54,114 bases of DNA from Pseudomonadota bacterium (lineage in GTDB: Bacteria; UBA10199; 2-02-FULL-44-16; JBDRGF01). Location: positions 1 to 54,114 of the forward strand of contig JBDRGF010000016.1 in assembly GCA_043818055.1 (NCBI GenBank). The letters are read 5' to 3'. Within the stretch, counting starts at the first letter, position 1, and each line of letters begins with the position of its first letter. Positions 1 through 54,114 of this stretch are shown here, in pieces. Under the pieces are notes generated by a model. It was not told where the DNA came from, made no database searches, and saw nothing but the letters and a program-made list of their open reading frames with translations. The position numbers and the translations under genes are program-made.

Positions 1-139
1 AGTCCATCACCTGGGCCAAGCCCTTCGTTGCCAAATACTTTGTGATCGCGCTCGTCAACGTAGTCTTGCCATGATCCACGTGACCTATTGTGCCTACATT
101 TACGTGAGGTTTCTTTCGCTCAAATTTTTCCTTACCCAT
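1..139 (-). CDS. tuf: Elongation factor Tu, 5' part (runs off window)
   Basis: Minus strand reads [29 protein letters not shown]; follows the Thr-Tyr-Gly-Thr tRNA cluster. Confidence 0.97.
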
Positions 140-160
140 AATCTTTCCCCTCCTTATTAT

Positions 161-240
161 CGTGAAGCGTCGTTCGTGAAGCGTCATTCGTAAAACCTCT
201 TTCGCTTTACGCTTCACGCTTCACGACCTACGTTTCACGG
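161..240. repeat. CGTGAAG/CTTCACG heptamer inverted-repeat element
   Basis: Tandem CGTGAAG-like units followed by tandem CTTCACG units; related copies at 3815, 28501, 29857. Confidence 0.8.
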
Positions 241-249
241 CTTTTATTG

Positions 250-322
250 AGCCGAGAACGGGAATCGAACCCGTGACCACATGCTTACCATGCATGTACT
301 CTACCGACTGAGCTACCTCGGC
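250..322 (-). tRNA. tRNA-Thr(GGT)
   Basis: GCCGAGGTAGCTCAGTCGGTAGAG...CATGC-ATGGTAA-GCATG...GGTTCGATTCCC cloverleaf. Confidence 0.95.
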
Positions 323-403
323 GGTCAAAATCAGTTCTCAGTAAGTAGTATTTAGTAAGTAGTATTCAGCATCACCACTACGCACTAAAAACTGCTTTTC
401 TTG

Positions 404-475
404 AGCGGGAGACGGGTTTCGAACCCGCGACCCTCAGCTTGGAAGGCTGATGCTCTACCGCTGAGCTACTCCCGC
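404..475 (-). tRNA. tRNA-Gly(TCC)
   Basis: GCGGGAGTAGCTCAGCGGTAGAGC...CTTCCAA anticodon loop, GTTCGAA T-loop. Confidence 0.95.
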
Positions 476-585
476 TAAAAATCGGCTTTGCCGATTTTTC
501 CCGATATACGATACACGATATACAAAGCTTAAAAAAATCGTGTGTCGTGTATCGGGACAAAAACTCCGCTAACGCGTAGTTTTTG

Positions 586-668
586 TGGAGAGGGGAGGAT
601 TCGAACCTCCGAAGGCGTACGCCGACAGATTTACAGTCTGTTCCCTTTGACCGCTCGGGAACCTCTCC
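586..668 (-). tRNA. tRNA-Tyr(GTA)
   Basis: GGAGAGGTTCCCGAGCGGTCAAAGGG...CTGTAAA loop, long variable arm. Confidence 0.95.
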
Positions 669-760
669 CTATCTTCCATAAAAACCCAATTTAAAAAGAT
701 CGAAAAAACACAAAAAACCAGCAGCAGCTAAAAGCTGGCTAGAAAAAAACATTCGATTTG

Positions 761-833
<73 letters not shown>

Positions 834-975
834 AAAACTACTGGTAAAACATTACGTTTCGCACTTTTAAGCCCATTCTCAAATTAAATTAAAAGTCGCT
901 TTAGTTCAAAAAGTTGCGTACTTTTAGGTAAGTTGCTGGATTTTGTCAACTCAAATCCCTCAAAAATTTAAGAAT

Positions 976-1725
976 TTACACCTTTTTCGCCAGTTTTTGC
1001 CTTGTGATTTCCGACATGAATATCGCACCCGCAACCGATACATTAAAAGATCCTATGCAACCTCTCATAGGAATTGATAAAATGTGGTCACAATTCTCCC
1101 TCACCAGCCTTCTAAGACCCTTTCCTTCGCTACCCAACACAAGCAGATGATTTCTACTTCCAAAATCATAAGAATAGAGATTTTCTCCCTCGCTATCTGC
1201 CCCTACCACCCAAAAATTCTCCTTTTTAAGCATCTCAATCGCACGATTTAAGTTTGTCACCTGGACGATATCTATATATTCGGTGGCGCCGGCAGATGCC
1301 CTCTGTGCCGCAGGGCCAATCGGAGCGCTGTTGTTGGCCGGGAGGATGATACCATCCATGCCTGTCAGGTGAGCGGTGCGGATCAGCGCACCCAAATTCT
1401 GAGGATCGGTTATTCCATCAAGCATCAGGAGTGTCGAACCCCTCTCATTTTTTGTCGATTTTTGTAAGATATCTTCAAGTGAGCTATACTCAAAAGAGGA
1501 AACTTTTGCAGCCACACCCTGATTTTTCTCAACTCTGCTTAAGTTGAATATTCCATCCCGATCAAGAAGCTTCACAGACAGACCCGACGCGCGTGAGAGC
1601 TCTTCTATCCTTTGCAGGGTGATATCCTTTTTTCCCTTTGCAACGTAGATCTCAAATACCTTACGCTTCTTGGCTTTCAATATCTCAAGAACACAGTTTA
1701 CGCCGCTAACTATCTCTGTTTTCAT
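976..1725 (-). CDS. rlmB: 23S rRNA Gm2251 methyltransferase (SpoU/TrmH family)
   Basis: LDGITDPQNLGALIRTA, GSEGKG, SFNVSVA SPOUT motifs. Confidence 0.9.
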   Translation of the reverse strand: MKTEIVSGVNCVLEILKAKKRKVFEIYVAKGKKDITLQRIEELSRASGLSVKLLDRDGIFNLSRVEKNQGVAAKVSSFEYSSLEDILQKSTKNERGSTLLMLDGITDPQNLGALIRTAHLTGMDGIILPANNSAPIGPAAQRASAGATEYIDIVQVTNLNRAIEMLKKENFWVVGADSEGENLYSYDFGSRNHLLVLGSEGKGLRRLVRENCDHILSIPMRGCIGSFNVSVAGAIFMSEITRQKLAKKV

Positions 1726-3792
1726 CTATCGATCGCTCTCTTGCTCTTTTTTCGATTCCGTTATGATCCTCTGCGCCACGTTAGGTGGTACCGGTTCATA
1801 ATGAGAAAATGTCATCGTGTAGGTTCCAGCGCCGGAGGTTATCGACTTCAAACTCGCCGAATATTGATAGAGCTCGGACATCGGAACCTTCGCCTTGATC
1901 ACGCCGGATTCCATGCCGCTCACTCTTCCTCTGCGCTGACTGATATCACTTGAAAGATCTCCCATATAGTCCTGTGGGGCGTAGACCTCGAGATCGACGA
2001 CCGGCTCAAGAAGTTGTGGGGAAGCTAACTCCATACCTTTTTTGAAAGCCATGGATGCGGCAACCTGAAATGCAAGATCGGAGGAGTCGACGGCGTGATA
2101 TGATCCGTCATAGACGGTCACTCTCAAGTTCACCACCGGATATCCAGCAAGCGTCCCCTTCTTCATAGATTCCTTGACGCCCTTCTCAACTGCGGGGATA
2201 TATCTGCCGGGGATTGAACCTCCGACGACGCTGTCCACAAATTCGAATTCCTTACCGTCATGGGTCGGTTCAAGTCTCAGCCAGCAATCTCCAAACTGCC
2301 CGTGTCCACCGCTCTGTTTTTTATGCTTGCCCTGCACCTCGACCCTCTTTGTAATCATCTCCCTGAACGGAATATGCGGCTTACCCAGATCAACCTCCAC
2401 ACCGTAGCGCTCTTTGAGTCTCTTTATCATGACATCGATCTGTACCTCTCCCATGCCGGTGACTATCGTCTCCGCAAATTCCCTGTCGATGTGCATGTGA
2501 AATGTCGGATCGATGGCTATGAGCTTCTGAAGTCCGATGCCAAGCTTATCCTGATCCTTCTTCGTCTTCGGAATTACAGCAAGGGGAACGACCGGCGTTG
2601 GAAATTCGATCGGTTTGAATTTCAACCGTTCATTTTTTGTGGAAAAGCTGTCATTGATCGATGTCTCTTTGAGCTTCGCGACTGCAGCTATATCTCCGGC
2701 ACTTATGGAGTTGATCTCCTCCCTATCCTTTCCCTTTACGGAAAGTATATGCCCGATCCTCTCAGAGGATGAGCTATTTGAATTGTACACATCATCCCCT
2801 GAAGTCAGCCTTCCGGAATAGAGTTTAAAAAAGAAGATATCGCCGATGCCGGGATCGGATGTGATCTTAAAGACGTGAGCAGCGACTGATCCGTTCGGAT
2901 CGACAATCAGATCTTTTTCTTTTCCTTCACCATCTAAAACTTTTATCGGTGGAAGATCCGAAGGCGCGGGAAAGTGTTTTGAAATTGTAGCAAGAAACGC
3001 GGTCAGACTCGCGTTGTTATGAGCGCTGCCGACAAAGATGGGGCTGAGCTCTCCCTGGGCAATTCCCTTCACCATGCCAAATTTGAGATCCTCTTCGGAA
3101 AGATCTCCCTTCTCCAGATATTTATTCAGGAGCTCCTCCGAACTCTCAGCTATGGATTCCATCAGTTCAGACTTGCTCATCTTCGCCTCTTCGGCAAGGT
3201 CGGAAGAGACTTCTTCAATTGAAACTTTCTCACCGTTAACTTTATAGGCCTTCCCATCGAGAAGATCTACAACGCCTGTAAACGAGGCCCCTTTGCCGAT
3301 CGGAATCTGAAAAAGAGCGGCTGCTGATTCGAGCTCATCTTTGATCGATTTTACAGCTTTATCCGGATCAGCCCTTTCATTATCCATTTTGGTGATAAAA
3401 AACATGCAGGGCTTATTCATTTGCTTGGCCACATTGAAAAGCCTGCGGGCATTAACCTCGACACCATTGACAGCATCTACGACTATGACAACAACATCAC
3501 AAATATTCAAAGAGGAATAGACCTCCCCCAAAAAATCTGAATATCCGGGCGTATCTATTATATTGATCTTCGTGCTCTCCCACACAACAGGTAAAACTTT
3601 TGAAGTGATGCTCTGCCTGCGCTCCTGTTCGATCGGATCGTAATCGACCATCGATGTCCCATCATCGACCTTTCCCAAACGGGTATTTCCTTTTGATACA
3701 AAGAGCAAAGCATCTATCAACGAGGTCTTTCCCACACCCTTGCCACCGATCAGAACTACGTTACGAATATCCTTTGTCTCAAATTTGTTCAC
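1726..3792 (-). CDS. Elongation factor G paralogue (EF-G2-like)
   Basis: Full EF-G architecture (KKQSGGHGQFG, DGSYHAVDSS); GTG start at 3792 after AAGGAGG; G1 GGKGVGKT, G3 DTPGY. Confidence 0.88.
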   Translation of the reverse strand: MNKFETKDIRNVVLIGGKGVGKTSLIDALLFVSKGNTRLGKVDDGTSMVDYDPIEQERRQSITSKVLPVVWESTKINIIDTPGYSDFLGEVYSSLNICDVVVIVVDAVNGVEVNARRLFNVAKQMNKPCMFFITKMDNERADPDKAVKSIKDELESAAALFQIPIGKGASFTGVVDLLDGKAYKVNGEKVSIEEVSSDLAEEAKMSKSELMESIAESSEELLNKYLEKGDLSEEDLKFGMVKGIAQGELSPIFVGSAHNNASLTAFLATISKHFPAPSDLPPIKVLDGEGKEKDLIVDPNGSVAAHVFKITSDPGIGDIFFFKLYSGRLTSGDDVYNSNSSSSERIGHILSVKGKDREEINSISAGDIAAVAKLKETSINDSFSTKNERLKFKPIEFPTPVVPLAVIPKTKKDQDKLGIGLQKLIAIDPTFHMHIDREFAETIVTGMGEVQIDVMIKRLKERYGVEVDLGKPHIPFREMITKRVEVQGKHKKQSGGHGQFGDCWLRLEPTHDGKEFEFVDSVVGGSIPGRYIPAVEKGVKESMKKGTLAGYPVVNLRVTVYDGSYHAVDSSDLAFQVAASMAFKKGMELASPQLLEPVVDLEVYAPQDYMGDLSSDISQRRGRVSGMESGVIKAKVPMSELYQYSASLKSITSGAGTYTMTFSHYEPVPPNVAQRIITESKKEQESDR

Positions 3793-3814
3793 GGTTCCCC
3801 CCTCCTTGAATTTT

Positions 3815-3936
3815 CGTGAAGCGTCCACCCGTGAAGCGTAAAACGTCAATGGAAAAGGTTTATAATATAAGTTCCAAATGCGATTCAAATTATAATTTTT
3901 CCACCCACGCTTCACGCTTCACGTCATCCGTTTCAC
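3815..3936. repeat. CGTGAAG heptamer inverted-repeat element with GTGGAAAAATTATAA core
   Basis: Reverse complement aligns by eye with 28501-28590. Confidence 0.8.
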
Positions 3937-3937
3937 G

Positions 3938-4636
3938 TTATTTTTTCTTTTCCTCCTTTAAAACACTTGAAGATTTTTTATCTTCTTTTGCCGGAGCTAT
4001 CTCCCACTCACTTGAATTGTTGTATTTTAAACCTGTCAACTTCGCCAGATGCTTGAATAAGTCAAAGCTCACCTTGTTCGCCGCATCGACGAAAAGAGCT
4101 TCATCAAAACCCTCTTCACCCTTTGACTTAAAGATTCCCTTTTTTGAAGTCTTCTCGGAATAAAACTCTGTGATCTGCTTTTTGTTCTTCGACACGAGGA
4201 GCTCAGCCTTGATCTTCACCTCTGCGCGTTCAGTAGTTGATGGATCTTTCTTCTTGCCGGTCGGCTTAAATGTGTCGATGTTGAGCTGCAGGAAAAGAGT
4301 GGACGGTTTTTTGTCACGAATGCGCGACTGAAATAAAATAGTCGAACCGGAAGAGAGTGAGTAACTTAAAAACTCCTCCTGCACCTTCTTTTTGAGATCC
4401 TTGAGAAGGTTGTTCACCTCAGTCTTAAGGGTACCGCTCAGATCCCCCAGCACAACACCATTCGATGTCACAGGAAGAACAACGATCTTCTCTACCTTCG
4501 TAAGGTCATAGTCGGACAGAGCCTCTTTTGTCACCTGCACCTTCGCCTGAACCAGGGATGGCAGAATAGCCAGAGAGAGCACCAAAGCAAAAATTCTGAA
4601 AAGATTCTTTCCGTTTACAACAAGCTTCTTTTTCAT
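3938..4636 (-). CDS. Hypothetical exported protein
   Basis: Basic N-terminus, hydrophobic stretch and VQA cleavage site; GGAGG RBS. Confidence 0.7.
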   Translation of the reverse strand: MKKKLVVNGKNLFRIFALVLSLAILPSLVQAKVQVTKEALSDYDLTKVEKIVVLPVTSNGVVLGDLSGTLKTEVNNLLKDLKKKVQEEFLSYSLSSGSTILFQSRIRDKKPSTLFLQLNIDTFKPTGKKKDPSTTERAEVKIKAELLVSKNKKQITEFYSEKTSKKGIFKSKGEEGFDEALFVDAANKVSFDLFKHLAKLTGLKYNNSSEWEIAPAKEDKKSSSVLKEEKKK

Positions 4637-4740
4637 ACAACCTCCCCACTTTTTAATTTTATTTTAGCTGTCTGACACATCGATGATGGTAAACTTTGTC
4701 CCTATGTACAATCTGGCAAAAAATTGTCAAGAAAAGTCCC

Positions 4741-4808
4741 GATGCCGCATGATTTTTCAAAGAAAAATCATCAGCGGCATCGAGGATCCCGCACCTGATG
4801 CGGGATCC
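4741..4808. repeat. Double-hairpin palindromic element
   Basis: GATGCCGC..ATGATTTTTC/GAAAAATCAT..GCGGCATC and GGATCCCGCA/TGCGGGATCC. Confidence 0.6.
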
Positions 4809-4830
4809 ATAGAAAAAATTCCTTCGTATA

Positions 4831-5241
4831 TTAAGTTGCCTTAAGTATCTGGACAATCACCTCTCTCGAACGCGGCTTTTCGTCAAAATCTATCAAAACT
4901 ACCTGCTGCCACGTCCCAAGAGAGAGGCTTCCACCTCTGATGGGCACCGATAGGTCGGTGCCGACGAGTGCCGACTTGATGTGGGCCGCGCCGTTACCAT
5001 CCCCCCATTTCAGGTGATGTTTGTAGTGGGCCTTTTCAGGCGCTATCTTCTCAAAAACGGCTATTAGATCCTCAATCACACCAGATTCATATTCGATGGT
5101 CGTAATGGCAGCAGTCGAACCAGGAACAAAGAGATAGAGAATTCCATTTTCAATCTTCGATTTATCGACGATCGACTTTACCTTCTCGGTCATATCGATA
5201 AAATCATATCGCCCCTTGGTCTTGAAATTAATCGATTCCAT
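4831..5241 (-). CDS. yjbQ: YjbQ/UPF0047 family protein
   Basis: GSTAAITTIE, GNGAAHIKS, LGTWQQV..DFD motifs. Confidence 0.9.
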   Translation of the reverse strand: MESINFKTKGRYDFIDMTEKVKSIVDKSKIENGILYLFVPGSTAAITTIEYESGVIEDLIAVFEKIAPEKAHYKHHLKWGDGNGAAHIKSALVGTDLSVPIRGGSLSLGTWQQVVLIDFDEKPRSREVIVQILKAT

Positions 5242-5328
5242 TTCCCCCCCCTAAAAATATAACAACAATAATATAGGTGTAACACTATGAGGTGCAACTA
5301 CAAAAATTTATTCTTCCTCACTCTTTAC

Positions 5329-5435
5329 CGTCCAATTCCCGGACGCTTTGTGTCCGATGATCGGACGCTTTATCAAAATGTCACTCCGATAACTAGTTGA
5401 TTTATAACAAATCACAAAATGGCACGATCCTTGCT
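5329..5435 (+). promoter_or_regulatory. Sigma54 promoter (-24/-12) with IHF site and tandem palindromic upstream activator sites
   Basis: TGGCACGATCCTTGCT at 5420-5435; IHF consensus AATCAACTAGTTA on minus strand at 5390-5402; GTCC-N7-GGAC palindromes at 5330-5344 and 5352-5366. Confidence 0.75.
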
Positions 5436-5448
5436 AATGAAGCTTCGC

Positions 5449-6972
5449 ATGTTAGGAAAAGTTTACAGCGCATCCATTTTGGGAATAGAAGCAAAAACGG
5501 TCAAGGTCGAGACCGATGTGAGGGATTCCAACCTTCCAGGATGGAGTATGGTGGGACTTCCCGAGACCGCGGTCAAGGAGGCAAGAGAGCGTGTCGCCTC
5601 TGCGATCAGAAATTCAGGTTACCGGCTTCTCAACAGAAGGATCACGACAAATCTTTCGCCGGCTGATTTGAAAAAGGTCGGCGCTCATTTTGATCTGCCA
5701 ATCGCGATCTCGCTGCTCGCCGCTTCAAAAATCTGTCCAATAAAATCAGTTGAAAATATTTTATTTGCCGGTGAACTTTCGCTCTCCGGAAAGCTGCTTC
5801 CGATCAAGGGGGCGCTTGTGCTAGCACTCACAGCCCTCAACCACGGACTCAAGGCCATCGTCATTCCCCACGGAAATTTTAAAGAGGCTTCATTTGTGAA
5901 GGGGATCGAGATCATAGGTGTCGCCAATCTCGTCGAAGCGGTTCATTTTCTCACCGAAGGGACCATCCCGTTGCAAAATACGATAGATGAAAATTTTCAA
6001 ACCGATCAGGCCGCTCCCGATTTTTCCGAGGTGAGAGGACAATTGATCGCGAAGAGGGCGCTCGAGATCGCGTCATCGGGAGGACACAACGTATTGATGG
6101 TCGGCCCACCCGGAACGGGAAAAACGATGCTCGCAGAAAGGCTCCCTTCGATACTCTCTCCACTCTCCGAGAGTGAGGCTATCGAAGTCATGAAGATCAA
6201 AAGCTGTCACGGGGTTTTGTTGAACAGGGAATTCATACCGACGATTCGACCATTCAGGGCACCGCATCACTCTGCATCCGCTGTCGGACTCTCGGGTGGC
6301 GGCAACAATAACACAAGCCACATCGGGGAGATCTCGCTCGCGCACAACGGCGTCCTCTTTCTCGATGAGCTGCCCGAATTCAGACGCGATGTGCTTGAAG
6401 TGTTAAGGCAGCCAATCGAGCGCGGGATAGTGCACATCGTGAGGGCTGGTTTAAGCATCTCATATCCGGCGAAGTTCATGCTGGTGGCGGCTATGAACCC
6501 TTGCCCTTGCGGATATTATGGCCATCCGGCAAAACCCTGTATATGCTCTGTCTCTCAGATCATCCATTATAATAAAAAGATATCGGGGCCTCTCATCGAC
6601 AGGATCGATCTTCATATAACGCTTCAACCGCCATCGCATTATGAGCTGATGAATGCGGGGAGCGCGGAGGTTTCATCTGCAATCAGAGGGCGAGTGCTGG
6701 CAACACGGGAGATTCAGCAGAGGCGATACAAAGGGAAAATCGACTGCAATGCTGAGCTCAAGGCGAAGGATCTCGAAGAGGTCTGCGCCCTCACTCCAAA
6801 TGATAAGCAGTTCTTGATAAGCGCCTCCGAGCGGATGAACATCAGCGCGAGATCGCTGCACAGGATACTGAAAATTTCGCGAACGATCGCCGACATGTCG
6901 GGAGAGGAAAATATCAACACATCCCATATTTCCGAGGCCATGCAGTACCGGCCATCGGAAGAGAGAATCTGA
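5449..6972 (+). CDS. comM: ComM/YifB Mg-chelatase-like AAA+ helicase
   Basis: VGLPETAVKEARERV, GPPGTGKTML, PFRAPHHS, GVLFLDE, MNPCPCG; ATG 5449 preferred because the upstream ATG overlaps the sigma54 box. Confidence 0.93.
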   Translation: MLGKVYSASILGIEAKTVKVETDVRDSNLPGWSMVGLPETAVKEARERVASAIRNSGYRLLNRRITTNLSPADLKKVGAHFDLPIAISLLAASKICPIKSVENILFAGELSLSGKLLPIKGALVLALTALNHGLKAIVIPHGNFKEASFVKGIEIIGVANLVEAVHFLTEGTIPLQNTIDENFQTDQAAPDFSEVRGQLIAKRALEIASSGGHNVLMVGPPGTGKTMLAERLPSILSPLSESEAIEVMKIKSCHGVLLNREFIPTIRPFRAPHHSASAVGLSGGGNNNTSHIGEISLAHNGVLFLDELPEFRRDVLEVLRQPIERGIVHIVRAGLSISYPAKFMLVAAMNPCPCGYYGHPAKPCICSVSQIIHYNKKISGPLIDRIDLHITLQPPSHYELMNAGSAEVSSAIRGRVLATREIQQRRYKGKIDCNAELKAKDLEEVCALTPNDKQFLISASERMNISARSLHRILKISRTIADMSGEENINTSHISEAMQYRPSEERI

Positions 6973-6974
6973 CA

Positions 6975-7547
6975 ATGTTGCTATCCATAGTATTCAGAGG
7001 CGAGGGAGTGGAATCTTTGAAGAAAGATGCGACCTTGAGAGAATTCACAGAGAACCTCAGAAAATTTAAAATCAAGGAGTGCTCAAAAATCCACGATCTG
7101 ACGATCATACACTCCGAGATGCATCTTCTCTTTAGATTGCGGAATAATGATGTTGAAGGGAATATTGAAAAGATTAAGAAAATTCTTATTGCACTTCATT
7201 CAGACAAATCAGTTCACTTCCGACCTAAAAACCATCACCCCCTTCTGCCCTACAGGCACCTTCCCCCGTCAAAAAGGGGGAAGGGCAAAGATGAACTTGA
7301 AACGCATCACAAGGTGCTGAACACTGAGGAGCTCGCCTTTTGCACGTGCCGCTACTATCATTGGCTGCCGGTCATTAGAGGATATGTCGATGCCCCGAAG
7401 GACTGGGAACTTTCAGGATACTCGTTTCACATTCTGGGAAAGAGAAATGGAATAATTGAAGGAGTGCTTGATCCCCTTTCGTCGATTGATCTTGCTGAAG
7501 TAATTTACGAATCGAGTTTTATACCGGATGGGAAGTATCATTTGTGA
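6975..7547 (+). CDS. Divergent REP-associated tyrosine transposase (RAYT/Y1)-like protein
   Basis: IIHSEMHLL resembles the HUH region; RYYHWLPV..G.V..P.DW..S.Y resembles the RAYT C-terminus; followed by a GTAG-type REP. Confidence 0.6.
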   Translation: MLLSIVFRGEGVESLKKDATLREFTENLRKFKIKECSKIHDLTIIHSEMHLLFRLRNNDVEGNIEKIKKILIALHSDKSVHFRPKNHHPLLPYRHLPPSKRGKGKDELETHHKVLNTEELAFCTCRYYHWLPVIRGYVDAPKDWELSGYSFHILGKRNGIIEGVLDPLSSIDLAEVIYESSFIPDGKYHL

Positions 7548-7565
7548 GGAGCAAGCAGGAAAACA

Positions 7566-7590
7566 AGGGCGGTTCACGAACCGCACCTAC
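7566..7590. repeat. GTAG-family REP palindrome
   Basis: AGGGCGGTTCACGAACCGCACCTAC; near-copy at 26244-26271. Confidence 0.75.
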
Positions 7591-7601
7591 ACTGACAAAC
7601 A

Positions 7602-8249
7602 CTAAAACCGAATATCATCGACTTCGGAGTTCTTTGTCTTGACCGGTTTTTTGGAGACGGGGACTTTGGGTTTGTCTTTTTCGAATTTCAATGTTGGATC
7701 GAAGCAGGCGCGGCATCTCGCTTCGTACCTCTCGCCGGAGCCGACGACTACCTGTCCTGCTTCATCCGTGAGGCGCTGCGATCTCGTGGCAAGGCCGCCG
7801 CACACCATGCAGACTGCCTTGAGCTTCAATATCGAATCTGCGATGGCTAGAAGTTCTGGCATCGGGCCGAATGGATTGCCAAGATAATCCTGATCTAGAC
7901 CGGCGACTATAACTCTGAGTCCCCGGTTGGCGAGCTTTTGCACAACCGTGACGATCTCATCGTTGAAAAACTGCGCTTCGTCGAGTCCGACGACGCGCGT
8001 GTTGTCATCGAGCTGGTCGAGGATTTCGTTCGGGTTGTTCACAGTCTGACATTCAGATTTCTGTTTGCTGTGCGACGCGATAAAATCGTTCTCATAGCGA
8101 TCATCGAGAGAGGCCTTGAAAATCTGCACCCTCTGTTTTGCGATGCGGGAGAGCCTCAATCTTCTGATCAGCTCTTCAGTCTTGCCTGAAAACATCGGAC
8201 CGCAGACCACCTCAATCCAGCCTGTGAATCTTCCTTGATTGTAGTGCAT
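7602..8249 (-). CDS. tdk: Thymidine kinase
   Basis: GPMFSGKTEEL, DEAQFF, AGLD, CxxC/CxxC zinc motifs. Confidence 0.95.
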   Translation of the reverse strand: MHYNQGRFTGWIEVVCGPMFSGKTEELIRRLRLSRIAKQRVQIFKASLDDRYENDFIASHSKQKSECQTVNNPNEILDQLDDNTRVVGLDEAQFFNDEIVTVVQKLANRGLRVIVAGLDQDYLGNPFGPMPELLAIADSILKLKAVCMVCGGLATRSQRLTDEAGQVVVGSGERYEARCRACFDPTLKFEKDKPKVPVSKKPVKTKNSEVDDIRF

Positions 8250-8257
8250 GATTCCTC

Positions 8258-8337
8258 CAGTTTACAGTTAACAGTGTGCAGTTAAACCCTCGCATATAGA
8301 GCTTTTACTGCAAACTGTGAACTGAAAACTGTTAACT
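8258..8337. repeat. CAGTTAA/TTAACTG heptamer inverted-repeat element
   Basis: CAGTTTA CAGTTAA CAGTGTG CAGTTAA ... TTTACTG CAAACTG TGAACTG AAAACTG TTAACT. Confidence 0.75.
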
Positions 8338-9633
8338 AATAGTTTCATATATCAAAGGCAGCGCTTCTGCCCGCTCGCCTATACCTACCGACTTCTCCAG
8401 CAAATGCATCGCCTCGTTTTTCTTTGCTTCATCATTATAATGAATCACGGCGATCGCACCCCCTGCATCCACCTCTGCTCCCAGCTTTGCAAGCCACTCA
8501 ATTCCGACTGCGGGATCGACCTTGTCTGTGTGAGCCCTTCTACCTGCGCCGAGTAGGACAGTTGCGAAGCCTACCTTTTCTGTATCAATACAATTCACAT
8601 ATCCCGAAGAGGAGGCTTTGAGATCAACCTTATGCTTCGCCTGTGGAAGTTTCTCTGGATCGTATATCGCCTTCGCCCTTCCTCCCTGCATATCGACGAG
8701 CTCGGCGAATCTCTCAAGGGCTTTGCCGCTGGCAATCGCGCTATCGTATTTCTTTCTCCCCTCTTCCATCGAAGAAACCAGATCCGCCAAAAGGAGCATC
8801 TTCGCTGAAAGCTCTCTGCAGAGTTCTGTCACATCGGCAGGCCCCTTTCCATTCAGGATATCTATCGACTCCTTCACCTCCAGAGCATTGCCGATCATCC
8901 TTCCAAGGGGCTGGTTCATATCCGTTATAAATGCGCTGATCTTTTTGTCTGAGCGCTTGCCAATATCAATAAGTGTATTAGCGAGCCTTCTCGCCTCGTC
9001 AATATGCTTCATGAAGGCGCCACTACCCACCTTCACATCTATCACCAGCGCATCGATTCCTTCTGCGAGTTTCTTGCTCATGATCGACGCGCTAATTAGT
9101 TGAATCGAATCGACAGTCGCTGTGACATCGCGAAGTGCGTAGAGCTTTTTGTCAGCAGGTGCTATATCCTCGGTCTGGCCGATGAGGGAGAGATTTAACT
9201 TTTTCAATACCTTTTTATATTCCTTCAGAGTGAGATCGGTACGAAAACCGGGTATCGACTCGAGCTTGTCGAGCGTGCCGCCAGTGTGACCCAAGCCCCG
9301 TCCCGAGACCATAGGCACAACACCTCCCGAAACTGCAACGACCGGGGCGATGACAAGAGACGGCTTATCCCCCACACCTCCTGTGGAATGCTTATCGACC
9401 TTGACCCCTTCGATCTCGCTCAGATCGACAACAGTCCCGGAATGAAGCATCGCGTGAACGAGGAGATTCGTCTCTTCGGGGTTGAGCCCTTTTAAAAACA
9501 TGGCCATGAGCCATGCAGAGAGCTGATAATCGGGTATGGTGCCATCAGCAGCGCCCTTTACCATGTAATTGATTTCATCACTCGATAGCTTTTTCCCATC
9601 GCGTTTTTTCTTGATGATGAGAACAGTATTCAT
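8332..9633 (-). CDS. pdp: Pyrimidine-nucleoside/thymidine phosphorylase
   Basis: DKHSTGGVGDK, SGRGLGHTGGTLDKLE, ASIMSKK; start MNTVLII at 9633. Confidence 0.93.
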   Translation of the reverse strand: MNTVLIIKKKRDGKKLSSDEINYMVKGAADGTIPDYQLSAWLMAMFLKGLNPEETNLLVHAMLHSGTVVDLSEIEGVKVDKHSTGGVGDKPSLVIAPVVAVSGGVVPMVSGRGLGHTGGTLDKLESIPGFRTDLTLKEYKKVLKKLNLSLIGQTEDIAPADKKLYALRDVTATVDSIQLISASIMSKKLAEGIDALVIDVKVGSGAFMKHIDEARRLANTLIDIGKRSDKKISAFITDMNQPLGRMIGNALEVKESIDILNGKGPADVTELCRELSAKMLLLADLVSSMEEGRKKYDSAIASGKALERFAELVDMQGGRAKAIYDPEKLPQAKHKVDLKASSSGYVNCIDTEKVGFATVLLGAGRRAHTDKVDPAVGIEWLAKLGAEVDAGGAIAVIHYNDEAKKNEAMHLLEKSVGIGERAEALPLIYETIS

Positions 9634-9688
9634 AATCCACTTGTAGTAACTGAATTTGAAAAGTTCAAGAGATATTATCCAAGAGGTA

Positions 9689-9997
9689 TTATTTAAAGAG
9701 AGATAAAATATCGATGCCAACCCGATCGATATGACTGGTAAGTTCTGTATTCACAATATCTGAATAAACTGTCAAACTTAACTTCCAGGGAAGAAACAAG
9801 TCTTCATAATCCATACTAATTCTGGTCAATTGTTCGGAAAAGATGTCTCTTCCTTTGAAAGCCAGGTCTATATCGGAACCATCCTGAAAATTCCCTTTTG
9901 CCCGGGAGCCGTATAAAATAACTGCTTCAATATTTTTATATTGTGATATTATCCCGATGATTTTTTGCCAATTGACGTCCGAAATACCGCCAATCAT
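9689..9997 (-). CDS. Minimal nucleotidyltransferase (MNT) antitoxin
   Basis: LYGSRAKG...SDIDL motif; coupled to upstream HEPN gene. Confidence 0.85.
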   Translation of the reverse strand: MIGGISDVNWQKIIGIISQYKNIEAVILYGSRAKGNFQDGSDIDLAFKGRDIFSEQLTRISMDYEDLFLPWKLSLTVYSDIVNTELTSHIDRVGIDILSLFK

Positions 9998-10404
9998 TGC
10001 TGTTCCTCAAAGTATTTATGAAGAGCGACGAAGGGCTCTTTGTATTTTTTGGCTATCTTCAAATAAATATCCTCAACCACTTTTTCATCGTAGAGGTGTG
10101 TTGTCAAATTTCGGGATTTAAGCATGTCAAACCATATCATTCCATCTTGAATGATTCCATCCTGAAAAGCCTGTTCAAGTACAGGCCTCGGACCTTTAGC
10201 ATCGGCATAGCCTCTTTCATAAATCAAAAAGTCCTGTAGCGTTTTCCAGGCCAGCTCAAAGGTATATTCAAAGCATTGAATAATTCCCTGTTTTTGCAGA
10301 ATATCAGGGGAGTTTACCTCAAGACCAGCTTCTAATTGAACAAGTGCTTTTTTATAATTTTGATATCGCTGCTTCCAACGTATATCCTGATTTTTTCGAA
10401 CCAT
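9994..10404 (-). CDS. HEPN / HI0074-type nucleotidyltransferase substrate-binding protein (toxin)
   Basis: DIRWKQRY, IQCFEYTFELAWK, RNLTTHLY (RX4HXY). Confidence 0.85.
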   Translation of the reverse strand: MVRKNQDIRWKQRYQNYKKALVQLEAGLEVNSPDILQKQGIIQCFEYTFELAWKTLQDFLIYERGYADAKGPRPVLEQAFQDGIIQDGMIWFDMLKSRNLTTHLYDEKVVEDIYLKIAKKYKEPFVALHKYFEEQQ

Positions 10405-10532
10405 AGGGAATTTTATGTAGAAAAAGAGTTCTAAATGCAACGTGTTTTTTAAAGCTTTTTTAACAGCTGGGAAAAATTACTCTTTCTCATTTTTTTATGA
10501 GCCTGGTTTATGGAATGTAAAATAGATGAATA

Positions 10533-12539
10533 TTACGGCATGAGCATGGGGAAGATGTCTGGTGCGGGTGAATTTTTGAGAGTTTTTCTGGCAGTATCGA
10601 TCTTAATTCTCAGCTTCTTTATTTGCTCTAACAAAATTTTTGGAAGGGATATGTAGCATTTACGAGACTTTTTTATTTTCTTTTTCCTTGGTGGAAATCT
10701 CTTCGCGAAAAATATGGCAGTCGGAATTTTGCCGTTTCTCCATTCCCTCAAACTCTTGTTGAGCGCAGGGATAAACTCACTCCATCTTATCCAGTCACCC
10801 ATCGAATCATACCATGTGTTAAAAGTGGGTTTTACATGTTTCTTTTCATAGATTGCCACCGTGAGCATCTTGCTTGCGAGCCTTGCCTCCTCTGTTCTCA
10901 TACGAAACAACAATGAAGAGGCCTTTTTCATTTTGGGAATTCCACCATTGAAAAACTTTTCTATCATCAAATTGGGATGGGCATCTCTTCTTCGAATCTG
11001 CTGTAGCAGACACTTAACTAATAATGGGGTGGGAGAGGCCTTTGCATTGAATAGCACAATAACCATTCCTGTTAGAAACATAAGATCAGTTTTATCATTA
11101 ATTTCTCTGTCTAAATAGTAAAAAACATATGTCTCCATATTGACTAAAGCCCAAATCGCTGCATTTGCTTCATCGAAAATTTTATGTGTCCAGTTTGTCC
11201 GATGGCGGTAGTGTTCTTCCAAATTGGTTGATAATCTTAGCATTTCCAAAAGGGACGGAATCGCCTTATTTGCAAAGGATCCTATCTTTTCTATTGTCTT
11301 AGCCGCTTCAATTCGCACATTCTTCGAAGAATCTTTCAGCATTTTAATTAGGACATCTACAACAGCTTTATCCTTCGGTTTAAGATGACCGAGTATCGAA
11401 ATTGCATTAATCCTGGTCAGCTCTTTGGGATTTTTCAATGCTTTTAGAAGTTCCGGTACAATTTTAACACCAAATTTTACCAACGCCCTTGCCACACTTT
11501 TTCGAACATCTTTAGAATCATCTCCTAACGACAAAATGAGGGAATTGATAATCTGATTATCATTCCCTTTAATTTCACCTAAAAGCATAGCAACTCCAAC
11601 CCTCATTTTATTATTCCCACTTTTAAGAGCTTTTATCAAAAATGGAATCACACTATTGCCGATTCCTTTTAGCGCGCACATAGCGACACAACGAACTTTC
11701 TCGTCTGTATCCGAAAGCAGCTTGATTAAACTGTTGACAGCTGGAAAGGCATTGCTTCTCATTATCGCCAAAACCATTGCAGCTCCCCATCTAACTGACC
11801 TTCTCTTATCATCCAACGCTGTAATAACAGCTTTCAAAGCTTTTTGTCCTATTATTCCTAAAGCCTTAACTGCCTCGATGACAACATCTTTATCCTTGTC
11901 GCCGAGCATCCTTATGAGCACAGGGACTGCGACGTGAGATTTTTTGTGAGTGACGAGCAACAATCTTATTGTTGTAATTCTAACGGTTTTTGTGTCGTTG
12001 TTCAGTATTTTATTCAGAATGACGGGATTTAAAATATTCGTCACACCAAACTTATGTAGAAGCTGCACTATCATTTTGAGTTGAAAGATGTCGTTTGTGT
12101 TTAACTTGGCCTTTAGCGCGGGAATTGATGCGCGACCAATCCTCTTTAAAGCCCAGAATGCAATATCGCCAACTCTCAAGTGACCATTTCCCCATGAATC
12201 TCTATCCGACAACAATCTCATCAAATGAGGAACTGCAAATAACGAAGATTCCCCGGCAGCCCCCAAAAACCACGCCGCCTTCGCCCTTGTAGCAAAATTT
12301 TTATCATATAAATTTTTGATATGCGATGATACATCTTTGCTCAACATCTTTGGACTACAAGCTATGGAAGAGAAAATTTTATCTCCACGGGCTGGAGGGT
12401 TGATTTTCGTTGCGGGATTAAAGCTCGAATCAAGATAGATCTGCGATGTCACGCTTCCATTTTGGACGTTGCAACGATATTCCATTCTGCCGTTGCGATT
12501 AACAATCGCTAGCTTCCCGGCTTTATTTGTTGTTGTCAT
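10533..12539 (-). CDS. HEAT-repeat (PBS-lyase-like) protein
   Basis: About 10 repeats of L.D.D..VR..A..AL..IG; start MTTTNK after GGAGG. Confidence 0.8.
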   Translation of the reverse strand: MTTTNKAGKLAIVNRNGRMEYRCNVQNGSVTSQIYLDSSFNPATKINPPARGDKIFSSIACSPKMLSKDVSSHIKNLYDKNFATRAKAAWFLGAAGESSLFAVPHLMRLLSDRDSWGNGHLRVGDIAFWALKRIGRASIPALKAKLNTNDIFQLKMIVQLLHKFGVTNILNPVILNKILNNDTKTVRITTIRLLLVTHKKSHVAVPVLIRMLGDKDKDVVIEAVKALGIIGQKALKAVITALDDKRRSVRWGAAMVLAIMRSNAFPAVNSLIKLLSDTDEKVRCVAMCALKGIGNSVIPFLIKALKSGNNKMRVGVAMLLGEIKGNDNQIINSLILSLGDDSKDVRKSVARALVKFGVKIVPELLKALKNPKELTRINAISILGHLKPKDKAVVDVLIKMLKDSSKNVRIEAAKTIEKIGSFANKAIPSLLEMLRLSTNLEEHYRHRTNWTHKIFDEANAAIWALVNMETYVFYYLDREINDKTDLMFLTGMVIVLFNAKASPTPLLVKCLLQQIRRRDAHPNLMIEKFFNGGIPKMKKASSLLFRMRTEEARLASKMLTVAIYEKKHVKPTFNTWYDSMGDWIRWSEFIPALNKSLREWRNGKIPTAIFFAKRFPPRKKKIKKSRKCYISLPKILLEQIKKLRIKIDTARKTLKNSPAPDIFPMLMP

Positions 12540-12555
12540 TTCTACCCTCCAAAAC

Positions 12556-15003
12556 CTATTTCTCATTGCACTCGTTTAAATCGGGATTGGCTGCGCATAT
12601 CTCCTTCATCCTCTTCTCGATTTCCGCAATCCGCTGTGAAGTGGTAATATCCTTGGTGAACGAGAATTTCTCGCGCAGGCACGCTGCCAGAGAATCAAGG
12701 ACATTCCATTCATAAATTGGGTTGGCCTTGATCTGGGGCTTCTTTAAGATCTTTTCAATCGCCGCGATCGAGGTGTCCCAAATTTTGATCTTCGATTGGT
12801 TATCATCAAATGCCAAGGCATAGTCCGACGAAGAGTGATACATCTCTTCCGTGATCGCCATCACCGCTTCAGAAGCCGCTGATGATGGGTTTGACATTCC
12901 TTCATACACGTCACAAAGTCTGAGCAAGAAGGGATGATGATCTTCGTAAAATTGTTTAAGAATTGAATTTTTCAATTCCGGCGAAAGATTGCATTTATTT
13001 AAAAGTACTGAAGAACGTTCCATATTATATCTTTGAAGGCCCCAGATATTTTTGTCTCTCAACTCTTTTATTTTATTGAACGCCCCTTTGGCACTTGCCT
13101 TTACATATTCGTCGCGGCCTTTCTTCAAATCAGACAGGATGGATGCCGCCATATTCATATTTTTTGATTTGTTTGCAATATTTAACAAAATCATCGTCAC
13201 CAATTTGATATGTCCAGCGAGAATATCGAAGGCGGCCTCGTTTCCACCCCTTTCAAATACTCTCTGAACCAAGCTCAATATGGCCAGCCCCTGCACATCG
13301 GGCGTAGATATCGACGCAGGTTTGGGAATGATATCGCTAAAGGGTTCTGCGGGTTTGGATTGATTCCAACTGTTGTATGTTGCCCATGCGGCATCCACAA
13401 CTACACTGATCTTTGGCAGAAAGCCGAGATCGTTTTGCGGATATTCATATCCATAGTTGTCGATGATAGCATCTAAAAGGGCACTTGTTTGACCGATAAA
13501 GAAATAAGATTTATCTTCTTGGACACCCTTTTTTGCACCGTCATTGAAAAGGCCTATCCACTTTAAAATTATTGTAGTCTTCGTACGGCTGAAGAGAGAA
13601 TCCGGAATATGATAACCATCAAATTTTGATTTTGCCTCTTTCCAGTATTTGATCATTTTGTCGATCAGGGCAGGGGATGGTTTTAATGAGGATTGAGCGA
13701 GAGATTTTCTAAAATCCTCTTCAGATTGGTTAAGATTTAAAAATATTACCCCCCCATCATGATCAAAAAGATATGGTGCAGAGTCTGTGCGTGATATATC
13801 CCATAACGTTTCTCCTTCGTCCTTCTTAAAGTCACTCCAATTGATCTTAACTCGGCGACCGTAATCGTACATCTTCTTTAAACCATTGAGAATTTCTCCA
13901 AATTGCACGATGATTTGGTAACCTGAATCCATATAAGATCTATGTTTGGTTACGCTAAACTCCTTTTCAATTGAGTTCAATTCATCCAAGCCGATTTTCC
14001 TCGCTCTTTGGGCCAAAGACCACAGCTCTTTGAGTTTTGAATCTACAGGTTCTTTATCCTCCCTAAACCTCAAATAATTTGGGTCTTCATCTGTTGTAAA
14101 ATGCGCAGCGATCTGATCCTTGTCGAGCTTGGCCTCCACAATTGACTTTGGAAGTCGGGGAGTGATCGAGTGCGCCTCCAGAACAAATAAGGTCTTAAAT
14201 GAGTTGAGGTCTGTGCCGATATCTTTCGATTTTTCCAGGAACAGGATCAGCGTCTCCCAGAGTGCTCCATATTCTTTGTGATTCGCCCCATATGACACTG
14301 CATTAAAAAACTTGGACAAGATATCCCTAATAAAAACTACTGTGCGGATATCGTCTTTATCCAGATACGACCCGATCAAAGTCTCAGTCAGCTTGATCGC
14401 CGGCGTCCAGTTTTTATTTTCAAGGGTGTAGATTGATATCAAATCGCCGATTACGCTAGGACTAATTTCAGCTTGTTGTTTCACAACCTTCACATAGTTG
14501 TTTATTAAACTAATATATTTTACCATTTTTTCTGCGAGCATCGCTTCTGAATCTTTTCCACGGAGATTTCCAAGCAAGTACATCAGACGATTATTCGCAA
14601 TGATGAATGTATCAAGATTCTTTGGGCTCGATTGCGTTGCGATATCCCAGTATGGTTTTAAAAATGCAGAATCATATTTGATTTCCTCACCCTTCAACGC
14701 AGCCTTTGCCGTCTCAAGATCTGCGCCTGCCAGTTTTTCATAATCAGCATTCAGGCTTTGATCGGCTTCGACCTCCTCTTTGTATTTACCGCCTGTGAAC
14801 TCCTTGCTGCCTGTTAACCTCTCATTTACCCAGCCATATGCCTTCGCAATCATGCCAAAATTTTCGATGGCGGTTTTAACATTGCTATCGCTCACAGATT
14901 CCTTTAACTTTTCTATTTCTTTTTGATCGCCAATCAATTTTCGCAGCACGTGGCCGTTCAAAATACAGTGCGCAAATATCTGTGGAATCTCATTCTGTGC
15001 CAT
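12556..15003 (-). CDS. Large hypothetical (probably helical) protein
   Basis: 815-aa open frame in an operon-like arrangement; no family recognised. Confidence 0.7.
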   Translation of the reverse strand: MAQNEIPQIFAHCILNGHVLRKLIGDQKEIEKLKESVSDSNVKTAIENFGMIAKAYGWVNERLTGSKEFTGGKYKEEVEADQSLNADYEKLAGADLETAKAALKGEEIKYDSAFLKPYWDIATQSSPKNLDTFIIANNRLMYLLGNLRGKDSEAMLAEKMVKYISLINNYVKVVKQQAEISPSVIGDLISIYTLENKNWTPAIKLTETLIGSYLDKDDIRTVVFIRDILSKFFNAVSYGANHKEYGALWETLILFLEKSKDIGTDLNSFKTLFVLEAHSITPRLPKSIVEAKLDKDQIAAHFTTDEDPNYLRFREDKEPVDSKLKELWSLAQRARKIGLDELNSIEKEFSVTKHRSYMDSGYQIIVQFGEILNGLKKMYDYGRRVKINWSDFKKDEGETLWDISRTDSAPYLFDHDGGVIFLNLNQSEEDFRKSLAQSSLKPSPALIDKMIKYWKEAKSKFDGYHIPDSLFSRTKTTIILKWIGLFNDGAKKGVQEDKSYFFIGQTSALLDAIIDNYGYEYPQNDLGFLPKISVVVDAAWATYNSWNQSKPAEPFSDIIPKPASISTPDVQGLAILSLVQRVFERGGNEAAFDILAGHIKLVTMILLNIANKSKNMNMAASILSDLKKGRDEYVKASAKGAFNKIKELRDKNIWGLQRYNMERSSVLLNKCNLSPELKNSILKQFYEDHHPFLLRLCDVYEGMSNPSSAASEAVMAITEEMYHSSSDYALAFDDNQSKIKIWDTSIAAIEKILKKPQIKANPIYEWNVLDSLAACLREKFSFTKDITTSQRIAEIEKRMKEICAANPDLNECNEK

Positions 15004-15023
15004 CTGTTTGACATTTTCAAGGA

Positions 15024-15797
15024 TCAGCTCCTTAAATCCCCCACCATCGCCTGCAGGAGTGAATTGATGTACTTATTATCTTTATCATCAGCGATGATCG
15101 AAAGGCCATAGCCAACAAGTACTACGTGCGCAAGGGCGCGTTTGTCCATATTTGATTCTGCCGACAAATAGATAATACCTTCTCCCTTTTCATTTCTTCC
15201 AAAGGCGATTTGCTGATATACGTTCAAATGCGAAAGCCCCATCGCACTTAGAACTTGGGATGTATAAATATTCTTTGATCCCCTGATTTGACCCTTTATT
15301 ATCATGTTATCAATCGCTCTATCGCTAGAGAATTTAATGGCCTTAACCTTTTCCTGAATCTCCTTAGGCAGGCGGCAGATGACAGACTTGATAAAATCGT
15401 TCACATGCGGTTTCAGTACAACATTTTCTATAGTAGGCATTGAAACTTCTTTGCACATATTGTCTTTGAGTGCGGTAGGCGGCGGGACATTTTCGAGAGG
15501 ATCACCACAAGAGCAGCCTGCTGTTGCAGTTGCAAATGGCAGCATCCTGATTGGTTGGAATTTTGAAAAGACATTTTTTATCGACTCCCATGCCCTCTTT
15601 AGCCAGCTTTTTTTCTGTTCTTTGTTGGCTCGGTTTGCACGAGTTCCATTTTTGATAGAACTGAGATCTTGCGATTGCTTAGTATAGCCTGATTTGGAAT
15701 TTGGCACTCTCTTGGGGAATCGTTGTTCTTTTCTCGAATACCGCCGGTGTTCACGATCTCTCACAGGAAAAGTCGTCATCATCACAAATGGATCCAT
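15024..15797 (-). CDS. Hypothetical protein
   Basis: 257-aa ORF with GGAGG RBS; basic N-terminal extension and internal ATATAGCSC. Confidence 0.65.
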   Translation of the reverse strand: MDPFVMMTTFPVRDREHRRYSRKEQRFPKRVPNSKSGYTKQSQDLSSIKNGTRANRANKEQKKSWLKRAWESIKNVFSKFQPIRMLPFATATAGCSCGDPLENVPPPTALKDNMCKEVSMPTIENVVLKPHVNDFIKSVICRLPKEIQEKVKAIKFSSDRAIDNMIIKGQIRGSKNIYTSQVLSAMGLSHLNVYQQIAFGRNEKGEGIIYLSAESNMDKRALAHVVLVGYGLSIIADDKDNKYINSLLQAMVGDLRS

Positions 15798-15835
15798 AAG
15801 ACCTCCGTTGTCGAATCCCCCATCCTACATTGATT

Positions 15836-15863
15836 TTATCGGCTGGATACGGAAAAAAGTTGC
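15836..15863 (-). promoter_or_regulatory. Putative alternative-sigma promoter GCAACT-N14-GCCGATAA
   Basis: Sigma28-type -10 GCCGATAA; same motif and spacing at 52522-52549. Confidence 0.55.
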
Positions 15864-15874
15864 CTAAAAAGACA

Positions 15875-17897
15875 CCCACAATCCGACACTTTAAAAAAAG
15901 ATGAGAGATTTTCGCCAGTTAGAGCCTCATTTTTTTCGAAAAAATCAGCTTTTTAGCCCCAAATTTAACATTTAATCATTTTTTCAGCTCCATCAGCTCG
16001 TTTCTATGAAAAAACAGGCTAATTTCTTACTCTCAAGAAACACCTCTCCACTAAGTGTCTGCCACCTCCTTTTTTATCTTTTCTCATTTTGTTTCTTCGA
16101 CCATTTACAATTTTCTTCGCTTTAAGGCACTGCCAATGCGAAGATCTTCTCCCGTGCTTCCTTATATATGTTGAAAGATGGATGACCTCTGCTCAACTTT
16201 AATATGATCCGCCTCGCCGTCTTCACAACCTTGCCTGCTATGCACAAAAGCTTGAATCGCAATCGCTTCATATGACAATTTCTCAACTCTTCCGGTAACG
16301 CATGCAACTGTAATGCTCGTATCAAGTTCCAAGCCAAACACTGTATCCTCCACCACGCTGCGTTTGCTCCAAATTCTGCGCAAGGAAAAACGCCTCCAGC
16401 TAAGTCGTTCTTGATGCGATCGTTCAGATGCTCGATGCTGCCGCCTCGTTCGTAATGCCATCTGATCAATCGATCGCCTTCCCACTCCCGATTCGTTACG
16501 ATCACCTCATACCTATCCTTCTTCTTTACCTCATCATGAAACTCCTCTTGAAATAGTTCCCACTGCTCATCTTTCTTTCTCGTCACAATTGTTCTCAAGC
16601 TTCTCTCATTCATCGTTTTCCGCGTTCCATTCGCTGAGGTCCAGTGCATCTCAATCCACTCCTTTTCCGTCACCATTTTTCCTTTTTCAGCTATCTTGTA
16701 CAGAGGCTTCCACTCTTTCTCCGGCAGCGCCTCTATCCATTCCAATATCGATTTTGATAGCTCTCCCGTTATTGTAAATTCTATTTTACCAAACTGCTTC
16801 TTTGGATCGTTCAGATACTTTATGAAATCGTGATTATAATAAGCCCCATCCAGTCTCGTCCTTACCTGCTTTATACTTTTAGGCAGTGATTTGAGACTCT
16901 CCTTAAAAAATCGCTTCACATCATAGGCTGGAGGTACATTTCCATCTCGAAATTCATCTCCGATTATTAGGCCCAATTCTGCTATCGACCCCAATACAGG
17001 CATATAGCCTCTTCCTCCCTTGTAAGTTCCCAATGCATCTCGCTTATGACTGAACACCGCTGTCGCATCATTCTCTATCGTTGCTGTAGTTATTCCGCTC
17101 AGCGAGATGAGCTTTTTTGCCACCTCTCGATTTACCTTGGCCAGGTTTTTTAAGCTTTTGCTCTCTTCTGGTATCCAGGCATTTACTCCCTCCGGCTTCT
17201 TCAATCCCGAATCAAATCGCTCTAAGAACCGCTCTAACGCTTTAGATGATGGTAACGCTTTCGGAGTATTTTTACTCTTCCTTTCATCAGAAACTGAACC
17301 CTTTTTCTCTACCAACGATTGGAAGGCTCGATCTCCTTGCAACATCCGTACATCCTCCATATGCTCTCCGCCTGATACAGTGATGCCTATGATTGCCTCG
17401 ATCAACTCATTCTCGCTCCAACCGGCTTCCTTCACTTTGAGATGTTTCTCTATTATTTTCGATATTTTTAACTTGCGGTAGAGTTCATAGATAAGAGGAA
17501 CTCCGGCGTAGCTTGTCAATTGTGAGTCTTTTTCTGTCTCTTCTAGCTTGAACTTTAATACGCTTTGGGTTAGCTTCTTCATCAGGAAAACTCCTTTTTT
17601 TGTGTATTTGGCTTGATTAACACTTATCCTTTTACACACTCTCTCTGAGAGACGAAAGGGGTTTTTCTTTTTTTTACTAACCGCTTATCATTGCTGTATC
17701 CACATCTCCCAAATATTAAATTGTGATTCTATAAAAAATTGACCTTTGAATATCAAATTTGTGCCTTCTTGCTAAAAATTCAAAAAAAACCTCAGATTTC
17801 ACCCATCAAGTGAATACTTTTTCCAACTCCTGGCTTTGCTTTTATAATTTTTTCAATTACTTGCAGACTTCTCTTTTTTTGCGCTGTCGGATTAAGG
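15875..17897 (-). mobile_element. IS1380-family insertion sequence
   Basis: Imperfect terminal IRs CCACAATCCGACA / TGTCGGATTAAGG; possible GACA target duplication; encloses a transposase. Confidence 0.8.
16122..17582 (-). CDS. IS1380-family DDE transposase
   Basis: LTSYAG, ENDAT, Y.P, FRDGN, RLDGAYY, HYERGGSIEH..KND, FGANAAW. Confidence 0.88.
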   Translation of the reverse strand: MKKLTQSVLKFKLEETEKDSQLTSYAGVPLIYELYRKLKISKIIEKHLKVKEAGWSENELIEAIIGITVSGGEHMEDVRMLQGDRAFQSLVEKKGSVSDERKSKNTPKALPSSKALERFLERFDSGLKKPEGVNAWIPEESKSLKNLAKVNREVAKKLISLSGITTATIENDATAVFSHKRDALGTYKGGRGYMPVLGSIAELGLIIGDEFRDGNVPPAYDVKRFFKESLKSLPKSIKQVRTRLDGAYYNHDFIKYLNDPKKQFGKIEFTITGELSKSILEWIEALPEKEWKPLYKIAEKGKMVTEKEWIEMHWTSANGTRKTMNERSLRTIVTRKKDEQWELFQEEFHDEVKKKDRYEVIVTNREWEGDRLIRWHYERGGSIEHLNDRIKNDLAGGVFPCAEFGANAAWWRIQCLAWNLIRALQLHALPEELRNCHMKRLRFKLLCIAGKVVKTARRIILKLSRGHPSFNIYKEAREKIFALAVP

Positions 17898-17947
17898 ACA
17901 TTTTTTCCACTTTACCACATCATACCGGAGATGCTAAAATTTCCGTA

Positions 17948-18409
17948 ATGATTAACAAAGATAATCAATTGCTTATAGCAAATCTGCGGCGGTTTTTTCA
18001 AAAGAGAAAACAGATCGTCATAGCTTTTCTCTTCGGATCGCAGGCGAAGAGCCGGACTATTTCAGAATCGGATATCGACATCGCCATCTGGCCGGAGGGC
18101 GGGTTAAAGATGAAAGACCTCGATAAGCTTTGGCAGGAATTGGAGCTCATAACCCAGAAGGATGTGGATATCGTCCGCCTTAATAGAGCCAATCCGACGG
18201 TGGCCTGGGCAGCGCTCAGAGGGATTCCGCTGATCATCAGGGACAGAAAACTTTATATTCAGCTTTTGCTCAATATTTCAGATGAGGCGGAGTTTATGCA
18301 GGATTTTAATCTGGATTTATATAAAATAAGGCAAAATCTGCTGTCGAAAAAGGACAAAAACAATGATTCTAAAAAAAGACCAAAAACAAGACATCGTTCA
18401 AAGGCTTGA
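17948..18409 (+). CDS. MntA-like nucleotidyltransferase antitoxin
   Basis: FLFGSQA...SDIDIA...DVDIV motif. Confidence 0.85.
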   Translation: MINKDNQLLIANLRRFFQKRKQIVIAFLFGSQAKSRTISESDIDIAIWPEGGLKMKDLDKLWQELELITQKDVDIVRLNRANPTVAWAALRGIPLIIRDRKLYIQLLLNISDEAEFMQDFNLDLYKIRQNLLSKKDKNNDSKKRPKTRHRSKA

Positions 18410-18791
18410 TTTCATCCGCATCCAGCTTGAGGATTTGAAAAAGTTTCATTCCCTGACATGGAATGTCTATCAAACCGATCGCGATGTTCAACGAAATATC
18501 GAAAGGCTCGCAGAAAATGTTGCAAATGCGGCGATAGATGTATGCAAAATTATCATCGCCGGTGAGGAAACCCTGGAAATGCCCAACAGCTACAAGGAGA
18601 TAATTTTAAAATTGGGGGAAATAAAACTTTTGGAGGAAACCATCGCCCAAAAAGTGGCTCAAATCGCGCAGCTACGAAATATTTTGGCGCATCAATATTT
18701 AGACATCAAGTGGGAAAGGATCAAAGACTTTATCGCTAACGCACCTTTAGTCATGCATCGTTTCATCCAGGCCGCTGAAAAAAAAATCTGA
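18363..18791 (+). CDS. HepT/DUF86 HEPN ribonuclease toxin
   Basis: ER...A.ID, P.SY, RNILAHQY (RX4HXY). Confidence 0.85.
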   Translation: MILKKDQKQDIVQRLDFIRIQLEDLKKFHSLTWNVYQTDRDVQRNIERLAENVANAAIDVCKIIIAGEETLEMPNSYKEIILKLGEIKLLEETIAQKVAQIAQLRNILAHQYLDIKWERIKDFIANAPLVMHRFIQAAEKKI

Positions 18792-18803
18792 CAGGTTAAT
18801 CAC

Positions 18804-19448
18804 TCACCTTCTCAAACATCCCATCACAGGTGCGAATGTCATTCTGTGAATCGGGGTGGGGCCGTGTTTTTTTAGCTCTTCCAGATGGAGCTTTGTGCCG
18901 TAGCCTTTGTGGATGGAAAATGAGAAATGGGGGTATTCTTTTTCCAGCTCAACCATCATTCGATCGCGCGTTACCTTTGCAACGATGGAGGCCGCACCGA
19001 CACTTATGGATCTCGCATCTCCTTTTTTGATCGCCTTCTGCGGGATGTCTGACTTTATAGGCTCGTGCCCATCTATGAGAAGATATTCGGGCTCAACGTC
19101 CAGGCTAAGCAGCGAGAGCCTCATAGCTTCGAGCGATGCGCGCAGGATATTCATCCGGTCGATATCCTGTGGTGAAACGCTCACAACCGCCCAAGAGACC
19201 GCTTCTACCTTGATCCTCTCAAATAAAAACTCACGCTTTTTAGGCGTGAGTTTCTTGGAATCATCTATACCTTCTATTTTATTTTCTCTGTGTAAAATCA
19301 CTGCAGCAGCTACAACCGGGCCGGCCAAACATCCGCGGCCTACTTCGTCTAAACCCGCGACCTTAGTGATTCCTTGCGAATAGAGTTCTTTTTCAAAAAG
19401 AAGAGAATCAATTTTCGGAAGGTTCAGCAGTTTCAGTTGGCGTGACAT
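18804..19448 (-). CDS. rnhB: Ribonuclease HII
   Basis: [20 protein letters not shown]. Confidence 0.95.
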
Positions 19449-19824
19449 CCGTTTTTCCCCCGGTCTTTTCGTCAAGCCCTGTCCAGATTTGTTCTTGAAT
19501 CCTCGCCGATTTTCCACTTCTTTCCCTCAGATAATAGAGGCGGGAACGGCGCACCTTTCCATGTGATACAACTTCAATCTTATCGATCCTCGGAGAATGA
19601 AGCGGAAAGACCCTCTCCACACCTATTCCGTAGGAAATCTTTCTGACTGTAAAAGAGGCTCTCGCCCCTCCCCTGTGCTGTTTCAAGACAACACCTTCAA
19701 AGGCCTGTATCCTCTCTTTGTCGCCTTCACGCACTTTGCAAAAGACCTTCACTTTATCGCCAGTGCGAAATACAGGAATATCTTTTTTGAGGCACTCAGA
19801 TTCTATTCTGTCTATCAAATTCAT
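19408..19824 (-). CDS. rplS: 50S ribosomal protein L19
   Basis: [27 protein letters not shown]. Confidence 0.96.
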
Positions 19825-19878
19825 AACATCCTCCGGCAATTTATTCCCCTTTTGATAATCCCAAAAAGGTTCGCTTTA

Positions 19879-20604
19879 TTACTTTTTTTTATTTCGTTTG
19901 TCAAACCCTGAATCTCGCCCACTCTCCACATACTTCTGGTATAGATCGGGGCGGACTCTTTTGGTTATTTCGATCGATTTTTCATCTCTCCAGCTGTCGA
20001 TTTGGGCATGATTGCCGGAAAGCAGCACATCGGGTACTTTTAAGCCTTTAAAGACCTCAGGACGGGTATAATGAGGGTGCTCTAAAAGCCCCCTCTCAAA
20101 AGATTCGAACCTTGCAGATTCTTCGTTGCCCAAAACCCCCGGAATAAGGCGGGAGATAGCCTCGATCAGCACCATGGCTGCGGATTCGCCGCCTGAGAGG
20201 ATATAGTCGCCTATGGATATTGCCCTGTCGACCGAAAGATCGGCCACCCGCTGATCGATCCCTTCGTATCTGCCACAGATCAGGATGAGCTGATCGAGGC
20301 TGGCGAGCTCGGAGGCTATCTTTTGGTTGAATAGTTCACCTGAGGGAGAGAGTAAAATTGTGCAAGCCGACTCTTTTTTCTCAACCTTTTCGATAGCTGC
20401 TGTTACAACATCGGCTCTCATCACCATGCCGGCACCTCCGCCATATGGCGCATCATCGACCGAGCGATGTTTATCCGTTGAGCTTTTCCGGATATCGTGA
20501 ACGCAAAACTCGAGAAGATCCCTCGAAACCGCCCTCTTTATTATCGACTCATTGAGCGGCGAGGTAAAAAAATCCGGGAATATTGTTAGAATATCAAATT
20601 TCAT
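19879..20604 (-). CDS. trmD: tRNA (guanine-N1)-methyltransferase
   Basis: VDDAPYGGGAGM, CGRYEGID, SIGDYILSGGE. Confidence 0.96.
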   Translation of the reverse strand: MKFDILTIFPDFFTSPLNESIIKRAVSRDLLEFCVHDIRKSSTDKHRSVDDAPYGGGAGMVMRADVVTAAIEKVEKKESACTILLSPSGELFNQKIASELASLDQLILICGRYEGIDQRVADLSVDRAISIGDYILSGGESAAMVLIEAISRLIPGVLGNEESARFESFERGLLEHPHYTRPEVFKGLKVPDVLLSGNHAQIDSWRDEKSIEITKRVRPDLYQKYVESGRDSGFDKRNKKK

Positions 20605-20605
20605 A

Positions 20606-21121
20606 TTAATAAAACGCCAGACCCTCCGGCACCTTCACTTTCATCTTTTTCTCTTCAACATCTATATCTATTATAACTTTATCGACGGCAGGGATCATGA
20701 GCTCTCTTCCCTCTTCGTCGGCTATCACATAGACATCATGCACCTTCGTGGGAAATATCTCTTTCAAAATTCCTAAGCGATTATCATCGCAGTCAAAGAC
20801 CTCCATGCCTATGAGCTGGTAAGAGTAGTATTCAGAAGGCTCAAGCGCTTCAAGTTTGCTCTCAGAGATGTACAACAACTTATTCACCAGAAGTTTTGCC
20901 TGATCACAATCGAGTATCCCCTCGAATGCGATCTTGTCTTTATTCCCATGCCTCTTGATAGAACGGATGATGAGCGGTCGGGATTTTTCTGATGAACTAG
21001 TAAAAATCTCATCTCCGACTGAGACGGGGGGAGAGTCGCTGTACCAATAGATCAAAAGATCCCCTGCCAGTCCAACAGTCCGGCCAATCTTAGCGCATTC
21101 TATGAGTTTATCATCATTCAT
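20606..21121 (-). CDS. rimM: 16S rRNA processing protein
   Basis: EYY..QLIG, HDVYVI, LMIPAV; position in the rpsP-trmD operon. Confidence 0.9.
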   Translation of the reverse strand: MNDDKLIECAKIGRTVGLAGDLLIYWYSDSPPVSVGDEIFTSSSEKSRPLIIRSIKRHGNKDKIAFEGILDCDQAKLLVNKLLYISESKLEALEPSEYYSYQLIGMEVFDCDDNRLGILKEIFPTKVHDVYVIADEEGRELMIPAVDKVIIDIDVEEKKMKVKVPEGLAFY

Positions 21122-21224
21122 AATAATCAGACACAACTACGCCTCCTCATCTATGAAATGACTCAGACAACATAGACAAGAAGGCGTTTTGTAAAATTCA
21201 ATTGTAACTGGAGATTACAAAAAA

Positions 21225-21470
21225 CTATTCAATAATTTCCAGTACGCTTCTCTTGCGAATCTTTGTTGAAGATGCTGAAAGGATTGTACGAAGAGCTCTT
21301 GCTGTACGACCCTCCTTGCCAATCACCTTCCCTAAATCCTCTTTGGCAACTTTAAGCTCGATCACTGATATCTGTTCTCCCTCAACCTCTGTCACTTCGA
21401 CTTCATCCGGCTTGTCCACCAAAGCCTTTGCGATTATTTCGATCAATTTCTTCATGCTATCGTCTGACAT
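21225..21470 (-). CDS. khpA: KH-domain RNA-binding protein
   Basis: [13 protein letters not shown]. Confidence 0.92.
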
Positions 21471-21481
21471 AACTCCCTCCT

Positions 21482-21724
21482 CTACTGTAATTTATTTTTC
21501 TTAAGCAGCTGTCCCACTGTAAGGCTGGGCTGCGCACCCTTCTCAAGCCAGTATTTCACTCGCTCTGCCTTGAACTCGGCCTGATCCTTCTCCTTCAAAG
21601 GGTCGAAAGATCCGACGATCTCAATAAAACGACCGTCTCGCGGTTTTTCGCCATGAGCGACCACTACGCGATAATAGGGGGTTTTCTTCTTTCCGTACCT
21701 TGCAAGCCTTATCCTGACTACCAT
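21482..21724 (-). CDS. rpsP: 30S ribosomal protein S16
   Basis: VRIRLAR.G.K..P.YR, RDGRFIE. Confidence 0.96.
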
Positions 21725-21775
21725 CTATTCCTCCTGATTGCATAAAAACAGTTTAGCGCGACGATTTAGCATATA

Positions 21776-23119
21776 TTACTTTAAAGTCAAGCCTCGCATG
21801 AGGTTTTTTAAACCACCCATCCCGCCTTTGGACAATTTTTTCATCATTTGGGACATCATCTCATAATCCTTGAGCAGCCGGTTTACAGCTGACTGATCGG
21901 TGCCTGAACCCTTTGCTATCCTTAACCTTCTGGAACCATTGAGTATTTTGGGATGTCTTCGTTCCTTTGGCGTCATAGATGATAAAATAGCCCTCTTCCA
22001 TTTGAGCTCGGCTTCAGCATCTTTCGGATCTACGCCTGAGTTACCCAGATTTCCCATGCCGGGAATCATCTTCATAATTCCGCCAAGCCCTCCCAGCTTT
22101 CTCACCATATCGAGCTGCTTCATAAAATCATCGAGCGTCAACTCACCATTCCTGAAACTCAACTCAGCCCTCTTCATATCCGCTTCATCGACTCCCTCTT
22201 GCACCTTTTCGACGAGGCCAACGATATCTCCCATATTGAGGATGCGTCCCGCGACACGCTTAGGATCGAATACTTCAAAATCCTTTATCGATTCGCCAAT
22301 CCCTGCGAAGAGTATCGGTTTCCCCGTGATATGTTTTACGGATAGAACGGCTCCACCTCTTGCGTCGCCATCCATCTTAGTGAAGACAAGCCCTGTGATC
22401 GGAATCGATTCGTTGAAAGACTTCGCAGCGAGCAAAGCATCCTGACCGGTCATCGCATCAGCGACATAGAGAATCCTTTGCGGCTCGGCAACTTTTATAA
22501 CTTCCTTCAATTCCTGCATCATCTCTTCATCTATATGCAGCCTGCCTGCGGTGTCGATTATGACTGTATCATATCCAAAACTCTTAGCCTCTTTTAACGC
22601 GCGCTTCACAACCTTTGGAGCCTTATCGCCGTTTTGAGTATCGTAACATGGAAACGCATTTTTCTTTGCAAGGCTTTTGAGCTGCTCTATGGCGGCCGGT
22701 CTTTTGACATCGGCAGGAACGAGGTAGGGAGTCCTTCCCGACTTTTTACAATGTTGCGCGAATTTAGCAGCGGTCGTCGTCTTTCCGCTCCCCTGCAATC
22801 CGACCAAAACGATGACGAGCGGAGGCGTTGCGGTAAAATCGAAATTCGTCTGCACACCTCCAAGTGTTTCTATGAGCTGGTCGTGTACAACCTTTGTGAA
22901 TACCTGCGCGGGATTGAGCGATTCGTGAATTTTGAGTCCGACGGCCGTTTTCGAAACCGATTCAACGAACTCCCTCACGACGTGATAATTAACATCCGCT
23001 GAAAGGAGTGCTAGTTTGATATCGCGCGAGGCGACATCGACATCGGCGATGGAGAGTTTTCCCCGACCGGATATCTTTTCAAAAACCGCCTGAACTTTAT
23101 TTCCTAGTGTTGAGAACAT
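21776..23119 (-). CDS. ffh: Signal recognition particle protein
   Basis: GLQGSGKTT, DTAGR, TKMDGDARGG, M-domain SRRLRIAKGSG. Confidence 0.96.
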   Translation of the reverse strand: MFSTLGNKVQAVFEKISGRGKLSIADVDVASRDIKLALLSADVNYHVVREFVESVSKTAVGLKIHESLNPAQVFTKVVHDQLIETLGGVQTNFDFTATPPLVIVLVGLQGSGKTTTAAKFAQHCKKSGRTPYLVPADVKRPAAIEQLKSLAKKNAFPCYDTQNGDKAPKVVKRALKEAKSFGYDTVIIDTAGRLHIDEEMMQELKEVIKVAEPQRILYVADAMTGQDALLAAKSFNESIPITGLVFTKMDGDARGGAVLSVKHITGKPILFAGIGESIKDFEVFDPKRVAGRILNMGDIVGLVEKVQEGVDEADMKRAELSFRNGELTLDDFMKQLDMVRKLGGLGGIMKMIPGMGNLGNSGVDPKDAEAELKWKRAILSSMTPKERRHPKILNGSRRLRIAKGSGTDQSAVNRLLKDYEMMSQMMKKLSKGGMGGLKNLMRGLTLK

Positions 23120-23135
23120 AAAAATTCGGTTGCTT

Positions 23136-23197
23136 GTAGGGGAGGGTTTAAAACCCTCCCGTTATAGAAGGCGGGCAGGTTTAAAACCTGCCCCTAC
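23136..23197. repeat. Paired GTAG-family REP (REPIN-like doublet)
   Basis: GTAGGGGAGGGTTTAAAACCCTCCC ... GGGCAGGTTTAAAACCTGCCCCTAC. Confidence 0.8.
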
Positions 23198-23206
23198 AAA
23201 AACTTT

Positions 23207-24052
23207 TTAAAATGATTTTAATCTCTCCACAACCTCTTCGATCACCCATCTTGGAGTTGAGGCTCCTGCTGTTACACCGATGGTTTTGGCATCCTTGAAA
23301 TCTTCCATTCTTAGCTCAGAGACACCCTCGACATGCCAGGTCGACGCCCCCATCTGACGGGAGATCTCGGCAAGCCTCGTCGTGTTCGCGCTGTTGCGAC
23401 CACCCACGACAACTATCGCATCGACCTTCTTGGCAAACTCTTTGACCTCCTGCTGCCTCTGCGCAGTTGATCGGCAGATCGTATCATAAACTTTACAATT
23501 GGAATATCTCTCCTTTATCACCGAGACCAGCTCCTGAAAGTGTGACTGCTGTTGTGTGCTCTGCGAGACGACACAGACTTTTGAAAAATCCTCTGGCAGC
23601 GCCAGAATATCCTCTTTCGTAAGTACACAGGCGCTCTTTCCTTCACCGAATCCCAAAAGTGCTTCTACCTCAGGATGTTCGCGGCTGCCGATGATTATAA
23701 CGAAGTAGCCCTGCCTCACATGCCTCTTCACAATACCCTGAATGTATCCCACATCTGGACATGTCGCGTCACACAGCTTCGCTCCTGCCTGCAGAAGTTT
23801 TTTCCTCTCATCAGGTGGCAGTCCGTGAGTGCGTATGGCGACAACGCCTGAGATATGTTCGGGTATCTCCTTAAGAAGCTTAACTCCCTTATCCTCCAGC
23901 ATCTTCACAGCCTGAGGATTGTGGATGAGCGGGCCGTATGTGAATGTCTTGTGGGAGCTTCCATTGTTGGCGGCAACTTCTAGAACTTTGTCGAAGGCCC
24001 TCTGCACGCCCCAGCAAAAGCCGGCGGACTTTGCGACATAGATATCCTTCAC
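23207..24052 (-). CDS. ispH: 4-hydroxy-3-methylbut-2-enyl diphosphate reductase
   Basis: GFCWGV, DATCP, TIC, SANT, TAGASTP. Confidence 0.95.
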   Translation of the reverse strand: MKDIYVAKSAGFCWGVQRAFDKVLEVAANNGSSHKTFTYGPLIHNPQAVKMLEDKGVKLLKEIPEHISGVVAIRTHGLPPDERKKLLQAGAKLCDATCPDVGYIQGIVKRHVRQGYFVIIIGSREHPEVEALLGFGEGKSACVLTKEDILALPEDFSKVCVVSQSTQQQSHFQELVSVIKERYSNCKVYDTICRSTAQRQQEVKEFAKKVDAIVVVGGRNSANTTRLAEISRQMGASTWHVEGVSELRMEDFKDAKTIGVTAGASTPRWVIEEVVERLKSF

Positions 24053-24462
24053 GTCTTCCTCCCGAGCTCCTTTGCAATATTGTCGAGAATGCCGTTGACG
24101 AATGAACCGCTCTGGGAATCGCCGTAGTTCTTAGCAATATCGACGGCCTCGTTGATCGTAACTCTCGCCGGTATATCCTCACAGAAGAGAAGCTCATATA
24201 TAGCAAGGCGCATGATATTCCTGTCGACATATGCCATGCGTCCCAACTTCCAGTTAGTCGAATGGGAGGCGATCATCTCGTCGATTTTTTCCTGGTTCGA
24301 CAAAACTCCCTCGACGAGCTGCCTTGAAAACTCCTTGCTCTCCTCGGATGCTTCGATCCTGGTCCAGAAACCTTCGTTCGATTTGTCCTTGTTTTTGCCC
24401 TTCAGATCGATCTGATAGAGAAGCTTAAGCGCGTTTTCTCTGGCAATTCTCCGTTTACCCAT
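24049..24462 (-). CDS. nusB: Transcription antitermination factor
   Basis: RR.ARE, VDRNIMR, INEAV, FVNGILD. Confidence 0.95.
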   Translation of the reverse strand: MGKRRIARENALKLLYQIDLKGKNKDKSNEGFWTRIEASEESKEFSRQLVEGVLSNQEKIDEMIASHSTNWKLGRMAYVDRNIMRLAIYELLFCEDIPARVTINEAVDIAKNYGDSQSGSFVNGILDNIAKELGRKT

Positions 24463-24479
24463 AATTCATCCTTCATACC

Positions 24480-24944
24480 TTATAGCTGTTTGATCACATT
24501 CACCATCTCGACGACCGACATCACAGCTTCCGAACCTTTGTTGCCATGTTTGCTGCCGGATCTTTCGACCGCCTGCTGAAGATCTTCGGCTGTGATCACG
24601 CCGAACGTAACGGGGATACCGCTCTGAAGACTCAAAGTGGCGATCCCTCTCGCCGTCTGGGCTGAGACATGTTCGAAGTGCGGCGTCTCACCGCGGATGA
24701 TAGCGCCCAGACATACGATCCCGTCATATTTTTTTGACTCGACAAGTTTTTTCGCAGCGACTGTCAGCTCGAATGATCCCGGCACCTTCACAACCGCGGC
24801 GTCATCGGGATTAGCGCCTAATCGTCGCAAGGTATCAACAGCACCCTCTAGCAAACGATCCGTTATGAACGAGTTGAACCGACTCACGACGAGCGCGATC
24901 TTCAATCCTTCTGCTGACAACTTACCTTCAATTACCTTTGGCAT
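24480..24944 (-). CDS. ribH: 6,7-dimethyl-8-ribityllumazine synthase
   Basis: SRFN, VPGSFE, IRGETPHF. Confidence 0.95.
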   Translation of the reverse strand: MPKVIEGKLSAEGLKIALVVSRFNSFITDRLLEGAVDTLRRLGANPDDAAVVKVPGSFELTVAAKKLVESKKYDGIVCLGAIIRGETPHFEHVSAQTARGIATLSLQSGIPVTFGVITAEDLQQAVERSGSKHGNKGSEAVMSVVEMVNVIKQL

Positions 24945-24960
24945 ATTAACTCCCTCCAAT

Positions 24961-25016
24961 TTAGCGGATAGCGTATAGGGTGTAGCGTTTAGCTAAGACC
25001 TATCCGCTAAACGCTA
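24961..25016. repeat. TAGCG-type heptamer inverted-repeat element
   Basis: TAGCGGA TAGCGTA TAGGGTG TAGCGTT ... TCCGCTA AACGCTA. Confidence 0.7.
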
Positions 25017-26225
25017 TTTGCTTAACATGTGTCCCAGCTTATCTCGTTTTGTTTTCAAGTAGAATTCATTCTTCTCGCCGGGGTTTATTTCGATCGGAAT
25101 TCTTTCCACTACTTCGATTCCGTATCCTTCCAGTCCGACGATCTTTCTTGGATTATTCGTCAAAAGCCTTACACGCTTGATTCCAATATCCATCAATATC
25201 TGCGCGCCGATTCCGTAATCCCTAAGATCCGCTGCAAATCCAAGTTTTTCATTCGCCTCAACGGTATCACAGCCATGATCCTGCAGGCTGTAAGCCTTTA
25301 TCTTGTTCTTGAGGCCGATGCCTCTTCCCTCTTGCCTGATATAGACAACCACTCCTTTACCCTCGTTCCCTATCATCTGAAGCGATCGTTTGAGCTGCTC
25401 TCCGCAATCACAGCGGCTCGATCCGAATACATCTCCTGTGAGACATTCGGAATGCATCCTAACAAGCACATCGTCGTCAGCTGTGAAAGTTCCCTTCACA
25501 AGAGCAACATGGATATGATCGTCGATGTGAGATGTGTATGCGCGTATGTTAAAATCCCCCGCATCTACAACAGGTAAATAAGCATGGGAGACGCATTCAA
25601 CTAGCCTCTCATTTTGCAGGCGATATTTAATTAGATCGGCAATGGTCACTATCATTATATTATGCTTTACTGAAAATTCCTTCAGCTCCTTCATCCGCGA
25701 CATCGTCCCATCCTCGTTCATGATCTCACAGATCACCCCTGAGGATTTCAAACCGGCTAAGCGCGCCAGATCGACAGCCCCTTCAGTCTGCCCTGCACGC
25801 ACGAGCACCCCGCCATTTACAGCGCGCAGCGGAAAGATATGCCCCGGTCGCGAGAATTGGTCCGGGCTCACCTTTTCATCCAGCGTCAATCTGATAGTGA
25901 GAGCCCTGTCGGCGGCGGAGATCCCTGTGGTCGTCCCATCCTTCGCATCGATAGAAACTGTAAAACCTGTCTGAAAGCGCGCGGTGTTATTTTCAACCAT
26001 AAGAGGCAAGGAGAGTTCCTCCGCTCTCTTCTCCGTAAGTGCAAGGCAGATGAGCCCTCTACCCTCTCTTGCCATGAAGTTGACCACTTCGGGAGAGATC
26101 TTCTCGGAGGCGATCATGAGATCACCCTCGTTTTCGCGGTTCTCATCATCGACGAGAATGATCATCTTTCCCGCCTTAATCTCCGAAATTGCGCGTTCTA
26201 TGTTTTTGATATAATCGTTACTCAT
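25014..26225 (-). CDS. ribBA: Bifunctional DHBP synthase / GTP cyclohydrolase II
   Basis: [34 protein letters not shown]. Confidence 0.95.
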
Positions 26226-26243
26226 AATTGTTTTTACTAACTC

Positions 26244-26271
26244 GTAAGGGCGGTTCGCGAACCGCCCCTAC
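26244..26271. repeat. GTAG-family REP palindrome
   Basis: GTAAGGGCGGTTCGCGAACCGCCCCTAC. Confidence 0.8.
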
Positions 26272-26284
26272 AACAAGTCTGCTT

Positions 26285-26938
26285 TTATTCAAATCCGTGC
26301 TGTTTTAAAAACTCTTTAGTCAGCTCTGATTTCTCTTTGAGGTCATTATCGTCTAGAAACTTGAGTTTCTCAACATATTTGCCAATAATGTCAACTTCCA
26401 AATTGACGTAGCTCCCCACTTTTAGCCAGCTGAATGTGGTGGTTAGCGAAGTATGCGGAATGATTGTCACTTCGAATGTTTTTTTATCCATCGACTGCAC
26501 GGTCAGACTCACGCCATCGACGGCAACGGAGCCCTTTTCAACGATGTTCTTCGAAAAGTTTGCGGGGATATATATTTTTATCCTCATAGAGTTGGAAGAT
26601 TTTTTTATACTCACAACTTCGCTCACAGCATCGACGTGTCCCTGAACGAGATGACCATCGAGGCGTCCACCCAATCTCATCGCCCTTTCAAGGTTTACAA
26701 CGCCTGAAGTTCTCAACCTTCCAAGCGTACTCGAGAGAATCGTGTCGGGGGAGATATCCACCCAAAAACACTTCCCGAGCCTCGATGTGACAGTAAGACA
26801 ACAGCCGTTCACCGCGATCGAATCGCCGACATTTGTTGTGTCGAGAGCGAATGAAGATTCTATCTCAAGCCGTTTTCCTGAGCCGACTTTAGAGACCGAT
26901 CTCACTTTGCCTGTCCCTTCAATTATTCCTGTAAACAT
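26285..26938 (-). CDS. ribE: Riboflavin synthase alpha chain
   Basis: MFTGII, GDSIAVNGCCLTV, GHLVQGHVD. Confidence 0.95.
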   Translation of the reverse strand: MFTGIIEGTGKVRSVSKVGSGKRLEIESSFALDTTNVGDSIAVNGCCLTVTSRLGKCFWVDISPDTILSSTLGRLRTSGVVNLERAMRLGGRLDGHLVQGHVDAVSEVVSIKKSSNSMRIKIYIPANFSKNIVEKGSVAVDGVSLTVQSMDKKTFEVTIIPHTSLTTTFSWLKVGSYVNLEVDIIGKYVEKLKFLDDNDLKEKSELTKEFLKQHGFE

Positions 26939-28032
26939 CAGAAGTGACCCTCCAAAACTACATCACCATCGAACTCGAGCAATTTAATATTGTTGAGCAT
27001 CGGCGCAGATGCGATATCTACTACATCGAGTGTCGGCATGAGATCTATGCTCTTTCCACCTAAAAATTTAGGTGAGATGCACGCGACAACTCTGTCGACG
27101 AGATTTTCATTGATCAGCTCGCTAAAAAGAGTCGCGCCTCCCTCGACCATTACGGAGACGATTTCCTTCTGTGCAAGTTGCGAAAAAAGCTCCATGAGAT
27201 CGATGTATCCGCGATCATCCTCTTGCAGCGTGATCAGATCGAATCCCTTCGCAACTAATTTATCAAACTTTTCTGGCGGCGCGTTTTTTGTCGTCGCTAT
27301 TATGAGCTCACCCGCTTTGCGATTGTAGAGGTTGCACTCCATAGAAATTTTCAACCTCTCATCAATAACGATTGCCCTGGGCTGAGATAAATCATCGTCA
27401 TCCAACCGGACATTCAACCTTGGATTGTCGGCAAGGACTGTGCCGAAGCCAACCATCACCGCGTCATGTTCTGAACGAATCTTATGAACATATCTTCTGC
27501 AACTCTCATTCGTTATCCATTTCGAAGTGCCATCTTCGAGTGCGATCTTTCCATCGAGTGAAATCGCAGCCTTCATCGTGACGAATGGAAGATATCGCTC
27601 CTTGAATTTTTTGTAAGGTCGGATGAGCGCTGCGCATGGTTCATACTCATCCATTACATCGACAGCAATACCCGCATTTTTCAAAGCGACTATCCCGTTG
27701 CCATCAACTCTCTGATCCGGATCAATACTGCCAACGCAAACTTTTGAAATACCACTTTCCATTATCGCCTTAGTGCATGGTGGAGTTTTTCCGGTATGAC
27801 AACATGGCTCAAGCGTCACATACAGCGTGGCTCCTTTCGCCCTCTCCTTTGCTTCGCGAATGGCTATTACTTCAGCATGATCTAAGCCGGATTTAATATG
27901 ATAGCCCTCAGAGATGATCTCATCATTCTTCACAACAACAGCGCCGACGGGAGGATTAGGGGAGGTCTTTCCTAAACCACGTTTAGCGAGTTCGCATGCA
28001 CGCGACATGAAATGTTCATCACTTTTTTTCAT
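26938..28032 (-). CDS. ribD: Riboflavin deaminase/reductase
   Basis: PNPPVG, HAE, TLEPCCH.GKTPPC, EGG. Confidence 0.95.
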
Positions 28033-28486
28033 TTTCTTCGTCAAAAATATCCTTTAGCCGCTCCATGAATTCGCCGATGTCTTTGAACGATCTGTAAACG
28101 GATGCGAATCTCACATAGGCGACTTGATCGAGATCCTTGAGCTGGCTCATCACCTCTTCGCCGATCACCGTGCTCTTCAGCTCCACCTCGCCCTTATCCT
28201 GTACCCATCTCTCGATCCGGTCAACGAGTTCTTCTATCGTCTGCATCGACACAGGACGTTTCTCACAGGCCTTCTTAATACCTACGATTATCTTCAACCT
28301 GTCATAAGCCTCTCTCCTGCCATCCTTTTTGATGATCATCGGAAGGGGCTCTTCGACCCGTTCGTATGTAGTGAAACGCTGAACGCATTTTTCGCACTCG
28401 CGCCGTCTCCGGATTATAGCTCCCTCCTTCGACATACGAGAGTCGATCACTTTTGTATCAGGTTCCTGGCAAAATGGGCATTTCAT
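28019..28486 (-). CDS. nrdR: Transcriptional repressor NrdR
   Basis: [27 protein letters not shown]. Confidence 0.96.
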
Positions 28487-28500
28487 AAAAAATCCGTCTG

Positions 28501-28609
28501 TCGTGAAGCGTCATTCGTGAAACGTGGGTGGAAAAAATTATAATAATTTTCCTTGGACGCTTCACGCTTCACGGGTGGACGCTTCACGTATTGACGTTTA
28601 CGTCAATAC
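28501..28609. repeat. CGTGAAG heptamer element plus hairpin over the glyA stop
   Basis: Homologous to 3815-3936; GTATTGACGT-TT-ACGTCAATAC perfect hairpin at 28588-28609. Confidence 0.8.
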
Positions 28610-29841
28610 ATTGGGAAATCTTCGCAGAATTTGCGAATTTCCTTTTTTATATTTTCCTGTTTCGATTCGTCAGTTACATCGTCCAAAATATCTGCAATCC
28701 AATTTCCGATCCTTTCCATCTCCTTTTCCTTCATGCCGCGGGTGGTCAGTGCTGGCGTTCCAATTCTGATTCCGCTTGTGATGAAGGGGGAACGCGTCTC
28801 TCTTGGGATCGTGTTCTTGTTGACTGTGATGCCGGCCTTTTCCAGAGCTTGTTCGGCGTCCTTTCCGGTCATATTTTTCTCTGTTAGATCGACCAGAAAG
28901 AGGTGCGTATCGGTGCCACCTGTAACGATGCGATATTTTCTCTCCTGCAAAGTCTTAGCGAGCTTTCTCGAATTTGCAACTATCTGCGTGCAGTAAGTTT
29001 TATAGTCGGGCTGCAAATCCTCAAAAAAGGCGACGGCCTTCGCCGCGATGATGTGCATGAGCGGGCCGCCCTGAATGCCGGGGAAGATCGTCTTATCGAT
29101 GGGCTTTGCGAACGCCTCCTTACACATGATCATGCCTCCTCTTGGACCACGAAGCGTCTTGTGCGTCGTCGTCGTCACAAACTGACAATGTGGAACTGGA
29201 GATGTATGAAGGCCTGTCGCGACAAGTCCTGCCGGATGCGCAATATCGGCCATGACGAGCGCGCCAACTTCATCGGCGATCTCTCGAAATTTTGCAAAAT
29301 CGATATCACGCGAATAGGCGCTTGCACCACATACGATCATCTTCGGCTTGTGTTCAAGGGCAATCTTTCTGACATTATCGTAGTCTATCAATTCAGTTTC
29401 AGGATCGACGCCATACTGCACCACTTTGAAAAACTTTCCGGAAAAGCTCACCGGAGAGCCATGCGTGAGATGACCTCCCTGCGAGAGATTCATGCCGAGT
29501 ATTGTATCGCCCGGCTGCAATGAGCTGAAATAGACAGCCATGTTGGCCTGAGAACCTGAGTGGGGCTGGACGTTGACATGCTCTGCGCCAAAGAGTTTCT
29601 TGGCGCGCTCCCTTGCAAGATCCTCAGCAATATCGACAAATTCGCAGCCGCCGTAATAGCGCTTGTGGGGATAACCTTCGGCATACTTGTTGGTCATCAC
29701 ACAGCCGGCGACTTCAAGCACACGTTTAGAGACGAAATTTTCACTCGCAATCAACTCGAGCTTATACATCTGACGGTCGAGTTCACCGGTAATTGCATCG
29801 GCGATATCCGGATCAAAGGACTTCAACTCTTTTGATATCAT
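28603..29841 (-). CDS. glyA: Serine hydroxymethyltransferase
   Basis: [28 protein letters not shown]. Confidence 0.97.
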
Positions 29842-29850
29842 TATCCCTCC

Positions 29851-29925
29851 TCAATACGTGAAGCGTGGGGCGGAAAAGATTATAACGATTTTTTCTTGTA
29901 CACTTCACAAAATGTGAAACGTGCC
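29851..29925. repeat. Degenerate CGTGAAG heptamer element
   Basis: CGTGAAGCGTGGGGCGGAAAAGATTATAA...CTTCAC. Confidence 0.6.
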
Positions 29926-29970
29926 TAACATAGGAAAAAATAAAGGGCAAGGGGTAGAAAAATCAAAGAC

Positions 29971-30034
29971 GTATATGGCATATGGTCAAAGACTGGATGC
30001 AATAGTTTTTTTCACCATATGCCACATGCGCTTT
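29971..30034. repeat. GCATRTG-type heptamer inverted-repeat element (compact form)
   Basis: GTATATGGCATATGGT ... ACCATATGCCACATGCGCTTT. Confidence 0.65.
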
Positions 30035-30040
30035 TTGCTT

Positions 30041-30469
30041 TTAACGATCGATCTTTTCAACCCTTGCTTCGTGGCGGCCACCCTCAAAAGAAGTTTCAAG
30101 AAAGGTTTTTAAGAATTGTTTCATTTCATCGATCGAGTTCATGCGCGAGCCGAGGCAGGCTACGTTTGCGTCGTTGTGTTTTCTGGAGAGGATTGCATCA
30201 TCAGACACTCTCAATACAGCAGCTCGAACATGTTTCAGGCGGTTGGCTGAGATGCACATTCCGATGCCTGAGCCGCAAATCAAGACCCCTTTTTCGACTG
30301 AGCCATCCGCCACGCGTTTTGCGACTTTTAATGCGAAGTCGAAATAATCGCACCTGGCTGCGGAATTCGGCCCATCGTCAATTACTTCGTGACCCAAGCC
30401 TTCGAGATTTTTTTTTAACTCTGATTTTACTTCGAAACCTGCGTGATCGGAAGCAATGGCAATCTTCAT
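30041..30469 (-). CDS. rpiB: Ribose-5-phosphate isomerase B
   Basis: IASDHAG, CGSGIGM, HNDANV, FEGGRH. Confidence 0.95.
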   Translation of the reverse strand: MKIAIASDHAGFEVKSELKKNLEGLGHEVIDDGPNSAARCDYFDFALKVAKRVADGSVEKGVLICGSGIGMCISANRLKHVRAAVLRVSDDAILSRKHNDANVACLGSRMNSIDEMKQFLKTFLETSFEGGRHEARVEKIDR

Positions 30470-30510
30470 CTAAACCCCCCTTCGCTTGGATTTTTCACAA
30501 ATCCTGTGAC

Positions 30511-30868
30511 AAATCCAAGAAATTCCAAATTACAAGCACCAAATAACAAATAAGCTCCAAATCACAAGCACAAAATTGCAAACAGCTTCGTTTGGCAGTT
30601 TTGTTTTCGAAATTTGGGTAACTATTCAGGTGCCTGTCATTCCCGCGTACAGACTGTGTCATAATTGGTTTTTGGTGTCATCCTGAACAAAGTGAAGGAT
30701 CTTAAGTATCCGAAATCACAAGATTCTTCGCTTCGCTCAGAATGACATTATATGTAAAATTTGAATTATGACACAGTCTGGTAGGCGGGAATCCAGAGGT
30801 TTTATTATATGTGGATCCCCGATCGGAGTCGGGGATGACACAAAGAACAATTTGTTATTTGGAATTTT
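30511..30868. repeat. Nested repeat cluster: heptamer arms enclosing a GTCAT-type palindromic element
   Basis: CAAAT-period arms; GTCATTCCCGCG..GCGGGAATCCAG..TGGATCCCCGATCGGAGTCGGGGATGAC at 30636-30839. Confidence 0.75.
30650..30780. mobile_element. 131-bp MITE
   Basis: Perfect 17-bp TIRs CAGACTGTGTCATAATT; 3-bp GTA duplication; internal GTCATCCTGA..TCAGAATGAC palindrome. Confidence 0.8.
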
Positions 30869-30893
30869 CAGGATTTCTCATGAGAAATCCTGT

Positions 30894-31136
30894 TTATGTT
30901 GCTCGCATTGAAATGAGTTTGATCAAATCTGAGACTGTATCTACTTCTCCAAAAGAGTCGTCGTCGAGCTCGAGGCCAAATTCCTCTTCGATAGCGAGCC
31001 TGAGCTCTACGATATCAAGCGAATCGGCGCCCAGATCGACCGATATGGAGGAGCCCAACTGCACATCCTCCTCACCAAGTCCAAGCTGGGAGGCAACAAT
31101 TCTTATTATCTTTCCTTTGATTATATCCTCTACCAT
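30894..31136 (-). CDS. acpP: Acyl carrier protein
   Basis: DLGADSLD phosphopantetheine motif, IEEEF. Confidence 0.9.
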   Translation of the reverse strand: MVEDIIKGKIIRIVASQLGLGEEDVQLGSSISVDLGADSLDIVELRLAIEEEFGLELDDDSFGEVDTVSDLIKLISMRAT

Positions 31137-31139
31137 CGT

Positions 31140-31331
31140 CTATTCCGCCTTTACCTTTTTGACAATTTCCCGACCTTTATAGTAACCACAGTGATCACAT
31201 ACCCTATGAGGCAGGGTCGGACGTTTGCAATTGGTACAGTTGGACAGAGAGGGAACACTCAATTTGGAATTGGAACCACGTCTTAAAGCGCTTCGGCATC
31301 TCGACTGTCGTCTCTTTGGAACTACTGGCAT
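31140..31331 (-). CDS. rpmF: 50S ribosomal protein L32
   Basis: VPKRR.S, CxxC..PHRVCxxCGYY. Confidence 0.93.
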   Translation of the reverse strand: MPVVPKRRQSRCRSALRRGSNSKLSVPSLSNCTNCKRPTLPHRVCDHCGYYKGREIVKKVKAE

Positions 31332-31382
31332 TTTTAACTCCTTCTTTAAAAAATTGAGAGGGACCTCTACTACAAATGAAGT

Positions 31383-31934
31383 TCAACTGTCAAGCTGATT
31401 ACCCTTTCGCCAGTTCCTGAGAACTGAGAGCCTCGGATCGCCCTCCTCCCTCACACAGCCACACTCACCTTCATTCAAATCCTTACCGCACTTAGAACAG
31501 AGTCCCTTGCAATCGTCCGTACATAAGCGCTTCATAGGCACATTGATAACTGTCTGTTCCCCAATAATTTCATTGAGATAGATGCGATTGCTCTCATAGA
31601 ATAGTATTTCAGTTTCCCCTGCAGAAACGTCCTCATCCTTTGACTTTTTCTTCTCATCCTCTTGTGGAAGCATGAGAAGGTTGAGTGGGAATGAAAATTT
31701 GCATCGATACTCTTTGAGGCAGCGGTCGCAACTCGCGTCGTACTCGCATTTGATATCACCTGTTATGCTCACATTGTCATCGATGCGAATCAGTGTTACA
31801 GCAACCTTAAGCAGAGCATGGGAATCCTTGTCCGGAAAAATGCGATCCACCTCAGTTTTGAGCCAGAGGGTCTTTTCCGATTCTAATTGAAGGGTCATCC
31901 CCTCTTCAGGTATGTCGTCGACAAATATCTGCAT
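31383..31934 (-). CDS. yceD: DUF177/YceD family protein
   Basis: CDRCL, LC..DCKGLC..CG.DLN...C.C, DPRL. Confidence 0.9.
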   Translation of the reverse strand: MQIFVDDIPEEGMTLQLESEKTLWLKTEVDRIFPDKDSHALLKVAVTLIRIDDNVSITGDIKCEYDASCDRCLKEYRCKFSFPLNLLMLPQEDEKKKSKDEDVSAGETEILFYESNRIYLNEIIGEQTVINVPMKRLCTDDCKGLCSKCGKDLNEGECGCVREEGDPRLSVLRNWRKGNQLDS

Positions 31935-32042
31935 TTTTGTTTGATATTAATTTTCTTCAGACATGTCAACCGACCTTATCTCTTTTATTGACGATTAAAC
32001 TGATGAGAAATATACCTCTATAAACAACAAGGAGGGTTTCAA

Positions 32043-32903
32043 ATGCATTTTCCATTATCAACTCTTGTCACAGGGGCCGTCAATAATGGCGGCAATCAGT
32101 TTTTCTTCTTTGAGAGCTGCAACCCGCCATCGAAAAAACCTGAAAAACCGGCAATCAAAAAGACTAAGACGCAACCCGCGAAGAGAGAAATTAAAAGGGC
32201 TATCCCGCCAAAAGTAAAACAACAAAAACTCTCTCCGCCTCCACCACGGGAAAAAAAGGAGTCCGACATCTTCTCCCCCTCCCTTCCGGAAGCGAAATAT
32301 CTGGGACTCAGGGTGCAAAGGTTTTGCAAAAGCAAAACAAGACTACTCAAATTTCCAGATGGAAAGACTCTCGATCACGTTTCAAGCATCTATTATATTA
32401 GAAGCGACCACGAACAATTAAAGCTCTTTCTTCTAAAGGCAAAGGAGAAATTCTCTCAAAGGGGAGGGATATCGTTGTACGATTCGCAAAAGCACCGAGC
32501 CACGGCTGAAATATTCAGAGAGGCTGCGTCGATGATGACTCCTCTTAGAAACAAGCTGTGGAGATGTTATAGAAAAAAGAATGCGGATGTAATCATCTCA
32601 AAGCGCTTTGAATTGATCGATAGAGGGATATTATATTATAAGTTTATAATCACACTTCTATCCGATAAAAAAATAGCGAAAAGATTTAAGATTAATAAGA
32701 TACGAGCAGCATGGGAAAAATTCGACGGAATATACAGGATGATCTTCAATAACTCATCAGCTGCACAGCAACTTCTTATAACTGACACCAAAACTTTGCA
32801 GTTTCTCAATCTGTACAACCAGACGAAGGCTTTACTTGCTAAAAGAAGATTAATAAAATATCAAAGATCCCGTGTAGCACCTCTGCCGAAATCTCAACGA
32901 TAA
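32043..32903 (+). CDS. Hypothetical basic protein
   Basis: 286-aa ORF with AGGAGG RBS; Pro/Lys-rich linker. Confidence 0.65.
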   Translation: MHFPLSTLVTGAVNNGGNQFFFFESCNPPSKKPEKPAIKKTKTQPAKREIKRAIPPKVKQQKLSPPPPREKKESDIFSPSLPEAKYLGLRVQRFCKSKTRLLKFPDGKTLDHVSSIYYIRSDHEQLKLFLLKAKEKFSQRGGISLYDSQKHRATAEIFREAASMMTPLRNKLWRCYRKKNADVIISKRFELIDRGILYYKFIITLLSDKKIAKRFKINKIRAAWEKFDGIYRMIFNNSSAAQQLLITDTKTLQFLNLYNQTKALLAKRRLIKYQRSRVAPLPKSQR

Positions 32904-32917
32904 AGTTAGGGGGGAAA

Positions 32918-33724
32918 ATGACGAAGAGAATGCCTGCTGTTGCAGGGAGTTTTTATCCAGCAAATAGAACTGAGCTCAAAGACATGGTTGAGGGATTCAT
33001 TCCCAAAAATGTCGAACGACAGAGGGCATTCGGCGTTATTTCGCCACACGCCGGATATGTCTATTCCGGAGCTGTCGCGGGTAAGACGTTTGCTCAGGTT
33101 GAAATACCAAAGCAGTGCATAGTGCTCGCCCCCAATCACACAGGATATGGCTCAAAGGCTGCGATCATGACGGATGGAGCGTGGATGACACCTATCGGAG
33201 ATGTGCCTGTTGACTCGACGATTGCAAACAAACTCCTCTCGAAATGCTCTATAATAAAAAATGACTCCACAGCTCACATCGCCGAACATTCGCTGGAAGT
33301 ACAGCTCCCCTTCATGCTCACACTTCAACCGGAGCTCACCATCGTGCCAATCTGTCTTTCACACCTTAGGGTTTCTGAATGCAAAGAGATTGGAGAGGCT
33401 ATTGCAGACCTGATAAGATCTGAAGAGAAAGATATCCTCGTCGTTGCAAGCTCCGACATGAACCATTACGAGAGCCAAAAAAGGACGGAGAAAAAGGATA
33501 ACCTTGCGATTGAACAGGTGCTCAAAATGGATCCTGAGGGTCTCATCAACACCTGCTCTGAAAACGGGATAACCATGTGCGGCGTAATACCTACCGCCGT
33601 CATGCTCTTCGCCGCTAGAAAGCTTGGCAAAAAAAATGCAAAGCTCATCGCCCACCAGACCTCTGGCGATATCTCGGGGGATTATGATGCAGTTGTGGGA
33701 TATGCTGGGATCATCGTCTGGTGA
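32918..33724 (+). CDS. amrB: AmmeMemoRadiSam system protein B (MEMO1 family)
   Basis: PAVAGSFYP, PHAGYVYSG, EHSLEVQLPF, ASSDMNHY, TMCG. Confidence 0.9.
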   Translation: MTKRMPAVAGSFYPANRTELKDMVEGFIPKNVERQRAFGVISPHAGYVYSGAVAGKTFAQVEIPKQCIVLAPNHTGYGSKAAIMTDGAWMTPIGDVPVDSTIANKLLSKCSIIKNDSTAHIAEHSLEVQLPFMLTLQPELTIVPICLSHLRVSECKEIGEAIADLIRSEEKDILVVASSDMNHYESQKRTEKKDNLAIEQVLKMDPEGLINTCSENGITMCGVIPTAVMLFAARKLGKKNAKLIAHQTSGDISGDYDAVVGYAGIIVW

Positions 33725-33781
33725 GGGTGTACAATCTTCTCTATTGTAATAATTTATTTCATCCTGTATGAGAAAGAAATC

Positions 33782-34096
33782 ATGTTAGATTGCCAACCCA
33801 GAAAAGCAAATTGGCTCCCGCTCCCTGAGGGGGTCGGACGCCTGACCATTTCCCAGCAGATCAGTGAGGCGGATGAGACCGATCTCTTTCCCAAAGCGAT
33901 CCTTCTCAACTATTGGCCCAACTCGCGAAAAGGGACGATCCTCACCGACAAGGGTGACGAACTCACATTCGATCTGACCTACACCGACATCATAAGGGGA
34001 AGAGAGGATTCAGATTTCAACATCGGCGCCAAGGTCGGCTACGATTCAAGCAATGTCGGGAAGAAAAAGCGGGTCACGAAGGTTAAGATTTATTAA
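33782..34096 (+). CDS. Hypothetical protein, possibly cold-shock-like OB fold
   Basis: G.I..D.G.E..F ... G.KV.YD pattern. Confidence 0.5.
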   Translation: MLDCQPRKANWLPLPEGVGRLTISQQISEADETDLFPKAILLNYWPNSRKGTILTDKGDELTFDLTYTDIIRGREDSDFNIGAKVGYDSSNVGKKKRVTKVKIY

Positions 34097-34100
34097 GAGC

Positions 34101-34130
34101 AGTATATAGCATGTGGCATGTAGTATGTGG
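34101..34130. repeat. Left heptamer arm (RGYATRT x4)
   Basis: AGTATAT AGCATGT GGCATGT AGTATGT. Confidence 0.7.
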
Positions 34131-34211
34131 GCAACGGATTTGTATTTATGACCTTATCGAAAAACCTCCTAAATTGTCAGCAATTCGATTCTTTTATAAA
34201 CCGATAAAAGC

Positions 34212-34940
34212 TCATCTTGTATGAACTCCGATAGTCTCCAACTTCTCCTTAATCTTTTGCCAATTCGGACATTGCCTTTTTAAAAACTTATAAAAATTCT
34301 TATCATGATTTTTGTGCCTCATATGGCACAGTTCATGTGCGATTACATAATCGATACATTTTTTTGGGGTGTGGATTAGTTTTGGATTCAGGAGGATTGT
34401 GTCTTTGTTTAAAAAACTGCCCCAGCGTTTCTGCATATCCCTTATTACCAGCCTTGGGATTGTTTTATACTCAAACCGCAATTTCACTTGCTCATACCTG
34501 TCATGAAATATCTGGTCAATTTTTTCATCATACCACTTATCAAGCAATTTTTTCGTATATTTCCCATCCAGCACACTTTTTGTCGTATAGACTTTCAACA
34601 ATCCTTTTGTCATCAACACCTTATCTTCCTTCGCCTTTTCAACAAGAAGTTTGAATTGTCTTCCCAAGTATAAAAAACCTTCACCGGAAACGTATTCTTT
34701 TTGATATCTCTTTCTTTGGTACCTCTTAAAAAAACTCAATTGCTTTTCAAGCCAAAACCATTTCCTTCGCAAGAAACTTTCTATTCGTTCATTATCAGCA
34801 CCGCAAGGACATTTTAGAGTTATACCAAGATCCGGTTTTACGGTAAGACTGAGCGTTTTTCTATCCTGCATCACAAGATCGTAGTGATATACGAATGAGC
34901 CAAATATAAATTCTTTCTTGTGATTAGGAGAGTATCTCAT
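34212..34940 (-). CDS. YgjP/M48-like zinc metalloprotein associated with type I R-M
   Basis: RWGS, DYVIAHELCH..H..H...F; overlaps the hsdR stop. Confidence 0.85.
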   Translation of the reverse strand: MRYSPNHKKEFIFGSFVYHYDLVMQDRKTLSLTVKPDLGITLKCPCGADNERIESFLRRKWFWLEKQLSFFKRYQRKRYQKEYVSGEGFLYLGRQFKLLVEKAKEDKVLMTKGLLKVYTTKSVLDGKYTKKLLDKWYDEKIDQIFHDRYEQVKLRFEYKTIPRLVIRDMQKRWGSFLNKDTILLNPKLIHTPKKCIDYVIAHELCHMRHKNHDKNFYKFLKRQCPNWQKIKEKLETIGVHTR

Positions 34941-37900
34941 AATTATTTTCAGCAAGGATGAGTACCTTTGCAATAATCGCCTTCATGTCATCTTCTGACA
35001 GATCAAAGTTTTTTTCCTGTTTAACTACATCATAGAGATAATCATCTATTGCATTCATCATTCGGCGTTTGACATCGATATTCTTATACCAATCAACAAT
35101 CGCTTCTTGTTTTATTAGGTTGAAGATATCTAAGACGATAATGATATATGTTTCCTCGGAGAGATTGAATTTCTGGAAAAATTCTCTGAGATTACGATAG
35201 AATATGTCGGCTCCTTTTTGCACAACAATGTTTTCCGGAAGGCTCTCGTCTTTTTTACTCACCACGTCATCTTCAATCAGCTTCAACTGCTTTAGAGCTG
35301 CAATGTCAGCCATCTTACCTTCGCGCATCTTCTGTAAAATTTCAGAAATTTTCTTAGAAAAACGTTCATAGAACTCCGGATCGGTGTCCATTTTTTCGTC
35401 AATGGTCCTCTGTGTTTGCGCGGCAATCGCTTCGGCCTTGGATTTATCAGTACCAAGGGTCTCAATAGCCTCCTCAAATTGCTTTCGATCGGTGATGTTG
35501 ATTTGCTTGGTCAAAAGCTCAACTCCAAGTGCATCGACATACTTATCAAGGATATTTACAAGAGACTGTTTATATTCAGAAAGATCAATCCGGTCTGCAT
35601 ATTTCAAATTTGCAGCTTTACGAAGCTCCATCAGCTTCTTGAGCTCCCGTCTGTACATATCGAGATGTTTAAACTCATGGACAAAATCCTGAAGCACAAA
35701 ACATTCACTGAGATTCCGGATGAAATCATTAAGAGACTTATAAAACATCTCCCGCTTAGGATCGTCCTTGAGCAGCCTAAGAAAGGCTTCATCATCCGAA
35801 GAACCTTGAACCTCCTTAAAAAGATCATGTACTCTGCTGTAGCTCTCCTCAAGTTCTTGTATCTTCTCGGCAACATCAACAAGCGTTCCTTTTACATCGG
35901 TTTCATCATAGTTGCCAAAAAGCTTCATTGCGGTATTTATATTCTTGGCATTTTCCGAGTAGTCGATGATGTAGCCTGCTGTTTTTGGGAGTTTTTTGTT
36001 CTCAAAAAGACGGTTCACACGGGCAATAGCCTGAAGCAGGTTATGATCTCTTAAATCTTTTGCGAGATACAAAACTGTATTGCATGGAGCGTCAAAACCC
36101 GTAAGCAATTTATCCACAACGATAATGATTTCGATTCCGTCATCATTGTACTTGAAGCTATCGATGACATCTTTCTCATATTTCGCAACGCTGCTGTGAT
36201 TTTTGCGTATTGTGTCGAGGTAATTTACTACCTGTTTCTTATGAATATCGGCTTCATCACCGTCATCCTGCTCGTCTGAAATAACTACAGCGGAACGTAT
36301 TTTCCCGCTACTCTGAAAATATCTTTGAAAGAGAATTGCTGAATACTTGGATGGGGCAACAATTTGAGCTTTAAGTCCTGTGTTTTGAAAACGACTTAAA
36401 TAGTGTTTTTCGATATCGAACGATATTTCAACAATACGCTGAGGATTATCCCTGATAATTTTTGATCCAACATATTTCTGCAAATTCCGCTTCTGTTTGT
36501 CGCTTAAACCCTCTGTAATGCGTTCAACATGACGATCAATCTGTTCTTCGTTTTGTACCAAATTGACATACCTACCTTCATAGATGAGGGGCAAGATTAT
36601 CTTGTCGCCCAATCCATCGTCAATTGTGTATTGGTCAATATAACCGCCAAATTTCCTCCAACTTTCATTTTCGCTCTTCATGAGCGGCGTACCCGTAAAA
36701 CCGATATAGCAGGCGCCCGGAATAATCCGATTCATCTCTAAGTTAGCAATGCCGCTTTGGCTGCGATGCGCTTCGTCTATCAGGACAAAGATATTCTGGT
36801 CATTGTCAACGAATTCCGCCTTCTTCCTGGCCGCTGACTCAAACTTGTGAACAAAAGTAGTAACTACAGCGAGATTTTTCTCTTTAATAAGATCGAGAAG
36901 GTTTTTACCGCTTGTGGCCTGCACAACTTCTTTCTTTAAGTTGCAATTTTTGAATGTATCTTTGATCTGCTTATCCAGATCCTTACGATCCGTCACGATT
37001 ATCACCCGCGGATTGATTATATGGGGATGCTCAATGAGCGCCTTCACAAACATCACCATCGTGAGTGATTTGCCCGACCCTTGTGTATGCCAGATCAAAC
37101 CTCCGCAGCGACGCATTAAACCCGTCGGAGTCATTTCCTCTTCTGAAATCCTCGTGAGCATCTTGTGGATCGCAAAGTACTGCTGATAGCGGGAGAGCTT
37201 CTTCACCCCGGCATCAAAAAGTATGTAGTTTTTGGCTAGATCAAGCAGTCGCTCTGGCTTAAACAAAAACACGATTCCCTTATCCTGTTCGGTAGCCATA
37301 CGGCTAGTGTAATGAATTGCACCCCTGGTATCACCGTTCAAGTCAGCACGTACCTGTTTATATGTGTGAGAATCGATCTGCCTCTGCATGACCGACAACA
37401 TTTCAAACTCTATCTCTTTATCAGATAATCCCTTTTCTTTCCACAACGCATAAAACTTGTTCGGCGTCCCTGTAGTGCCGTACTTCAATTCGTCAACATT
37501 AGTTCCGACTAGAAGCTGGGTATAGGTAAAAAGTTTTGGACAAAATTCAGGCCCTTGATTGCGATTCATCTGATTCAGAGCATCTACTACAGGCACACTC
37601 TTTTTTTTATTTTCTATCACAGCAAGCGGGATACCATTTACGAAACAGACGATATCGGGACGAATGTTTTGTCTGCCGGTAGCAACAAATTCTGCAGTAA
37701 CATGAAAAGCGTTGTTCCTTGGATTCTCAAAATCAATAAAACGAAAGTTCTTTGAGTCCTTTTTTCCGCCAACACTCACTTTTATAGTCTTACCACCTTT
37801 TGTCGGCATGATGGTATTGTAGATCTTTTGAGAAGTATCAATGAGCCCCTCGTATTGAATATGTTCCAGCTCCTCAATCGCGTCCCTCACATCCTTCTCG

Positions 37901-38112
37901 CTAAACTTGTACTGGGTACCGCCCACTTCATATCCGTTAATCTCCATGAGCTTCCGGGAGGCGATCCCGGAAAGGATGAAGTTTCGCGAATCACCACCAC
38001 GCTGGCGCAGGGCATCTTCTCGTGAGATATATTCATATCCCATAGCTATAAGAAGCTCCAACGCCGGGAGCTGGGATTGTTTTGCTTCGTCAAAGTGTAC
38101 GTTTTCTAGCAT
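34924..38112 (-). CDS. hsdR: Type I restriction endonuclease R subunit
   Basis: RPDIVCFVNGIPL..IENK, WHTQGSGKS, DEAHRS, FTGTP, QAIARVNR. Confidence 0.95.
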   Translation of the reverse strand: MLENVHFDEAKQSQLPALELLIAMGYEYISREDALRQRGGDSRNFILSGIASRKLMEINGYEVGGTQYKFSEKDVRDAIEELEHIQYEGLIDTSQKIYNTIMPTKGGKTIKVSVGGKKDSKNFRFIDFENPRNNAFHVTAEFVATGRQNIRPDIVCFVNGIPLAVIENKKKSVPVVDALNQMNRNQGPEFCPKLFTYTQLLVGTNVDELKYGTTGTPNKFYALWKEKGLSDKEIEFEMLSVMQRQIDSHTYKQVRADLNGDTRGAIHYTSRMATEQDKGIVFLFKPERLLDLAKNYILFDAGVKKLSRYQQYFAIHKMLTRISEEEMTPTGLMRRCGGLIWHTQGSGKSLTMVMFVKALIEHPHIINPRVIIVTDRKDLDKQIKDTFKNCNLKKEVVQATSGKNLLDLIKEKNLAVVTTFVHKFESAARKKAEFVDNDQNIFVLIDEAHRSQSGIANLEMNRIIPGACYIGFTGTPLMKSENESWRKFGGYIDQYTIDDGLGDKIILPLIYEGRYVNLVQNEEQIDRHVERITEGLSDKQKRNLQKYVGSKIIRDNPQRIVEISFDIEKHYLSRFQNTGLKAQIVAPSKYSAILFQRYFQSSGKIRSAVVISDEQDDGDEADIHKKQVVNYLDTIRKNHSSVAKYEKDVIDSFKYNDDGIEIIIVVDKLLTGFDAPCNTVLYLAKDLRDHNLLQAIARVNRLFENKKLPKTAGYIIDYSENAKNINTAMKLFGNYDETDVKGTLVDVAEKIQELEESYSRVHDLFKEVQGSSDDEAFLRLLKDDPKREMFYKSLNDFIRNLSECFVLQDFVHEFKHLDMYRRELKKLMELRKAANLKYADRIDLSEYKQSLVNILDKYVDALGVELLTKQINITDRKQFEEAIETLGTDKSKAEAIAAQTQRTIDEKMDTDPEFYERFSKKISEILQKMREGKMADIAALKQLKLIEDDVVSKKDESLPENIVVQKGADIFYRNLREFFQKFNLSEETYIIIVLDIFNLIKQEAIVDWYKNIDVKRRMMNAIDDYLYDVVKQEKNFDLSEDDMKAIIAKVLILAENNYEILS

Positions 38113-38116
38113 AAAT

Positions 38117-38941
38117 TTACTTTAGTAACTTTTTTACCGTATTGTTTTCCAAAAGCGACTTCATCTGAACAATGGCGGTCTCATTGAGTTTGAGCAATCT
38201 ATCTTTTTGAGACATCCCCATTTTTATAAATTCTGCATTGAGACTTTCGAGATTCGCGAGACAGACGAGTTGATACACATCTGCGTAATCGCGCATATTT
38301 CCGGCTTTATTCTTGTTTTTATTTTTCCAATCATGGGAAGTCTCTCCAAAAAGGGCAACATTCAAGACATCAGCCTCATTTGCATATACAAGAGTAGCTT
38401 CTTTAACAGATAATTTATGCGGCAACACGATGTTTTCTTTTATCGAATCGGTATGAATTTTATAATTGATTTTTGTAAGCATGCGCTTCGCGTCCCAGCC
38501 AAGCAGAAGCCTTTGATTCTCTTCTACCTTCAACCGTTGAAATTCTTTAATCAAATACAACTTGAATTCGGGTGAAATCCAGGTCGCAAACTCAAAAGCA
38601 ATATCCTTGTGCGCAAATGTCCCACCGCCATAACGACCCGATTTGCTGATCATGCCAACAGCATTTACCCCCTCAATCCATCTCTTTGGGGTGAGAGAAA
38701 AACTATTAAACCCCGCTTTATTCCTAAACCCATCGAATTCGATGGGTTTAAAATCGGGATTGTTAATCTTCTCCCAAATACCTAAAAACTCTATAGTATC
38801 GCGGGTTCTCATCCAGTTCTGAATTATATAGTCCGTCCGTTCAGAGTCCTTATACCGTGCAATATCGGTTAGTGAAATATAGTCATTTTCATTCTGCTGA
38901 AACGTATATATTTGCAATCCCTGTGTGATTATTTTTTTCAT
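38117..38941 (-). CDS. KilA-N-type DNA-binding protein
   Basis: DYISLTDIA, GRYGGGTFAHKDIAFEFA.WISPEF. Confidence 0.85.
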   Translation of the reverse strand: MKKIITQGLQIYTFQQNENDYISLTDIARYKDSERTDYIIQNWMRTRDTIEFLGIWEKINNPDFKPIEFDGFRNKAGFNSFSLTPKRWIEGVNAVGMISKSGRYGGGTFAHKDIAFEFATWISPEFKLYLIKEFQRLKVEENQRLLLGWDAKRMLTKINYKIHTDSIKENIVLPHKLSVKEATLVYANEADVLNVALFGETSHDWKNKNKNKAGNMRDYADVYQLVCLANLESLNAEFIKMGMSQKDRLLKLNETAIVQMKSLLENNTVKKLLK

Positions 38942-40173
38942 ATAGTCACCCCGTTTTTAGTTGATAGTGTTTCCGGAGTTCTGATGGCTCCGGTGATTAG
39001 GTTGTTTAGGAGATACTTTTTTTGGTCTTTTAGGAGGGAGAGTTTTTGTTGGAGTGTTTTGATTTCGTTGTCGGTTGTGGTTAGAATATTGGCAATTGCT
39101 GTTTGTTCATCTTTTTTTGGAAATGTTAGTTTAATACTTTCGAATACACTTTTACTTATCATCGCCATAGCCCCATTTCCAGCAACTTCTTTTAGTTTAT
39201 TTGGAGAATTTTCAACCATGTAGTAGATAAACTCTGAATCAAAGTTAACGCTTGGAATAATTGCATTGATCTGTTGATTAAAAGACATCGGTTTCTTAGC
39301 AATAGCATTCTTACCAATTGAAGCTATACAAGTTACCAAAACAGAACCAGTTGGAACCTCCCTTGCCACTTTTCTTCCCAATTCAGATAATTTTATTTCT
39401 GTATCTTCAATATAAACCCCACTGAAATCTAATGCTGTTGCCCACAGATATTTTCCCCCATAATAATCTGATATTTTCTTACTTGGAGTATTACCAGTTA
39501 CAATTTTCCCGATATTTCGTATTTCTAGAGTTTCCCACTTATCCTTAAACCCGGGTAAACGAGTTTTGCCTGTAAGCAGTTCCTGCATCAAACCTTTCTT
39601 AATCTCCTTTTTAACCGCAATTTTCTTCGTCAGCTTCTCAATAGCCTTATCCCACGTCTCTAACACAGCAACTATCCGCTTTTGTTCTGGGAAGGGGGGA
39701 AGTTTTACTAAGCATGATTTTATAGACTTGATTGAAAGGTTTTTAATCGTAGAACCTGTAACTTCAGAAAGAAAATACCTTTGAGTATTATAAGAATTTA
39801 AAAAGTAAAAAATAAAACAAACATTTACTTTCGAATTAAGTTTTATATATGCACAACTTTTTCCTAAAACAACTTGCTCATTGTTATAATATGCTATCGA
39901 TCCAATGGTGCCATTTATTGACAAAAGAATTGTATTGCCCTGCTCTAGATCTTTCTTGTGTTTTAAATACTCTAAACAATCCACTTTTTTTGTATCATCT
40001 GAAAATATTATTTTGGAGTTATATAAATTATTGCCATTTATAAAATAATAATTTCCAATATCTGAATATTTGGGCGTAGTGTGGATACCATCACTAATTT
40101 TTAACGACAAGCTTTCTAGTGCTATTAATTTCCATTCACCTGAAATATTTTTTTGTGTAGGCTTATTTATCAT
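38938..40173 (-). CDS. hsdS: Type I R-M specificity subunit (two TRDs)
   Basis: PPFPEQKRIV..L, KKGLMQELLTG, EQTAIANIL repeats. Confidence 0.93.
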   Translation of the reverse strand: MINKPTQKNISGEWKLIALESLSLKISDGIHTTPKYSDIGNYYFINGNNLYNSKIIFSDDTKKVDCLEYLKHKKDLEQGNTILLSINGTIGSIAYYNNEQVVLGKSCAYIKLNSKVNVCFIFYFLNSYNTQRYFLSEVTGSTIKNLSIKSIKSCLVKLPPFPEQKRIVAVLETWDKAIEKLTKKIAVKKEIKKGLMQELLTGKTRLPGFKDKWETLEIRNIGKIVTGNTPSKKISDYYGGKYLWATALDFSGVYIEDTEIKLSELGRKVAREVPTGSVLVTCIASIGKNAIAKKPMSFNQQINAIIPSVNFDSEFIYYMVENSPNKLKEVAGNGAMAMISKSVFESIKLTFPKKDEQTAIANILTTTDNEIKTLQQKLSLLKDQKKYLLNNLITGAIRTPETLSTKNGVTI

Positions 40174-40175
40174 AA

Positions 40176-41990
40176 TTAAATAAAACATTCATAAATCATT
40201 TTAACATCATCAAAGACCTCTGGTTTTTCGCCAAGAGCAATATCAATATAGGCTTGTCTTACTTTTAAAATGTCTTCTTTTAAAACATCACTACAACATT
40301 TTGAAAAAATGGGTTTGCCTCGGAAATCATTTTTCCAAGTATCGTTATGAAGGGCATCCTCAAGTCTTTTAACTTCTTCTTTCATCCACGCCTTCAAATT
40401 TCGATCCGATAGGTCTGTGGCTAATTGTGTTAAAACTGTTTCTGTGCTTTTAGAAAATTCATTTATAATATTATCTATATCTTTTACATCAAGAGTTTTG
40501 ACGGTTGGAATATTAAAATTATGATTCGCTGCAATATACTCTTTTGCATTTTGTAGCAGGTTTAATTTTAATTGACCCGTGGCAATTTCTTTTAACTTCT
40601 GTTCAAGGCATTCTCTGGTAATTGTTTGTTGAACTGTTGTGATATAAAGCTTATTTGCAACCTTAAGCAAGATCTCTGAGTCTAAAAAATAATTTTCAAT
40701 GTGCCTTCTTTTTAGACATTTGATTCTTCCATTTGCTTCAAGTGATTGAACTTGAACTGGTGAAAGTCCATCTCTGTCGCGAATCATAAAAAAATCAATA
40801 CCAAAAATAGCATTACGTATTTGTTCCTCAAAAGCATTTAGAGCAATGACATTCTCTACAGAAGCAATAGGAATAATCTTAGCTTCAGGAAAATATTTCT
40901 GAGCAATAGAATGGTAGACTAGCCTGTCAATGCTAGATTCTTTTCCCTCCACAAATACTATTTTTTTTCCAACAGCAAAAAGACCTAAATTTTCTCCGAT
41001 CAAATCAACCAACTTTTTATGACTATGATTCAAATCACTAAGCTTATAAGCTTGATTTAATCCATTCCGCTCAAAATCAATAAAATAAACATTTCCAGTT
41101 GAGTAATAAGTAGAAATTAAATCAGCTGAATGTGTCAAAAATATGAATTGGTTCGTATAATCTCCGATTGCCTTAAGAGATTCAATTAACTTAAAAGATA
41201 AGGTTGGATGTAAATGCAATTCAGGTTCATCGACAATAATTATTGAATCTTTAATATCCTTTCTAGCAACGTCAAAAAGAACCTTAATCACTTCCTGTTC
41301 TCCTGAGCTTAAGGATCTAAACGGAAGAATTTTACCAGTAGAGTCTTCATATTGAAATTCCTTTGGCGTAACAGGATTAATATCTAATAGTTTTTTTTCT
41401 GGCAGGAGTGTGTTAAATATTGCCTTATATTTATCTAGTGGGTGTGGAAGTTTTTCTTTGATAGCCGTTGCGGTAATATTGGATCCTTTAGTAACTTCTG
41501 TAGCTAATTGATTTTGGTAAGCTGCTACTTTTCGATGGATATAATCCATAAAATCTTGCCATCGGTTCGTAAAATTCTGACAGTAGAAATTATTTTTAGT
41601 TTCCTGATCGTCTGGATCAGTTACCTGCCAACTTACTTGTTGGTATTTAATTGTTTGTATATTGCGATCCGAATCAATTTGCACAAGCGATCCAACATAT
41701 TGCCCGCGCCCAAAGCTCCTTTTCTTCATATAGGTAACTATTTTTGGATTAATTGAACCCTGTACGATATTAATTACAGAATCGCCAAAATGCTCTTTTT
41801 CCTTTTCTCTAGTTGCTTCTATCGATAACGACATTTGTGTCTCACCTTGTAAAGTATTAACAATTGCCTCTTTGAGACGCGTTTTTCCGGAACCATTTGC
41901 CCCAGCAATAATTACAACATCTCCCATATCATCAATTTTAAGATGTTTAATTGGTGAGAAATCGTTAATTTCCAAAGATTTTATTTTCAT
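40176..41990 (-). CDS. ABC-type ATPase fused to a TOPRIM-like domain (OLD/PARIS-like nuclease)
   Basis: GANGSGKT, LSSGE, IIIVDEPE.HLHP, LTHS; then FVEG..D, RDRDG, HIENYFL. Confidence 0.8.
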   Translation of the reverse strand: MKIKSLEINDFSPIKHLKIDDMGDVVIIAGANGSGKTRLKEAIVNTLQGETQMSLSIEATREKEKEHFGDSVINIVQGSINPKIVTYMKKRSFGRGQYVGSLVQIDSDRNIQTIKYQQVSWQVTDPDDQETKNNFYCQNFTNRWQDFMDYIHRKVAAYQNQLATEVTKGSNITATAIKEKLPHPLDKYKAIFNTLLPEKKLLDINPVTPKEFQYEDSTGKILPFRSLSSGEQEVIKVLFDVARKDIKDSIIIVDEPELHLHPTLSFKLIESLKAIGDYTNQFIFLTHSADLISTYYSTGNVYFIDFERNGLNQAYKLSDLNHSHKKLVDLIGENLGLFAVGKKIVFVEGKESSIDRLVYHSIAQKYFPEAKIIPIASVENVIALNAFEEQIRNAIFGIDFFMIRDRDGLSPVQVQSLEANGRIKCLKRRHIENYFLDSEILLKVANKLYITTVQQTITRECLEQKLKEIATGQLKLNLLQNAKEYIAANHNFNIPTVKTLDVKDIDNIINEFSKSTETVLTQLATDLSDRNLKAWMKEEVKRLEDALHNDTWKNDFRGKPIFSKCCSDVLKEDILKVRQAYIDIALGEKPEVFDDVKMIYECFI

Positions 41991-42033
41991 ATTTTTTTAT
42001 CCCCTCCAATTATCTCAAGAACTCAGCCTCTAA

Positions 42034-42087
42034 CCTTTCTGCACCAGAACCAATCTGGACCATTTCGTCCATATGGACAAAATGGTT
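42034..42087 (-). pseudogene. 54-bp remnant of a dinD allele
   Basis: 51/54 identical to 43628-43681; encodes NHFVHMDEMVQIGSGAER. Confidence 0.85.
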
Positions 42088-42111
42088 ATAACAATGTCGG
42101 GATTCCCGACA

Positions 42112-42945
42112 TTACCCTTTCAACCTCTTCTTCCCCTTCGGCAAATAGTTTGTACCAGTCACAACAGAACGACCAGTCTCCTCTTCCAACTCAACCCTTG
42201 CCTTTTTGGAGATCCCCCCACCCTTCACGCCAGCATCTTTGTTCTCCTCCATACCTGTAGCATTCACACTTTCAGCAATATGGCGGGTGGATAGTTCTGC
42301 TAATGCAGTGAAGATCAACTCAGCCTCATTCATATGATCTCGCAGATTTTGCGTCTTCAGACCTTTGATGGCTTTATGTTCTTTGACGGAAACACCCGAC
42401 CACTCCTGATGAATGATGTTTGTAAGGATGACGAATTCGTCGCCCTTTTTTATTTCATGATCGTTCCAGTAATCGGTTAGCTTGTTGCGGGTCTCCTGAC
42501 CCATCATCCGTTGCTGAATCCACTTTTCGCTGCGCCCATGTTTCTTCCAGGTTTCCCGCGCGCGATCGATTGATTTCGAAGGATCAGTCATTTCCTGCAT
42601 GCGCTCATGGCCAACTTTAGCTAGCCACAGTTTGATGGGCTCAGCTTTGGGGCTGGGGACAGATTGAATAAGTCGTAATAGGGTTTCAGAGGTGGCAGCA
42701 TCAGTCAACCGTAACTTGCCGTCTTCAGCCAACATTTTCAACTGGTGACAATTTGTCACCGTTTCACTTCCCTCATTTTTCAACCGTTCTTTGAGCTTAT
42801 TCCAATACTTTCTAGCCGTCTGATAATCAGGCTGCTGGATCAATGCCTGAATGATATCGACTACTGAAAAATACCATATTTCGGTCTTTTCATCGTACAA
42901 ACGACGAATCTTAAAATCTTCAAAAATTGTTAAATCACCTTTCAT
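42112..42945 (-). CDS. Bro-N-type DNA-binding protein
   Basis: WYFSVVDII, ARKYWNKLK, DGK.R.TD, QSVPSPKAEP.KLWLA. Confidence 0.85.
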   Translation of the reverse strand: MKGDLTIFEDFKIRRLYDEKTEIWYFSVVDIIQALIQQPDYQTARKYWNKLKERLKNEGSETVTNCHQLKMLAEDGKLRLTDAATSETLLRLIQSVPSPKAEPIKLWLAKVGHERMQEMTDPSKSIDRARETWKKHGRSEKWIQQRMMGQETRNKLTDYWNDHEIKKGDEFVILTNIIHQEWSGVSVKEHKAIKGLKTQNLRDHMNEAELIFTALAELSTRHIAESVNATGMEENKDAGVKGGGISKKARVELEEETGRSVVTGTNYLPKGKKRLKG

Positions 42946-42992
42946 ACAACCCCCAATTCTTTTAGATACTCGGCCATCTGTTTTTCGAACTT
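42942..42992 (-). pseudogene. Remnant of a second hsdM 3' end
   Basis: KFEKQMAEYLKELGVV* vs hsdM KLEKQMEGYLKELGIV*; 39/49 nt identical. Confidence 0.8.
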
Positions 42993-43045
42993 TTACAGTT
43001 ACGATAAAGCAATGGTAATTGAACTCTTTCCATTTTGGAAACGAT

Positions 43046-43879
43046 TCACCCCTTCAACTTCTTTTTTTCTTTTTTCTTCAATCTCGTCTGAATTTTTCCG
43101 ATACCATCCACAGCCGGCAAATCTTCAGGCATGGTGCCGCCCAGATTCGCAATCGTATTACGCACCTTTTGTCCAACATGATAATGAGTCAAACTTGCGT
43201 TTCCTTCACCTTTAATACTTTCGCGCTTAATTTTTGCCTCGGTTTGAGTCGCTCGGAATAAGTTTGCTGCAAGCTCCTCACTGTTCATGTGGTCGAGTAT
43301 TTTCTGCGATTTTTTCAACTTCTTTTTAACATGAATGTCTTGCATCCCCAATCCACCGTACAGACCTTTGTATCCAGCATTTTGAAAAATGGCATAATTT
43401 TCAACTCCTGCCATTGAAGCTGTTTGCGATAAACTGTTATTATGCTTTTTCATTTCCTCACGCAAAAAAATGCGTTTATTATCTTCAATCAGGCTATCTG
43501 TCTTTTCTTGTCTCCGAGTTTGGATTGCAAAATATGTTTGCCCCTTTGCTACCACAACCTTTGTTGGATCTGAATTTTGCACTATCAAATAGCATGCATA
43601 CCGTGAAAGACAGATGGTTTCTATTGGCCTTTCTGCACCAGAACCAATCCGTACCATTTCGTCCACATGGACAAAATGGTTGTGGATAACTTCACCACTG
43701 TTCTCGCATGCCGCTTTAGCCTTCTCAATTACATTAAGAAATTTACGATAATCTGGATATTCTAAAACCTTGGCAAGCTCTCGAGAAGACCAATATTCTC
43801 GTTTATCTGGGTCCAATTTTCTATGAATTTCAAAGATATTTCGAGATTTGACCATCAAATCAGCTTTTTCATCTCCCAT
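43046..43879 (-). CDS. dinD: DNA damage-inducible protein D family
   Basis: EYWSSREL, LSRYACYLIVQN.DP.K, QTYFAIQTR.QE, ELAANLFRATQTE. Confidence 0.88.
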   Translation of the reverse strand: MGDEKADLMVKSRNIFEIHRKLDPDKREYWSSRELAKVLEYPDYRKFLNVIEKAKAACENSGEVIHNHFVHVDEMVRIGSGAERPIETICLSRYACYLIVQNSDPTKVVVAKGQTYFAIQTRRQEKTDSLIEDNKRIFLREEMKKHNNSLSQTASMAGVENYAIFQNAGYKGLYGGLGMQDIHVKKKLKKSQKILDHMNSEELAANLFRATQTEAKIKRESIKGEGNASLTHYHVGQKVRNTIANLGGTMPEDLPAVDGIGKIQTRLKKKEKKKLKG

Positions 43880-43953
43880 GAGATAACTCCTTGATATTTA
43901 TAACGAACCATATCGAGGTTATTCTCGAGATGGTTTTTGTAAATGTATCCATA

Positions 43954-45468
43954 CTATACAATCCCCAATTCCTTCAAATACCCTTCCATCTGCTTTTCTA
44001 GCTTCTTCAATTCAGGCTCAAGCGTTTCAAGTTCTTTGAGGTTCGCCTTGATATCAACAGGCTCCTCTTCTTCAAATGTATCGACATAGCGGGTAATGTT
44101 GAGGTTGAATTCGTTCTCCCTGATCTCATCAAAACCTACTTTACGGGAAAACTTCTCTACATCTTTGCGTTTTTTGTACGTGTCGAAAATGTGAGCGATG
44201 TTTTCTTCGGTCAATGTATTCTGAGCCTTTCCCCGCTTGAATTCTTTTGACGCTTCGATGAAAAAAAGATCTTTTTTCTTCTCGTTTGAGCCACCCTTCT
44301 CACGCGATAGGTCAATCACAAGAACAGCTACAGGAATACCTGTCGTCTGAAAAAGTCCTGCCGGAAGACCGATTACGGTATCGATAATATTCTCTTTAAT
44401 GAGCTGCTCGCGGATTCTTCCCTCTGCGCCACCTCTGAAAAGCACGCCATGAGGAACGATCACCGCCACCCGGCCAACTTTTGGCTTCGCGGTTTCGATC
44501 ATGTGCGTAATGAATGCGAAGTCACCCTTGTCTTTAGGGGGAACACCTCGCCAGAAACGCTTATATTTATCGGCCTCCGCATGTTCGGCGCCCCACTTCT
44601 TAAGCGAGAAGGGCGGATTTGCCACAACCACATCGAAATGCATGAGGCTGTCATTCTCTACAAGAAGCGGATTGTTGAGCGTGTCACCCCATTCGAGACG
44701 GGCGGAGTCTTTGCCATGAAGAAACATGTTCATTCGAGCAAGTTGATAAGTCGAACCGGTGGATTCCTGACCGTAGAGCGCGTAGTTTTTGGAACCCCTT
44801 TTTTCAACCTCTTCACCGGCAAGAAGAAGAAGTCCACCTGATCCGCACGCAGGGTCTGAGATTCGATCGCCCCCCTTCGGCTCAGCGAGCATCGCGACAA
44901 GCTTTGCTACAGATCGGGTCGTGAAAAATTCTCCGGCTTTTTTGCCGGCATCGGCGCCGAAACGCTCGATCATATACATATATGAATTGCCGATGATGTC
45001 ATCGCCGACATCAGAGAGATCTATTTTGGCAAAATCGTGTATCAGATGACGGAGCATCTTGTTGCGTTGTTCAAGCTTGCCAAGCACAGATTCGGAATTG
45101 AAGTCCACACTGAACACACCTTCGAGTTTTTCCTTGTTGGCATCCTCGATCCGGTGAAGCGCCTTGTTAATTTCCTCGCCGATATTATCCTCTTCAATCT
45201 TGCTGTAGAGGTGATCGAAGGAGGATTTGGGGGGGAGATAAAAGCGATCGAGTTTCATTTTTTCTTCAATACGCTTTTCGTCCTTTCCAAAACGCTCCTT
45301 GTATTCAGCGTGTCGCTTCCTGTTTAAATCGCTGATGTATTTTAAAAAAAGCATCGTCAAGGCATAGTCTTTGTAAACGCTGCCATCCACGTTGCTGCGC
45401 GAAGAATCTGCCGCCGCCCAGAGTGCCTTGTTGAGATCCTCTTGTGTGTATTTTTTATGTGGGGTCAT
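43954..45468 (-). CDS. hsdM: Type I R-M N6-adenine methyltransferase
   Basis: GEFFT, DPACGSGG, ANPPF, HGVLFRG. Confidence 0.95.
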   Translation of the reverse strand: MTPHKKYTQEDLNKALWAAADSSRSNVDGSVYKDYALTMLFLKYISDLNRKRHAEYKERFGKDEKRIEEKMKLDRFYLPPKSSFDHLYSKIEEDNIGEEINKALHRIEDANKEKLEGVFSVDFNSESVLGKLEQRNKMLRHLIHDFAKIDLSDVGDDIIGNSYMYMIERFGADAGKKAGEFFTTRSVAKLVAMLAEPKGGDRISDPACGSGGLLLLAGEEVEKRGSKNYALYGQESTGSTYQLARMNMFLHGKDSARLEWGDTLNNPLLVENDSLMHFDVVVANPPFSLKKWGAEHAEADKYKRFWRGVPPKDKGDFAFITHMIETAKPKVGRVAVIVPHGVLFRGGAEGRIREQLIKENIIDTVIGLPAGLFQTTGIPVAVLVIDLSREKGGSNEKKKDLFFIEASKEFKRGKAQNTLTEENIAHIFDTYKKRKDVEKFSRKVGFDEIRENEFNLNITRYVDTFEEEEPVDIKANLKELETLEPELKKLEKQMEGYLKELGIV

Positions 45469-45473
45469 AATCT

Positions 45474-46058
45474 TTATCCCTCCATTAAGTTTCTAAAAGT
45501 TGCGTCGATAATGTTTTGTTTGATTTGATTCTGGCGCTCGATGATTTTCTGCTGTTCCAAAATGTTCGAGTGCAAATGTATGATGGCGTTTTGCTTTTCC
45601 AAACTCGGTGTTGGGATTTTAATTTTCTCAAGCTCTTTGCGAGGCAACACCCCGATGTAGGATCCGGAAACGATCTGTGTGAGAGCCTCTTGCCCATCTT
45701 TGGAGTTAAGATAGTGAGAAATGTATTCGGGTAATATATCTGCGGCAGTGATGCGGATCACATGCACAGATGATGAGGCGATAACATTGGGCGCCTCTGA
45801 CACAAAAATGGTTGACCTGAATGTTCCTGACTTCATGCCTCGCGCAACGAGCAGTATGTCATTTTTCTTTAAGTGCCCCGTGTATGCTGGGATGAGATGA
45901 GAAATCTTTGTCAGAATACGCGCATCCTCAAACGGCCTACCCTGAACAAGGTCTTTTGCCTGAAATACAGAGATATCGCCATTATTATCCGATTTTACAG
46001 CGCCACGGAAGGTGTAACCCGCTATTACAATGGCAATATCATGTAGTTTTTTATACAC
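45474..46058 (-). CDS. Half-size (single-TRD) type I specificity subunit
   Basis: L.DIA...G, L.KNDIL, YI..YLNS, I.IP.P.LEKQ. Confidence 0.75.
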   Translation of the reverse strand: MYKKLHDIAIVIAGYTFRGAVKSDNNGDISVFQAKDLVQGRPFEDARILTKISHLIPAYTGHLKKNDILLVARGMKSGTFRSTIFVSEAPNVIASSSVHVIRITAADILPEYISHYLNSKDGQEALTQIVSGSYIGVLPRKELEKIKIPTPSLEKQNAIIHLHSNILEQQKIIERQNQIKQNIIDATFRNLMEG

Positions 46059-46148
46059 GCAAGTCGATTACTGCATAAATACCATAGAGTCAAGTGCTTT
46101 TTGAAAACTTTTTATTAGGGTAAGATTTGATTTATCCAGTACCTCGAT

Positions 46149-46300
46149 CCCCTCCAACTCCCACTTGTCAGAGGCTGTTGCCGAACTAAAATGTAGGGGC
46201 AACCCCCCGTGGTTGCCCTCTTATAAGGGCAGGCACGGGGGCCTGCCCCTACAAAAACATCAAAAAACAGACTTCGGCGATGCCTCGTCAAGGGGGAGCG
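46149..46300. repeat. Repeat cluster: CCCCTCC/GGGGGAG-type palindrome pieces around a GTAG REP doublet
   Basis: GTAGGGGCAACCCCCCGTGGTTGCCC..GGGCAGGCACGGGGGCCTGCCCCTAC at 46193-46252. Confidence 0.7.
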
Positions 46301-46318
46301 GCGTCTGGAACAGTCTCT

Positions 46319-46341
46319 CATACCACATGCTACATGCGCTT
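46319..46341. repeat. Right heptamer arm (inverted relative to 34101-34130)
   Basis: CATACCACATGCTACATGCGCTT. Confidence 0.65.
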
Positions 46342-47736
46342 TCAGAGCTTCGCATGTTCGATGGCTCGTTTGAAGCGGCTGGTCACCCTATCCTGCCCCA
46401 TGATAGCCATCACTTCGTAGATGCCGGGGCTTACGGTCGTGCCGGTTAGGGCTACCCTGCAAGGTTGGGCGACTTTTAGCATCGAAGAATTCGTATCCTT
46501 CATCCTCTCTTCAAAGAGGTTTTTAATTTCACCCTCATCGAAGGATTTGATCGTTGTGATCTTTTCGAGAAAAAAAATCAGGTGACCTACTCCGTCGGCG
46601 TCCAGCCATTTTTTTACCGACTTATCGTCAAACTCAACCGCATCCTTGAAATAAAATGCGCTTATCTGGGCGAGATCCTGAAGCGTCTTTCCCCTTTCTC
46701 TCTCTGTCGCCAGAGCCTTGACTGCATAAGCTTCATCATTGATCGACAATTCCAGGACAGTAAGATACGGCTTTGTGATTTTCAAAATTTCTTCATTTGA
46801 ATATTTCAGCATGTGTTGGGCATTCACCCATGTGAGTTTTTCGACATCGAAGACAGCGGGAGATGATCCGACATCTTTTAGATCAAATTTATCTTTAAGC
46901 TCTTCAACCGTGAATATCTCCTGATCGCCTGATGACCAGCCGAGCCTCGCGAGATAGTTCATCATCGCCTCGGGCAAAAAACCTTTGTCCTTATAATCGA
47001 AGACGGCTGTCGCGCCGTGACGCTTTGAGAGTTTCTTCTTATCGGCGCCGTATATCATCGGCAGATGCGCGAACTGCGGCAGTTGATAACCGAGCGCCTG
47101 ATACAACAATATCTGACGCGGCGTATTGTTGATGTGATCATCTCCTCTGATGACATGCGTGATTCCCATAGCAGCGTCATCGACAACCACCGTGAGATTA
47201 TATGTGGGTGAGCCATCGCTCCTTGCGATGACGAGATCGTCGAGCTCTTTATTTTCAAAGGATATCTCACCCCTGCAGATGTCGTCGAACTTCGTCGCCC
47301 CCTCAGTCGGCGCTTTGAAACGCACGACGGCTTTTCTGTCCGGGTGAGTGCTACCATTCCTGCAGCGGCCGTCGTACTTCGGCTTTAAGCCCTGTGAGAG
47401 AGCATCTTTGCGCATCTGATCGAGCTCCTCCGACGTGCAGGTGCAAAGATAGGCATTCCCTTCGTCGAGCAGGCGTTTGATCTCTTTAGTATAGAGCTCA
47501 GTCCGCTGCGATTGATAGATCAGGTCGCCATCCCAGTCTAACCCAAGCCAGCGCATGCCGTTTAAAATCGATTCCTCAAATGCCTTCGTGGAGCGCTCGA
47601 GATCGGTATCCTCGATCCTTAAAAGAAATTCCCCTTTATGATGGCGGGCGAAGAGCCAGTTGTAGAGCGCAGTTCTTGCCCCCCCTATGTGTAGATCCCC
47701 TGTGGGGGATGGTGCAAATCTGACTCTTGGTTTCAT
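46342..47736 (-). CDS. gltX: Glutamate--tRNA ligase
   Basis: RFAPSPTG.LHIGG, RIEDTD, KLSKR. Confidence 0.96.
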   Translation of the reverse strand: MKPRVRFAPSPTGDLHIGGARTALYNWLFARHHKGEFLLRIEDTDLERSTKAFEESILNGMRWLGLDWDGDLIYQSQRTELYTKEIKRLLDEGNAYLCTCTSEELDQMRKDALSQGLKPKYDGRCRNGSTHPDRKAVVRFKAPTEGATKFDDICRGEISFENKELDDLVIARSDGSPTYNLTVVVDDAAMGITHVIRGDDHINNTPRQILLYQALGYQLPQFAHLPMIYGADKKKLSKRHGATAVFDYKDKGFLPEAMMNYLARLGWSSGDQEIFTVEELKDKFDLKDVGSSPAVFDVEKLTWVNAQHMLKYSNEEILKITKPYLTVLELSINDEAYAVKALATERERGKTLQDLAQISAFYFKDAVEFDDKSVKKWLDADGVGHLIFFLEKITTIKSFDEGEIKNLFEERMKDTNSSMLKVAQPCRVALTGTTVSPGIYEVMAIMGQDRVTSRFKRAIEHAKL

Positions 47737-47796
47737 CTTAGACCTCCTGGATTATAATTGACGATAAGCGATAATAGAGAGAGAGGAGAAAAGCAA

Positions 47797-48216
47797 TCAG
47801 TTATTCGCATCAGCTGCCAGCTCAAAACTGCCTGTTTGAGGATCGTACACATATATGAATATGCCAGAGCCGCTGTTGAACTGGTATTGATAGGCGCTTA
47901 GCTTCTTCCACGCCTGCGATTCGACCGGATTGATCATCACATCCTCAAAGCATCGATTCTCGGGGCTGCATGAAATATTCTCCCCTGATATTTTATCGAG
48001 CTCTGAGGGATACTTGCCCTTCACATCATTCTCCACCAGCTCCTTAGCATGGTGATAGATGATGCCGGCTCTGACTGCACCAATTACAGCATCACGTGAT
48101 TGCAACTCAGAATGCTTTGAGAGATTTAAGTATTTCGGCATGAGGACAAGCGCCAACATGCCACAGACCACTATCACAAGAAGAAGTTCGAACATCGTAA
48201 AAGCTTTTTTATTCAT
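47797..48216 (-). CDS. Type IV pilin / pseudopilin-like protein
   Basis: Class III signal KKA|FTMFELLLVIV with Glu+5. Confidence 0.8.
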   Translation of the reverse strand: MNKKAFTMFELLLVIVVCGMLALVLMPKYLNLSKHSELQSRDAVIGAVRAGIIYHHAKELVENDVKGKYPSELDKISGENISCSPENRCFEDVMINPVESQAWKKLSAYQYQFNSGSGIFIYVYDPQTGSFELAADANN

Positions 48217-48233
48217 ATCGCCATCCTATAGTT

Positions 48234-48656
48234 TTACCAACCCTGAACCCCGGGGGAAGAGCTGTTGATCCAGCCGTTGGCGCCGTTGTAAGAATACGGC
48301 CTGCCAAACGAATCGATGAAATGCCCTTCATCATTCTTTGGAATCGTGTTCAGCATGTCCGGAAGCCTGTTCTCGTAAGAGACCCCCCCCCTCTTCTCCA
48401 ACAATGATTCTGAACTTTGAGGAAATTTTTTCTCTTCCAGATAGTAAGTAGCTATTGCCTTTCTCAATGTAGAGAGCTCGGTGATGAGTGTGGCCTCCCT
48501 CTTAATCCTGCTGCGTTCATAAAAGACGGAGGCCGAAAGAATTATCGCGAAGGCTATCACGATGATTATCACAATCCATTCCTGTATAGAGCGATTGATC
48601 AATTTATCTCCTAAAAAGATTTGTTTCAGATAATAGCAAATTCTTAATTTAATCAC
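48234..48656 (-). CDS. Pseudopilin (GspG-like) protein, start uncertain
   Basis: Hydrophobic N-helix, LRKAI..YY...FP, DSFGRPY.Y. Confidence 0.6.
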   Translation of the reverse strand: MIKLRICYYLKQIFLGDKLINRSIQEWIVIIIVIAFAIILSASVFYERSRIKREATLITELSTLRKAIATYYLEEKKFPQSSESLLEKRGGVSYENRLPDMLNTIPKNDEGHFIDSFGRPYSYNGANGWINSSSPGVQGW

Positions 48657-48683
48657 AAATGTAAAGCTGCCCTAAAGGTTTTT

Positions 48684-48737
48684 GTAGGGGCTGACCCCAG
48701 TCATGCGACGTGGCACAGCACATGGATCGGCCCCTAC
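48684..48737. repeat. GTAG-family REP element
   Basis: GTAGGGGCTGACCC ... GGATCGGCCCCTAC. Confidence 0.7.
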
Positions 48738-48825
48738 AATAACTGTCATTTATTCAGTTCTTCTCATCTCGACTTGGGATTTTAAAAGTGTTATTATTTG
48801 GTAAATTTTTTAACAGGAGGGTTGA

Positions 48826-49875
48826 ATGGCAGAGGATATGATTAAATTATTGAGCAAGGCTTATGAATTGAAAGCGAGCGATTTGCATCTAAATGTAGGC
48901 GTTCCTCCGATTATACGGGTCGATGGAAAATTGCAGCCTATGAACGATGTGCCCCTTACAGGCAAAGAGATCGAAGCTTTAGGTCTCTCAATACTCCCCG
49001 AAAAAGAGACCGAAATGCTCAAAAAGGATCGCGAGCTCGATCTTTCAATCGACGTCGAGGGTGTATCGCGTTTCAGGGCAAATTTCTTCTGGCAGATGGA
49101 TACCCTCTCTGCCTCTTTTCGTGCAATTCCGCACGTTATCCCATCGTCTGAGGAGCTGGGACTCCCGGAAGTGGCATTGACCCTGGCCGATCTTCCAAGG
49201 GGGCTCGTCATCGTAACAGGCCCGACAGGCAGCGGAAAATCGACAACACTTGCGGCTATGATCGATCATATAAATTCAACCCGCTCTGAACATATAATCA
49301 CTGTCGAAGACCCCATCGAATATCTGCACAAGCAGAAAAAATCGGTGATCAGCCAGCGCGAGGTCGGACACGATACCCTTTCATTCACAAACGCCCTAAA
49401 ATACGCGCTGAGACAGGATCCCGACGTGGTGCTCGTAGGCGAGATGAGGGATCTCAATACGGTTCAGAGCACTATCACCATCGCTGAGACGGGGCATCTG
49501 GTGCTGGCCACCCTTCATACGAATTCCGCCGTTGAGGCGATAGACCGCATGATCGACATCTTCCCTCCCCATCAGCAAAACCAGGTGAGGACACAGCTCT
49601 CATTCATCCTTCAGGGTGTATTGACACAACAACTCCTCGCCAAAATCGGCGGTGGACGGGCTCTGGCTATGGAGGTGTTGATCCCCAATGCCGCCGTGCG
49701 CACGCTGATCCGCGAAGGAAAGACCCATCAGGTGCTTTCCCAGATGCAGATGGGACAGGGTGAGTCGAAGATGATCACGATGGATCAGGCGTTATCCAAA
49801 CTCGTAAAATCAGGCATGATAGATAAAGAGACCGCCCTGAAAAGGGCTTCAGATAAGGAATCGTTGATCGGATAA
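48826..49875 (+). CDS. pilT: Type IV pilus retraction ATPase
   Basis: ASDLHL, GPTGSGKSTT, EDPIE, LRQDPD..LVGEMRD, TLHTN, AVRTLIRE. Confidence 0.92.
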   Translation: MAEDMIKLLSKAYELKASDLHLNVGVPPIIRVDGKLQPMNDVPLTGKEIEALGLSILPEKETEMLKKDRELDLSIDVEGVSRFRANFFWQMDTLSASFRAIPHVIPSSEELGLPEVALTLADLPRGLVIVTGPTGSGKSTTLAAMIDHINSTRSEHIITVEDPIEYLHKQKKSVISQREVGHDTLSFTNALKYALRQDPDVVLVGEMRDLNTVQSTITIAETGHLVLATLHTNSAVEAIDRMIDIFPPHQQNQVRTQLSFILQGVLTQQLLAKIGGGRALAMEVLIPNAAVRTLIREGKTHQVLSQMQMGQGESKMITMDQALSKLVKSGMIDKETALKRASDKESLIG

Positions 49876-49969
49876 ATTCGTTGAGTTGGTAAAGGAGAGA
49901 CTTGCTCTTGGACTTTATCGTCCAAACTTTAATCTGCCTGAATTGTAATTTTGCGAATTACAGTTTTGA

Positions 49970-51838
49970 TTAGCGAACTATTCCAGATACTGAACGTCCA
50001 AAATTATCATTAATATTTTCACCGTTAATTTTTACCATAAATTGAGGTCCGGTTTTTGGATCCGGATTATCTTTGATATCCGTACCATTGAATATGTAAA
50101 CCGCTCCAATATTTGAATTGTGGTTTGGAGCTCCAATAGCTATCTCCGATAAACCGTCATTGTTGATATCACCCATGAATGACACAGCTAATCCAAAATC
50201 ATCCGCGCCATTTTCCCCCTCCAGTAGAGCCCACTGTGCATGAGGCACGGTGTTTGGGTCGAGAAGATATGCGCCGCTAAGGAGAAGCGCATTACCGTTG
50301 GTTGAGAGCTCACCCAGAAGAGCGTCGGGAGTGTTGTCACCATTGATATCCGGACCGATCGAAACCGATTTTCCTTTTGAATTCCCTCCAACGATTTGTG
50401 TGATTAGCTTCTTTGTTGAATTTGGGTCGATCGTTTCCTTGCCATCATATAGATAAGCTATAGATTTTCCTGTTCCAATGATTATCTCATCATTGCCATC
50501 ATCATTGATGTCGCCACCAATCGTAACAGATTGTCCAAATTTCTCAGAGTTAACATTGCTTTGAATTGCAGTCATCGCGTCGCTGGCTGAAACTTCAACA
50601 TCATTTTTATTGTACATTGCAGATCCGCTGAAGAGATAGGCTATTCCTTCCGTGCTGTTTGCATTTCTAGCACCTATGAGAAGATCGTCAAAGCCATCAC
50701 CATCAACATCACCACTGTTGGATACAGCGGTGCCAAAGAGGTCGCCTATGATATTACCATAAATAATGGCCTGCGCTTGTATTGAACTCATCAGCGGTTT
50801 TAACGAATTTCCATCATATAGGAATGCACAACCGTAATAGGTGTTTGGAGCAAATCCATTGGTTCCGACGATAATTTCGGAGAAACCATCTCCATTCAGA
50901 TCACCTGAAGAATCAATGCTGTATCCAAAGGCTCCAGGTTCTTGAATATTAAGAATAGTTGCCAATGCTGTATTCAAAGCAACAACCCCTTTTAAATTTT
51001 TTCCGCTAAATATGTATACTCCACCATACGGTGCTCCGAGGCCGTAGGCTCCAACAGCTAGATCGGCGTATCCATCTCCATTGACATCGCCGCTCATAGA
51101 AAGTGCATATCCAAATAGATGTTTTGATCCGCCTGTAGCAACAGAGGCGAGGGGTTGAGGAGATGTGTTGGGATCTTTATGATCAGCAATTATTTTTCCA
51201 CTGTAGATATAAACCTTGTTGGCACCTGGTGCTCCAACAGCTAAATCCTGTATTCCATCGCCGTCGGCGTCGCCAAGCGTCATAGTTGTGAAGGATAGAG
51301 TCTCTTTAACCAGTGCGCTGGTCAATGTGTACTTTGTTTTGTGTGTGAGACCGTGGGTTGGCACGAAGAATACGGTTTTATTATCCTTTGTCCAGGTGAA
51401 GGCGCCTTCAATCTTTTTTCCATTCGAATCTTGGAATGCGAAAACTGCTTCAAACTGTTTTTTATCTGTGATGCTGGTATTGAATATCGCCTCAATCATA
51501 ATTCGCAATGGAACTGAAAGGTTGAAATCCTTTGCGGTGAAGTTCAATCTTACACCATCTGATCTAATCAGTTTTAAACTCACTAACTCTTGGGGGATCG
51601 TTGTTGTAGTGTCGTCTGCAGGCTTTGCTGCAGGGATCGGTAATGGTGTGCCGGCAGCATCATCGGTTCCACTATCACTGCTGGGAGTTTCCCCAGGATT
51701 GTCAGCTGGCAGGTTGGTAGCCTCTTCACTGCTTAAGTCACCGTCGCCACAAGCTCCCAGAGTTACAAGGATGATAAGAAGAAAGGTTAACATCACGATG
51801 TTAATCTTATTAAATGGGGTAGTTAAGCTTGATTTCAT
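49970..51838 (-). CDS. Lipoprotein with Ig-like domain and FG-GAP/integrin-alpha repeats
   Basis: Lipobox LGAC; repeated FG.....GD.NGDG..D..VGA motifs. Confidence 0.85.
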   Translation of the reverse strand: MKSSLTTPFNKINIVMLTFLLIILVTLGACGDGDLSSEEATNLPADNPGETPSSDSGTDDAAGTPLPIPAAKPADDTTTTIPQELVSLKLIRSDGVRLNFTAKDFNLSVPLRIMIEAIFNTSITDKKQFEAVFAFQDSNGKKIEGAFTWTKDNKTVFFVPTHGLTHKTKYTLTSALVKETLSFTTMTLGDADGDGIQDLAVGAPGANKVYIYSGKIIADHKDPNTSPQPLASVATGGSKHLFGYALSMSGDVNGDGYADLAVGAYGLGAPYGGVYIFSGKNLKGVVALNTALATILNIQEPGAFGYSIDSSGDLNGDGFSEIIVGTNGFAPNTYYGCAFLYDGNSLKPLMSSIQAQAIIYGNIIGDLFGTAVSNSGDVDGDGFDDLLIGARNANSTEGIAYLFSGSAMYNKNDVEVSASDAMTAIQSNVNSEKFGQSVTIGGDINDDGNDEIIIGTGKSIAYLYDGKETIDPNSTKKLITQIVGGNSKGKSVSIGPDINGDNTPDALLGELSTNGNALLLSGAYLLDPNTVPHAQWALLEGENGADDFGLAVSFMGDINNDGLSEIAIGAPNHNSNIGAVYIFNGTDIKDNPDPKTGPQFMVKINGENINDNFGRSVSGIVR

Positions 51839-51880
51839 ATTACCCTCCTTGTTTGATAGTTTTAGAAAGTAGAGACCATA

Positions 51881-52243
51881 GAGTAGACTGTGTCAAGGAG
51901 CTTCTTTCTGACCTATGGACACAAGTCTTGAAGGTAGAGATGTTATAGAAAAGCGGTACATCTCAAGAGCTACGATCGATTACATCGAAGGTCTTCCTCG
52001 CTGGAAGAGATAGCAATAAATCGGATATTAAAAGGGATATCGTGTCGGGATTATAAGTCAGCAGCGATGGCGATTCCAGAGGCATTTGGGTTATCGTCAT
52101 CGAGTATGTCACGGCATTTTATAAAAGCTAGCAAGAAGAAATTGAAAGAACTTCAGGAGCGAGATTTGAGAGGATATGATTTTGTGGCAATGTGAATAGA
52201 TGGGAATACAATTTCAAATAATGATTTGATAGTGGCAGTCGGC
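51881..52243 (+). pseudogene. IS256-family transposase remnant
   Basis: RILKGISCRDY..IPEAFGLSSSSMSRHF..L.E.DL..YDFVAM*IDG; in-frame TGA at 52193; truncated. Confidence 0.75.
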
Positions 52244-52276
52244 CCGACATACAGGATGTGGAAAAGGCGTATTGTA

Positions 52277-52334
52277 TTGTTTTCATAATGGTTGTATAGC
52301 ACCTCGATTAGTATAATACAACCATTATAAACAA
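52277..52334. other. Long inverted repeat / hairpin
   Basis: ATAATGGTTGTAT (52285-52297) pairs with ATACAACCATTAT (52316-52328). Confidence 0.55.
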
Positions 52335-52521
52335 AACCTCTTTTTTTTACTCGAATCAGTGTCGTTTCGGATTAAAGCTAATTCTCCTTGATCAAGAAAC
52401 CGCCACCTCTCTCAAATTATCGATTAATTTTAAATCTATATCCTGTCCAACTTTTCAGAAAGTTCCTATATTAGATCTTCAAATACGTCCATTTCCCATA
52501 TCAGTTCTCCTTTTAACCATA

Positions 52522-52549
52522 TCATCGGCATTTACCAGAAAAAAGTTCC
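52522..52549 (-). promoter_or_regulatory. Putative alternative-sigma promoter GGAACT-N14-GCCGATGA
   Basis: Same motif and spacing as 15836-15863; followed by AGGAG and an ATG at 52499. Confidence 0.5.
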
Positions 52550-52580
52550 TTAAATTTGTCATAATCTGGCCAAAAGCACT

Positions 52581-52691
52581 CACCCCCATCCGCCCTGTGG
52601 GCACCTTCCCCCATCGAGGGGGAAGGGCAAAGAGGAAAGTATCATTGGGGGCACCTTCCCCCGTCGAAGGGGAAGGGCTAAGCGGAGAAGG
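52581..52691. repeat. CCTTCCCC/GGGGAAGG palindromic repeat pair
   Basis: GGGCACCTTCCCCC..GAGGGGGAAGGG occurs twice. Confidence 0.7.
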
Positions 52692-52716
52692 CATTGCAGC
52701 CATCTTCCCCTTGAGG

Positions 52717-52770
52717 TCTATACCACATACTACATGCCACATACTACATGCCACATGCTACATGCGCTTT
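52717..52770. repeat. Tandem ACATRCY heptamer arm
   Basis: ACATACT ACATGCC ACATACT ACATGCC ACATGCT ACATGCGCTTT; end identical to 46325-46342. Confidence 0.75.
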
Positions 52771-52868
52771 ATTCCTCCACTTCCCCGCTTTACATTCTTA
52801 AGAATAATGCTATGATTTCGAATAAATATGGGGTTTGATCACAAAACATTTAACGGGAAGGAAGATTT

Positions 52869-53612
52869 ATGTCGGGTCATTCTAAATGGTCAACGATTAA
52901 ACACAAGAAGGGAGCCGCAGATGCCAAAAGAGGGAAACTCTTTTCGAAACTCATCAAGGAGGTTACCATTGCCGCACGTATTGGCGGAGGCGACCCAGAT
53001 GCGAATCCCCGCCTTAGAACAGCTGTTGATAAAGCCAGAGATGCCAACATGCCGAGTGATAATATCGTCAGAGCAATCAAAAAAGGGACGGGTGAACTTG
53101 AAGGTCAGGCCTTTGAGGAGATTTGGTTTGAAGGATATGGACCCGGAGGCGTAGCTTTACTCATCGAAACGATGACTGACAACCGCAACAGGACAGTCGC
53201 TGAGATCCGCTATCTGTTGACCAAGATGAACGGCAATCTGGGCGAGACCGGGTGTGTGGGCTGGATCTTTTCAAAACATGGAGTCCTGACATTCGACAAG
53301 AGCATCGGTGAGGATAAGCTGATGGAGATAGCCCTTGAAGCTGGCGCACAAGATATTCAGGCCGATGGCGATTACCTCATCGTCACAACCGATCCTGCAA
53401 ACTTTCACAAAGTTAAGGATGCTATAGAAAAAACAGGGCTAAAACCGGTTCAGGCCGAAGTTTCAATGACACCGCAAAACACCGTGAAACTCGACGAGGG
53501 ACAGGCCGAGAAGATGATCAAGCTGATGGAAGCTCTCGAAGATCATGATGATGTTCAAAACGTCTACGCCAATTTTGATATAGATGACGAGATTCTGAAA
53601 AAACTGGCGTGA
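52869..53612 (+). CDS. yebC: YebC/PmpR family protein
   Basis: [36 protein letters not shown]. Confidence 0.95.
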
Positions 53613-53656
53613 GTTCCTTAATTGTTAATTGATTATTGTTAATTGCTTTTCTAATA

Positions 53657-54114
53657 ATGCAAAATTCTAACCCCACCCGAATATTAGGCATTGACCCGGG
53701 ATCGAACATCACGGGCTTCGGCGTTATCGATGTAATTGATAACAGGCTGCATCACATTGAGAGCGGCTGTATCAACATACCAAAGAAAGATACATTTCCT
53801 AATCGGCTGAAATACCTCTACGACAAAATAGCAGAACTCATAGATATTCACTCCCCATCGATACTTGCCATGGAGGATAGTTTCGTGTCGAAAAACGCCA
53901 AGAGCTCGCTCAAACTTGGACAGGCGAGGGGAATAGTCATGCTGGCCGCCGCGAAGGCCGATGTGAATGTCACCGAGTTTCCTCCGACCGAGGTCAAAAT
54001 CGCGCTCACAGGATTTGGCCACGCGACCAAAGAACAGGTGAGCGACCTTGTAAAAAGACGTCTCAATATTAAACTGACAGACAAATTCGACGCTTCAGAT
54101 GCCCTCGCAGTTGC
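53657..54114 (+). CDS. ruvC: Holliday junction resolvase, partial (runs off window)
   Basis: RILGIDPGS, LGQARG, G.GHATKEQV, DASDALAVA. Confidence 0.93.
   Translation, partial: MQNSNPTRILGIDPGSNITGFGVIDVIDNRLHHIESGCINIPKKDTFPNRLKYLYDKIAELIDIHSPSILAMEDSFVSKNAKSSLKLGQARGIVMLAAAKADVNVTEFPPTEVKIALTGFGHATKEQVSDLVKRRLNIKLTDKFDASDALAV

Follow-up and report, generated by a model that had tools for sequence, protein, structure and literature searches.

A 28-bp palindrome lies within the codons of the DNA-binding domain of dinD genes. Because its letters change in step with a predicted recognition helix of the encoded protein in about 200 relatives, it is likely DinD's own docking site. New here is a recognition code, read from sequence covariation, in which helix residues 43-46 correspond to half-site bases 8-12. 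The explanation favoured, with modest confidence as a whole, is that the palindrome is the cognate site of a DinD dimer and a DNA 'self' tag restraining a defence-type protein, and that bare copies elsewhere are decoys. The palindrome is thus judged a likely self-encoded, sequence-read DinD site, working like the BstA-aba system.

DinD-type sites in the window

The window, the whole stretch of 54,114 nt that was analysed, carries the following features.

43907..43934, minus strand: DinD-type site in the leader, separated from the dinD ATG by 27 nt, half-sites CGAGA/CGAGG
43653..43680, minus strand: intragenic site, half-sites TGTCC/CGTCC, cognate to DYRK
42034..42087, minus strand: third copy, a dinD fragment, with a site at 42059-42086 (TGTCC/CGTCC, cognate) plus 25 nt of 3' coding sequence
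43046..43879, minus strand: dinD, 277 aa, with a Bro-N N-terminal domain, a long helix and a helical C-terminal domain; chimeric by sequence
43742..43753, minus strand: dinD codons 43-46 (DYRK), at the start of helix 44-60, the predicted recognition helix; residues track the site
43796..43906, minus strand: leader spacer, ribosome-binding site and dinD codons 1-28, apparently inherited from the 'leader clade'
42112..42945, minus strand: second Bro-N gene, matching a PDC-S13 profile; its intragenic palindrome, at 42744-42760, is a different one
42093..42113, no strand assigned: 21-bp palindrome that overlaps the stop codon of the Bro-N gene; the third DinD-type site is 6 nt away
40176..41990, minus strand: ABC-type ATPase fusion, 604 aa, best PADLOC match AriAB
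38117..38941, minus strand: KilA-N gene matching PDC-S22; its coding sequence holds a perfect 26-bp palindrome at 38725-38750
34924..46058, minus strand: type I restriction-modification locus hosting these genes
45474-46058, minus strand: hsdS-like, part of this locus
43954-45468, minus strand: hsdM, part of this locus
38938-40188, minus strand: hsdS, part of this locus
34924-38112, minus strand: hsdR, part of this locus

The initial annotation had reported three copies of a 30-bp AACCAT-N18-ATGGT site in the window, and ACCAT-N18-ATGGT was found three times, at 42059-42086, 43653-43680 and 43907-43934, with the letters it had quoted. The chance mean is 0.04 copies, and none of 100 shuffles reached at least three. 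Their cores pair at 8/9, 7/9 and 6/9 positions, respectively. Each copy is spanned by a public-run contig: the 42059 copy by X2 record 12 (41898-42470, one other letter), the 43653 copy by X1 record 5 (42832-43790, no other letters), X1 being a possible source sample, and the 43907 copy by X3 record 21 (43818-44014, no other letters). The peptide NHLENNLDMVR had been correctly read from the spacer copy, but it falls within no ORF. The intragenic site encodes residues 67-76, mostly the first strand of a predicted wing hairpin, and the site of the third copy ends 68 nt short of the ATPase start codon. Across the genome, the flank pattern by itself gave four matches at N18 and was not commoner there than at other spacings (0-6). 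All four have paired cores and are tied to dinD-like genes, three being the window sites and the fourth lying inside a second dinD-like gene on contig C77.

The window dinD scores 371.3 bits against full-length NF008573 (curated cut-off 242, residues 7-276) and matches PF02498 and the PADLOC profile PDC-S13 (E 5.9e-111). By NF008573 and the candidate PDC-S13 it belongs to the same family as E. coli DinD (PcsA). PADLOC lists this family as a defence candidate; the name PDC-S13 is absent from the main text of the PADLOC-candidate preprint. The neighbouring Bro-N gene matches another PDC-S13 profile (E 6.1e-118). The PADLOC profiles gave five matches, with no BstA profile among them. In the part of PMC9881135 that bears on these genes, dinD, RhuM and DUF1016 are merely listed as neighbours of type I restriction-modification genes. 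The contigs of one RNA library cover part of the locus, contigs not giving transcription or its level. Pattern searches placed the 42093-42113 palindrome in no gene family; a candidate 'RhuM-type' label found no confirmation, both outside matches lying inside unrelated ORFs. Hairpins with a GTAG foot, e.g. at 46192-46253, are separate from the DinD sites.

Covariation of the helix and the half-sites

The palindrome is present at the same codons in 165 of 171 non-redundant dinD genes (at least 9 of 14 positions paired), a level of pairing reached by about 0.2% of 43,067 control windows, and in all members of a held-out set of 37 genes with sites located by alignment. A loose phylum-wide pattern matched 93 of 93 genomes and was uninformative, and a stricter pattern was used instead. 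Of the six genes that lack the intragenic palindrome, five carry the site in the leader, at one shared offset, and all four testable leader copies of such genes match the residue-base code. As traced in these sequences, the site moved from gene to leader in one clade; as the leader genes form a single clade, the intragenic palindrome may have been lost only once.

Mutual information with the half-site bases peaks at residue 43 (2.21 bits) and residue 46 (1.97), followed by 49, 45 and 44, while the more tightly linked columns flanking the site score at most 0.83 bits; the median is 0.16. Bases 8-12 were predicted at 0.917 by an identical helix tip in distant genes, versus 0.742 when the nearest distant genes served as predictor (121 of the 162 genes could be tested, of which 64 did better and 4 did worse), and at 0.930 versus a baseline of 0.688 in the held-out set (33 of 37 testable; 25 better, 0 worse). 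The association extends to silent codon positions: Val70 is GTC in 14/14 xxRK genes and GTT in 67/67 [DE]xRN genes, whereas Val codons elsewhere in these genes are mixed. In the code, EYRH goes with CGAGG, E[YF]RN mostly with CGTGG, DYRN with CGTTG or CGGTG, EWRN with TGTTG, DYRK with YGTCC, RWEN with TCGTG, KWDN with TGCCG or TCCCG, and QWRR with TGCC[AG]; EYRN is ambiguous (nine CGTGG versus six TGTTG/CGTTG). Independent pairs on the whole-protein tree, tested with residue-base rules chosen from the same data, agree in direction (6.7:0, 5.8:0 and 8.1:0; median p 0.016, 0.031 and 0.008). On the N-terminal-block tree, four tests yielded 3-5 supported pairs, too few for significance. The dinD gene was matched in 4,714 of 5,426 complete E. 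coli genomes. The site is present in the dinD of K-12, whose helix is of the EYRH type; a DWRN type also occurs in E. coli. An alignment of five E. coli genomes over this region shows two N-terminal blocks, each with one unchanging site allele that goes along with its helix, the swap spanning the whole helix-plus-site block.

Direct binding of the site by DinD appears highly probable from this covariation. The initial annotation had suggested, as one of two possibilities, that DinD reads the sites by flank plus shape. Reading by DinD is supported in silico, but flank plus shape is not supported: the variable bases 8-12 follow the helix residues, and bare viral copies show the same preferred bases at positions 12-14 without extra pairing.

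The DinD structure model (pLDDT 92.7) has the two domains and long linker helix of DdrC, a homodimeric DNA-binding protein that is its best whole-chain match (Foldseek E 6e-5; Z 14.3, 197 aligned, rmsd 10.8; next unrelated row Z 5.5). Identity is 13-16%, with an rmsd of about 11 A over two domains. For the N-terminal domain by itself, Foldseek found no match at E ≤ 0.001, so the designation 'recognition helix' rests on model topology and covariation. A PDB sequence search found no DinD relative (best E 0.011). The dyad of the site, together with the DdrC-like fold, suggests that DinD dimerises. DdrC of Deinococcus radiodurans (PDB 8U0G, 7UDI, 7QVB) is described in the relevant part of PMC11347143 as a homodimer that senses nicks and breaks through DNA deformation, whereas for DinD covariation points to base readout.

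Locus history and copies outside dinD genes

By its sequence, the window dinD is a chimera. The leader and codons 1-12 are 69-77% identical to loci L029-L033 versus 23-29% to five close gene-body relatives, and codons 13-28 are 56-79% versus 42-48% identical to the same two sets. The junction is near codon 28-29, away from the palindrome. A 7-bp inverted repeat in codons 7-12 was set aside as not conserved in the leader clade. The leader copy is offset by -254 nt from the intragenic position, as in L029-L033, and its half-site type goes with EYRH/EFRH helices, not with the present DYRK protein. These features suggest a history of gene replacement. The original resident would have been a dinD of the leader clade, its helix of the EYRH/EFRH type and its leader site of the type to match; an incoming DYRK-type dinD would have replaced it from about codon 29 on, bringing its own intragenic site. 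The third copy, identical to the window dinD at 51 of 54 nt and giving a protein-search match at 42034-42126, would be a piece of a DYRK-type dinD. On this history, the spacer core appears 'rewritten' because the leader site would have belonged to the helix type of the replaced resident. Being of another type, the spacer copy, proposed earlier as a possible operator of this DinD, is probably not the operator of the present protein.

An extragenic copy is present at only 12 of 168 dinD loci. The leader copy is cognate in L029, L030, L032, L033 and L038 and non-cognate in the window. Of 14 testable extragenic sites near dinD genes, seven are cognate to the neighbouring gene and seven are not, the window leader copy among the latter.

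Bare sites are frequent in viral contigs, with at least 120 matches at this spacing versus 4 and 8 in all at control spacers; 114 of the 120 matches listed lie outside dinD-like genes. Two of the 45 viral records listed with bare sites match a DinD profile and none encodes an intact DinD DNA-binding domain, while 149 of 176 bare half-sites listed are of types seen inside genes. Of the 107 viral sites listed, 13 have another site no more than 150 nt away, versus 1 at 300-450 nt, and such neighbours are often of different alleles, forming arrays. In bare sites, the covariation at positions 8, 10 and 11 exceeds what base preference would give. An EWRN DinD is encoded by a streptococcal satellite, and a bare EWRN-type site is found in streptococcal phage EJ-1. 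A short BLAST search with the two E. coli alleles found no clean bare copy in cultured coliphages; it returned weak in-gene matches and two exact 30-nt matches in unannotated records. From their sequence and distribution, bare phage copies likely act as decoys.

Self tag, operator or by-product

In the mechanism proposed here, a DinD dimer would bind the site inside its own gene or in the leader, the site DNA would be a 'self' tag holding the defence-type DinD in check, and bare copies in phages and islands would titrate DinD as decoys. An anti-phage or anti-element activity of DinD is part of what we infer. The closest parallel is BstA-aba (Owen et al. 2021, PMC8585504). As described in the relevant part of that source, BstA is a KilA-N-like DNA-binding defence protein, aba overlaps the start of its gene, and BstA variants have cognate elements; the active form of aba is DNA, and at high copy it is effective in trans. 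The element is 63 bp with terminal CCCGCC direct repeats, its mechanism being left open there. Both systems have a short cognate DNA element in the protein's own locus with protein-specific alleles, in the case of DinD as judged in silico. Unlike aba, as far as that description goes, the DinD element is a 28-bp inverted repeat inside DNA-binding-domain codons, without CCCGCC direct repeats; for DinD the code pairs residues with bases explicitly, and phages that lack the gene carry bare copies. Abortive infection that the element suppresses is a trait of BstA and would be hypothetical for DinD. On this analogy, neutralisation of DinD by site DNA seems slightly more likely than not.

Other self-addressed genes include those with parS inside parB-type genes and pac inside small-terminase genes, which resemble dinD in having the protein's binding site (predicted for DinD) within its own coding sequence. 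However, parS and pac serve partition or packaging of the carrier replicon, while the DinD site lies in DNA-binding-domain codons and is carried by unrelated phages.

The strongest alternative, although on balance unlikely, is plain transcription control. DinD would be only an autorepressor, acting through an intragenic roadblock or a leader operator, and bare copies would be operators coupling island or phage genes to host or satellite DinD; in the window, the ATPase gene would come under DinD through the third copy, which is cognate but a dinD fragment. The whole of the recognition-code evidence fits this equally well. In seven loci a leader copy is found 24-29 nt upstream of the start codon, the bare viral sites listed avoid long ORFs (39/107 versus 112/142 control positions), and all four bare copies in five annotated phage and satellite contexts are intergenic. 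Against it, the window leader copy and the six other nearby sites noted above are non-cognate, and arrays that combine different alleles in tandem are better suited to titrating several specificities than to controlling a single promoter. In addition, sampled phage copies adjoin unrelated genes (after lysin, before terminase, before tRNA, before methylase), and a promoter scan of 41800-44200 was at chance level, with none found over the leader site.

It is improbable that the pattern is a mutational artefact in which template switching keeps the symmetry, peptide co-evolution links wing strand to helix, and free copies are neutral dinD remnants. The third copy in the window and the copy at L235 are indeed gene fragments, some arm positions covary, as a hairpin or template switching would give, and a Phe to Ile change at residue 69 is among those restoring symmetry. 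Nevertheless, non-coding leader sites follow the helix code while the coding copy decays, the ACCA/ATGGT ends are conserved in non-coding copies, and viral matches abound at exactly this spacing, with allele arrays in records without dinD.

Still less probable are recombination sites or stored alleles, as raised in the initial annotation, at which an attC-like or dif-like recombinase would swap or excise at the palindromes, rewriting the variable peptide. Sites often abut stop codons (L031, L174, L238, L245), the arms read as 11-6-11, and the homology of the third copy to dinD begins at the palindrome foot. Integron attC sites have RYYYAAC...GTTRRRY ends and a length above about 55 bp, and REP (RAYT) elements carry a GTAG foot on a hairpin. 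DinD sites share with attC, Xer dif/pdif and REP hairpins the form of short palindromes with variable cores at gene boundaries, but are 28 bp with ACCAT...ATGGT ends, unlike attC, and have no GTAG foot, unlike REP. The DinD core follows its cognate protein, unlike the cores of these elements. No joint links the three sites in four runs, all of low-depth contigs; three joints listed from Logan contigs are all elsewhere, from partial or unrelated contigs. Stored alleles likewise sit poorly with the scarcity of extragenic copies, the position of the chimera junction and the stable E. coli blocks, and a core-only swap would undo the agreement between helix and site that holds for 93% of held-out bases.

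Least probable of all is an mRNA hairpin tuning translation or hiding an internal start codon (Met75), since, even though all three window copies fold, two of them better on the coding strand with a G-T pair, and G-T outnumbers A-C at pair 8:21 (19 versus 4), pair 13:16 shows the reverse (30 A-C versus 7 G-T), silent bases track the protein helix beyond mere pairing, bare sites have preferred bases at positions 12-14 that do not covary, and Met75 is not invariant across dinD genes.

The reading as self tag and decoy concerns an E. coli SOS gene that has been known for a long time but has no obvious role. In the portions of the literature that treat it, E. coli DinD (PcsA) is listed as LexA-regulated (PMC6590174) and inhibits RecA strand exchange (cited in PMC4129442), the only printed DinD function found; in a preprint on Rpn intragenic antitoxins dinD is merely a reporter. 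A literature search found no printed account of sequence-specific binding by DinD, of the palindrome, of the two swapped E. coli N-terminal alleles or of the phage copies. A broader version can be offered tentatively, with the balance somewhat against it: DinD and its Bro-N, KilA-N and DUF1016 kin, each with its own intragenic palindrome, would form a lock-and-key defence silenced by a site in its own codons. Phages would escape through non-coding arrays of captured sites of several specificities, a DNA-decoy anti-defence with a readable code, equivalent at the DNA level to the solitary-repeat RNA anti-CRISPRs.

From the code, an exact target can be predicted for every variant, which makes DinD function directly testable, and E. 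coli itself supplies two natural dinD alleles. Under plain transcription control, the family would be a natural set of orthogonal repressor-operator pairs with the operator coded inside the DNA-binding domain. If the decoy reading is true, aba-type DNA self-immunity would gain the mechanism it lacks, a class of phage counter-defence made up purely of non-coding DNA and overlooked by gene-centred searches would come to light, and the DinD type of a host would be predictable from phage intergenic DNA.

DinD-type sites of the window and of the family

The initial annotation placed three DinD-type palindromes in the window, and all three were recovered as 28-bp ACCAT-N18-ATGGT sites, against a mean of 0.04 expected by chance. 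They lie inside a type I restriction-modification (R-M) locus whose gene order on the minus strand is hsdM, dinD, second Bro-N gene, AriAB-like ATPase gene, hsdS, KilA-N gene, hsdR.

DinD-type sites of the window
43907-43934, minus strand, spacer copy in the leader of dinD
43653-43680, minus strand, intragenic copy of dinD
42059-42086, minus strand, third copy, within a 54-nt dinD fragment identical to the window gene at 51/54 nt

The single further exact copy in the genome (2.9 Mb) is on contig C77, again within a dinD-like gene. Each copy is covered by contigs of three public runs, one copy apiece, with 0-1 differences; one run (X1) is possibly the source sample. No joint connecting the copies was found in these low-depth data, available as contigs only. 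Two HsdS-type genes bracket hsdM and the inserted genes: a single-domain one (45474-46058, 194 aa) and a full one (38938-40188, 416 aa).

For the family, 212 dinD-like genes were collected from genomes, metagenomes and viral contigs, and 172 were retained at <95% identity; with L120, a frameshifted and misparsed gene, left out, 171 were scored. The palindrome is found at the same codons, with at least 9/14 positions paired, in 165 of the 171 (K-12 dinD of Escherichia coli also carries the site), compared with about 0.2% of 43,067 control windows, and 112 distinct peptides are represented. The window gene itself is an ordinary DinD family member. In its phylum, the strict pattern occurs in 27/93 genomes (reversed control 0/93) and a DinD match in 26/93.

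Extragenic copies around dinD number 16, in 12 of 168 loci, versus 0-1 matches at total lengths of 24, 26, 30 and 32. Such copies are real, though uncommon. Seven are cognate to the neighbouring protein by the code described below, seven are non-cognate and two are outside its test range. Three more, in 2/37 held-out loci, all resemble the neighbouring gene's own site. Bare sites also occur in intergenic DNA of relatives from the phylum (L240:1501-1528, a near match to the spacer copy of the window, L243:1501-1528, L244:362-389 and L236:1501-1528) and 3' of Bro-N genes in two further R-M loci (L238 and L245), in each case with no dinD within the stretch examined.

Other palindromes were observed. 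The neighbouring genes have intragenic ones of their own (Bro-N, 42744-42760; KilA-N, 38725-38750), and similar palindromes, with family labels assigned by eye, stand bare beside DinD sites in L031/L250, L238, L251 and the viral L295 and L349. A 21-bp palindrome over the Bro-N stop codon (42093-42113), separated by 6 nt from the 42059 copy, had no family match in pattern searches. In L251, the gene upstream of a leader-clade dinD (see below), which we take to be DUF1016-like, contains a perfect palindrome with 14-bp arms and is preceded by a bare KilA-N-like palindrome (L251:5479-5507, L251:4704-4735). The window also has GTAG-footed REP-like hairpins (23134-23199, 26244-26271, 46192-46253, 48678-48743) and, beyond the R-M locus, further strong palindromes (28588-28609, 30485-30519, 30869-30892).

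Helix residues and half-site bases

In an AlphaFold model of DinD (pLDDT 92.7), a helix (44-60) is followed by a beta-hairpin (69-77/83-91), the first strand of which is encoded by the palindrome. When 162 genes were sorted by half-site (bases 8-12 of the palindrome arm), residues 43-46, at the tip of the predicted recognition helix, paired up with these bases.

Helix tips and half-sites of dinD genes
EYRH; CGAGG; 35/36 half-sites
EWRN; TGTTG; 33/36 half-sites
DYRK; YGTCC; 20/24 half-sites
RWEN; TCGTG; 6/6 half-sites
DYRN; CGTTG or CGGTG; 79/88 half-sites
EYRN (looser); CGTGG; 9/18 half-sites

Four checks were aimed at linkage and peptide co-evolution as sources of this code. Excess mutual information with the half-site peaks at residues 43, 46, 49, 45 and 44 (2.21 to 1.10 bits), while columns adjoining the site reach at most 0.83. 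Prediction of half-sites by tip from genes <65% identical scores 0.917, versus 0.742 using the nearest such genes (121/162 testable). All 37 new genes of a held-out set from two other phyla are palindromic, and tip-based prediction scores 0.930, versus 0.688 for the set's own majority (33/37 testable). Silent bases track the helix, with Val70 being GTC in 14/14 xxRK genes, GTT in 67/67 [DE]xRN genes and GTG in 9/10 E[YF]RN genes with Pro49, a class defined after inspection of the data. Non-coding leader sites also fit the code (4/4 testable). On the whole-protein tree, independent pairs agree with the code at 6.7:0, 5.8:0 and 8.1:0 (median p 0.016, 0.031 and 0.008), for rules picked post hoc; for the N-terminal-block tree, the four tests listed have just 3-5 supported pairs each, with no opposite pair and no significance.

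K-12 dinD is matched in 4,714 of 5,426 E. coli genomes, but across 80% of its length in only 1,544. In the shorter-match class, the three genomes sampled have in common another N-terminal block, whose helix is DWRN and whose site is CGTTG/TGGTG; two K-12-type genes have an EYRH helix and CGAGG site. In these five genomes, helix and site move jointly and are stable within each type. At least two N-terminal alleles (L390-L395) exist, and the exchange between them takes in about codons 10-82 as one block; other forms among these loci have a 603-nt deletion or an internal stop.

Leader copies and the chimeric dinD of the window

The intragenic palindrome is absent from six of the 171 genes. In five of these (L029-L033), from the phylum of the window, a copy is instead found in the leader, at a distance of exactly 254 nt 5' of the decayed site and 24-27 nt 5' of the ATG, which is the position of the spacer copy in the window. 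Four form one clade (SH-aLRT 100), the truncated L033 being excluded from the tree, and the move from gene to leader may therefore have been a single event. Leader copies retain 9-11/14 pairs with differing cores, while decayed coding copies are down to 3-7; the constraint therefore falls on DNA in cis, and not on the peptide.

Over its leader and codons 1-12, the window gene shares 69-77% identity with the leader clade. Identity to five close gene-body relatives, of which three are Patescibacteria, is 23-29% in this part. Codons 29-66 are 61-65% identical to the leader clade versus 75-84% to the gene-body relatives, and codons 78-100 are 63-68% versus 75-82%. The gene body nests within Patescibacteria-type genes in the tree. 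Judged by these identities, the window dinD is a chimera, with its junction near codon 28-29, away from the site. The window protein has a DYRK tip, to which the intragenic and 42059 copies (TGTCC/CGTCC) are cognate by the code. The spacer half-sites (CGAGA/CGAGG) are of EYRH type, like those of L032 and L033, and the preferred reading of this copy is a site that belonged to an earlier resident gene and stayed, as a leftover or because it was retained, when the body was replaced.

Bare sites in viruses and a possible likeness to BstA-aba

The exact pattern occurs at no fewer than 120 loci in viral contigs, against 4 and 8 in total for control spacers of 12 and 8. With the site masked, 6 of the 120 matches listed are within a DinD N-terminal domain (at least 20 bits) and 114, in 107 distinct contexts, are bare. 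Among these listed matches, bare sites shun long ORFs (39/107 versus 112/142 control positions), and a second site, often another allele, lies within 150 nt in 13/107 contexts, versus 1 at 300-450 nt. Of 45 bare-site records examined, 2 match a DinD profile, one through a C-terminal domain with another N-terminal domain and one through 25 residues located at the site; among the 18 records with a completeness of at least 90%, 16 match none. Positions 12-14 of 88 distinct bare sites hold the in-gene base preferences with no pairing beyond these, and modest covariation is seen at positions 8, 10 and 11, a pattern as expected if symmetric sites of several specificities were mixed. Among cultured phages, streptococcal satellites have dinD with its site (EWRN/TGTTG in Javan302), and full phages such as EJ-1 have the site (TGTTG/TGTTA) without an annotated feature. 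On the opposing side, short BLAST of the E. coli alleles, which is blind to sites lacking an 11-nt exact word, turned up no clean bare match in coliphages.

Dense viral arrays (L349, L353, L356, L363, L368, L308) hold at least three different DinD-type and related palindromes in about 150 nt. The viral L396 encodes a 302-aa protein with a different N-terminal domain and a DinD-type C-terminal domain; from a shared PDC-S13 profile, the Bro-N gene of the window may have the same architecture.

A DinD dimer likely reads the site in duplex DNA, given its dyad symmetry, the code and a fold like that of DdrC; DdrC is a homodimer (PMC11347143). The main rival to a role of the site in neutralisation is plain autorepression with borrowed operators, and the two are compatible. 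Recombination and stored alleles, both raised in the initial annotation, do not account for the code in non-coding copies, nor do neutral template switching or an RNA hairpin. A full-text literature search, with subscription papers mostly and PADLOC candidate tables outside its reach, brought up no account of the palindrome, of the code or of the phage copies. In BstA-aba (PMC8585504), aba DNA neutralises the phage-defence protein BstA; it acts both in cis and in trans, with specificity for the cognate protein. By analogy, the bare phage sites are most simply explained by neutralisation of DinD by site DNA, with phages that lack the gene keeping cognate sites, at times several types in tandem; the DinD-site system would then work like BstA-aba, but without the defining element structure of aba.
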